This document shows, in pieces, positions 1 through 26,965 of a stretch of DNA of 26,965 nucleotides (the first letter of the stretch is position 1; every line of letters starts with the position of its first letter). The stretch spans positions 1 to 26,965 of the forward strand of contig JACQPZ010000059.1 of the NCBI GenBank assembly GCA_016207265.1, in the 5' to 3' direction. Source of the stretch: Candidatus Latescibacterota bacterium. GTDB taxonomy: Bacteria > Eisenbacteria > RBG-16-71-46 > SZUA-252. The position numbers and the translations under genes were made by a program. The notes under the pieces were generated by a model that saw only the letters and a program-made list of their open reading frames with translations, did not search any database and was not told the origin of the DNA.

Positions 1-869
1 CCCGGCAGCGGCCTCGGGTCGGTATCCGAGGCCAGCGTGATCGTATCGCCGACCTTGGCATCGGAAACAACCTTCACGTTCGCGATCACGTAGCCGACGT
101 CTCCCGCCCAGAGCTCCTCGCGCGGCTCGAGGCCCAGGCGGAGCACCCCGACCTCGAGGGCGTCATAGCTCTTGCCCGTGGAGAGAAACCGCACGGACTC
201 GCCTGCCCGGATCACGCCGCGCACCACGCGCACGTAGACGATGACGCCGCGGAACTGGTCGAACACGGAATCGAAGATGAGCGCCTGGAGCGACTCGTCG
301 CTCATGTCCTTGGGCGGAGGCACCCGCGCGATGACGGCCTCGAGAAGGTCGTCGATGCCGCGCCCCTCCTTGGCCGAGACGCGGAGCACGTCCTCGGGCT
401 CGACGTGGAGGAGCTGGGCGACCTCGAGCGACACGTCGTCGGTGCGCGCCGCCGGAAGATCGATCTTGTTCAGCACCGGAACGATCGCGAGGTGCTGATC
501 CTGCGCGAGAAAGAGGTTCGACAGGGTCTGCGCCTCGATCCCCTGCGAGGCGTCCACCACGAGGATGGCTCCCTCGCACGCGGCGAGGCTGCGGGAGACC
601 TCGTACGTGAAGTCCACGTGACCGGGGGTGTCGATGAGGTTGAGCTGGTAGGTCCTCCCGTCGCGCGCGCGGTACTCCATGGCGATGGCGTGGGACTTGA
701 TCGTGATGCCCCGCTCCCGCTCGAGATCCATGTTGTCCAGCACCTGCTCCATCATCTTGCCGCGGGGGACGGCGCCCGTGATCTCGAGCAGGCGGTCGGC
801 GAGCGTGGACTTTCCATGGTCGATGTGCGCGATGATGCAAAAGTTCCGGACGAGGGATCGCGGGATCAT
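1..869 (-). CDS. lepA: Elongation factor 4 (LepA), N-terminal G domain; gene runs off the window start
   Basis: Translated by hand, as it is absent from the ORF track (no stop in the window): MIPRSLVRNFCIIAHIDHGKSTLADRLLE...DLERERGITIK...YQLNLIDTPGHVDFTYEVSRSLAACEGAILVVDASQGIEAQT...VLNKIDLP, the LepA signature motifs. ATG at 869-867. Confidence 0.97.
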   Translation of the reverse strand, partial: MIPRSLVRNFCIIAHIDHGKSTLADRLLEITGAVPRGKMMEQVLDNMDLERERGITIKSHAIAMEYRARDGRTYQLNLIDTPGHVDFTYEVSRSLAACEGAILVVDASQGIEAQTLSNLFLAQDQHLAIVPVLNKIDLPAARTDDVSLEVAQLLHVEPEDVLRVSAKEGRGIDDLLEAVIARVPPPKDMSDESLQALIFDSVFDQFRGVIVYVRVVRGVIRAGESVRFLSTGKSYDALEVGVLRLGLEPREELWAGDVGYVIANVKVVSDAKVGDTITLASDTDPRPLP

Positions 870-885
870 GGGATCATGGGATCAT
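854..885 (-). repeat. 8-bp tandem repeat (ATGATCCC)x3 plus degenerate GCGATCCC, spanning the lepA start; an extra copy lies at 903-910
   Basis: Plus strand reads gggatcgc gggatcat gggatcat gggatcat (854-885) and gggatcat (903-910). Confidence 0.95.
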
Positions 886-920
886 GGGCGGCCGATCAGA
901 GCGGGATCATGGTCGACGGG

Positions 921-1550
921 TCAGAATCGGGCCCGGACGGCGAGCGTGAGCCTCGGTTCCCCCTCGCCGGGCGCGGCCGCGTCGGGCGGGCCGAAGTCCG
1001 CCTCGAAGGTCGCGAGATGCGCGTCCACGTACGCGTCGATCATGTTCAGCATGTGAGCCGCCACGCCCCACCAGATCCAGTTGACCTTGCGGTTCAAGTG
1101 CACGTTCCGGTCATTCTCCGCGGCGAGGACCGCGGGGTCGAGATCCGGATACGGATCCCCGCGATCGATGGCCGCCTGGTACGCCTCATCGTGCCGATCC
1201 AAGGCGTCCTTCTCCTTCTCGAACTCGCTCCACGCCTTGTACGCAAGGAACCCCTCGCCGGCCACGACGGCCAGCGACTTCACGTACTTGCGATTCGCGG
1301 CTTGCCCCCAGCCGGGGATCGCGGCGGAGCGAAGCATCACGCTGAACGGACGCGGCCCGTGCGGGATTGAGTCCGGCCGGGAACCCCCGATCGCGCCCAC
1401 GGGCGGACCGTCCGCGGACGGACCACCGACGAAGGAAACGCCCGCGGCGGCCGATTGGGACGCGAGGAGCAAACAGGCCACGAATGCGACCGCGCTACTC
1501 TTTCGTGAAGAAATGGGCGATCGCCAGGAACAGAAGAAGCACCCCGCCAA
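921..1550 (-). CDS. DUF5683-like membrane/exported protein (start uncertain: TTG 1550 or GTG 1481)
   Basis: Motif SAAIPGWGQAANRKYVK...RxxxxW...NMIDAYVDAHL resembles DUF5683; signal-peptide-like N-terminus (VACLLLASQSAAA). Confidence 0.7.
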   Translation of the reverse strand: MAGCFFCSWRSPISSRKSSAVAFVACLLLASQSAAAGVSFVGGPSADGPPVGAIGGSRPDSIPHGPRPFSVMLRSAAIPGWGQAANRKYVKSLAVVAGEGFLAYKAWSEFEKEKDALDRHDEAYQAAIDRGDPYPDLDPAVLAAENDRNVHLNRKVNWIWWGVAAHMLNMIDAYVDAHLATFEADFGPPDAAAPGEGEPRLTLAVRARF

Positions 1551-1770
1551 ATCCGTACACTCCGATCACGACGCCCCGCGTGAACTCAGGGCCGAGGGTA
1601 GAGTTCTGCAGCAGGTATTCGAGCCCCTGCCCGAGCGCGATGATCAGGGCCAAAAGGAGCACGAAGGACCATTTCCGGACGAGCGCCACGATCGCGATCG
1701 TGACGACGATCACGATGACGCGGGGATCGTTCCAATTCAGCGTAACGAGGGAGTTCCACAATTCTTCCAT
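1495..1770 (-). CDS. Small hypothetical membrane protein, about 3 TM helices, 91 aa
   Basis: Strong SD (GGAGGT) ahead of the ATG; three hydrophobic segments; sits between tRNA-Sec and the DUF5683-like gene. Confidence 0.8.
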   Translation of the reverse strand: MEELWNSLVTLNWNDPRVIVIVVTIAIVALVRKWSFVLLLALIIALGQGLEYLLQNSTLGPEFTRGVVIGVYGFGGVLLLFLAIAHFFTKE

Positions 1771-1793
1771 GGTCCACCTCCCGTCCGTAAGGG

Positions 1794-1891
1794 TGGCGGG
1801 AACGTGTGGGAATCGAACCCACCTCGGACGTTTCTAGCGCCCGACATAAGGATTTGAAGTCCTCGGAGTCCACCAGAACCCATCCGTCCCC
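1794..1891 (-). tRNA. selC: tRNA-Sec (anticodon UCA), 98 nt with encoded CCA
   Basis: GGGGACGG-AU-GGGUUC UGGU GGACUC (6-bp D stem, 4-nt loop)-C-GAGGA CUUCAAA UCCUU, long variable arm UCGGGCG/CGUCCGA, then GUGGG UUCGAUU CCCAC-ACGUUCCC-GCCA. These are hallmark tRNA-Sec features. Confidence 0.97.
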
Positions 1892-1901
1892 GATCCCGGC
1901 G

Positions 1902-2960
1902 TCAGGCGACGACCTCGAGATATTGCTTCTTCTTCGCCGTCACCTCCCCGACGACGGCGCCGCGGACCCCGGCCCGGCGCAGGCGGCCGAGGAGCCCGTT
2001 CACGCGGGAGGCGGGGAGCGCGATCAGGAGCCCGCCCGAGGTTTGCGGATCGACGAGCGCCTGCCGCGTGGGCTCCGCGACGCCCTCCCCCCACGCGACG
2101 TGGGGCTCCACCGCGGCGGCGTTCGCCTGAAGCCCCGCCGACGCCACGCCGCGCCCGACCAGCTCGATGGTCTGCGGCAAGAGCGGCACCGCGGCGCTGA
2201 AGAAGCGGAGCGCCGCTCGGCTCGCCCGCGCTATGTTGAGCGCGTGCCCCAGGAGGCCGAACCCCGTGACGTCGGTCGCCGCGTGCGCCGACGACGCCTT
2301 CATCGCGGCAGCGGCGGCCCGGTTCAGCGCCTTCATCTGGGCCGTCATCGCGCGGAGCGGAGCGTCCGGCAGGAGTCCGCGCTTGAGCGCCGTCGCGAGG
2401 ATGCCCGTCCCGAGCGGCTTCGTGAGGACGAGGAGGTCCCCCTTCTTCGCGCCCGCGTTCGTCACGATCTTCTTCGGATCGATCTCGCCCGTCACGGCGT
2501 ATCCGAACTTGATCTCGGGATCGCGCACGGAATGTCCACCGAGGAGCGTCACGCCGGCTTCCTTGAGCTTCGCCGCGCCGCCCCGCACGATCCGGCGCAG
2601 GATCTCGAGATCCCCCGTCTCGGAGGGGAAGCAGACGATCGAGAGCGCGAGCGTCGGCTTCCCGCCCATCGCGTAGATGTCGCTCAGCGCGTTCGACGCC
2701 GCGATCGCCCCGTAATCGGCGGGATCGTCCACGACGGGCGTGATGAAATCGACGGTCTGCGCCACGGCGAGCTTCGGCCCGACGCGGTAGACGCCCGCGT
2801 CGTCCCACGACTCGGGACTCACGAGGAGCCGGCGCGATCGCGGGACGGACGGAAGCGCCCCCAGAACCCGTCTCAGGTCCTCCGGACCCATTTTCGAAGC
2901 TCAGCCCGCGCACGCGACCTGCTCCGTGAGTCGCAGGATGTCCTTGCGGGTGTGATTCAC
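1902..2960 (-). CDS. selD: Selenide, water dikinase (selenophosphate synthetase), Sec-containing (U20), 352 aa
   Basis: GTG at 2960 gives MNHTRKDILRLTEQVACAG-UGA(2903-2901)-ASKMGPEDL, in frame with ORF 1902..2891, which has DDAGVY, QTVDF, NALSDIYAMGG, GGHS, TDVTGFGLLGH and DPQTSGGLL. UGA sits at the catalytic Cys/Sec position with Lys at +3. Confidence 0.95.
2875..2889 (-). promoter_or_regulatory. Bacterial SECIS-like hairpin of selD
   Basis: mRNA reads UGA-GCUUCGAAAAU (11 nt)-GGGUCC GGA GGACCU: a stem-loop with a G-containing apical loop at the spacing expected for a bacterial SECIS. Confidence 0.75.
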
Positions 2961-3361
2961 GGGATGAGAGCCCAGGCCTCGATCTCGACCCTCGCGCCCA
3001 GCGGGAGCCCGGCCGCGGCCACGGTGCTTCGCGCGGGCTTCGGATCCGGGAAGTGCCGGGCGTAGACCTCGTTCATCGCCTTGAACTCGGACATGTCGGC
3101 GAGGTAGACGGTCGTCTTCACCACGTCCTGGAGCGAAGCGTGCGCCGCGGTCAGGATCGCCTGGAGATTGCGGAGCGCCTGCTCGGTCTCGGCCGAGACG
3201 CCTCCCGGAACGAGCTTCCCGGTCGGCGGGTCGAGTCCGACCTGGCCGGACGTGACGATCCACCGCCCGGCGAGCGTGCCGGTCCGGCCCTGGGCGTACG
3301 GGCCGATCGCCGCCGGAGCGTGGGGCGTGCTTACGACCGGGCCCTGGCGGTCGCCGCTCAC
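2957..3361 (-). CDS. ridA: RidA/YjgF/UK114 family reactive enamine/imine deaminase
   Basis: APAAIGPYAQ, SGQV, VVKTTVYLADM, MNEVY, PARS (catalytic Arg), LP.GARVEIEA. GTGA overlaps with glmS and selD. Confidence 0.92.
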   Translation of the reverse strand: MSGDRQGPVVSTPHAPAAIGPYAQGRTGTLAGRWIVTSGQVGLDPPTGKLVPGGVSAETEQALRNLQAILTAAHASLQDVVKTTVYLADMSEFKAMNEVYARHFPDPKPARSTVAAAGLPLGARVEIEAWALIP

Positions 3362-5184
3362 TCGACGGTGACGCTCTTCGCGAGGTTGCGGGGTTGATCC
3401 ACGTCGCAGCCCCGCTCCACCGCGATGTAGTAGGCGAGGAGCTGAAGGGGCACGACCGAGAGTAGCGGCGTGAGCGGACCGAGGGCGCGCGGAATGTGGA
3501 TCACGTGGTCCGCTTTCGTCGCTACGTGATCGTCCCCTTCCGACGCGATGGCGATGATCCTGCCGCGCCTCGCGCGGACCTCCTCCATGTTGCTCAGGAC
3601 CTTTTCGTAGGCCGAGTCCTGCGTGCAGATGAAGACGACCGGCATGTTCTCGTCGATCAACGCGATCGGCCCGTGCTTCATCTCGGCCGCGGGATAGCCT
3701 TCGGCGTGGATGTACGAGATCTCCTTCAGCTTCAGGGCCCCCTCCAGCGCCACGGGGAAATTGTAGCCCCGGCCCAGGTAGAGGAAATTGTTGTGGTGCG
3801 CGTACGCGCGCGCGATGGAGCGGATCTTCTCCGCGTCGGCGAGAATCCCCTCGATCCGCTCCGGAATCGAGCCGAGGTCCCGGGCGAGCGCCGCCCCCAT
3901 CTCGGGCGAAAGCTCGCCCAGGCGGCCCAGGTAGAGCGTCAGGAGGGCGAGCGCCGCGACCTGCGACGTGAAGGCCTTGGTGGACGCCACGCCGATCTCG
4001 GGGCCGGCGTGGATGTAGACGCCGCCGTCCGATTCGCGCGCGATCGTGCTCCCGACGACGTTGCAGACGCCGAGTACGCGCGCGCCCTTCCGCTTTGCTT
4101 CCCGCATCGCGGCGAGCGTGTCCGCGGTCTCGCCCGATTGGCTGATCGCGATCACGACCGTGCCCGGCTCCAAGATCGGATTCCGGTACCGGAACTCCGA
4201 CGCGTACTCCACCTCCACGGGAACCCGGGCCAGCTCCTCGATCAGGTATTCCCCGATCATCGCGGCGTGCCAGGAGGTTCCGCAGGCCGTGATGACGACG
4301 CGGCTGATGGACCGCAGCTCGGCGGGAGTCATGTTCAGACCGCCCAGCCGGGCGGTCCCCTCGTCGAGGAGAAGCCTCCCGCGAAGCGTGTTCCGGAGCG
4401 ACTGGGGCTGCTCGAAGATCTCCTTGAGCATGAAGTGCGGGTATCCCGCCTTCTCGATCTTCTCGAGATCCCAGTCCACGGTTTCGATCCGTTTCGAGAC
4501 GGTCTCTTCCCGGATCGTCGTCGTGTGGATCCCCGCGGGCGTGAGGACCACCATCTCCTCGTCGTCCAGGTATACGACCTGGTTCGTGTGGCGGATGATC
4601 GCGGACACGTCGGATGCGAGGATGTACTCGGAGTCGCAGATCCCGACGACGAGCGGGCTCCCGTGGCGGGCGCCGACGATCTTCGCGGGGTCGTCGCGGG
4701 AGATCACGGCGATCCCGTAGGTCCCGGTCAGATGGCGGACGGCCGCCGCCACCGCCCGCTCCAGATTCCCGTCGAAGTACTTCTCAATCAGGTGGGCGAT
4801 GATCTCCGTGTCGGTGTCCGTCGTGAACCGGTGCCCCTCCTGCTCGAGCTTCTGCTTCAGCGTGGTGTAATTTTCGATGATCCCGTTGTGGACGACCGCG
4901 ATTACCCCCTTGCAGTCGGTGTGCGGGTGCGCGTTCACCGTCGTGGGCTCGCCGTGCGTCGCCCATCGCGTATGGGCGATCCCCAGCGTGCCGCGGGGAG
5001 CCGACGCGGCGAGGAGCTGCTCGAGGACCGCGATCTTCCCGGCGGATTTTTCCACGATGAGCCCGCGGCCGTTCAGGATCGCGACCCCGGCGGAATCGTA
5101 GCCGCGATACTCGAGCCGCCTCAACCCTTCGAGAAGGATGGGAAGCGACTCCTGCGATCCCACGTATCCTACGATGCCGCACAT
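3358..5184 (-). CDS. glmS: Glutamine--fructose-6-phosphate aminotransferase (isomerizing)
   Basis: MCGIVGY start, LEYRGYDSAG, AHTRWATHG, HNGIIENY, SQSGETADT, EIGVASTKAFT, C-terminal DQPRNLAKSVTVE; SD GGAGGG. Confidence 0.99.
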   Translation of the reverse strand: MCGIVGYVGSQESLPILLEGLRRLEYRGYDSAGVAILNGRGLIVEKSAGKIAVLEQLLAASAPRGTLGIAHTRWATHGEPTTVNAHPHTDCKGVIAVVHNGIIENYTTLKQKLEQEGHRFTTDTDTEIIAHLIEKYFDGNLERAVAAAVRHLTGTYGIAVISRDDPAKIVGARHGSPLVVGICDSEYILASDVSAIIRHTNQVVYLDDEEMVVLTPAGIHTTTIREETVSKRIETVDWDLEKIEKAGYPHFMLKEIFEQPQSLRNTLRGRLLLDEGTARLGGLNMTPAELRSISRVVITACGTSWHAAMIGEYLIEELARVPVEVEYASEFRYRNPILEPGTVVIAISQSGETADTLAAMREAKRKGARVLGVCNVVGSTIARESDGGVYIHAGPEIGVASTKAFTSQVAALALLTLYLGRLGELSPEMGAALARDLGSIPERIEGILADAEKIRSIARAYAHHNNFLYLGRGYNFPVALEGALKLKEISYIHAEGYPAAEMKHGPIALIDENMPVVFICTQDSAYEKVLSNMEEVRARRGRIIAIASEGDDHVATKADHVIHIPRALGPLTPLLSVVPLQLLAYYIAVERGCDVDQPRNLAKSVTVE

Positions 5185-5202
5185 GGGGAAACCCTCCCGG
5201 CG

Positions 5203-6657
5203 TTACCGCGCCCGGACGCGCGCCTGCGACCGCTCGACCGCATCCACGGCGGAGCGCACGAGGCCCTCCGCGCGCTCCCGGCTCAAGGCCTCGGCGAGGA
5301 TCCGGACGACGGGCTCGGTGCCCGAGGCCCGGACATGAACCCAGCAATCTTCCCAGAGGTACTTTTCCCCGTCCAGCAGATTGCGCTCGGCGTCCGGGAA
5401 GGCCGCCCGAAGCTCCTCCCCCAACGCGTTCCAGTCCGAGACGCGAAGCTCCAGCTTCCGCTTCACCATCACGAGCGCCGGCAATTCGGCCACGCGGGCG
5501 CTCAGCGGGCGCGGGTCGCGCGAGAGCCAGTCGATCGTGATCGCCGCCGCCAGAACCGCGTCCCGGGTCGTATGGAGCGCAGGGTAGATCACGCCGCCGT
5601 TTCCCTCCCCGCCGACGACGCCTCCGAAGGCCCGCAGCCCCTCGGCCACGTGCGCTTCTCCGATCCTCGTTCGATGCACGGGGACGCCGTAGCGGCGCGC
5701 GATCCCCTCGACGCCGCCCGAGGTCGACGCGTTCACGACGACCGGCCCGGGCGCCCGGGCCAGCGCCCAGTCGACCGCGATCTGAAGCGTACGCTCCTCC
5801 CCGATCGGATTGCCGCGCTCGTCCACGATGGCGAGGCGGTCGGCGTCCGGGTCGTTCGCGAACCCGATCGAAGCGCCGCTTACGCGTACCCGCTGGCCGA
5901 GCGCGCCCAGGTTCTCCGGCAGGGGCTCCGCCACGCGCGGGAAGCGCCCGTTCGGCTCGCAATAGAGCCGCTCCACCTCGCAGCCGAGCGACTCGAGGAG
6001 GGCTGGCGTCGCGATCGATCCGGCCCCGTTCACCGCGTCCACGACCACGCGGAAGCGGCTGTGGCCGATGCGCGCGCGGTCGAGGCCCTCGAGCGCGAGG
6101 ATCGCGTCGCGATGGCGGCGGATCGCGTCGTCGTCCTCCCGGATCGCGCCGGCGCCGTCGTGCGCGGCCCACGCCGCGACCCCCGCGCGCGCGCGGCGCG
6201 CCACCTCTTCGGCCTGCCTGGGCTCGAGGAACGTCCCTCCCGGCCCGAAGAGCTTGAGGGCGTTCCAGGGCGCGGGATTGTGGCTCGCGGTGATCGCGAT
6301 CCCTCCCGAGGCGCCGTGGTGGCGGATCGCGAAGAGAATCGTGGGCGTGGGCGCGATGCCGACGTCGACGACGTCCCGTCCCGAGGCGAGAAGCGCGGCC
6401 TGGGCAAGGCGCGACACCCAGGCGCCGCTGGGACGCGTATCGCGCCCGATCACGACGGGGCCCGAGCCGAGGAAGGACGCATGCGCGGCGGCGACGCGGA
6501 GGATGACTTCGGGCGTGAACGTCCGCCCCACGATTCCGCGCACGCCGGAGGCGCTGACCATGAGGCCATGGAGCGGGTCGGGCGCCGGAGCGCCTTTCCC
6601 CGGCGCTCCCGCCGCGTCCCCCGGGCGGGGGGTCGGCCGATCGTGATCTCTGGTCAT
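5203..6657 (-). CDS. glmM: Phosphoglucosamine mutase / alpha-D-phosphohexomutase (start uncertain)
   Basis: SGVRG, GRDTR, ITASHNP (phospho-Ser), DPDADR metal loop, GGEGNGG, VRASGTEP; directly upstream of glmS. Confidence 0.85.
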   Translation of the reverse strand: MTRDHDRPTPRPGDAAGAPGKGAPAPDPLHGLMVSASGVRGIVGRTFTPEVILRVAAAHASFLGSGPVVIGRDTRPSGAWVSRLAQAALLASGRDVVDVGIAPTPTILFAIRHHGASGGIAITASHNPAPWNALKLFGPGGTFLEPRQAEEVARRARAGVAAWAAHDGAGAIREDDDAIRRHRDAILALEGLDRARIGHSRFRVVVDAVNGAGSIATPALLESLGCEVERLYCEPNGRFPRVAEPLPENLGALGQRVRVSGASIGFANDPDADRLAIVDERGNPIGEERTLQIAVDWALARAPGPVVVNASTSGGVEGIARRYGVPVHRTRIGEAHVAEGLRAFGGVVGGEGNGGVIYPALHTTRDAVLAAAITIDWLSRDPRPLSARVAELPALVMVKRKLELRVSDWNALGEELRAAFPDAERNLLDGEKYLWEDCWVHVRASGTEPVVRILAEALSRERAEGLVRSAVDAVERSQARVRAR

Positions 6658-6695
6658 GATGTGCGACCGTTGGTGCGGGTCGGTCGTCCCGAAAG

Positions 6696-6771
6696 TGGAG
6701 CTGGTGAGCGGAATCGAACCGCTGACCTACGCATTACGAGTGCGTTGCTCTACCAGCTGAGCTACACCAGC
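6696..6771 (-). tRNA. tRNA-Thr (CGT)
   Basis: GCTGGTG-TAGCTCAGCTGGTAGAGC-A-ACGCA CTCGTAA TGCGT-AGGTC-AGCGG TTCGATT CCGCT-CACCAGC-T-CCA. Confidence 0.97.
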
Positions 6772-6824
6772 TTGATCGACGGAAGCCGCGGCGTCCCGCG
6801 GTGGGCGGATCCGGCGCAAATGAA

Positions 6825-6900
6825 TGGTGCGACCCCGCAGAATCGAACTGCGGACACCCACGTTTTCAGCGTGGTGCTCTACCAACTGAGCTAGGGTCGC
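6825..6900 (-). tRNA. tRNA-Phe (GAA)
   Basis: GCGACCC-TAGCTCAGTTGGTAGAGC-A-CCACG CTGAAAA CGTGG-GTGTC-CGCAG TTCGATT CTGCG-GGGTCGC-A-CCA. Confidence 0.97.
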
Positions 6901-6911
6901 GCCAAGCGTAG

Positions 6912-6941
6912 AAACTACCACGGCGGGCCCGCGACGGTCAA
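6912..6941 (-). promoter_or_regulatory. Putative sigma70 promoter for tRNA-Phe/tRNA-Thr and downstream genes
   Basis: TTGACC-18 nt-TAGTTT with extended -10 TG, ending 11 nt before tRNA-Phe. Confidence 0.7.
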
Positions 6942-6944
6942 CGC

Positions 6945-9170
6945 CTAGGCGAGCCGGCGGCGACGTTCGGACCGCCCTTCGCGGCGGTCCGGCTTGCGAC
7001 GCCGGTCCTCGTTGTCGCGTGTCGGGAGATAGATCGTCACGATGCTGCTCCAATCCCCCTCGCTCCGGGCCCGGATCTCGCCTCCGTGCTCGCGGACGAT
7101 CTGATACGCCATCGCGAGCCCCACGCCGGAGCCGTAGCGCCGCGACGTCGAGAACGGGACGAAGAGCCGGTCCAGGACCTCGCCCGCGACCTTGGGGCCG
7201 TCGTGCGCGATCTCCGCCTGGACGGCGCCCTGCCCGGCGCGCGTCTCGACCCTCACCCTTCCCCCGCTCGGCACGGAGCTGAGCGCGTAGCTCAAGACGT
7301 TGACGAGGACCTGGCGCATCTTCTCATTGTCGAGGAGGAGCGCCGGGACGTCGGGCGCGAGTCGCTTCAGGAGCCGCACGCGCCGCCGCACGAGGTCTTC
7401 GGCCTGCGATTGGAGCACGTCCTGTACGAGCGCGTTCAGGTTCTCGAGCTTGAGACGCGGCCGCGTCATCTGAGCCAGCGCGACCTGCTCGGTGAGCACC
7501 CGCTCCAGCCGCTCGGTCTCGCGGATGATGATCTCCAGATACTCCCGGTTCTCGTCCTTCGCCGGGAGGCTCTTGAGCACCCGCTTCGCGAACCCGGTGA
7601 TCGCGGCGACCGGGTTGCGAATATCCTGCGCGACCTGGATGCCCCGCTCGCCGACGACGGCGAGCTTCTCCGCGTGGCGGAGCTGCGCTTCGACTTCCTG
7701 AAGCCGCCGATCCTTCGAACGCAGGGTCTCCTCGTGCGAGGAGCGGATGTTCGCGAGCGACGCGATCGAGGCCAGAAGCTCGGCGGCCTGGGCGTCCTCC
7801 GCGTCGAACGCGGCCGGCGCGTCCTGCCTGCCGCCCCCTTTGTTGAAGACGAGGAGCGCTCCCCAGATCGCGTCGCCCTCTCGGATCGGGACCGCGAGGA
7901 CGCCGCGCCAATCCTCCGGCACGAAGCCCGAAAGCCGCGGGTCCGCGCTGACCCCCTCGATGATCAACGGCTTCGAATCCGCCTCGAACCACTGGAGCAG
8001 CCAGGCGCCCAGCCGGTCCAAGTCCTGTCCCGCGCCGGGATCCACCGCGTGGACGTGGGCGATCTCGGGCGCGTCCCCGGTCCCGCGCGTCCACGCCACG
8101 CCGCCCGACGCCTGGGTCCCCGGAAGAAGGGCCCGGAGCGCAAGCCCGACGCGCGCCTCCCGGTGGGAAGGCTGCGCCGCCGCGCGGCAGAGATCGGTCG
8201 CGGATTGCAGCGCGGCTCCCCGCCGCCGGACCAGGTCGAGGACGCTGTTCCCCTCGAGCGCGATGCCGGCCTGGGCCGTGATCGCGCCCAGAAGCTCGAG
8301 TTGATCGGCGGTCCATCCCGAGTACCCGAGCCCCTGGGCCACGACCAGGACTCCGAGAACCCGCTCCCTGCCGAACACGGGGAGCAGGGCCACGGCTCCT
8401 TCGGGGAGCGATTCCGAAACGCTGCCCGGGATCCGAAGCTCGCGGCGGGGGTTCGCGATGAGAGCGGCGCGCCCGTCGAAGACGGCGTCCGCGAAGAGAT
8501 CTCGATCCTCATCGAGATACAACGTCTCATCTCTCAGCCGCTCGAACACCGTACCGTCGAATCCGCCGGCGGACTCGAACGACTCGAGGTCCACGTCGGT
8601 GCGAGACGGCGCTTCATTGGTCTCGCGGTCGGCGCGCCGATACGACACAGCCAGCTTGAGGCCCGTCCCGTCGGGAATCAGCCGGAAGAGGAGGATCGTA
8701 TCGGCCACGTCGGCGAAGGCCCCGCCGATCGCGGCCAGGAGAAGCCGGCCGATCCGATCGGGAGAGAGCGCTCCGTGCATGAGCGGAATCCACCGGAAGA
8801 GAGACCCGGCCGCGCGGGATCGCGCCTCCTCCTCCTCGATTCCGTCCGCCTGCTCGAGGCGCGCCGCCCGCAGCTCTTCTTCGAGCAGATGGAAGAGAAG
8901 GCCCAGCGTCGGCATCACTCCCGCGGACCCGGGCGGCGCGGGTTGGACCCGCTCGACGGCGCCCTGGATGCGGGCGCAATGGACGCAATCCTGGGTGAAT
9001 CGCGACTCGAAATCCTCGCGCGCCTCGAACGGGCACGGTCGGGGCTCGACATAGCAGGCCCCCTGAGCGACTCGATCCGCCCCGTACGCCTTGCGATCCG
9101 CGTAGCGCTTCCATTCGAGGACGATCATCTCTTCCAACCGAGCCGTTCCTGACGCCCGCTTCGCACCCAT
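6945..9170 (-). CDS. GAF-domain sensor histidine-kinase-like protein with substituted catalytic residues (pseudo-HK)
   Basis: Two GAF-like segments, then QLRHAEKLAVVGE...VAQDIRNP (H-box with His replaced by Gln), EIIIRETERLERV, N-box NVLSYA, G1 HDGPK, F box LFVPF, G2 GSGVGLA. ATG 9170 has a GGAGG SD; the track start is TTG 9209. Confidence 0.85.
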   Translation of the reverse strand: MGAKRASGTARLEEMIVLEWKRYADRKAYGADRVAQGACYVEPRPCPFEAREDFESRFTQDCVHCARIQGAVERVQPAPPGSAGVMPTLGLLFHLLEEELRAARLEQADGIEEEEARSRAAGSLFRWIPLMHGALSPDRIGRLLLAAIGGAFADVADTILLFRLIPDGTGLKLAVSYRRADRETNEAPSRTDVDLESFESAGGFDGTVFERLRDETLYLDEDRDLFADAVFDGRAALIANPRRELRIPGSVSESLPEGAVALLPVFGRERVLGVLVVAQGLGYSGWTADQLELLGAITAQAGIALEGNSVLDLVRRRGAALQSATDLCRAAAQPSHREARVGLALRALLPGTQASGGVAWTRGTGDAPEIAHVHAVDPGAGQDLDRLGAWLLQWFEADSKPLIIEGVSADPRLSGFVPEDWRGVLAVPIREGDAIWGALLVFNKGGGRQDAPAAFDAEDAQAAELLASIASLANIRSSHEETLRSKDRRLQEVEAQLRHAEKLAVVGERGIQVAQDIRNPVAAITGFAKRVLKSLPAKDENREYLEIIIRETERLERVLTEQVALAQMTRPRLKLENLNALVQDVLQSQAEDLVRRRVRLLKRLAPDVPALLLDNEKMRQVLVNVLSYALSSVPSGGRVRVETRAGQGAVQAEIAHDGPKVAGEVLDRLFVPFSTSRRYGSGVGLAMAYQIVREHGGEIRARSEGDWSSIVTIYLPTRDNEDRRRKPDRREGRSERRRRLA

Positions 9171-9229
9171 CTCGCCCCTCCCGGACGACCACGCCGCGCC
9201 CCGTTCCAAGACCGGGTATTCCTATCAGG

Positions 9230-9258
9230 TTGATTTACGGCAATTTAGGAGATATCTT
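9230..9258 (+). promoter_or_regulatory. Putative sigma70 promoter for the DUF3467-like gene
   Basis: TTGATT-17 nt-TATCTT in an AT-rich intergenic stretch. Confidence 0.55.
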
Positions 9259-9304
9259 GAGACAGCGATCTCGGCATAACCCATTGGAAAAAGGAGGATT
9301 AGGG

Positions 9305-9607
9305 ATGGATGCGAAACCGAAGGCCGGACCCGGCCACATCAACATGGAGTTGGGCGAGAAGGAAGCGGAGGGGATCTACTCGAATTTTGCGGTCATCAGT
9401 CATTCCCTCTCCGAGTTCGTGCTCGACTTCGCGCGCGTGCTGCCGGGCACCCAGAAGAGCAAGGTGTTCGCGAGGGTCGTGATGACGCCGCCGAACGTGA
9501 GGTCCCTGCTCGTCGCGCTCGAGACCAACATCAAGAAGTACGAGGATCAGTTCGGGAAGATCAAGACCTTCGAGCCGCAGGCGAAGGAGATCGGCTTCAC
9601 GACGTAA
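9305..9607 (+). CDS. DUF3467 family protein, 100 aa
   Basis: INMEL...AEGIYSNFAVISHS.SEFVLDF...ARVVMTP..V..L..AL..NI.KYE..FG.I matches the DUF3467 pattern; SD AGGAGG ahead of ATG 9305. Confidence 0.85.
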   Translation: MDAKPKAGPGHINMELGEKEAEGIYSNFAVISHSLSEFVLDFARVLPGTQKSKVFARVVMTPPNVRSLLVALETNIKKYEDQFGKIKTFEPQAKEIGFTT

Positions 9608-9631
9608 CCGGGCGGGCGGGCGCTACCGACC

Positions 9632-10567
9632 TCACGTCGGGGTGGGGGCTCCGTCGGCGGGTTCGACGGGAGCCGGCGTCTTCCAGCGGCGGTGGAGCCA
9701 ATACCAGTGGTCCGGGCGCCGGCGCACGTGGGCTTCGATCGTGTCGTTGATGGCGCGCGTGAGGCGCTCGACCTCGCCCCGCTCGTCGGCCGTGCGGTCG
9801 GGACGCAGGATCGCCACGAGCGTCGAGCGGAATCGTGCGCGCGGCTCGCGCTCGATGAGGCCGATCCCGATCGGACACCCGGTCCGGTATGCGAGCCGGG
9901 CGGGGCCCGTGTGCGTCGACGCCGGCCTTCCGAAGAAGGGTACGTGGATCCCGACCCCGCGCGCGTCTTGATCCGGGAGCATCCCGAGGAACGCGCCCCG
10001 GCGGATCGCGCGGAGCGCGTCGCGCATGCCGAAGCCGATCTTCACGGCCTCGATGCCGAGATCGGCCCGGATCCGGTCGAAGTAGGCGTCGCTCCCGGGG
10101 TTGCTCTGCGGCGGCAGGAGGTAGCGCATCGGCCCTCCCGCCGCGCGGAGCGCGGCGCCGCACAGCTCCCAGTTGCCGTAGTGCGCCGTGACCATGACGG
10201 CGCCCTTCCCTTCCCGGGCCCATTCCAATGCAGGCTCGTAGCCGACCAACTCGACGCGACGCAGGATCCCGTCCAGGCCCAGCCGGGGAAGGGCGAGGAA
10301 CTCCACGAACGAACGACCGATCTGCACGAACATGCGGCGCGCGATCTCGCGCGCGGGGGTTCCCTCGTACTCGGCCCCGAGCGCGGCGGTGATGTTCGCG
10401 ATCGCGATCCGCCTGCGCCGCGAGAGCGCCCCGTAGGCGGCCCTGCCGACCAGGGCGCCGATGGCGCTGGACCATTCGAAGGGGATGGAGCGGGCGACGA
10501 ACCCGATCGTATGGAGCGCCGCCACTTCGATCCGCTGCCGCAGGGGCCGAAGGGGCGAGCGACCCAT
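9632..10567 (-). CDS. Lipid A biosynthesis acyltransferase (LpxL/HtrB family)
   Basis: VTAHYGNWE (HX4D/E), MLPDQ, VPFFGRPAST, PDHWYWLHRRWK. Confidence 0.92.
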   Translation of the reverse strand: MGRSPLRPLRQRIEVAALHTIGFVARSIPFEWSSAIGALVGRAAYGALSRRRRIAIANITAALGAEYEGTPAREIARRMFVQIGRSFVEFLALPRLGLDGILRRVELVGYEPALEWAREGKGAVMVTAHYGNWELCGAALRAAGGPMRYLLPPQSNPGSDAYFDRIRADLGIEAVKIGFGMRDALRAIRRGAFLGMLPDQDARGVGIHVPFFGRPASTHTGPARLAYRTGCPIGIGLIEREPRARFRSTLVAILRPDRTADERGEVERLTRAINDTIEAHVRRRPDHWYWLHRRWKTPAPVEPADGAPTPT

Positions 10568-10570
10568 CGA

Positions 10571-11470
10571 TCAGCGCCGCCGCGTCTTTCGCGCGAAGCC
10601 GCCCGGCTCACGCCGCGCAAGGCCCTGAAGCTCGAGCGAGAGGAGCGCCGCGCCCAGCTCCGGGGCGGTGAGCGAGGCGGCCTGCGCGAGCCGATCGAGC
10701 GGGAGCGGGCGCTCGCGGAGCGCGCGGTAGAGACGCGACTCGGGGTCGGTGAGTGCGGCATCGGGAAGCTCCTCTCGTGCCGGGTCCCGGTCGTCGCTAC
10801 GGAAGGCGGCGACTCCGCCAGCCATGCCGACCAGCGCCAGCACATCCTCCGCGCTCCGCACGAGCGTCGCTCCGGCGCGGATCAGCGCGTGCGGCGCTTC
10901 CGCCAGCGGCTCCCGTGAGTCCCACGGCACGGCGCCGACCGGGCGTCCGAGCCGTGCGGCTTCGTGCGCCGTGATGAGGGCGCCGCTCGTGGCGCGACCC
11001 TGGACCACCACGACCGCGTCCGCCAACGCGGCGAGAATCCGGTTGCGGGCGGCAAACGTCGAGCGCGCGGCGGGAGCGCCGGGCGGGACCTCGCTCATGA
11101 GTCCGAGCGAGCGCCCGAGACGCGATTGGAGCGCGGCGTTCGAGCGCGGATAGACCTGATCGATGCCGGTGCCCAGCACGGCGCCGCTTAGCCCGCCGGC
11201 GTCGAGCGCTCCCTCGTGAGCCGCGGCGTCGATCCCGCGCGCCATCCCGCTGATCACCGCGGCTCCCTCGCGCGCGAGCCGGAAGGCGAGGTCGCGCGCC
11301 ACATCGATCCCGTCCTCGGTGCCGTCCCGCGCGCCCACGACGGCGACGTGGGGTCCCGTGTGATGCCAGCCGCCCACGAGGAAAATCACGGCAGGGGGTG
11401 AGGGAAGATCGAGCAGGCGGCGCGGGTACGCCGCATCGGAGCGCGACACCGCGCGGCCCAGAAGCTCCAT
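10571..11470 (-). CDS. dprA: DNA-processing protein DprA (short N-terminus; start ATG 11470 or GTG 11482)
   Basis: YPRRLLDLPSPP, VAVVGAR, VISGMARGIDAAAH, VLGTGID.VYP, F..RNRI, SGALITA, C-terminal winged helix with LLSLELQG. The longer track ORF overlaps the HEAT gene. Confidence 0.92.
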   Translation of the reverse strand: MELLGRAVSRSDAAYPRRLLDLPSPPAVIFLVGGWHHTGPHVAVVGARDGTEDGIDVARDLAFRLAREGAAVISGMARGIDAAAHEGALDAGGLSGAVLGTGIDQVYPRSNAALQSRLGRSLGLMSEVPPGAPAARSTFAARNRILAALADAVVVVQGRATSGALITAHEAARLGRPVGAVPWDSREPLAEAPHALIRAGATLVRSAEDVLALVGMAGGVAAFRSDDRDPAREELPDAALTDPESRLYRALRERPLPLDRLAQAASLTAPELGAALLSLELQGLARREPGGFARKTRRR

Positions 11471-11507
11471 CCCCTCGTCCACCGCCCGCCCCCCGCGCGG
11501 CTTGGGC

Positions 11508-12131
11508 TCAGCGCGCGGCCTGCTGCGCGTCGTCCTCTCCGCCGACCACGTCATCCCAACTGAGCTGATCCTCCGGCGCGGGCGCGCCCGCGCCGGATCC
11601 TTCTTGCGGCACGCGGGGTCCTCGCTCTCCGATCTCCTGCAGCACGCGGCCCGCCGCCTCCGGGTCCCGTTCGAGGAGACCCTCGAGCGCATAGCGCATG
11701 GCGCGATCGGGCAGCGATTGAAACGCGACGGCCAGCTCCTGCGTCGCGAGCTCGTTCCGGCACAGTTGAATCAAGGCGTCCCACACCGCGTCGCGCACCG
11801 TGCGGTTCGGATCCTTCAAGAGCAAGACGAGCGGCGCCACTGCGCGCGGGTTGGCCATTCGCCCCAGCGCCGTGGCGGCCGAGGAGCGCGTGTACCAGAG
11901 CCCCGAATTCAGGTACTCGATGAGCGGCTCCACCACGGGCTCGCCGATCGAGGCGAGGACCCGGGCCGCCTGGTCCCTCAGAAACCAGCTCTCCTGCTGC
12001 AGGACGTCCAGGAGCACCCGGATCGATTCCTCGTTCGGGTCCTGGGCCAGCTCGAGGATCCAGCCGAGCTTTTCCTCGGGGTCCCGGTGACGGAGCTCAT
12101 CCCACAGTCTCGCGACATCCTTCGCGTTCAT
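11508..12131 (-). CDS. HEAT/PBS-lyase-like repeat protein
   Basis: Repeated helical hairpin motifs: LRDQAARVLASIG, TRSSAATALGRM, LVLLLKDPNRTVRDAVWDAL. ATGA overlap with the obg stop. Confidence 0.85.
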   Translation of the reverse strand: MNAKDVARLWDELRHRDPEEKLGWILELAQDPNEESIRVLLDVLQQESWFLRDQAARVLASIGEPVVEPLIEYLNSGLWYTRSSAATALGRMANPRAVAPLVLLLKDPNRTVRDAVWDALIQLCRNELATQELAVAFQSLPDRAMRYALEGLLERDPEAAGRVLQEIGERGPRVPQEGSGAGAPAPEDQLSWDDVVGGEDDAQQAAR

Positions 12132-13180
12132 GTCCGTCGCTCCTTCGTTTCGGCGATGCCGTGTCCATCATCCCGGCGGTCCGCCGGCGAGCCGGCGCCG
12201 GCGCGTTCCAACACGTCCCACACGGTGTCGAGGAGTTGTTCCATTCCCGCACCGGTCACGCTCGAAAACCATCCGCCCCATCGGGCGCCCCCGAGCGGAA
12301 ACGGCGGCCCGCCCCCTGTCCCGCCGTCCCCAAGGTCCGATCGGCTCATCGCCACGACTCTCGGCTTTCGCGGCAGCTCCTCGTCGTATTCCCCAAGCTC
12401 ATGCTCCAGGGTCGCGTGATCCCGCCCCGGATCGGGCGACGCGCTGTCGATGAGCAGAAGGAGCGTCCGGGTCCGGAGGACGTGACGCAGAAACTCATGC
12501 CCCAATCCCTTTCCCTCGTGCGCCCCTCCGACGAGCCCGGGAAGATCGGCCATGACGAAGCTCTTCTCTTCGCGTACCCGCACCAGCCCCAGATACGGCT
12601 CGAGCGTCGTGAACGGATAATCGGCGATCTTCGGCCGCGCCGCGCTCACGCGCGAGAGGAGCGTCGACTTCCCCACGTTCGGAAGCCCGACGAGCCCCAC
12701 GTCGGCGATCAGCCGGAGCTCGAGGCTAAGCCTGCGCTCCTCCCCCTCCCGTCCCGGCTCCGCCGAACGCGGGGCCTGGCGCGTCGGCGTCGCGAAATGC
12801 GCGTTCCCGCGGCCCCCGCGCCCCCCGCGCGCCGCAACGTAGCGGCCGTCGGGGGCAACGAGATCGGCGACCCGTTCTCCGGTTTTCTCGTCGGTCACGA
12901 GCGTTCCCGGCGGAACGGGAACGAGCAGATCCTCGCCGGACCGGCCGCTCTTCCGGTTGCCCGACCCGTGCGCGCCCGACGGCGCCCGAAACCGCGCGCG
13001 GAACTGAAAATCGAGCAGCGTTCGCAGGTGCGGGTTCACGACCAGGATCACGCTTCCGCCGTCCCCCCCGTCCCCGCCGTCGGGTCCTCCCTTCGGCACG
13101 TACTTCTCGCGGCGAAAGCTGACGCACCCGTCGCCGCCGCGCCCCGCGGCGACGAGGATCGAAGCGCGATCCGCGAACAT
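12128..13180 (-). CDS. obg: Obg family GTPase (ObgE/CgtA)
   Basis: SFRREKYVPKGGPDGGDGGDGG Obg fold, GLPNVGKST (G1), YPFTT (G2), DLPG (G3). Confidence 0.97.
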   Translation of the reverse strand: MFADRASILVAAGRGGDGCVSFRREKYVPKGGPDGGDGGDGGSVILVVNPHLRTLLDFQFRARFRAPSGAHGSGNRKSGRSGEDLLVPVPPGTLVTDEKTGERVADLVAPDGRYVAARGGRGGRGNAHFATPTRQAPRSAEPGREGEERRLSLELRLIADVGLVGLPNVGKSTLLSRVSAARPKIADYPFTTLEPYLGLVRVREEKSFVMADLPGLVGGAHEGKGLGHEFLRHVLRTRTLLLLIDSASPDPGRDHATLEHELGEYDEELPRKPRVVAMSRSDLGDGGTGGGPPFPLGGARWGGWFSSVTGAGMEQLLDTVWDVLERAGAGSPADRRDDGHGIAETKERRT

Positions 13181-13189
13181 CGCGCGCCC

Positions 13190-14269
13190 CTATCGCATCG
13201 CGGCGATGACGGCGTCGGCGGAAGCGCGCGTGCCCACCGCCGTGGGATCGTCGCGCCGCGGCTTCATGTCATAGGTCACGCGCTTGCCCTCGCGGATCAC
13301 GGCCGCGACGGCGCGCTCCAGACGCTCCGCCGCCGAGCGCTCGCCCAGGTGCCGCAGCATGAGCATTCCGCTCAGGATCATGGCGAAGGGGTTCACCTTG
13401 TCCTGCCCCGCGTACCTCGGCGCGCTCCCGTGCGTCGGCTCGAAGAGCGCGGCGTCGGCCCCGATGTTGGCGCCCGGCGCGACGCCGAGGCCGCCGATCA
13501 GCCCCGCGGCGAGGTCCGACAGGATGTCGCCGTACAGATTGGGGAGCACGAGCACGTCGTAGTCCTCGGGCTTTTGCACGAGCTGCATGCACATGTTGTC
13601 CACGATGCGATCCTCGAAGGTCGTATCGTGAAACTCCGCGGCGACCCGGCGAGAGACCTCGAGAAAGAGCCCGTCCGAGCACTTCATGATGTTCGCCTTG
13701 TGAACCGCGGTCACTTTCTTGCGTCCGTTTTCCCGGGCGTAGCGGAAGGCGTGGCGCACGATCCGCTCCGTCCCCGAGACGCTGATCGGCTTGATCGAGA
13801 TGCCCGAATCCTCCCGGATCTCCCGCTGCGCCTCCCGCCGCACCAGCTCGCGGAGCGCGCCCGCGCCCTTGCTGCCCCGCTCGAACTCGATCCCCGCGTA
13901 GAGGTCTTCCGTGTTCTCCCGAACGATCACGAGATCGATGTGGTCGAATCGGGAGCGGACGCCGGGGTAGGTCTTGCAGGGGCGGATGCAGGCGTAGAGG
14001 TCCAGCTCCTTCCGGATCGAGACGTTGACGCTCCGGAATCCGGTTCCGACCGGAGTCGTGATGGGCCCCTTGAGCCCGACCTTCGTGCTGCGGAGCGAAT
14101 CGAGAGCGCGCTTCGGCAGCGGCGTTCCTTCCTTCTCGTAGACGTCGATCCCGGCCTGCTGCACGTCCCAATCGAACGAGACCCCGGTCGCCTCCAAGAC
14201 GCGGCGCGTCGCCTCCGTGATCTCGGGCCCCGTTCCGTCCCCTGGAATCAGCGTCACGCGATGCGCCAT
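13190..14269 (-). CDS. icd: Isocitrate dehydrogenase (isocitrate/isopropylmalate dehydrogenase family, probably NAD-type)
   Basis: [77 protein letters not shown]. Substrate specificity within the family is inferred. Confidence 0.8.
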
Positions 14270-14408
14270 CGAGGCTCCTCAGAAATAAATTTAATATAGC
14301 GACATAAGCTATTGTGAATGAGTGTCATGAGGGGTTTCGAGTTGGGCGATAGAGGCGGAGCCGATCGATCGCGGAGCGAAATCCCTGGCGTGACCGCTCG
14401 AGTGCCGG

Positions 14409-14438
14409 ACGCTAGCAAACGCCGGGGAAACGAGTCAA
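14409..14438 (-). promoter_or_regulatory. Putative sigma70 promoter upstream of icd
   Basis: TTGACT-18 nt-TAGCGT with extended -10 TG; same geometry as the tRNA promoter. Confidence 0.5.
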
Positions 14439-14455
14439 ACGGAAAGCGTTAGGCG

Positions 14456-14740
14456 CTAGGTGCCGGCGCCCCGTGCGGGCTTCGGTGGCGCGCCCTTGGC
14501 TTCATCTTTCTTCTTAGGCGTCTCCCCTGACTCTTTGCGTTTCTGCTCCTTGTAGGACTTCGACCGATAGTCCGTGGTGTAGAAGCCGCTCCCTTTGAAG
14601 ATCATTCCTGCGCCTCCGCCGAGCAGCCGGCGGAGCTTTCCCCGGCACTTCGGGCACCGCTTCCGCGGCCGTTCCGTCATGGACTGGAACACCTCGAACC
14701 GGTGCCCGCACCGCTCGCAGTCGTACTCGTAGGTCGGCAT
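14456..14740 (-). CDS. FmdB family zinc-ribbon putative regulatory protein
   Basis: MPTYEYDCERCGH.FE..QSM...CPKC...FKGSGFY.TDY. Confidence 0.93.
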   Translation of the reverse strand: MPTYEYDCERCGHRFEVFQSMTERPRKRCPKCRGKLRRLLGGGAGMIFKGSGFYTTDYRSKSYKEQKRKESGETPKKKDEAKGAPPKPARGAGT

Positions 14741-14753
14741 CAGCGATCCCCCT

Positions 14754-15944
14754 TCACATCCGATCCAGCGCGTCCTCGAGACGGCCCAACCCTTCGTCGA
14801 TGTCGTGATCGGAGATGGCGTACGAGAGTCTCAGGTGGCCCTCCATACCGAAGGCGGAGCCGGGGACGCACACGATCCGGGCCTCGTCGATCAGAAAGTC
14901 GCTGAGCGTCGCGGAATCGCAGACCCCGTTCCGCGCCGAGCGAATCCGCTCGCCGAGATCCGGAAACGCGTAGAACGCCCCCTCGGGCGGAACGATGCGC
15001 ACGCCGCGCATGCGGCGCAGCCGCTCCACGACGACCGCGCGGCGCTCGGCGAATCGGTCACGCATCAGGCGAACGGAATCGGATGGGCCGGTGAACGCCC
15101 GGAGCGCCGCGTATTGCGAGACGGCGGCCGGGTTCGAGGTGGACTGCCCCTGCAGGCGCTCCATTCCCTCGGCGAGATCCGCGGGCGCCGCGGCGAATCC
15201 GATCCGCCAGCCGGTCATCGCCCACGTCTTCGAGACCCCGCCGATTAGAATCGTCCGCTCGCGGATCTCGGGATCGAGCGCCGCGACGCTCACGTGGCGG
15301 GCGTCGCCGAACACGAGCTGCTCATAGATCTCATCGGAGAGAACATAGAGCCGGTGCTTCCGGATGATCGGGACGAGCGCTTGAAGCTCCGCGCGGGAGT
15401 AGACCGCGCCCGAGGGATTGTTGGGGCTGTTCAGAACGAGGAGCTTCGAGCGGGCCGTGAGTGCGCGCTCGAGATCCTCGGGACCGATCTTGTAGCTTCC
15501 CGGCCCGGGATGGACGCACACCGGCACTCCACCCGCGAGCCGGATCAGCTCCGGAAAGGTCACCCAGTAGGGCACGGGGCAGAGGACCTCGTCGCCGGGC
15601 TCGACCACGGTGAAGAACGCGTTCCAGATCGCGTGCTTCGCCCCGTTCGAGACGACGATCTCGCTCGGGACGTACGTGAGCCCCTGATCCCGGCGCAGCT
15701 TCTCCGCGATGGCGGCGCGAAGCTCGGGCACGCCGCCGACCGCGGTGTACCGCGTGTGCCCGGCCCGGATCGCCTGGATCCCGGCCTCGCGGATGTCCTC
15801 CGGCGTGTCGAAGTCCGGCTCCCCGGCCGAGAAGGAGATCACGGAGTGCCCCTGCGCCCGAAGCTCGCGCGCGCGCGCGCCGAGCGCCAGCGTCTCGGAG
15901 GGTTTGAGCGCGCGCACGCGCGCGCTGACGCGCGAATCCGTCAT
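14754..15944 (-). CDS. PLP-dependent aminotransferase class I/II (aspartate aminotransferase-like)
   Basis: GEPDFDTP, YT..GG..ELR, SNGAK, PYWV, SPNNPSG, SDEIYE, SKTWAMTGWRIG (PLP Lys), GAFY, VPGSAFG, LRLSYA. Confidence 0.95.
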   Translation of the reverse strand: MTDSRVSARVRALKPSETLALGARARELRAQGHSVISFSAGEPDFDTPEDIREAGIQAIRAGHTRYTAVGGVPELRAAIAEKLRRDQGLTYVPSEIVVSNGAKHAIWNAFFTVVEPGDEVLCPVPYWVTFPELIRLAGGVPVCVHPGPGSYKIGPEDLERALTARSKLLVLNSPNNPSGAVYSRAELQALVPIIRKHRLYVLSDEIYEQLVFGDARHVSVAALDPEIRERTILIGGVSKTWAMTGWRIGFAAAPADLAEGMERLQGQSTSNPAAVSQYAALRAFTGPSDSVRLMRDRFAERRAVVVERLRRMRGVRIVPPEGAFYAFPDLGERIRSARNGVCDSATLSDFLIDEARIVCVPGSAFGMEGHLRLSYAISDHDIDEGLGRLEDALDRM

Positions 15945-16426
15945 GGAGCCTTCGCGATCTTTTCGCGGAGCCTCGGCGCGACGTTGGGCGGCACGAACCC
16001 GTCGATCGCGCCGCCGTAGCGCGCGATCTCCTTCACCAACGAAGCGTTGAGGTAGGTGTAGGTCTCGCTCGGCATCAGGAACACCGTCTCGATCTCGTCC
16101 GAGAGGCGGCGGTTCATGAGGGCCATCTGAAACTCGTACTCGAAGTCGGAGACGAAGCGCAGCCCGCGCACGATCACTGGGATCTTCCGTTCGCGGGCGA
16201 AGTCGACGAGGAGCCCCGAGAAGGGCTCCACGTCCAGCCGTTCGAGGGACGCGGCGGCCTCGCGGATCATGGCGACCCGCTCCTCCTGGCTGAAGAGGAC
16301 CCCTTTCTCGGCGCGCTGCGCGACCGCGACGGTCAGCCGGTCGAACATGCGGAGCGCCCGCTGCATGAGATCCAGGTGCCCGTTCGTGACGGGATCGAAC
16401 GTCCCCGCGAACACCGCGCGCTTCAT
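15941..16426 (-). CDS. coaD: Pantetheine-phosphate adenylyltransferase
   Basis: AVFAGTFDPVTNGHLD, RGLR..SDFEYE.QMALMNR.L, ETVFL, SLVKEIA. Confidence 0.98.
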   Translation of the reverse strand: MKRAVFAGTFDPVTNGHLDLMQRALRMFDRLTVAVAQRAEKGVLFSQEERVAMIREAAASLERLDVEPFSGLLVDFARERKIPVIVRGLRFVSDFEYEFQMALMNRRLSDEIETVFLMPSETYTYLNASLVKEIARYGGAIDGFVPPNVAPRLREKIAKAP

Positions 16427-16448
16427 CGGCCTTCCCTCCGATTGAGCC

Positions 16449-17009
16449 TCACGCCGCCGGGGCGTGGTAGATCGCGACCGTCGTCTCCGAGTACGTCCGT
16501 TCGACCGCGAGGACGAGCGCGGGCGGCGTCTCCACGACGGTCCCCTTCCGCCGCTCGTACACGATGAGCCCCCCGCCGGCCGGCCATCCGATCCGCGACA
16601 GCCGCTCGAGCCAACGCGCCCCGGAAGGTCCCGTGTACGGCGGGTCCAGGAAGACGATGTCGAACGGTCCGGTCAGACTCCGAGGCAGCTCGAGCCGTGA
16701 CAGGTCTGCTTCGTGGACCCGCGACCGGTCCCCGAGATCCAAGCGCGCGAGATTCTCGCGCAGCACGCGCGCCGTGTGCCTCTGCTTCTCGACGAAGTCG
16801 GCGTGCCGGGCCCCCCGGCTCAGCGCTTCGATCCCCATGGCGCCCGACCCGGCGTAGAGGTCGAGGACCCGGGCGCAGGGCAGCCGCTTCGGGCCTAGCA
16901 TGTCGAAGACGGCCTCCCGAGGCCGCTCCGACGTGGGGCGGACTCCCCGATCGGGCACCCGGATCCGGCGCCCTCGGAGGGAACCCCCTACGATCCGGAC
17001 GAGCCCCAT
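16449..17009 (-). CDS. rsmD: 16S rRNA (guanine(966)-N2)-methyltransferase
   Basis: RIVGG..RGR, RPT.ER.RE.VF, VLDLYAGSGAMGIEALSRGA, FLDPPY; conserved rsmD-coaD pairing. Start ATG 17009 or 17030. Confidence 0.95.
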   Translation of the reverse strand: MGLVRIVGGSLRGRRIRVPDRGVRPTSERPREAVFDMLGPKRLPCARVLDLYAGSGAMGIEALSRGARHADFVEKQRHTARVLRENLARLDLGDRSRVHEADLSRLELPRSLTGPFDIVFLDPPYTGPSGARWLERLSRIGWPAGGGLIVYERRKGTVVETPPALVLAVERTYSETTVAIYHAPAA

Positions 17010-17623
17010 CGGGCGCGGTGCGTCTCCCATAGTGGCACGATCGCATCGGCGACCTCCTCGATCGTGCGATCACGTGTGTCGACCGCCACGTCCGCGGCCT
17101 CGGCATACGCCTGAGCCCTCGCCTCGAGCAGCGAGCCGAGCCTCTCCTCGAGCGGGCCCCCCCGAAGGAGCGGCCGCGCTTCGGCCCGGGCTGCGGAACG
17201 GGCGCCGGCTCCGCCCTCGGCTCCGGCGCGTCCAGTCTGCGCGCCCTTCCCGAGCCTGAGCGCCGCGACCGCCGGCTCGACCCGAAGCCACACGACCCAC
17301 GCGCGGCGTTTCAGGAGGTCGCGGTTCCGGGCGGAGCCGAGGACCCCGCCGCCACACGCGACCACACGTCCCGTGGGTCCGTCGCCCCCCGGCGACGCGT
17401 CGATATCCGGGCCGCCCGGGGCGAGGGCCACGGCGAGCGCGTGCGACTCGATCTCCCGAAAGGCCGCTTCGCCGCGCTCATCGAAGATCGCCGCGACCGC
17501 CGCTCCGCCGAGCCCCTCGATCTCCCGATCCAGATCCACGCACTCAAACCCCAGCCGCCCGGCGAGGAGCGGAGCGACCGCGCTCTTCCCCGCGCCCGAA
17601 AGGCCGATCAGGGCGACGTTCAA
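16988..17623 (-). CDS. aroK: Shikimate kinase
   Basis: Walker A GLSGAGKS, DLD..IE, IF...GE..FR..E, GGG, RPLL; the pilQ-aroK gene order is a known conserved arrangement. Confidence 0.92.
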   Translation of the reverse strand: MNVALIGLSGAGKSAVAPLLAGRLGFECVDLDREIEGLGGAAVAAIFDERGEAAFREIESHALAVALAPGGPDIDASPGGDGPTGRVVACGGGVLGSARNRDLLKRRAWVVWLRVEPAVAALRLGKGAQTGRAGAEGGAGARSAARAEARPLLRGGPLEERLGSLLEARAQAYAEAADVAVDTRDRTIEEVADAIVPLWETHRARWGSSGS

Positions 17624-17653
17624 GGCCCGGATCCCTCCCGATGCTCCCGATCC

Positions 17654-17688
17654 AAATGAAACGGGGCCCTTCGAGTGGAAGGGCCCCG
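17654..17688 (-). terminator. Intrinsic terminator after pilQ
   Basis: Perfect 11-bp stem CGGGGCCCTTC/GAAGGGCCCCG with a 5-nt loop (17662-17688), followed on the minus strand by TTTCATTT. Confidence 0.8.
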
Positions 17689-17689
17689 C

Positions 17690-17718
17690 AGTATACCCCG
17701 TGAGGCGCGCCCGGAAAA
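17690..17718 (-). promoter_or_regulatory. Putative sigma70 promoter for aroK and downstream genes
   Basis: TTTTCC-17 nt-TATACT; strong -10, weak -35. Confidence 0.45.
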
Positions 17719-17740
17719 GGAGCGCGCTTCGAGCGCGTCT

Positions 17741-19402
17741 CTAGCTCCTCGGACCGCCTGACTCGCCGAGGATCTTCGGCGTAACGAAGATCAGAAGCTC
17801 CCGCTTCTGCTTGGTGGTCGAGGTCGAGCGGAAGAGATTCCCGAGCAGCGGCAGGTCCATGAGGACCGGCACGCCGCGCTTCGTCGAGCTTTCGTTGCTG
17901 CGGATCAGGCCGCCGATCACCGCCGTCTCCCCGTCGTTCACCATCACGCGCGTATCGGCCATGGTCGTGTTGATGATGATTCCGCCCTGCACCGTCGCCT
18001 GGGACGCGAGGTCGGACACCTCCGGGTGAACGTCCATCGTGATCCGGTTTCCGGTGTTGATGTGCGGCGTGACGCTCAGCTTGATCCCGATGGTCGTGAG
18101 CTGCGTGACCGCGTTCCCGGCGAAGTCCTGCACGATGAGCGGGATCTGCTTTCCGACCACCACCGACGCCTCGCGGTTGTTCACGGTCGTGATGCGCGGA
18201 TTCGAGATGATGTTCGCCTTGTTCTGCGTCTCGAGCGCGAGGAGCCGGGCGTCGAGCGTGCCGAACGCCTTGATCGTCCCCAGCTTGAAGGTCCCGGCCG
18301 GGTTGGTCACGTCCGCCGCGTTCACGTCGAGGTTCTCGGAGACGCCCGCGTCGAACACGTCGAGATTGTGAAGGCCCCACTCAATGCCGAGGTCGCGCGT
18401 GGAGGAGGCGTCGACGTCCACGAGTCTCGCCACGATCTCAACCTGGGGCGTCTTCGTATCCAGGTTCCGGACCATGGCCTCGACCTGGTCCAACCGGTCG
18501 TCGATGTCGGTCACGATGAGCGAGTTCGAGCGCTCGTCCACCTCGACGTGGCCCCGCTTCGACATCGTCTTCTCCACCGAGCGCGCCATTTCCTTCGAGT
18601 TCGCGTAGTTCACCGGGAGAATCCGGGTCGAGAGCGGAAGCAGCTCTTCCTGCGTGCGTTCCGCCGTCCGGCGCTCCATCTCCTCCTTGCGCAGCGTCTC
18701 CAGATTCGAGACGACGATCGTCTGGCCGCTCTCCACCATTCCAAGGCTCTGCGACTTCAGCACGATGTCGAGCGCATGGCGCCACGGCACGTTCCGGAGC
18801 CGGAGCGTGACCTCGCCCTTCACTTCCTTGCTCGCGACGATGTTCTTGCCGCTGAACTCGGAGAGGCTCCGCAGCACGGTCTGGATTTCGGCTCCCTGGA
18901 CGTCCAAGGACATCCGCCGTCCGTCCGCCGAGGGCGCCGGCTCAGCGCCGGCGGGAGGCGCTTCCCGCTCCTTGGAGGGTTGCGAGGGCGCTTCCACCGC
19001 CAGCACGAGGTTGTTCCCCACGCTGCTCAACGCGTACGAGGCCGGCTGTGTGAGGTCCACGACGATGCGGGCGCCGGCTTCCTTCCCCCAGCCCATCTCG
19101 CTCGCGCGGACGTTTCTCACGGCCGTGCCGTCGCGGCCCGACCAGGCCCGCTCGGTGAACGCGAGCTGCGACCCGGGACAGTCGACCACGATTCGATCCG
19201 GCGATTCGAGCGTGAAGTCGTGGTAATTCAACGGAGCGTCCGCCTCGATGATGACCTGCGTCGCGGAACCCGCTTCCTTCATCTGGACGCCCTTGACGGT
19301 TGCCGCGAGCGTCGGAGACGCGGCCACGAGGAGGCCCGCGACCAACGCGGCGATCCGGCCGCCCGAGCGGCCCGTGCGCGCGAAGCTAGTTTCGAGTCGC
19401 AT
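17741..19402 (-). CDS. pilQ: Type IV pilus secretin PilQ with AMIN domain
   Basis: AMIN (FTLESPDRIVVD), N0 (MSLDVQGAEI..VLR.L, VTLRL.NVPW..ALD), N domain (VDERSNSLIV.D), secretin (QVEIVAR, ANIISNP, V.DGET.VIGG, VP.L.D.P.LG.LFR, ELLIFVTPKI). ATG 19402 has a GAGGG SD. Confidence 0.96.
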   Translation of the reverse strand: MRLETSFARTGRSGGRIAALVAGLLVAASPTLAATVKGVQMKEAGSATQVIIEADAPLNYHDFTLESPDRIVVDCPGSQLAFTERAWSGRDGTAVRNVRASEMGWGKEAGARIVVDLTQPASYALSSVGNNLVLAVEAPSQPSKEREAPPAGAEPAPSADGRRMSLDVQGAEIQTVLRSLSEFSGKNIVASKEVKGEVTLRLRNVPWRHALDIVLKSQSLGMVESGQTIVVSNLETLRKEEMERRTAERTQEELLPLSTRILPVNYANSKEMARSVEKTMSKRGHVEVDERSNSLIVTDIDDRLDQVEAMVRNLDTKTPQVEIVARLVDVDASSTRDLGIEWGLHNLDVFDAGVSENLDVNAADVTNPAGTFKLGTIKAFGTLDARLLALETQNKANIISNPRITTVNNREASVVVGKQIPLIVQDFAGNAVTQLTTIGIKLSVTPHINTGNRITMDVHPEVSDLASQATVQGGIIINTTMADTRVMVNDGETAVIGGLIRSNESSTKRGVPVLMDLPLLGNLFRSTSTTKQKRELLIFVTPKILGESGGPRS

Positions 19403-20336
19403 TCTTGTCACCCTCTTTGGTTTGCAGGTGGATCGACAGCGTCTGGGATTCGCCGAACGCGTTCTGCACGACCTGCAGCTCGCTCTTGCCGATGCCCGAG
19501 ATGTACCCGTTCACGACCGGGTCCCCGACGCGAAGCACGTAGCCGTGTCCGCGGCTGTCTTCCACCAGCGCGAACTTATCCGAGGAGCCCCACATGATGC
19601 CCACGAGGTGGATGTCCCCCACGTCCACGAGGGACCCGTCCCCCGTCAGGGTCTGATACTTCCCTTCGATCAACGATTGATACGGGTCCCGACGGCCGCC
19701 CGCGGTGTAGTTGTAGTGCTCGCGCGCGAAGAGAACGCTCGCGTCGACCGACTTCGGAATCTCTCCCGACGCCGCGGTCGGAGCGGGAATCGCGGGCGCG
19801 GGCGCCTGCGCGGGCGCCTGCGCGGCCGCCGCGGCCGGGGCCTGCGCGGCCACAGCCGGCGCGGGAGGGGGAGTCGCGGGCACGACGGTCGCGACCGGAA
19901 CCGGCACGGCCGGAGCGGGCACCGCGGTTGCAACCGGAACGGGCAGGGCCGGAGCCGGAGTCACCGGCGCGCCTGGAACGGCCACGGCCGGACCCGGAGG
20001 ATTCGCGATCGAGGCCTGCGCAGGCGCCGCCGGCGGCGGAGGCGGCACGTGAATCGCGAGTTCCGGCGGGATGCTCGGACCGTACTGGATGTCCGTTCTG
20101 GCCCAGACCGGCGCGGGCGGCCCATAATAGACGGGCTTGGGCAGGGCGCTCGGCCGAGGCAGCGCCTGGGCCGCGGGCGAAGTCGCAGGCGTCGGCATGA
20201 CCGGGGCCTTCGGCTCCCGCCGCATCAAGAAGACGCCGGCCACGATCGCGAGGCCGACCAGGGCGAGAAGCAGGATCCCGAGCCGACTTTGAAAGAACTT
20301 ACTTTGCGACAGGGCCAGACTGCTTGGCAGGTTCAT
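19386..20336 (-). CDS. PilP-like type IV pilus assembly protein with a long Pro/Ala-rich linker
   Basis: Lies between pilO and pilQ; C-terminal RRDPYQS...LVGIMW...ALVED..G.GYVLRVGD..G.I..I matches PilP-type domains. Confidence 0.8.
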   Translation of the reverse strand: MNLPSSLALSQSKFFQSRLGILLLALVGLAIVAGVFLMRREPKAPVMPTPATSPAAQALPRPSALPKPVYYGPPAPVWARTDIQYGPSIPPELAIHVPPPPPAAPAQASIANPPGPAVAVPGAPVTPAPALPVPVATAVPAPAVPVPVATVVPATPPPAPAVAAQAPAAAAAQAPAQAPAPAIPAPTAASGEIPKSVDASVLFAREHYNYTAGGRRDPYQSLIEGKYQTLTGDGSLVDVGDIHLVGIMWGSSDKFALVEDSRGHGYVLRVGDPVVNGYISGIGKSELQVVQNAFGESQTLSIHLQTKEGDKNATRN

Positions 20337-20907
20337 TGGAAGTCCCCTCGGCCAACGTGTACGCGGTCGCTACGAAATCGGCCTGCACGGTCTCGTCCAG
20401 GTCGCCCTTGTCGAATCCCTTCAGCTTGAGCTGCGAGACGTTCACGAGGCGGCTCAGGTCGGAGATCTCGCCCAGGAACGACCCGGCGCGGTGATAGCCG
20501 CCGGTGACCGTCACCTGGACCGGGTTCTCCGTGAAGTAGGTGGCCGCCTTCGGATCCCCGGGCTTGAACAGGAGGAAGTGCACCCCCGATTCCTGCCCCG
20601 CGATCGTGATCTTCCGTAGAAGGCTCGCGACCTCCTTCTGCGTCGGCAGAAGCTCCTGGGCCACGGCCCAGCGCTGGTTCAGGAGCTCGAACTCCTTCTT
20701 GAGCTCCGGCAGGCGGTTCACGAGCTGCTGCGCCTTCGTCAGCTCGTTCATCTTCTGGGTGTACGTCTCCTTGAGCTTGCCGATCTCCGACGCCCGCGCC
20801 CGATAGTTGAAGGGCACGTAATCCGCGATGACGTAGAAGTAGACGAGCGCGCCGATCCCCGCTCCGATCAGAATCAGCTTCTGGGTTTTCGGATCCTTGA
20901 GGTCCAT
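20299..20907 (-). CDS. pilO: Type IV pilus assembly protein PilO
   Basis: N-terminal TM, coiled coil, LP.QKEV.SLL..I...G, V.V.G.YH..G.FL..I..L.RLVNV. Confidence 0.92.
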   Translation of the reverse strand: MDLKDPKTQKLILIGAGIGALVYFYVIADYVPFNYRARASEIGKLKETYTQKMNELTKAQQLVNRLPELKKEFELLNQRWAVAQELLPTQKEVASLLRKITIAGQESGVHFLLFKPGDPKAATYFTENPVQVTVTGGYHRAGSFLGEISDLSRLVNVSQLKLKGFDKGDLDETVQADFVATAYTLAEGTSNEPAKQSGPVAK

Positions 20908-20932
20908 CTTCCTCCCCCGCGCGCCGCGCTTC

Positions 20933-21481
20933 CTACAAGGTCATCAACGCGGTGACCTTGAACTTCACCACGTTGCGCTGATCGATGGTCCCTTTCTCCG
21001 CCACCAGCAGATCGACGGTCCCGAAGAGAGCACTCGACTCGAGACGCGTCATGAAATCGGCGACCAGCAGATTGGAGAACGTCACGCCCTCGATCTGCAC
21101 CTTGTTGCCGGTCTCCTCGTAGGTCGTCAGCCAGAGATGCTCGGGCACGCACCGCGACAGCTCGTCCACGAGCTTCACGCGGTGAAGCCTCCCCTTGTCG
21201 AGGTCCGCGATGACGGTCAGGCGGTGCTGGAGCTCCTCCCGCTTCTGAGTCAGCTCCTGGATCGTCTGGATCTGCGGCCTGAGCTTCTCCGCCTCCTGCT
21301 CCGCCCGCGCGATGTCGGTCTTCAGCCGCCCGATCTGGAGCGCCTGGAACACCGAGATCGCGGCGAAGAGCGCGACGACCAAAAGGAGCACCAGGACCGG
21401 CATCAACGTGCCGATCTTCGGCAGCTGGATGCTCCGGTGCGCCTGGCGTTCTTCCCGGGGCAGCAGATTGATGCGGATCAT
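20933..21481 (-). CDS. pilN: Type IV pilus assembly protein PilN
   Basis: MIRINLLP motif, TM, coiled coil, L...VP..LWL, V.I.G...SN..VA.FM..LE.S. Confidence 0.95.
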   Translation of the reverse strand: MIRINLLPREERQAHRSIQLPKIGTLMPVLVLLLVVALFAAISVFQALQIGRLKTDIARAEQEAEKLRPQIQTIQELTQKREELQHRLTVIADLDKGRLHRVKLVDELSRCVPEHLWLTTYEETGNKVQIEGVTFSNLLVADFMTRLESSALFGTVDLLVAEKGTIDQRNVVKFKVTALMTL

Positions 21482-21489
21482 GGGTCCCC

Positions 21490-22518
21490 CTATCGCAGCG
21501 CGAGGCCGATGGCGACGGTGAGCACGGGGGCGACGATCTCCGGCGCGTCGCCGTCGAAAATGCCCGGGTCATAGCTCAGCTTCTGGAGCGGATTCACGAC
21601 CTCCACGGGCACCTGATGCCGCGTGTTCAGGAACTCCTTGAGCCCCGGAACGCGCGCCGACCCACCCGAGAGTAGGATCCGGTCCACCTTCTCGGCGTCG
21701 CCCGACGAACGCAGGTAGGCGATCGCGCGGTCGAGCTGCACCGAGAGGTCCTCGCACGCGGTCTGGATGATGGGCGCGACGTCGATGCCCGAATCACCGC
21801 GGCCGCGCAGCGCGTTCAGCGCGTCCGCCTGGCTCACGTTGTGCCGGCGCTGAATCCCCTCGACGAACGCGTTCGATCCCACGGAGAGATCCTTCGTGAA
21901 ATGCGGTACCTGGTTCTCGACGATGTTCACGTTCGTGATCTCGGCCCCGATGTTCACGAGCGCGACGACCTCCTCCGGCTTGAGGTCGTAGTTCGCCTCG
22001 ACGGCGTTCTGGATGGCGAAGGAGTCGACGTCGATGATGGAGGGGCTGAGTCCCGCCTCGCGGATGATGTCCGCATGGTTCTGGATCATCTCCTTCTTCG
22101 CCGCGACCAGGAGCACCTGCATCTTCTTCTGGTCCACGTTCGGATCGATGATCTGGAAGTCGAGCGAGACGTCGTTGATGTCGTAGGGGACGTGCTGCTC
22201 GGCCTCCCACTGGATCGCTTCCTTGGCGTCCTCCTCGCTGAGCCGGTCCATGAGGATCTTCTTCACGATGACCGCGCGGCCGGACACGGCCGTCGCGACG
22301 ACCCGGTTCTTGATCTGCCGGGATTCCATGAGATTGGCGATGGCCTCGTGGACGAGCTGCCGGTCCATGATCTCGCCGTCCACGATGGCTTCCGAGAGAG
22401 GCTCGGAAATGCCGAAGTTGACGAGGTGGTCCCCGGAGCGGTCATGGGCGATCTCGACGACCTTGATCGAGCTGGAGCCGATGTCGAGCCCTACCGTGCT
22501 CTTCTTCTTCCCGAACAT
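21490..22518 (-). CDS. pilM: Type IV pilus assembly ATPase-fold protein PilM
   Basis: VGLDIGSSSIKVVE, AVSG..VIVK.I, EAEQHVPY, LLVAAK, IIDVD.FA, VNIGA, LSGG, AIGLALR. ATG 22518 has a GGAG SD; the track start 22551 is probably too long. Confidence 0.96.
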   Translation of the reverse strand: MFGKKKSTVGLDIGSSSIKVVEIAHDRSGDHLVNFGISEPLSEAIVDGEIMDRQLVHEAIANLMESRQIKNRVVATAVSGRAVIVKKILMDRLSEEDAKEAIQWEAEQHVPYDINDVSLDFQIIDPNVDQKKMQVLLVAAKKEMIQNHADIIREAGLSPSIIDVDSFAIQNAVEANYDLKPEEVVALVNIGAEITNVNIVENQVPHFTKDLSVGSNAFVEGIQRRHNVSQADALNALRGRGDSGIDVAPIIQTACEDLSVQLDRAIAYLRSSGDAEKVDRILLSGGSARVPGLKEFLNTRHQVPVEVVNPLQKLSYDPGIFDGDAPEIVAPVLTVAIGLALR

Positions 22519-22589
22519 GATCTGCTCCGTGTGTTGGAGGGAATCGCGCACCGCAAACCCGACCGCAGCGGTCCGCCTCGCCCGATTCG

Positions 22590-22605
22590 AGCAATTTCCA
22601 TGCCA
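22590..22605 (-). promoter_or_regulatory. sigma54 (RpoN) -24/-12 promoter for pilMNOPQ
   Basis: Minus strand TGGCATGGAAATTGCT: GG-N10-GC, near the consensus TGGCAC-N5-TTGCW. Confidence 0.85.
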
Positions 22606-22624
22606 TGCATAGCCGCCATCGCAA

Positions 22625-22653
22625 CGTAAGTCTATTTCACTTAACGGCTTACG
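22625..22653. promoter_or_regulatory. AT-rich dyad, IHF-like site upstream of the sigma54 promoter
   Basis: CGTAAG-N17-CTTACG inverted repeat at about -45 to -73; contains TAA-N4-TTAAGT, resembling the IHF consensus YAA-N4-TTGATW. Confidence 0.5.
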
Positions 22654-22803
22654 CTACCGGGTTCCCGCCGACGCGGAATGCGATCCGAGTTCGGGGACCC
22701 ATTGCATCCCGCACGACCGGCTGCCACCGAGCCGTCGCTCACGCCGCCGGATGAATCCGGACCGCGCTTCCGAGCGCGGCCTTGGCCCGCGACTTGCGCG
22801 ACA

Positions 22804-22833
22804 TTGACCCGCCGCGAGGCGCTTTGTTACGGT
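22804..22833 (+). promoter_or_regulatory. Putative sigma70 promoter for the GT-C pair (possibly leaderless transcript)
   Basis: TTGACC-18 nt-TACGGT with extended -10 TG; ATG at 22840, after a 6-nt gap from the -10. Confidence 0.6.
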
Positions 22834-22839
22834 GCGCCC

Positions 22840-24369
22840 ATGCATCGAAGCGTCCAGGGCGCCGCCTGGGTCGCCGCCCTCGCAGCGCTCTGGGCCTACG
22901 CCTTGACGCTCTCGCCCACGGTCGCCTGGGTGAACCTGGGCGAGGACTCCGGCGATCTGCTCGCCGCCGCGGCTACCCTCGGCATCCCCCACCCCACCGG
23001 CTATCCCCTGTTCGTTCTTCTCGGGCGGCTCGCCACGTTCCTGCCGGTCGGGAGCGTCGCGTTCCGGATCAACCTGGTCTCGGCGATCGCCGGGGCCGCC
23101 GGCGTCTACTTCCTCGCGCGTCTCGCGCTCGCGCTCGCGAAGGACGAGCGTCCCGGACCGGGCGCCGCCTTCTGCTCCCTGGCAGCCGCGCTTCTCTACG
23201 CATTCTCCCGAGGCGCGTGGAGCCAGAGCGTTCTGGCCGAGGTCTACACGCTCAACGTCGCGTTCCTGGGCGCAATCTTGCTGTCGCTCGCACGGGCCGA
23301 GGAGGGCGGGCGCGTCCGCTTCCTCCTGCTCGCCGCCTACCTCTGGGGCCTGGGGCTCACGAATCACCTGCTCCTGCTCGCGGCGGGCCCGGCCCTGGTC
23401 GTCTCGACCTGGCGAATGCTCCGTGCCGGAATCATCGGCCTCAGGACGGCCGTTCTTTTGCCGGTTCTTTCGTTCTGGGGGCTGACCCTGGATCTCTTCT
23501 TGCCGATCCGGGCGGCGCTGAACCCCGAGTTTTCGTGGGGGGCTCCGGCAACGCCCGAGCAGCTCGGCTGGCTGCTGACCGGCGCCCAGTACGCGCGCAA
23601 CTTCTTCGGGCGGGATTTCCCGGATGCGATCCGGCACCTCGCGCCGGGACGGTGGGGGGTCGATTTCGGGTGGGGGCTCCCCGCGCTCCTGATCGGCGCG
23701 GCCGCGGCCCTATGGCTCCGCACGGGGCGATCCACCGCCACGTGGACCGCGCTCGCGGCGTCCCTCGTGCTCCTCTCGCTCTACGCGATCGGAGACGACG
23801 TCGGGTACTGGATGCCGGCGGCGTTTCTCGCCACGGCGCTCGCGGGCGCGGGATGGGCCTCCCTCTGGGGCGTGACCCGGTGGCGGTATCCGACCAGGGT
23901 GGCGGCTCTGGCGCTGCTCGCAGGCGGGGCGCTCCTCGGATTCGCGCGGCATTACGGTATGGTCGACGCGTCGAAGGACCTCACCCCGTATCTCTACGCG
24001 AAGAACAACCTGTCCGCGGTCGATCCGAATGCCCTGATCATCAGCGAGTACGACGGGCGGACGTTCGCGCTCTGGTTCTACAAGGCGACGGACTTTCGAG
24101 ACAGCCATCGGAACCTCGTCGTGGCGTACAAGTACCTGCTCGTATGGCCGTGGTACCTCCACCATCTGGCGCGCCATTACCCCACGCTCGCGGTCCCCGG
24201 GTACCCGGGAGATCTGGATCTGATGATGAACCGCCTCATCGCGCGGAACATCCGCAAGCGGCCGGTCTATCTGACCCGGGATGATCCGGGCTTGGTACCG
24301 CTCTTTCGTACGGAGCGCGTCGGGGATCCGCGCCTCCCGCTCTACCGGGTCCGGGAGGCCGGCTCGTGA
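22840..24369 (+). CDS. DUF2723 / TMEM260-like GT-C membrane glycosyltransferase
   Basis: TL.PTV...DSGDL..AAA.LGIPHPTGYPLF.LLGR, WSQS..AEVY.LN, L..NH, W..L.G.QY; many TM segments. Confidence 0.85.
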   Translation: MHRSVQGAAWVAALAALWAYALTLSPTVAWVNLGEDSGDLLAAAATLGIPHPTGYPLFVLLGRLATFLPVGSVAFRINLVSAIAGAAGVYFLARLALALAKDERPGPGAAFCSLAAALLYAFSRGAWSQSVLAEVYTLNVAFLGAILLSLARAEEGGRVRFLLLAAYLWGLGLTNHLLLLAAGPALVVSTWRMLRAGIIGLRTAVLLPVLSFWGLTLDLFLPIRAALNPEFSWGAPATPEQLGWLLTGAQYARNFFGRDFPDAIRHLAPGRWGVDFGWGLPALLIGAAAALWLRTGRSTATWTALAASLVLLSLYAIGDDVGYWMPAAFLATALAGAGWASLWGVTRWRYPTRVAALALLAGGALLGFARHYGMVDASKDLTPYLYAKNNLSAVDPNALIISEYDGRTFALWFYKATDFRDSHRNLVVAYKYLLVWPWYLHHLARHYPTLAVPGYPGDLDLMMNRLIARNIRKRPVYLTRDDPGLVPLFRTERVGDPRLPLYRVREAGS

Positions 24370-26540
24370 ACGCGAAGCCCCGCGAACCGCTCGCCCGGCG
24401 CGGACCGCTCGCCCGCCGCGGATCGCTCCTGCTCGGGCTCGCGTCGGTCGCCGTCATCTGCTATCAAGTCGGCCGGCTGCTCCGCGCGGAGCGCGTGATC
24501 ACGGGCGGGGAGCTTTCCCTCCCGCTGGACGACAGCTTCATCTATCTCCAGTACGCCCGCGCCATCGCCGAGGGCCATCCCTTCGTCTACTCGCCCGGGA
24601 ACGGGCCCACGACGGGCGCGACGAGCCTCCTCTGGCCCTTCCTCCTCGTTCCGCCGCATCTCTTCCACCTCGGACCGACGATGGCGATCGCGTGGTCGCT
24701 CGCGTTGGGGGTCGTGGCGTTCTGGGCGAGCGCGACGCTCATGGGGAAGCTCGGGCGGACCCTCGCGGGCCCCGCGGGCATGGTGCTCGCGGTCGCGCTC
24801 TTCCTCGGGAACCCCTACCTCCTCTGGGGCTACATGAGCGGGATGGAGATCCCCCTCTATGCGACGGCGCTTCTCATGGCGCTCCTCCTTTACCTGCGCG
24901 AGTGCAAGGAGGCGCGTTTCCCGAAGCTCCGCTGGTGTCTCTTCGTCCTCGCCGCCTCCCGGCCCGAGGGCGCCGCACTGAGCGGGATGTTCGGGCTCGC
25001 CATGATCGGAGCGCGGTGGCGCGCGTCCCGCTCCGCCAAGGGACCCCGCTTCTTGAGCGCTTCGCTCCTCCTGCCGTTCGCCGCGGCGGCGTTCCCGTTC
25101 CTCGTCAACCTCCTGGTCACGGGCTCGATCGAATCCACGGGCTCCCAGGCCAAATCGATCCTCTCCGAGCCGCATCCCGACGTGCGGCGTCGGTTCCTCG
25201 CCGAGTCCCCGGGCGTCTGGCTCACGATCGGAAAGGCGTACCTCGCGTGGTTTCAGCTCCTCCCGGACGGCGTGATGATGCCGCAGTTCGCGGTTCCAAG
25301 CGCCGTCGCGCTCCTCCTGTTCGCCGTATTCTCCTTCTGGCCGAAGCAGCGGCCGTGGGCGGACGGCCGCGTCGTGTTCCTCCTCGCCCCCGCCGCGTTC
25401 CTCGTCGGCTCCTTGCCGATCGCATGGTCCGTCCACTGCTACCGCTATCAGCAGGGGTTCTACCCGGTCGTGCTCGCCTGTTATGCGGCCGGTCTGGGGC
25501 GCGCCGCGCTCTACGCGTGGACGCGCATTCCGCGGAAGATCGGAGGGCCGCTGGCGGCGCTCGCGATCGCCCTGCCCCTCTGGGCGCTCCTCCCGAGCTT
25601 TGCGCGCGACATGAACCGGCTCATTCTCTTCTACGGCCACAACTGCGAGAACATCCTCAACCAGCAGGTGAAGGTGGGCCGGTGGATCGACCGCAATCTG
25701 CCGCGAGACGCGGTCGTGGGCATGAACGACGCCGGGGCGATCGCCTACTACGGAAACCGGTCCACGCTCGACATGATCGGGCTCACCTCGGAGGGATTTG
25801 CGCAGGTCTACCGGTCGGGAATCGGGTGCCTGTTCGAGCGGCTGCGGCGTCTTCCCCCCGAGCGCAAGCCGACCTATTTCGCGATCTACATCGAGTGGTT
25901 CCCGTATCTGAAGTCGAGCGGCATCCTCGGGCCGGAGGCCTTCCGGGCCCACCTCGGGTTCAACACGATCTGCGGCCAGGAGGACAAGGAGGTGTTTCCC
26001 GCGACCTGGATCGACGTGGCCCGGGCGGACTCTCCCGCACTTTCGCACCCCGAGGCGGCGGGGATGCGGATCCGCGACTCCTTGGATCACGCCTGGCTCG
26101 AGGATGAGAGCCGCCATGAATGGTCCGCGTTCGGATACGAGTTCAACGAGAAGAAGCGATCGTGGGAGACCCGCCCGACGCAGCTCCTGCGCGACGTGCT
26201 CCGCCAGTACGTCTACACGGACCGTCCCACGCGGCCGGTCGCGGACGGGGGAAGAATGGTGTTCGGCTGGGAGCGCTTCCGCGTGAGCGCGGAGCCCGGG
26301 AAGGACCTTCTCCTCGTGATGCGGACCGACGCCTGGTTTCCGAACCGGCTCACCGTGAGCGTGGACGGGGCCCGCGCGGGGATCTGGACCATCGCGCGGT
26401 CCGAGACGGCCTGGGTGGAGCCTTCGTTCCGCGTGCCGGGGCGGCTGGTCACGCGCCCTCGGCCCCGGATCGAGATCCGGCGGGACGATCCGAAGGACGG
26501 GAGCGACTACGCTCCCTTCCACTACTGGATCTACCAGTAG
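24366..26540 (+). CDS. GT-C-type (ArnT/PMT-like) membrane glycosyltransferase with extracytoplasmic C-terminal domain
   Basis: First-loop acidic motif LDDSFIY.QYAR, G..Y.PG...G.TS.LW, SGME, RPEG, RYQ, NDAGAIAYY...D..GL; GTGA overlap with the previous gene. Confidence 0.75.
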   Translation: MNAKPREPLARRGPLARRGSLLLGLASVAVICYQVGRLLRAERVITGGELSLPLDDSFIYLQYARAIAEGHPFVYSPGNGPTTGATSLLWPFLLVPPHLFHLGPTMAIAWSLALGVVAFWASATLMGKLGRTLAGPAGMVLAVALFLGNPYLLWGYMSGMEIPLYATALLMALLLYLRECKEARFPKLRWCLFVLAASRPEGAALSGMFGLAMIGARWRASRSAKGPRFLSASLLLPFAAAAFPFLVNLLVTGSIESTGSQAKSILSEPHPDVRRRFLAESPGVWLTIGKAYLAWFQLLPDGVMMPQFAVPSAVALLLFAVFSFWPKQRPWADGRVVFLLAPAAFLVGSLPIAWSVHCYRYQQGFYPVVLACYAAGLGRAALYAWTRIPRKIGGPLAALAIALPLWALLPSFARDMNRLILFYGHNCENILNQQVKVGRWIDRNLPRDAVVGMNDAGAIAYYGNRSTLDMIGLTSEGFAQVYRSGIGCLFERLRRLPPERKPTYFAIYIEWFPYLKSSGILGPEAFRAHLGFNTICGQEDKEVFPATWIDVARADSPALSHPEAAGMRIRDSLDHAWLEDESRHEWSAFGYEFNEKKRSWETRPTQLLRDVLRQYVYTDRPTRPVADGGRMVFGWERFRVSAEPGKDLLLVMRTDAWFPNRLTVSVDGARAGIWTIARSETAWVEPSFRVPGRLVTRPRPRIEIRRDDPKDGSDYAPFHYWIYQ

Positions 26541-26556
26541 CTACTGGTCGATCCAG
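26525..26556. repeat. 32-bp near-perfect palindrome centred on two abutting convergent stop codons
   Basis: CTGGATCTACCAGTAG|CTACTGGTCGATCCAG; 15 of 16 positions pair. Confidence 0.92.
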
Positions 26557-26965
26557 GAGGAGATTTCGTACCGGGTGAGCGCGTAGAGCTGGTTGATCAT
26601 CGCGCTCGAGTAGAGGAGCTTCACGTTGCCGTTCACGTTCGTCGTGCCGGTGAGCGTCCCCTGGACCATGATCCCGCCGACCACCTGCTTGGCGTTGCCG
26701 CCTCCCACGATGTCCAGGTCGCCGAGCACGATGATGACGCCGTTGTAGTTGAACGTCCCGCCCATCTTGAAGTCGCCGTCGATGATCAGGACCCCCGCGC
26801 CCGTGTTGTTCGAGGAGAGGTCCAGATCCCCTGCCACGTGCACGACCTTGAGATCCCCGATCGTGCCCCAGCCGGCGGTGCTCGGGTTGTTCTGGTCGCC
26901 GTTATACGTGATGTCCGCGAGCTGGCCCCAGGACGCCGCGATGGCGGGAAGGTCCAGGTTCACGG
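26541..26965 (-). CDS. C-terminal part of a PilX-like / pilus-associated protein; gene starts beyond the window
   Basis: Gly-rich beta-solenoid-like repeats (G.G.LIIDGD, G.F.YNGVIIV.G, V.GGIMV.G, G.V.L.YS) and a C-terminal SW motif typical of PilX-N-terminal-domain proteins. Confidence 0.55.
   Translation of the reverse strand, partial: VNLDLPAIAASWGQLADITYNGDQNNPSTAGWGTIGDLKVVHVAGDLDLSSNNTGAGVLIIDGDFKMGGTFNYNGVIIVLGDLDIVGGGNAKQVVGGIMVQGTLTGTTNVNGNVKLLYSSAMINQLYALTRYEISSWIDQ

Follow-up and report, generated by a model that had tools for sequence, protein, structure and literature searches.

At the left end of the window, the 26,965-nt stretch of contig JACQPZ010000059.1 analysed here, which comes from an uncultured groundwater bacterium, a gene of the DUF5683 family is followed on the minus strand by a series of very short open reading frames and then by lepA, the gene for EF-4 (Table 1). 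Re-reading the minus strand confirmed all coordinates of this junction, including the MIPL*, MIP*, MIP* series and the ATGA overlaps described in a first-pass annotation. The two overlaps and the two +10-nt spacers chain successive frames as in translational coupling, and the distance from the DUF5683 stop to the lepA start is 51 nt. ATG 869 is the sole possible lepA start because an in-frame TGA lies at 884-882; the remainder of the gene (residues 220-600, stop-free) is found on another contig of the same genome, C197. The DUF5683 gene probably starts at GTG 1481 (186 aa), within an open reading frame that extends up to TTG 1550, and a 186-aa gene call on a Logan contig agrees with this start. 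None of the four ATGs, that of lepA at 869 included, has GGAG, GAGG or AGGA within 20 nt upstream, which bears out the earlier description of lepA as lacking a Shine-Dalgarno (SD) sequence. An SD-like peak is present genome-wide and absent at lepA; a search of the metagenome-assembled genome (MAG) for the 16S 3' end, which carries the anti-SD, found none.

Table 1. Features of the lepA start junction
Feature	Position	Strand	Remarks
DUF5683-family gene, upstream of lepA	921-1481	-	stop TGA 923-921; Pfam PF18935, E 7e-16
Spacer A, 10 nt, C-rich, without SD	911-920	-	same columns of alignment A1 as the 7-10 nt spacers of genus relatives
Mini-ORF 1, MIPL*, ATG ATC CCG CTC TGA	896-910	-	ATG at the relatives' lepA start position
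Spacer B, 10 nt, second spacer copy	886-895	-	6/10 positions match spacer A; TRF period-25 repeat
Mini-ORF 2, MIP*, ATG ATC CCA TGA	874-885	-	TGA overlaps next ATG as ATGA, 877-874
Mini-ORF 3, MIP*, ATG ATC CCA TGA	866-877	-	TGA overlaps lepA ATG as ATGA, 869-866
lepA (EF-4), N-terminal 289 codons, truncated by contig start	3-869	-	Pfam GTP_EFTU (E 4e-57), GTP_EFTU_D2
8-bp tandem array, ATGATCCC x3 plus degenerate fourth copy GCGATCCC	854-888		TRF period 8, 4.4 copies
25-bp unit TCTGA-N10-ATGATCCCGC, two copies	876-925		TRF 878-925, period 25, 1.9 copies, 82% matches

Two repeats, of 8 and 25 bp, are nested at the junction, as the first-pass annotation had it and as TRF confirmed. The window contains six occurrences of the 8-bp unit ATGATCCC, where 1.08 would be expected; four lie at the lepA junction and the other two are at about chance level. 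A 16-mer of two units is found once in the 1.45-Mb genome, at this junction only, and the whole genome holds only 10 perfect tandem repeats with at least three copies. The degenerate copy falls within lepA codons 3-5. Since the unit begins with ATGA and its period of 8 equals 2 mod 3, extra copies automatically form MIP frames whose TGA overlaps the next ATG. The mini-ORFs are therefore no separate coincidence, as any ATGA-initial tandem unit of period 2 mod 3 yields them. As all the units precede the last ATG, repeat number has no effect on the lepA frame, in agreement with the earlier claim. The 25-bp repeat is an older duplication of the entire stop-spacer-start junction, and the TCTGA that closes mini-ORF 1 is the duplicated tail of the DUF5683 gene. 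Judged by alignment, spacer A is the counterpart of the ancestral stop-to-start spacer.

We compared the lepA upstream regions of 40 relatives, with spacings measured from a conserved Phe-stop as the anchor. Each of the 12 other species in the genus (Candidatus Eisenbacteria) has a single lepA start, 7-10 nt past the upstream stop, and in 11 of 12 other family genomes a single start lies 4-10 nt past it. The same DUF5683 gene is upstream of lepA in all family genomes, and the tight junction expected of coupled genes is conserved among the relatives; across genus and family the spacing is preserved and the spacer sequence is not. In alignment A1, ATG 910 falls in the same columns as the lepA start in 11 genus relatives, and direct reading of a further genome, G009, revealed the same arrangement. 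The alignment of related genomes, named in the first-pass annotation as a comparison able to overturn its reading, went against it: the mini-ORFs are present in 0/12 genus species, the 25-bp duplication in none of the relatives examined, and a start-region duplication is absent from 11/12 family genomes, the remaining one having an unrelated 14-bp duplication. Neither in position, frame nor peptide are the upstream frames conserved in the 12 genus relatives, as those of a regulatory leader peptide would be. When JGI metagenomes and 185,579 species genomes were scanned by pattern, no further lepA start with at least two copies emerged.

One contig from another sample bridges the lepA junction, and the three-copy allele is known from the MAG assembly alone. 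This 1511-nt Logan contig (depth 11), from an independent assembly of a different groundwater sample (X2), lacks 16 nt at 862 and thus holds one ATGATCCC copy. It keeps the 25-bp duplication, with neither indel nor mismatch in the MIPL* region, and its DUF5683 and lepA gene calls are 35 nt apart versus 51 nt in the MAG. At 852 it carries a synonymous change, which marks X2 as a slightly divergent strain. The copy number of the 8-bp array thus appears, from these two assemblies, to vary between populations, with three copies in the MAG and one in X2. A look-up with the 91-aa neighbour protein also matched the X2 contig; exact-protein look-ups gave no match for SelD or the DUF5683 protein (the query including a stop codon and the TTG start).

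Similar duplications were found at other gene starts. On contig C195 of the same genome, a perfect 35-bp duplication at the trpE/trpG junction creates a frame of 12 codons bounded by ATGA on both sides; the duplication is not seen in 11 genus relatives. In a genome of another Eisenbacteria genus (G024), a perfect 14-bp duplication of the lepA start produces the frame MKLCP*, ending on ATGA. A period-unbiased scan of the MAG identified the lepA and trpE/trpG repeats as the only tandem repeats that cover a gene start. The trpE/trpG and G024 cases fit a frame rule in which the duplication period equals the stop-to-start offset mod 3, and the 25-bp event follows the rule as 3n+1, its junction having a +10 spacer instead of an overlap. 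In four of the four Eisenbacteria duplications the extra frame closes at or before the true start, an outcome that, for a rule based on four events, would arise by chance about 1% of the time if frames were equally likely. An exception is found in a Melioribacteraceae MAG (L087), whose lepA start carries a duplication of 7 bp.

Searches for regulatory elements were largely negative. Rfam had no match in 850-930; elsewhere in the window it placed a tRNA-Sec at 1798-1891. No promoter-like site flanks the array or lies in or after the DUF5683 gene. No terminator was detected in or beside the repeats, and the two terminator-like matches obtained are far upstream, within the DUF5683 gene region. 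Folding predictions gave the start region an accessibility of 0.36-0.46 regardless of copy number. We therefore rejected copy-number-dependent RNA folding, for which one to five copies gave no meaningful change, as well as a regulatory leader with a switch structure, as neither a terminator/antiterminator, a start-occluding hairpin nor an RNA family was detected.

Overall, we favor, with fair though far from complete confidence, the explanation that the mini-ORFs are young, strain-variable slippage or duplication scars, which persist because they leave termination-reinitiation into the SD-less lepA intact, and not a conserved regulatory device. The anatomy of the junction, its absence from relatives, the one-copy allele and the parallel cases are observed; translation of the mini-ORFs, reinitiation and a selective filter are inferred. 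In the relatives lepA lacks an SD and sits 7-10 nt behind the upstream stop, and it therefore probably relies on ribosomes arriving from the upstream gene. In the lineage of this species, a 25-bp unit (TCTGA, a 10-nt spacer and ATGATCCCGC) would first have been duplicated, leaving the old lepA start stranded as the four-codon MIPL*, which ends on the copied upstream stop. Replication slippage, aided by the prior near-repeat ATGATCCC GCGATCCC, would later have expanded the 8-bp unit, with three copies as the outcome in the MAG assembly and one in the other sample. The gap would thereby have grown to its present length, spanned by mini-ORFs in steps of +10, +10, -4 and -4 nt. We propose that the duplication was tolerated because the mini-ORFs bridge the lengthened gap. 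The geometry either happens to preserve coupling or was filtered to preserve it, and the net effect is probably neutral or a modest lowering of LepA synthesis with each added step. One comparison counts against a mere scar: spacers A and B differ at 4 of 10 positions, against no differences at the 15 positions flanking them (Fisher p about 0.017), a pattern of substitutions that could reflect constraint on the relay.

The same duplications could also have arisen with no relay at all, lepA being initiated de novo and independently of an SD, and the upstream ATGs serving as decoys whose extra copies cut output by competition. Bacteria of the FCB group often initiate without an SD, in line with this idea, and all the ATGs here are SD-less. 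The even predicted accessibility at one to five copies is likewise compatible with it, as is the steep drop of reinitiation with distance (Huber et al., PMC10666635). Nevertheless, a 7-10 nt spacing kept despite diverged spacer sequence suggests that lepA relies on the upstream stop, the DUF5683 gene has no promoter-like site within or after it, and the consistent closure of the extra frames in the Eisenbacteria duplications is against it as well. We consider this explanation unlikely.

Alternatively, the three-copy array might be an artefact of assembly or co-assembly, with one ATGATCCC copy in reality and MIPL*, from the 25-bp duplication, as the one genuine mini-ORF. A single copy is present in the sole contig that bridges the junction in another assembly, a contig alignment from X3 ends exactly at 878 as one copy predicts, X1 has no contig over 872-964, and the MAG is in 227 contigs with lepA split across two. 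Yet the perfect array spans only 27 nt, and the final k-mers of common assemblers exceed that length, so that extra copies from graph cycles are not expected. Moreover, 86% of X1 was read and holes there prove nothing, and a true allele difference is the simpler account given that X2 is a slightly different strain. Short perfect tandem repeats number 116 per Mb in the MAG versus 140-150 per Mb in relatives, densities that we treat as equal; this genome is therefore not artefact-prone. An artefact thus seems quite improbable.

Further readings assign the array a function. In the first, which we think highly improbable, the 8-bp microsatellite acts as a rheostat that is both heritable and reversible: by gaining or losing three-codon hand-over steps through slippage, populations would come to differ in LepA dosage without the risk of a frameshift, and the relay motifs would be selected. 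Such a rheostat, if real, would parallel promoter-spacer phase variation at the level of translation. The second, to our mind a very doubtful prospect, is the one proposed in the first-pass annotation, namely that EF-4 levels are set by a termination-reinitiation ladder that evolved for this, or by a leader tunable through its copy number, possibly with LepA autoregulation. Part of that proposal stands: the ATGA hand-over agrees with the termination-reinitiation literature (PMC6728339, PMC10666635, PMC12548453), and the copy number appears to vary, the apparent population difference of three versus one being what a tunable leader would exhibit. The start and stop motifs of the mini-ORFs are also perfectly retained while the spacer has diverged, and LepA influences initiation in E. 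coli (PMC4245954). The regulatory role did not hold up given the relatives, with the mini-ORFs missing in every genus relative and nearly all family genomes without a start-region duplication, and given the scans of metagenomes and species genomes, which yielded none. Neither an Rfam family nor a terminator or alternative fold is associated with the array. Autoregulation by EF-4 is unsupported since the same genome carries a like duplication at the unrelated trpE/trpG junction; the structure is not lepA-specific, and thus there is no tie to LepA function.

A contingency (phase-variation) locus or Dam/GATC methylation switch is close to dismissal: six GATC sites lie within 53 bp (856-908) and repeat number appears variable, but unit changes never alter the lepA frame, the array has no flanking promoter, the genome as a whole is 4-fold enriched in GATC with several other loci holding six sites in less than 60 bp, and the Dam-family methylase PF02086 was not found in this 82% complete genome. 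A phase-variable simple-sequence locus was rejected on the same ground, as the frame is unaffected by repeat number and a search for a promoter-like site gave none.

Among known systems, mycobacterial interspersed repetitive units (MIRUs), whose units are tens of bp long, offer one parallel. Like MIRU and MIRU-VNTR loci (PMC12548453), the lepA array is tandem, apparently copy-number-variable and intra-operonic at a gene start, and each unit holds a short frame linked to its successor at -4 nt. MIRUs insert with little harm via -4 coupling (PMC12548453, PMC10666635), and expansion of their units likewise harms downstream expression little (PMC12548453). However, MIRU units are far longer, scattered over numerous loci and regarded as mobile, whereas the lepA unit measures 8 bp (or 25 bp) and is derived from the gene's own start, unique in its genome rather than dispersed, and located in the Eisenbacteria phylum instead of in mycobacteria. 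The very short Met-X(-X)-stop frames also resemble minigenes, such as the 2-3 codon ORFs of the lambda bar type and the minigene of the axe-txe operon (PMC8708949; PMC2490762), and such frames can influence nearby translation. Classical minigenes, though, have their own SD and act through peptidyl-tRNA drop-off and tRNA sequestration; the lepA mini-ORFs lack an SD and are thus unlike the SD-driven minigenes of lambda bar.

Alongside MIRUs, the closest system is NTGA (-4) or short-spacer coupling (Huber et al. 2019, PMC6728339; Huber et al. 2023, PMC10666635; Brown and Wade 2025, PMC12548453). Translational coupling is strongest at -4 to +3 nt and 3- to 10-fold lower by about +40 nt, and ribosome delivery by short ORFs is possible (PMC12548453, PMC10666635); for about +10 nt, published results on coupling efficiency in E. 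coli are inconsistent (PMC12548453). As in that system, the lepA junction consists of co-directional frames joined by ATGA (885 to 877 to 869) and by +10-nt spacers, the downstream gene lacks an SD, and delivery of ribosomes via short ORFs is proposed. In contrast to it, the frames here are recent duplicates of three to four codons and not genes, and three or four consecutive hand-overs are required.

Nothing specific to LepA biology follows from these findings. They carry a warning for annotation, as repeated start motifs may mislead start-codon calls. More broadly, the junction represents a natural experiment on coupling, in which the stop-to-start gap of an SD-less gene went from 10 to 51 nt and was filled only by frames of three to four codons. 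Like the trpE/trpG and G024 duplications, the junction is evidence for a general rule whereby junction duplications survive if their length lets the extra frames end at or before the real start, which argues that the genes concerned depend on reinitiating ribosomes.

Reading the minus strand across 700-1100 confirmed every element and coordinate that the first-pass annotation had reported for the junction between the DUF5683-family gene and lepA, where three mini-ORFs separate the stop of the first gene from the start of the second. ATG 869 is the sole possible lepA start, since the lepA frame contains a TGA at 884-882 and no other start codon ahead of the conserved RNFCIIAHIDHGKST.

Features of the DUF5683/lepA junction, in the order in which they are read
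Feature	Position	Strand	Basis
DUF5683-family gene stop	TGA 923-921	minus	PF18935, E 7e-16
Spacer A, 10 nt, C-rich	920-911	minus	direct reading
Mini-ORF MIPL*, ATG ATC CCG CTC TGA	910-896	minus	direct reading
Spacer B, 10 nt	895-886	minus	direct reading
Mini-ORF MIP*, ATG ATC CCA TGA	885-874	minus	direct reading
Mini-ORF MIP*, ATG ATC CCA TGA	877-866	minus	direct reading
lepA start	ATG 869	minus	Pfam GTP_EFTU E 4e-57, plus GTP_EFTU_D2

Two repeats were resolved by Tandem Repeats Finder, a period-8 array at 854-888 (4.4 copies) and a period-25 repeat at 878-925 (1.9 copies, 82% matches). A degenerate fourth copy of the 8-bp unit, GCGATCCC, lies within lepA codons 3-5, and a near-repeat expected to favour slippage was therefore already present in the ancestral sequence. 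The junction repeat is a rare feature in this genome (G000, a fragmented MAG of 227 contigs, 82% complete and with 68% GC). The window contains six occurrences of ATGATCCC, where 1.08 would be expected, and four of the six are at the lepA junction; the 16-mer of two 8-bp units is found a single time in the whole 1.45-Mb assembly, and only 10 perfect tandem repeats in the genome reach at least three copies. Nor is G000 unusually rich in short tandem repeats, with 116 per Mb compared to 140-150 in the relatives' loci and 55 in a shuffle.

The lepA gene is truncated at the start of the window's contig and its reading frame runs on without stops on a second contig of the MAG, indicating that the gene is intact. 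Its two parts (window 1-869 and G000:C197:9253-10395) overlap by ~70 codons, residues 220-289; strain variation probably broke the assembly here. Upstream, a hydrophobic 91-aa ORF (1498-1770, minus strand), for which an independent Logan contig likewise carries a gene call, has no Pfam match; as it overlaps the longer, TTG-1550 version of the DUF5683 ORF, GTG 1481 is the probable start of the DUF5683 gene, which would encode 186 aa. Further along, a tRNA-Sec at 1798-1891 on the minus strand (Rfam RF01852, 69.5 bits) adjoins a selD-like AIRS gene at 1902-2891.

For comparison, lepA was located in 40 relatives, and its upstream DNA was read out and aligned and the spacers were measured. Throughout the family, the DUF5683 gene lies immediately upstream of lepA (window 870-923, loci L004-L026). 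In the same-genus genomes (11, plus G009, which was read separately), a spacer of 7-10 nt, with a mode of 10, separates the DUF5683 stop from a single start of the form ATG/GTG-ATY-CCN-CG; none of these 12 genomes carries a mini-ORF or repeat at the lepA start. The stop-to-start spacer is 4-10 nt in 11 of the 12 genomes from the other three genera, and family-wide it is C-rich with a mode of 10 nt, conserved in length and not in sequence. In the alignment of lepA upstream DNA, the relatives' start falls opposite ATG 910, which is thus its positional counterpart, stranded as MIPL*, and an insertion of 41 nt (25 + 16) sets the window apart from the relatives. Pattern scans recovered no other lepA start with at least two units, either in JGI metagenomes or across 185,579 species represented by one genome each. 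The first-pass annotation had proposed a termination-reinitiation ladder or copy-number-tunable leader setting EF-4 levels, and had itself named absence from relatives as evidence against it; the mini-ORFs are missing there, which refutes a conserved regulatory device.

Copy number in other populations was read from the Logan contigs of the sequencing runs containing the locus, all groundwater metagenomes, placed on window 500-1400. In run X2, a single 1511-nt contig at depth 11, also reached in SRR12113385 via the neighbouring 91-aa protein, covers 783-1400, lacks exactly 16 nt at 862 and carries two substitutions relative to the window, including a synonymous one at 852 (CTC to CTG). Its gene calls place lepA 35 nt past the DUF5683 stop (35 = 51 - 16). 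X2 thus represents a slightly different strain, with one copy of ATGATCCC versus three and an intact 25-bp duplication. The alignment of a contig from run X3 ends exactly at 878 with 21 letters unaligned, a break that would match the expectation for a one-copy allele, and in run X1, of which only 86% was read, no contig covers 872-964. At least two populations therefore share the 25-bp duplication, and the copy number of the 8-bp array appears to vary between them, with the three-copy allele seen so far only in this MAG. An assembler could have generated the three-copy array artefactually, but this is improbable given that the array, at 27 nt, is shorter than the usual final k-mers of common assemblers, which exceed that length.

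The chain of mini-ORFs follows from a simple frame rule. With d the offset of the start from the stop, measured between their first bases, and p the duplication period, a stranded start meets the copied stop in frame if and only if p = d (mod 3). With an ATGA-type start the copied "stop" is the TGA within the next ATGA, so that d = -1 and p = 2 mod 3, as in the 8-bp unit; for the whole junction with its 10-nt spacer, d = 13 and p = 1 mod 3, as in the 25-bp unit. Given the duplications, the relay therefore needs no separate explanation.

When G000 was scanned, without period bias, for perfect tandem repeats that take in the 5'-most start codon of a long ORF with high GC3, there were only two matches, lepA and trpE/trpG. 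At the latter (contig C195, 2751-2821, minus strand; locus L113), a perfect 35-bp repeat (35 = 2 mod 3) doubles the ATGA overlap between the trpE stop and trpG start, producing a 12-codon frame that joins the trpG start to the copied end of trpE and has an ATGA at either end. This duplication is absent from all 11 genus relatives with the gene, each of which has a single NTGA junction. Autoregulation by LepA was rejected: nothing supports it, and trpE/trpG has this structure too. Among 110 lepA loci scanned, two further start duplications were found. One, in a genome of another Eisenbacteria genus in the same family (G024; L022:1472-1500, also L034), is a perfect 14-bp duplication (14 = 2 mod 3) whose extra frame is the five-codon MKLCP*, its TGA overlapping the real ATG; apart from G000, the family's only long stop-to-start spacer is that of G024 (35 nt). 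The other, in a Melioribacteraceae MAG (L087, ~1503-1516), is a 7-bp duplication, ATGGAAT ATGGAAT, whose extra ATG is out of frame, overlaps lepA for a few codons up to a TAG and breaks the rule. All four Eisenbacteria events satisfy it, which in this small sample has a chance probability of ~1% if frames are equally likely. The lepA duplication is distinctive only for its very short unit, its +10 spacer geometry and its phylum.

Two other readings were rejected. For phase variation, unit changes leave the lepA frame untouched and there is no promoter to re-space. Six GATC sites fall within 53 bp and might suggest a GATC/Dam switch, but the motif is in 4-fold excess genome-wide (17,295 versus ~4,257 expected from base composition) and equal clusters occur at several other loci; no Dam-family methylase (PF02086) was found in the 82%-complete MAG.

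Starts across G000 show an SD-like peak 9-13 nt upstream. No SD-like motif precedes lepA in the window or in the genus and family relatives examined, and no sigma-70-like promoter was detected within 800-2000; taken with the conserved 7-10 nt spacing, these absences suggest that lepA shares a transcript with the DUF5683 gene and receives its ribosomes from that gene. Coupling efficiency peaks at -4 to +3 nt and is 3- to 10-fold lower by ~+40 nt (PMC12548453), and in E. coli Huber et al. reported an 80-100% loss at +38 nt (PMC10666635), so leaving 51 nt unbridged would be costly. Ribosomes can be "delivered" by short ORFs, and -4 coupling allows MIRUs to insert at starts almost harmlessly (PMC12548453). 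The mini-ORFs may similarly bridge the gap stepwise, at +10, +10, -4 and -4 nt, and would thus be what renders the duplication tolerable. In its working the element would resemble both NTGA translational coupling and MIRU repeats, although it differs from MIRUs in unit size and in dispersal, being unique in the genome. Between the two 25-bp copies, 4 of 10 spacer positions are mismatched, against 0 of 15 in TCTGA plus ATGATCCCGC (one-copy form; Fisher p ~0.017). This pattern is too weak to carry an argument; it could reflect a single complex mutation, or purifying selection on the relay after lepA had become dependent on it. Varying the copy number from 1 to 5 leaves the predicted folding and start accessibility unchanged, and the mini-ORF region has no Rfam match.

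Overall, the lepA start junction carries a young duplication that is specific to this lineage, apparently variable in copy number, and not a conserved regulator. Some efficiency would probably be lost at each hand-over, and the net effect of the chain is thus probably neutral or mildly attenuating. Since E. coli without lepA grows normally (PMC4245954), it is plausible that modest shifts in LepA level can be tolerated.

Follow-up and report, generated by a model that had tools for sequence, protein, structure and literature searches.

The gene on the minus strand at positions 6945-9170 of the window (the whole 26,965-nucleotide stretch of DNA analysed) encodes a protein of 741 residues, and its sequence supports the view that this protein is a histidine pseudokinase: the histidine kinase fold is kept, and the acceptor His and residues of the ATP-Mg site are missing. 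We favour, with a probability of roughly 60%, the reading that it is the orphan of a two-component pair, in which the receiver would have been deleted first and the catalytic residues lost afterwards, the protein being retained under selection.

Domain layout and catalytic site

The open reading frame (6945-9209, minus strand) is uninterrupted down to the stop codon at 6945-6947, and the likely start is the ATG at 9168-9170, which gives the 741-residue translation, identical to record P0002. Pfam yields a GAF-GAF-DHp-CA architecture (GAF twice, HisKA and HATPase_c) with both kinase domains above threshold (HisKA, 38.3 bits, E = 1.4e-9, cut-off 26.9 bits; HATPase_c, 60.4 bits, E = 2.7e-16, cut-off 26.4 bits), in line with the family named in a preliminary description of this DNA. 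The AF2 model (pLDDT 85) matches bacteriophytochrome-type GAF tandems and the DHp-CA core of ZraS in fold. From the N-terminus, and all on the minus strand, the chain comprises a Cys4 domain (residues 8-75; 8946-9149), a first GAF domain (residues ~152-287; 8310-8717; placed by Pfam GAF/GAF_2/GAF_3 and AF2 secondary structure; dN/dS 0.10-0.31), a second (residues ~337-456; 7803-8162; from the second Pfam GAF stretch and AF2 secondary structure), the DHp helical hairpin (residues 457-567; 7470-7802; placed by PDB alignments), the CA (HATPase_c) domain (residues 574-716; 7023-7451) and a disordered C-terminal tail (residues 717-741; 6948-7022) carrying three Asp-Arg-Arg repeats, N-x-DRR-x3-5-[DE]RR-x2-4-DRR. 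The GAF tandem matches PDE5/6 and phytochromes in fold. The Cys4 domain (Cys39, 46, 62 and 65, spaced C-x6-C-x15-C-x2-C) is modelled at pLDDT ~91 and all four Cys are invariant across 81 full-length orthologues; it is confined to the window's own family, f1, and is missing from the orthologues of all other families. It drew zero Pfam matches even at E 10, and an Atlas feature search gave scores below 0.8 and no match.

To place the catalytic residues, the protein was aligned residue by residue to the solved kinases ZraS (9jfj), KinB (3d36), ThkA (3a0r) and a FixL chimera. In these alignments Gln515 (CAG, 7626-7628) occupies the phospho-His position (VAQDIRNP versus VAHEIRNP) and Tyr628 (TAC, 7287-7289) that of the Mg-binding N-box Asn, exactly where the preliminary description had put them. 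His656 (CAC, 7203-7205) stands in place of the G1 Asp and Lys660 (7191-7193) in place of the second G1 Gly, so that the G1 box reads H-D-G-P-K. The F box (FVPF), G2 (GSGVGLA, 7119-7133) and HGGEI are intact; F and G2 had been described as such, along with the uninterrupted frame, and both are conserved among f1 orthologues (G2 as G-S/A-G-V-G-L-A), so some nucleotide binding is possible. The phosphatase motif said to be retained is also present, with Asp516 at H+1 and Asn519 at H+4.

The Gln is not an assembly-wide artefact, since His stands at the H box in the other HisKA proteins of the same genome for which a pattern could detect that box (8 of 14 further matches). The supposed degeneration of G1 stood only in part: the His at its first residue is new, but the x-D-G-P-K frame appears largely ancestral to the family, as His-bearing orthologues read ANDGPK and ThkA itself reads NSGPP, leaving only the change of the first residue from Asn to His.

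Conservation, synteny and the missing receiver

Within family f1 the substitutions are fixed or nearly so. Gln at the phospho-His position is invariant in ~85 orthologue clusters and in all sampled genomes; the N-box position is Tyr, His or Phe, and HDGPK/R is conserved in all orthologues. H+1 is almost invariably Asp or Glu, and at H+4 the ~85 clusters carry Asn or Thr with a single exception (Ser). The CA domain is the most conserved part of the protein and the DHp hairpin the second, with dN/dS of 0.008-0.064 and 0.00-0.08, respectively, both below the 0.10-0.36 of the GAF domains. Every f1 locus retrieved or listed has an intact frame; in 6 of 40 f1 genomes the kinase match was partial only, interrupted by a contig end. 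Because the Gln is conserved across f1 and dN/dS is 0.00-0.08 in the DHp-CA core, the gene is neither a pseudogene nor in recent decay, and its sequence record indicates that the loss of catalytic residues is old and selected. The picture of a conserved pseudo-histidine kinase under purifying selection thus held, as did the argument against a sequencing error, the same Gln recurring in ~85 independent clusters. Orthologues with His and canonical boxes, which had been taken as the mark of recent decay, do exist at a distance, but the loss is not recent for that. As an observation on the docking face, the receiver-docking surface of DHp alpha-1 is nearly the same in f1 as in His-bearing orthologues; with H+1 and H+4 also little changed, a receiver could still dock, which speaks against an orphaned protein.

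The gene and its fixed synteny are conserved across the phylum (named Candidatus Eisenbacteria at NCBI), the shared order being lpxL-like, DUF3467 (divergent), histidine kinase (HK), [receiver (REC)], tRNA-Phe, tRNA-Thr, glmM, glmS, and this precision argues for orthology of the kinases throughout. Absences and decay were nonetheless found: the gene is missing from all three f9 genomes and from part of f18, and some f18 and f11 members are heavily decayed. A difference lies on the 3' side. His-bearing lineages read HK-REC-tRNA-Phe-tRNA-Thr-glmM, whereas the window reads HK-tRNA-Phe-tRNA-Thr-glmM, with 44 nt (6901-6944, minus strand) between the kinase stop and tRNA-Phe at the place where other families have the receiver gene; the anchoring tRNA-Phe (GAA; 6825-6900) and tRNA-Thr (CGT; 6696-6771) were called on the same strand by ARAGORN. 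Basal families retain both the His and the N-box Asn, and directly 3' of the kinase they encode a small single-domain receiver. Scored against its own profile, this receiver reached 158-199 bits in the 22 loci of this kind taken first, and 109-145 bits in f3 and the other f5 loci. The ancestral partner, as the orthologues show at the level of gene order and sequence, would be this single-domain receiver; neither it nor the kinase matched a named equivalog above cut-off.

At E<=1e-33, none of the 149 genomes in families f1, f11, f12, f16 and f18 yielded a receiver orthologue, whereas in the ten families where one occurs it was detected in 32 of 50 genomes. Every genome used is a metagenome assembly. 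For members of the receiver-less clade assembled as a single contig or 99% complete, the best receiver score was 84-100 bits, which is background, while a control genome gave 194 bits beside an adjoining kinase. The window's own genome (82% complete) reached 87 bits at most; it holds at least 19 receiver domains and at least 13 sigma54 activators, several of them with no adjoining kinase. The window's contig (C15) is free of receiver domains, in agreement with the earlier remark that the window has no response regulator.

In a maximum-likelihood gene tree (quick search), the 39 receiver-less rows all group in a single clade (SH-aLRT 93); at least 2 changes are needed for the receiver, 5 for His, and 8 each for Asn and the G1 His. 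A statistical test of association between receiver loss and His loss was dropped as underpowered, with two independent receiver losses. Inside the receiver-less clade the His position is Q, R, E, A, N, D or H and the Asn position varies too; among 95 tail-bearing clusters the His position is R in 26, H in 22, Q in 15, E in 11, A in 6 and D in 4, and a single genus shows the states H/N/N, H/N/S, H/H/H and Q/Q/S between invariant flanks. Genus g80 has no receiver, yet keeps His, Asn and the G1 Asn, suggesting that kinase activity may have outlasted receiver loss, perhaps with another acceptor. Family f5 includes a form with His changed to Glu or Asp alongside an intact receiver. Living relatives thereby display stages of the process: the canonical kinase with its receiver, the His-less form with a receiver (f5), the deleted receiver with catalytic residues still present (g80), and the fixed pseudokinase with a new Cys4 domain (f1). 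Such a series serves as a natural experiment, bearing on the sequence of steps by which a two-component pair comes apart and on what portions of the kinase core are retained for purposes other than catalysis.

On the other side of the kinase, a divergent DUF3467 gene (9305-9607, plus strand; Pfam DUF3467, 2.7e-24) adjoins it in nearly all orthologous loci. We considered DUF3467 as a functional partner and rejected it because the adjacency does not hold outside the lineage and because DUF3467 stands with lpxL, in the absence of the kinase, at two Eisenbacteria loci. Beside 51-70%-identity DUF3467 homologues from KSB1, Ignavibacteria, Bacteroidota, WOR-3 and others, no kinase was present in 63 of 64 loci, and at the exception (L161) the neighbour is an ordinary tail-less kinase. 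DUF3467 is probably not the functional partner, then, and the adjacency synteny. A search with the DUF3467 profile found no solved structure, and the only paper mentioning DUF3467 was uninformative. The conserved stretch of intergenic DNA resembles a promoter for DUF3467; a promoter scan of the region gave nothing above shuffles.

Possible routes of output

Under the preferred reading, that of an orphaned pseudokinase, the ancestor would have been a conventional cytoplasmic sensor kinase of GAF-GAF-DHp-CA layout and ZraS/AtoS/NtrB type, transcribed together with the single-domain receiver. Deletion of the receiver gene in the common ancestor of f1, f11, f12, f16 and f18 would have released the residues of phosphoryl chemistry (acceptor His, Mg-ATP Asn and first G1 residue) from constraint, and they would afterwards have been replaced, becoming fixed in f1 as Gln, Tyr and His. 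Strong purifying selection would have continued to act on the protein, above all on its DHp-CA core and triple-DRR tail, and f1 would have gained its N-terminal Cys4 domain. What remains may be a dimeric ligand sensor in which the GAF domains (and Cys4) shift the conformation of the core and tail, a change that a partner could read by binding, with no autophosphorylation or phosphotransfer.

The triple-DRR tail is the best lead to this output. It is kept with minor variants across the phylum, in His-bearing and His-less orthologues alike, is missing from the outgroup and the next-best kinases, and is modelled at pLDDT 40-54. With varying Arg codons and no conserved RNA structure, it is a protein-level motif. 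A perfect 9-bp hairpin does lie within the window's tail codons (~6968-6991), but an RNA-level reading was rejected, as the hairpin is not common to the relatives, folding z-scores are ~0 and the Arg codons vary. The tail was also discarded as a tag shared with other proteins of the genome: a pattern scan returned only the kinase gene and spurious frames. It is possible, and we put it forward tentatively, that the family always had a second, phosphorylation-independent output through the DHp-CA core and the disordered tail, which together might bind, for instance, a nucleic acid, a nucleotide second messenger or some protein. Such an output, if real, would explain survival through receiver deletion and repeated independent loss of catalytic residues, and would make the tail an effector motif of a new kind among two-component sensors. 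The conserved tail is a testable candidate output motif in an uncultured phylum.

We think it unlikely that the protein acts as a signal-regulated phosphatase, or as a DivL-like phospho-specific binder, on a non-cognate regulator encoded elsewhere; the preliminary description had proposed a phosphatase, with a sigma54 activator such as that of the pil promoter as its target. The H+4 residue is required for HisKA phosphatase activity and a His-less HisKA protein can be a phosphatase, as CrdS-H371A keeps most of this activity (PMC3510030). The near-fixed H+1 and H+4 of f1, its nearly unchanged docking positions, the supply of receivers and sigma54 activators with no adjoining kinase, and the DivL-like state of f5 all fit this proposal. 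A census of the family, however, argues against phosphatase activity as the role of His-less HisKA proteins in general (PMC12632262), and the cognate receiver is absent in all 149 clade genomes. Moreover, sister lineages that also have no receiver show A, S, G, H, Q or K at H+4, and f11 has lost the ATP lid, yet the protein survives there together with its tail; whatever function the clade has in common thus needs neither Asn/Thr at H+4 nor the lid. The best receiver matches to the ancestral partner's profile were at background and no candidate target was found; nor did any link to a sigma54 activator or the pil promoter emerge beyond sequence kinship of the ZraS/AtoS type. An attractive but unsupported functional guess is corrected accordingly.

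Modulation of a bona fide histidine kinase is less probable still. RetS reportedly acts on GacS, and RocA on CovS, through a heterodimer or complex, and the strong conservation of the dimerisation hairpin would suit such a role, as would the presence in the genome of canonical ZraS/NtrB-type HisKA kinases. The nearest of these (on contig C120) is a distant paralogue, though, at 111 bits versus 536 for the self match, and no lineage has a conserved adjoining kinase.

An active kinase using another acceptor residue or a non-canonical ATP site is very improbable. ThkA is active with Asn as its first G1 residue, a precedent that, with the intact F box, G2 and HGGEI, would favour it; against this, the Mg-binding Asn is Tyr, His or Phe, the adenine-binding G1 position is His, and there is no receiver to accept a phosphate. 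Nor is any His conserved across the DHp of the receiver-less clade, the sole f1-conserved one (RHAEK, 16 residues before the H box) not being kept in f16 and f18. A functionless relic held by synteny inertia and heading for loss, as the gene's absence from f9 and part of f18, the two kinase-free DUF3467-lpxL loci and the decayed f18 and f11 members might suggest, is barely credible given intact f1 frames, core dN/dS of 0.00-0.08 (neither values near 1 nor frequent frameshifts were seen) and the acquisition by f1 of a conserved new domain.

Comparison with known systems

The nearest DHp-CA sequence relatives are of the ZraS/AtoS/NtrB types (NCBIfam NF007688 and NF008468; 155-167 bits, below the curated cut-offs), and ZraS itself (9jfj) matches by phmmer at E 1.6e-34 and in fold at a TM-score, normalised to ZraS, of 0.62-0.64. 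Those proteins are active kinases paired with sigma54 activators, whereas the window protein lacks the His and the Mg-binding Asn and its ancestral partner was, by all appearances, a single-domain receiver. ThkA (Thermotoga maritima, PDB 3a0r) shares a G1 box of Asn-x-Gly-Pro rather than Asp-x-Gly-x-Gly, as in the His-bearing orthologues, but ThkA keeps the His and N-box Asn and is an active kinase, and the window protein has neither residue. The best whole-chain fold matches are full-length phytochromes. Plant phytochromes and subfamily-2 ethylene receptors, which are eukaryotic and bind a chromophore or ethylene, likewise place a GAF-type sensor before a histidine kinase-related module devoid of His chemistry and kept for dimerisation or as a scaffold; their sequence kinship to the window protein is limited to domains.

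About 1% of HisKA proteins (722 of 76,471; PMC12632262) lack the His, and few of these have been studied so far: DivL, PsmA, RocA and RetS. PsmA of Streptomyces has no autokinase activity, carries E, D, Q, V or Y at the His position depending on the species, and acts through interaction with DivIVA (PMC12963549). Like the window protein it is a lineage-wide conserved pseudokinase in fixed synteny with degenerate ATP motifs and a variable His position; the window protein differs in keeping D-x-x-N, the F box and G2, and in having canonical ancestors with their partner extant in the same phylum. DivL of Caulobacter crescentus (PDB 4q20), a pseudo-histidine kinase with Tyr at the phospho-His position (PMC4211667), matches in sequence (E 7e-16) and in fold. 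Both have a conserved HisKA-type DHp-CA core with no phospho-His, and DivL is functional in the absence of kinase or phosphatase activity, acting by binding; the f5 form, with Glu or Asp for His and the receiver kept, mirrors DivL-DivK. But DivL keeps and reads its receiver, DivK~P, and controls CckA, whereas the cognate receiver of the window protein is gone; the sensor of DivL is PAS rather than a GAF tandem, and the triple-DRR tail and Cys4 domain belong to the window protein. Altogether, the window protein is a further example of the known kind of histidine pseudokinase to which DivL and PsmA belong.

Degenerate catalytic residues in a conserved core

The pseudokinase is encoded on the reverse strand in a single uninterrupted frame (6945-9209), with a likely ATG start at 9168-9170 that is also used in the protein-collection record P0002 (741 residues). 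Pfam detects two GAF stretches, HisKA (38.3 bits) and HATPase_c (60.4 bits); AtoS and ZraS are the closest curated families, with scores far under their cut-offs. An AlphaFold2 model (59 orthologues in the input alignment, mean pLDDT 85) predicts, from N to C terminus, a small helical domain, a long helix, two GAF domains, a DHp hairpin (residues 457-567), a CA domain (residues 574-716) and a disordered tail. In fold searches, the whole chain matched bacteriophytochromes and plant phytochromes, and the DHp-CA part matched ZraS with a TM-score of 0.62-0.64.

HMMER alignments to ZraS, KinB, ThkA and a FixL chimera place Gln515 at the phospho-His, Tyr628 at the Mg-binding Asn of the N box, and His656 and Lys660 at the first G1 position and the second G1 Gly; the F box, G2 and HGGEI are preserved. 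The preliminary description had proposed a pseudo-histidine kinase from these same codons, and its coordinates were exact. The open frame and the intact F and G2 boxes were confirmed, and the label is correct, the aligned catalytic losses being conserved in ~85 orthologue clusters. Its view of G1 as a degenerate box holds in part: the first residue is His and the second Gly is Lys, but the xDGPK form is mostly ancestral, because His-bearing orthologues carry an ANDGPK-like G1 similar to that of ThkA. Elsewhere in the genome there are 14 further HisKA matches; a pattern located the H box in 8 of them, and each of these carries His.

The orthologue clusters, recovered from a 5.8-billion-protein collection, comprise ~740-residue proteins at 50-85% identity, several named Candidatus Eisenbacteria. 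All have Gln at the H position; the N-box position is Tyr (His or Phe in a few), G1 reads HDGPK or HDGPR, and conservation is highest in the CA domain. In six within-genus pairs of genus-level orthologues (Nei-Gojobori; dS near or above 1 in three), dN/dS was 0.00-0.08 for the DHp, 0.008-0.064 for the CA and 0.10-0.36 for the GAF domains; the three pairs with unsaturated dS (0.07-0.44) gave 0.00-0.07 and 0.008-0.043 for DHp and CA. With an invariant Gln and low dN/dS, this is not recent decay. By sequence comparison, we show that the pseudokinase is under strong selection, most of all in the DHp, the CA and the tail.

Receiver loss and drift of the catalytic residues

By six-frame search, the kinase gene is present in 183 of 206 genomes from the phylum; 84 loci were fetched from these, plus two contigs through protein look-up. 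The neighbourhood keeps one order: lpxL-like, DUF3467 (divergent), kinase, tRNA-Phe(GAA), tRNA-Thr(CGT), glmM and glmS. Contigs L088 and L096, which carry the locus of the window's family (72-81% DUF3467 identity), were deposited as Candidatus Binatia and Bacteroidota MAGs, probably through mis-binning or mislabelling. In eight families (f2, f3, f4, f6, f7, f13, f15 and f17), the orthologue shows a VAHEIRNP H box, the N-box Asn and the ANDGPK-like G1. Between kinase and tRNA-Phe, these loci have an open frame of ~120-150 residues for a single-domain receiver, which is well conserved and retains its acidic pocket, Asp, Ser and Lys. In one f2 locus (L068, genome G011), the kinase is canonical, but the only traces of the downstream receiver are two weak fragments in separate frames (47 and 21 bits), which reflect either a recent loss or misassembly.

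The window's contig encodes no receiver domain, as the preliminary description had noted of response regulators. With a profile built from the downstream receivers of His-bearing loci, the gene that follows the kinase reached 158-199 bits in the first 22 loci of this type, and 109-145 bits in f3 and the other f5 loci. The profile's best score was at most 87 bits anywhere in the window's genome (an 82% complete metagenome assembly), 87 bits in a 99% complete genome of the same genus (G186), and 84, 93 and 100 bits in three genomes of the receiver-less clade (G204 and G139, both single contigs, and G082); in a control (G057), the match adjoining the kinase scored 194 bits and the second best 93.5. 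At an empirical threshold of E<=1e-33, across the 206 genomes (metagenome assemblies throughout; family and genus codes are internal), no orthologue of this receiver was found in f1, the window's family (0/40), f11 (0/8), f12 (0/2), f16 (0/10) or f18 (0/89); receivers were found in f2 (8/13), f3 (1/1), f4 (5/6), f5 (4/15), f6 (3/3), f7 (1/2), f13 (5/5), f14 (1/1), f15 (1/1) and f17 (3/3). A maximum-likelihood gene tree of the GAF2-DHp-CA region (69 rows, trait columns removed, quick search) grouped 39/39 receiver-less rows in one clade (SH-aLRT 93).

Within the receiver-less clade, some members retain H at the H position and some retain N at the Mg-Asn position; the replacements are Q, R, N, E, A or V at the former and Y, H, F, S, R, G, Q or C at the latter. 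The first G1 residue is mostly His. The tree requires at least 2 changes of the receiver, 5 of His and 8 each of Asn and the G1 His. His was kept in 22 and lost in 4 cases with a receiver, and kept in 3 and lost in 31 without, an association resting on two independent receiver losses, too few for a statistical test. Receiver-less genus g80 contains mixed H box/N box/G1 states with invariant flanks (H/N/N; H/N/S in three genomes; H/H/H; Q/Q/S), so that decay was not simultaneous with receiver loss and is still ongoing in places. Its loci (L021, L043, L082-L085) thus range from fully canonical to fully replaced, a pattern that fits either decay in progress or a kinase with an unknown acceptor.

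This picture agrees with an exhaustive HMM search across 1.84 billion representative sequences. Among 95 tail-bearing clusters, the H position was R (26), H (22), Q (15), E (11), A (6) or D (4) and the N-box Asn was kept in 29; the 55 next-best tail-less kinases kept His in 47 and Asn in 49. A second, independent loss occurred in f5 (L034, L072, L079 and L081), with His replaced by Glu or Asp, the N-box Asn by Ser, and a G1 His. These His-less loci keep the downstream receiver with its Asp site intact, resembling the DivL-DivK pair.

Candidate outputs and the divergent neighbour

Canonical phosphotransfer is impossible for the window's protein, as far as can be read from its residues, because it has no His, no Mg-binding Asn and no receiver. 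A signal-regulated phosphatase, as initially suggested, is biochemically possible: CrdS-H371A keeps most of its phosphatase activity, which N375A loses (PMC3510030), and throughout the window's family H+1 is always Asp or Glu and H+4 departs from Asn or Thr in a single cluster. However, the cognate receiver substrate does not exist in the receiver-less clade, no alternative stands out among the receiver-profile scores, and the protein is kept in sister lineages that lack H+4 (and, in f11, also the ATP lid). A sigma54 activator, also put forward as target, finds support in family resemblance to ZraS/AtoS and nothing further.

The divergent DUF3467 gene (9305-9607, forward strand) probably does not encode a partner: beyond this lineage, its product is 51-70% identical and never adjoins such a kinase. 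The ~100-residue protein is unusually conserved, with 51-70% identity between Eisenbacteria, KSB1, Calditrichota, Zixibacteria, Ignavibacteria, Bacteroidota, WOR-3, Kryptonia and Gemmatimonadota (L097-L165), and no solved structure is detectable by sequence. All loci of the window's family carry, in the AT-richer intergenic region, a block of TTGATT, 17 nt, TATCTT and then GAGAC (~9228-9262, forward strand), probably a sigma70-type promoter of DUF3467, whose ATG at 9305 is preceded by a strong Shine-Dalgarno sequence (AAAGGAGG).

Proposed read-out by binding and comparison with known pseudokinases

We propose that the pseudokinase would act as a dimeric GAF sensor, whose output would be the conformation adopted by its DHp-CA core and tail, read through binding. 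The best lead to this output is the C-terminal tail (6948-7022, reverse strand), predicted to be disordered, with three Asp-Arg-Arg repeats (N-x-DRR, then [DE]RR, then DRR). It is kept with minor variants across the phylum, from canonical to fully degenerate orthologues, is conserved at the protein and not the RNA level, and was not found on the outgroup, related kinases or other proteins of the window's genome. The tail-coding region also contains a perfect 9-bp inverted repeat with a 6-nt loop (~6968-6991, reverse strand), 21 nt upstream of the stop and ~70 nt before tRNA-Phe, which relatives lack. At the N terminus, four invariant Cys (C-x6-C-x15-C-x2-C) mark a domain (8946-9149, reverse strand) that is confidently folded in the AlphaFold2 model and has no Pfam match. 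Within the phylum it is confined to the window's family, which may have gained it as a metal, Fe-S or redox input once kinase activity had been lost.

DivL (PMC4211667) and PsmA (PMC12963549) are models for such a read-out by binding. His-less HisKA domains make up ~0.9% of the HisKA family (PMC12632262) and several histidine pseudokinases have already been characterised, so the window's protein belongs to a known kind; what is new here is the reconstructed path, in which the receiver was deleted first and catalytic residues then drifted repeatedly while the core was retained, together with the conserved DRR tail.
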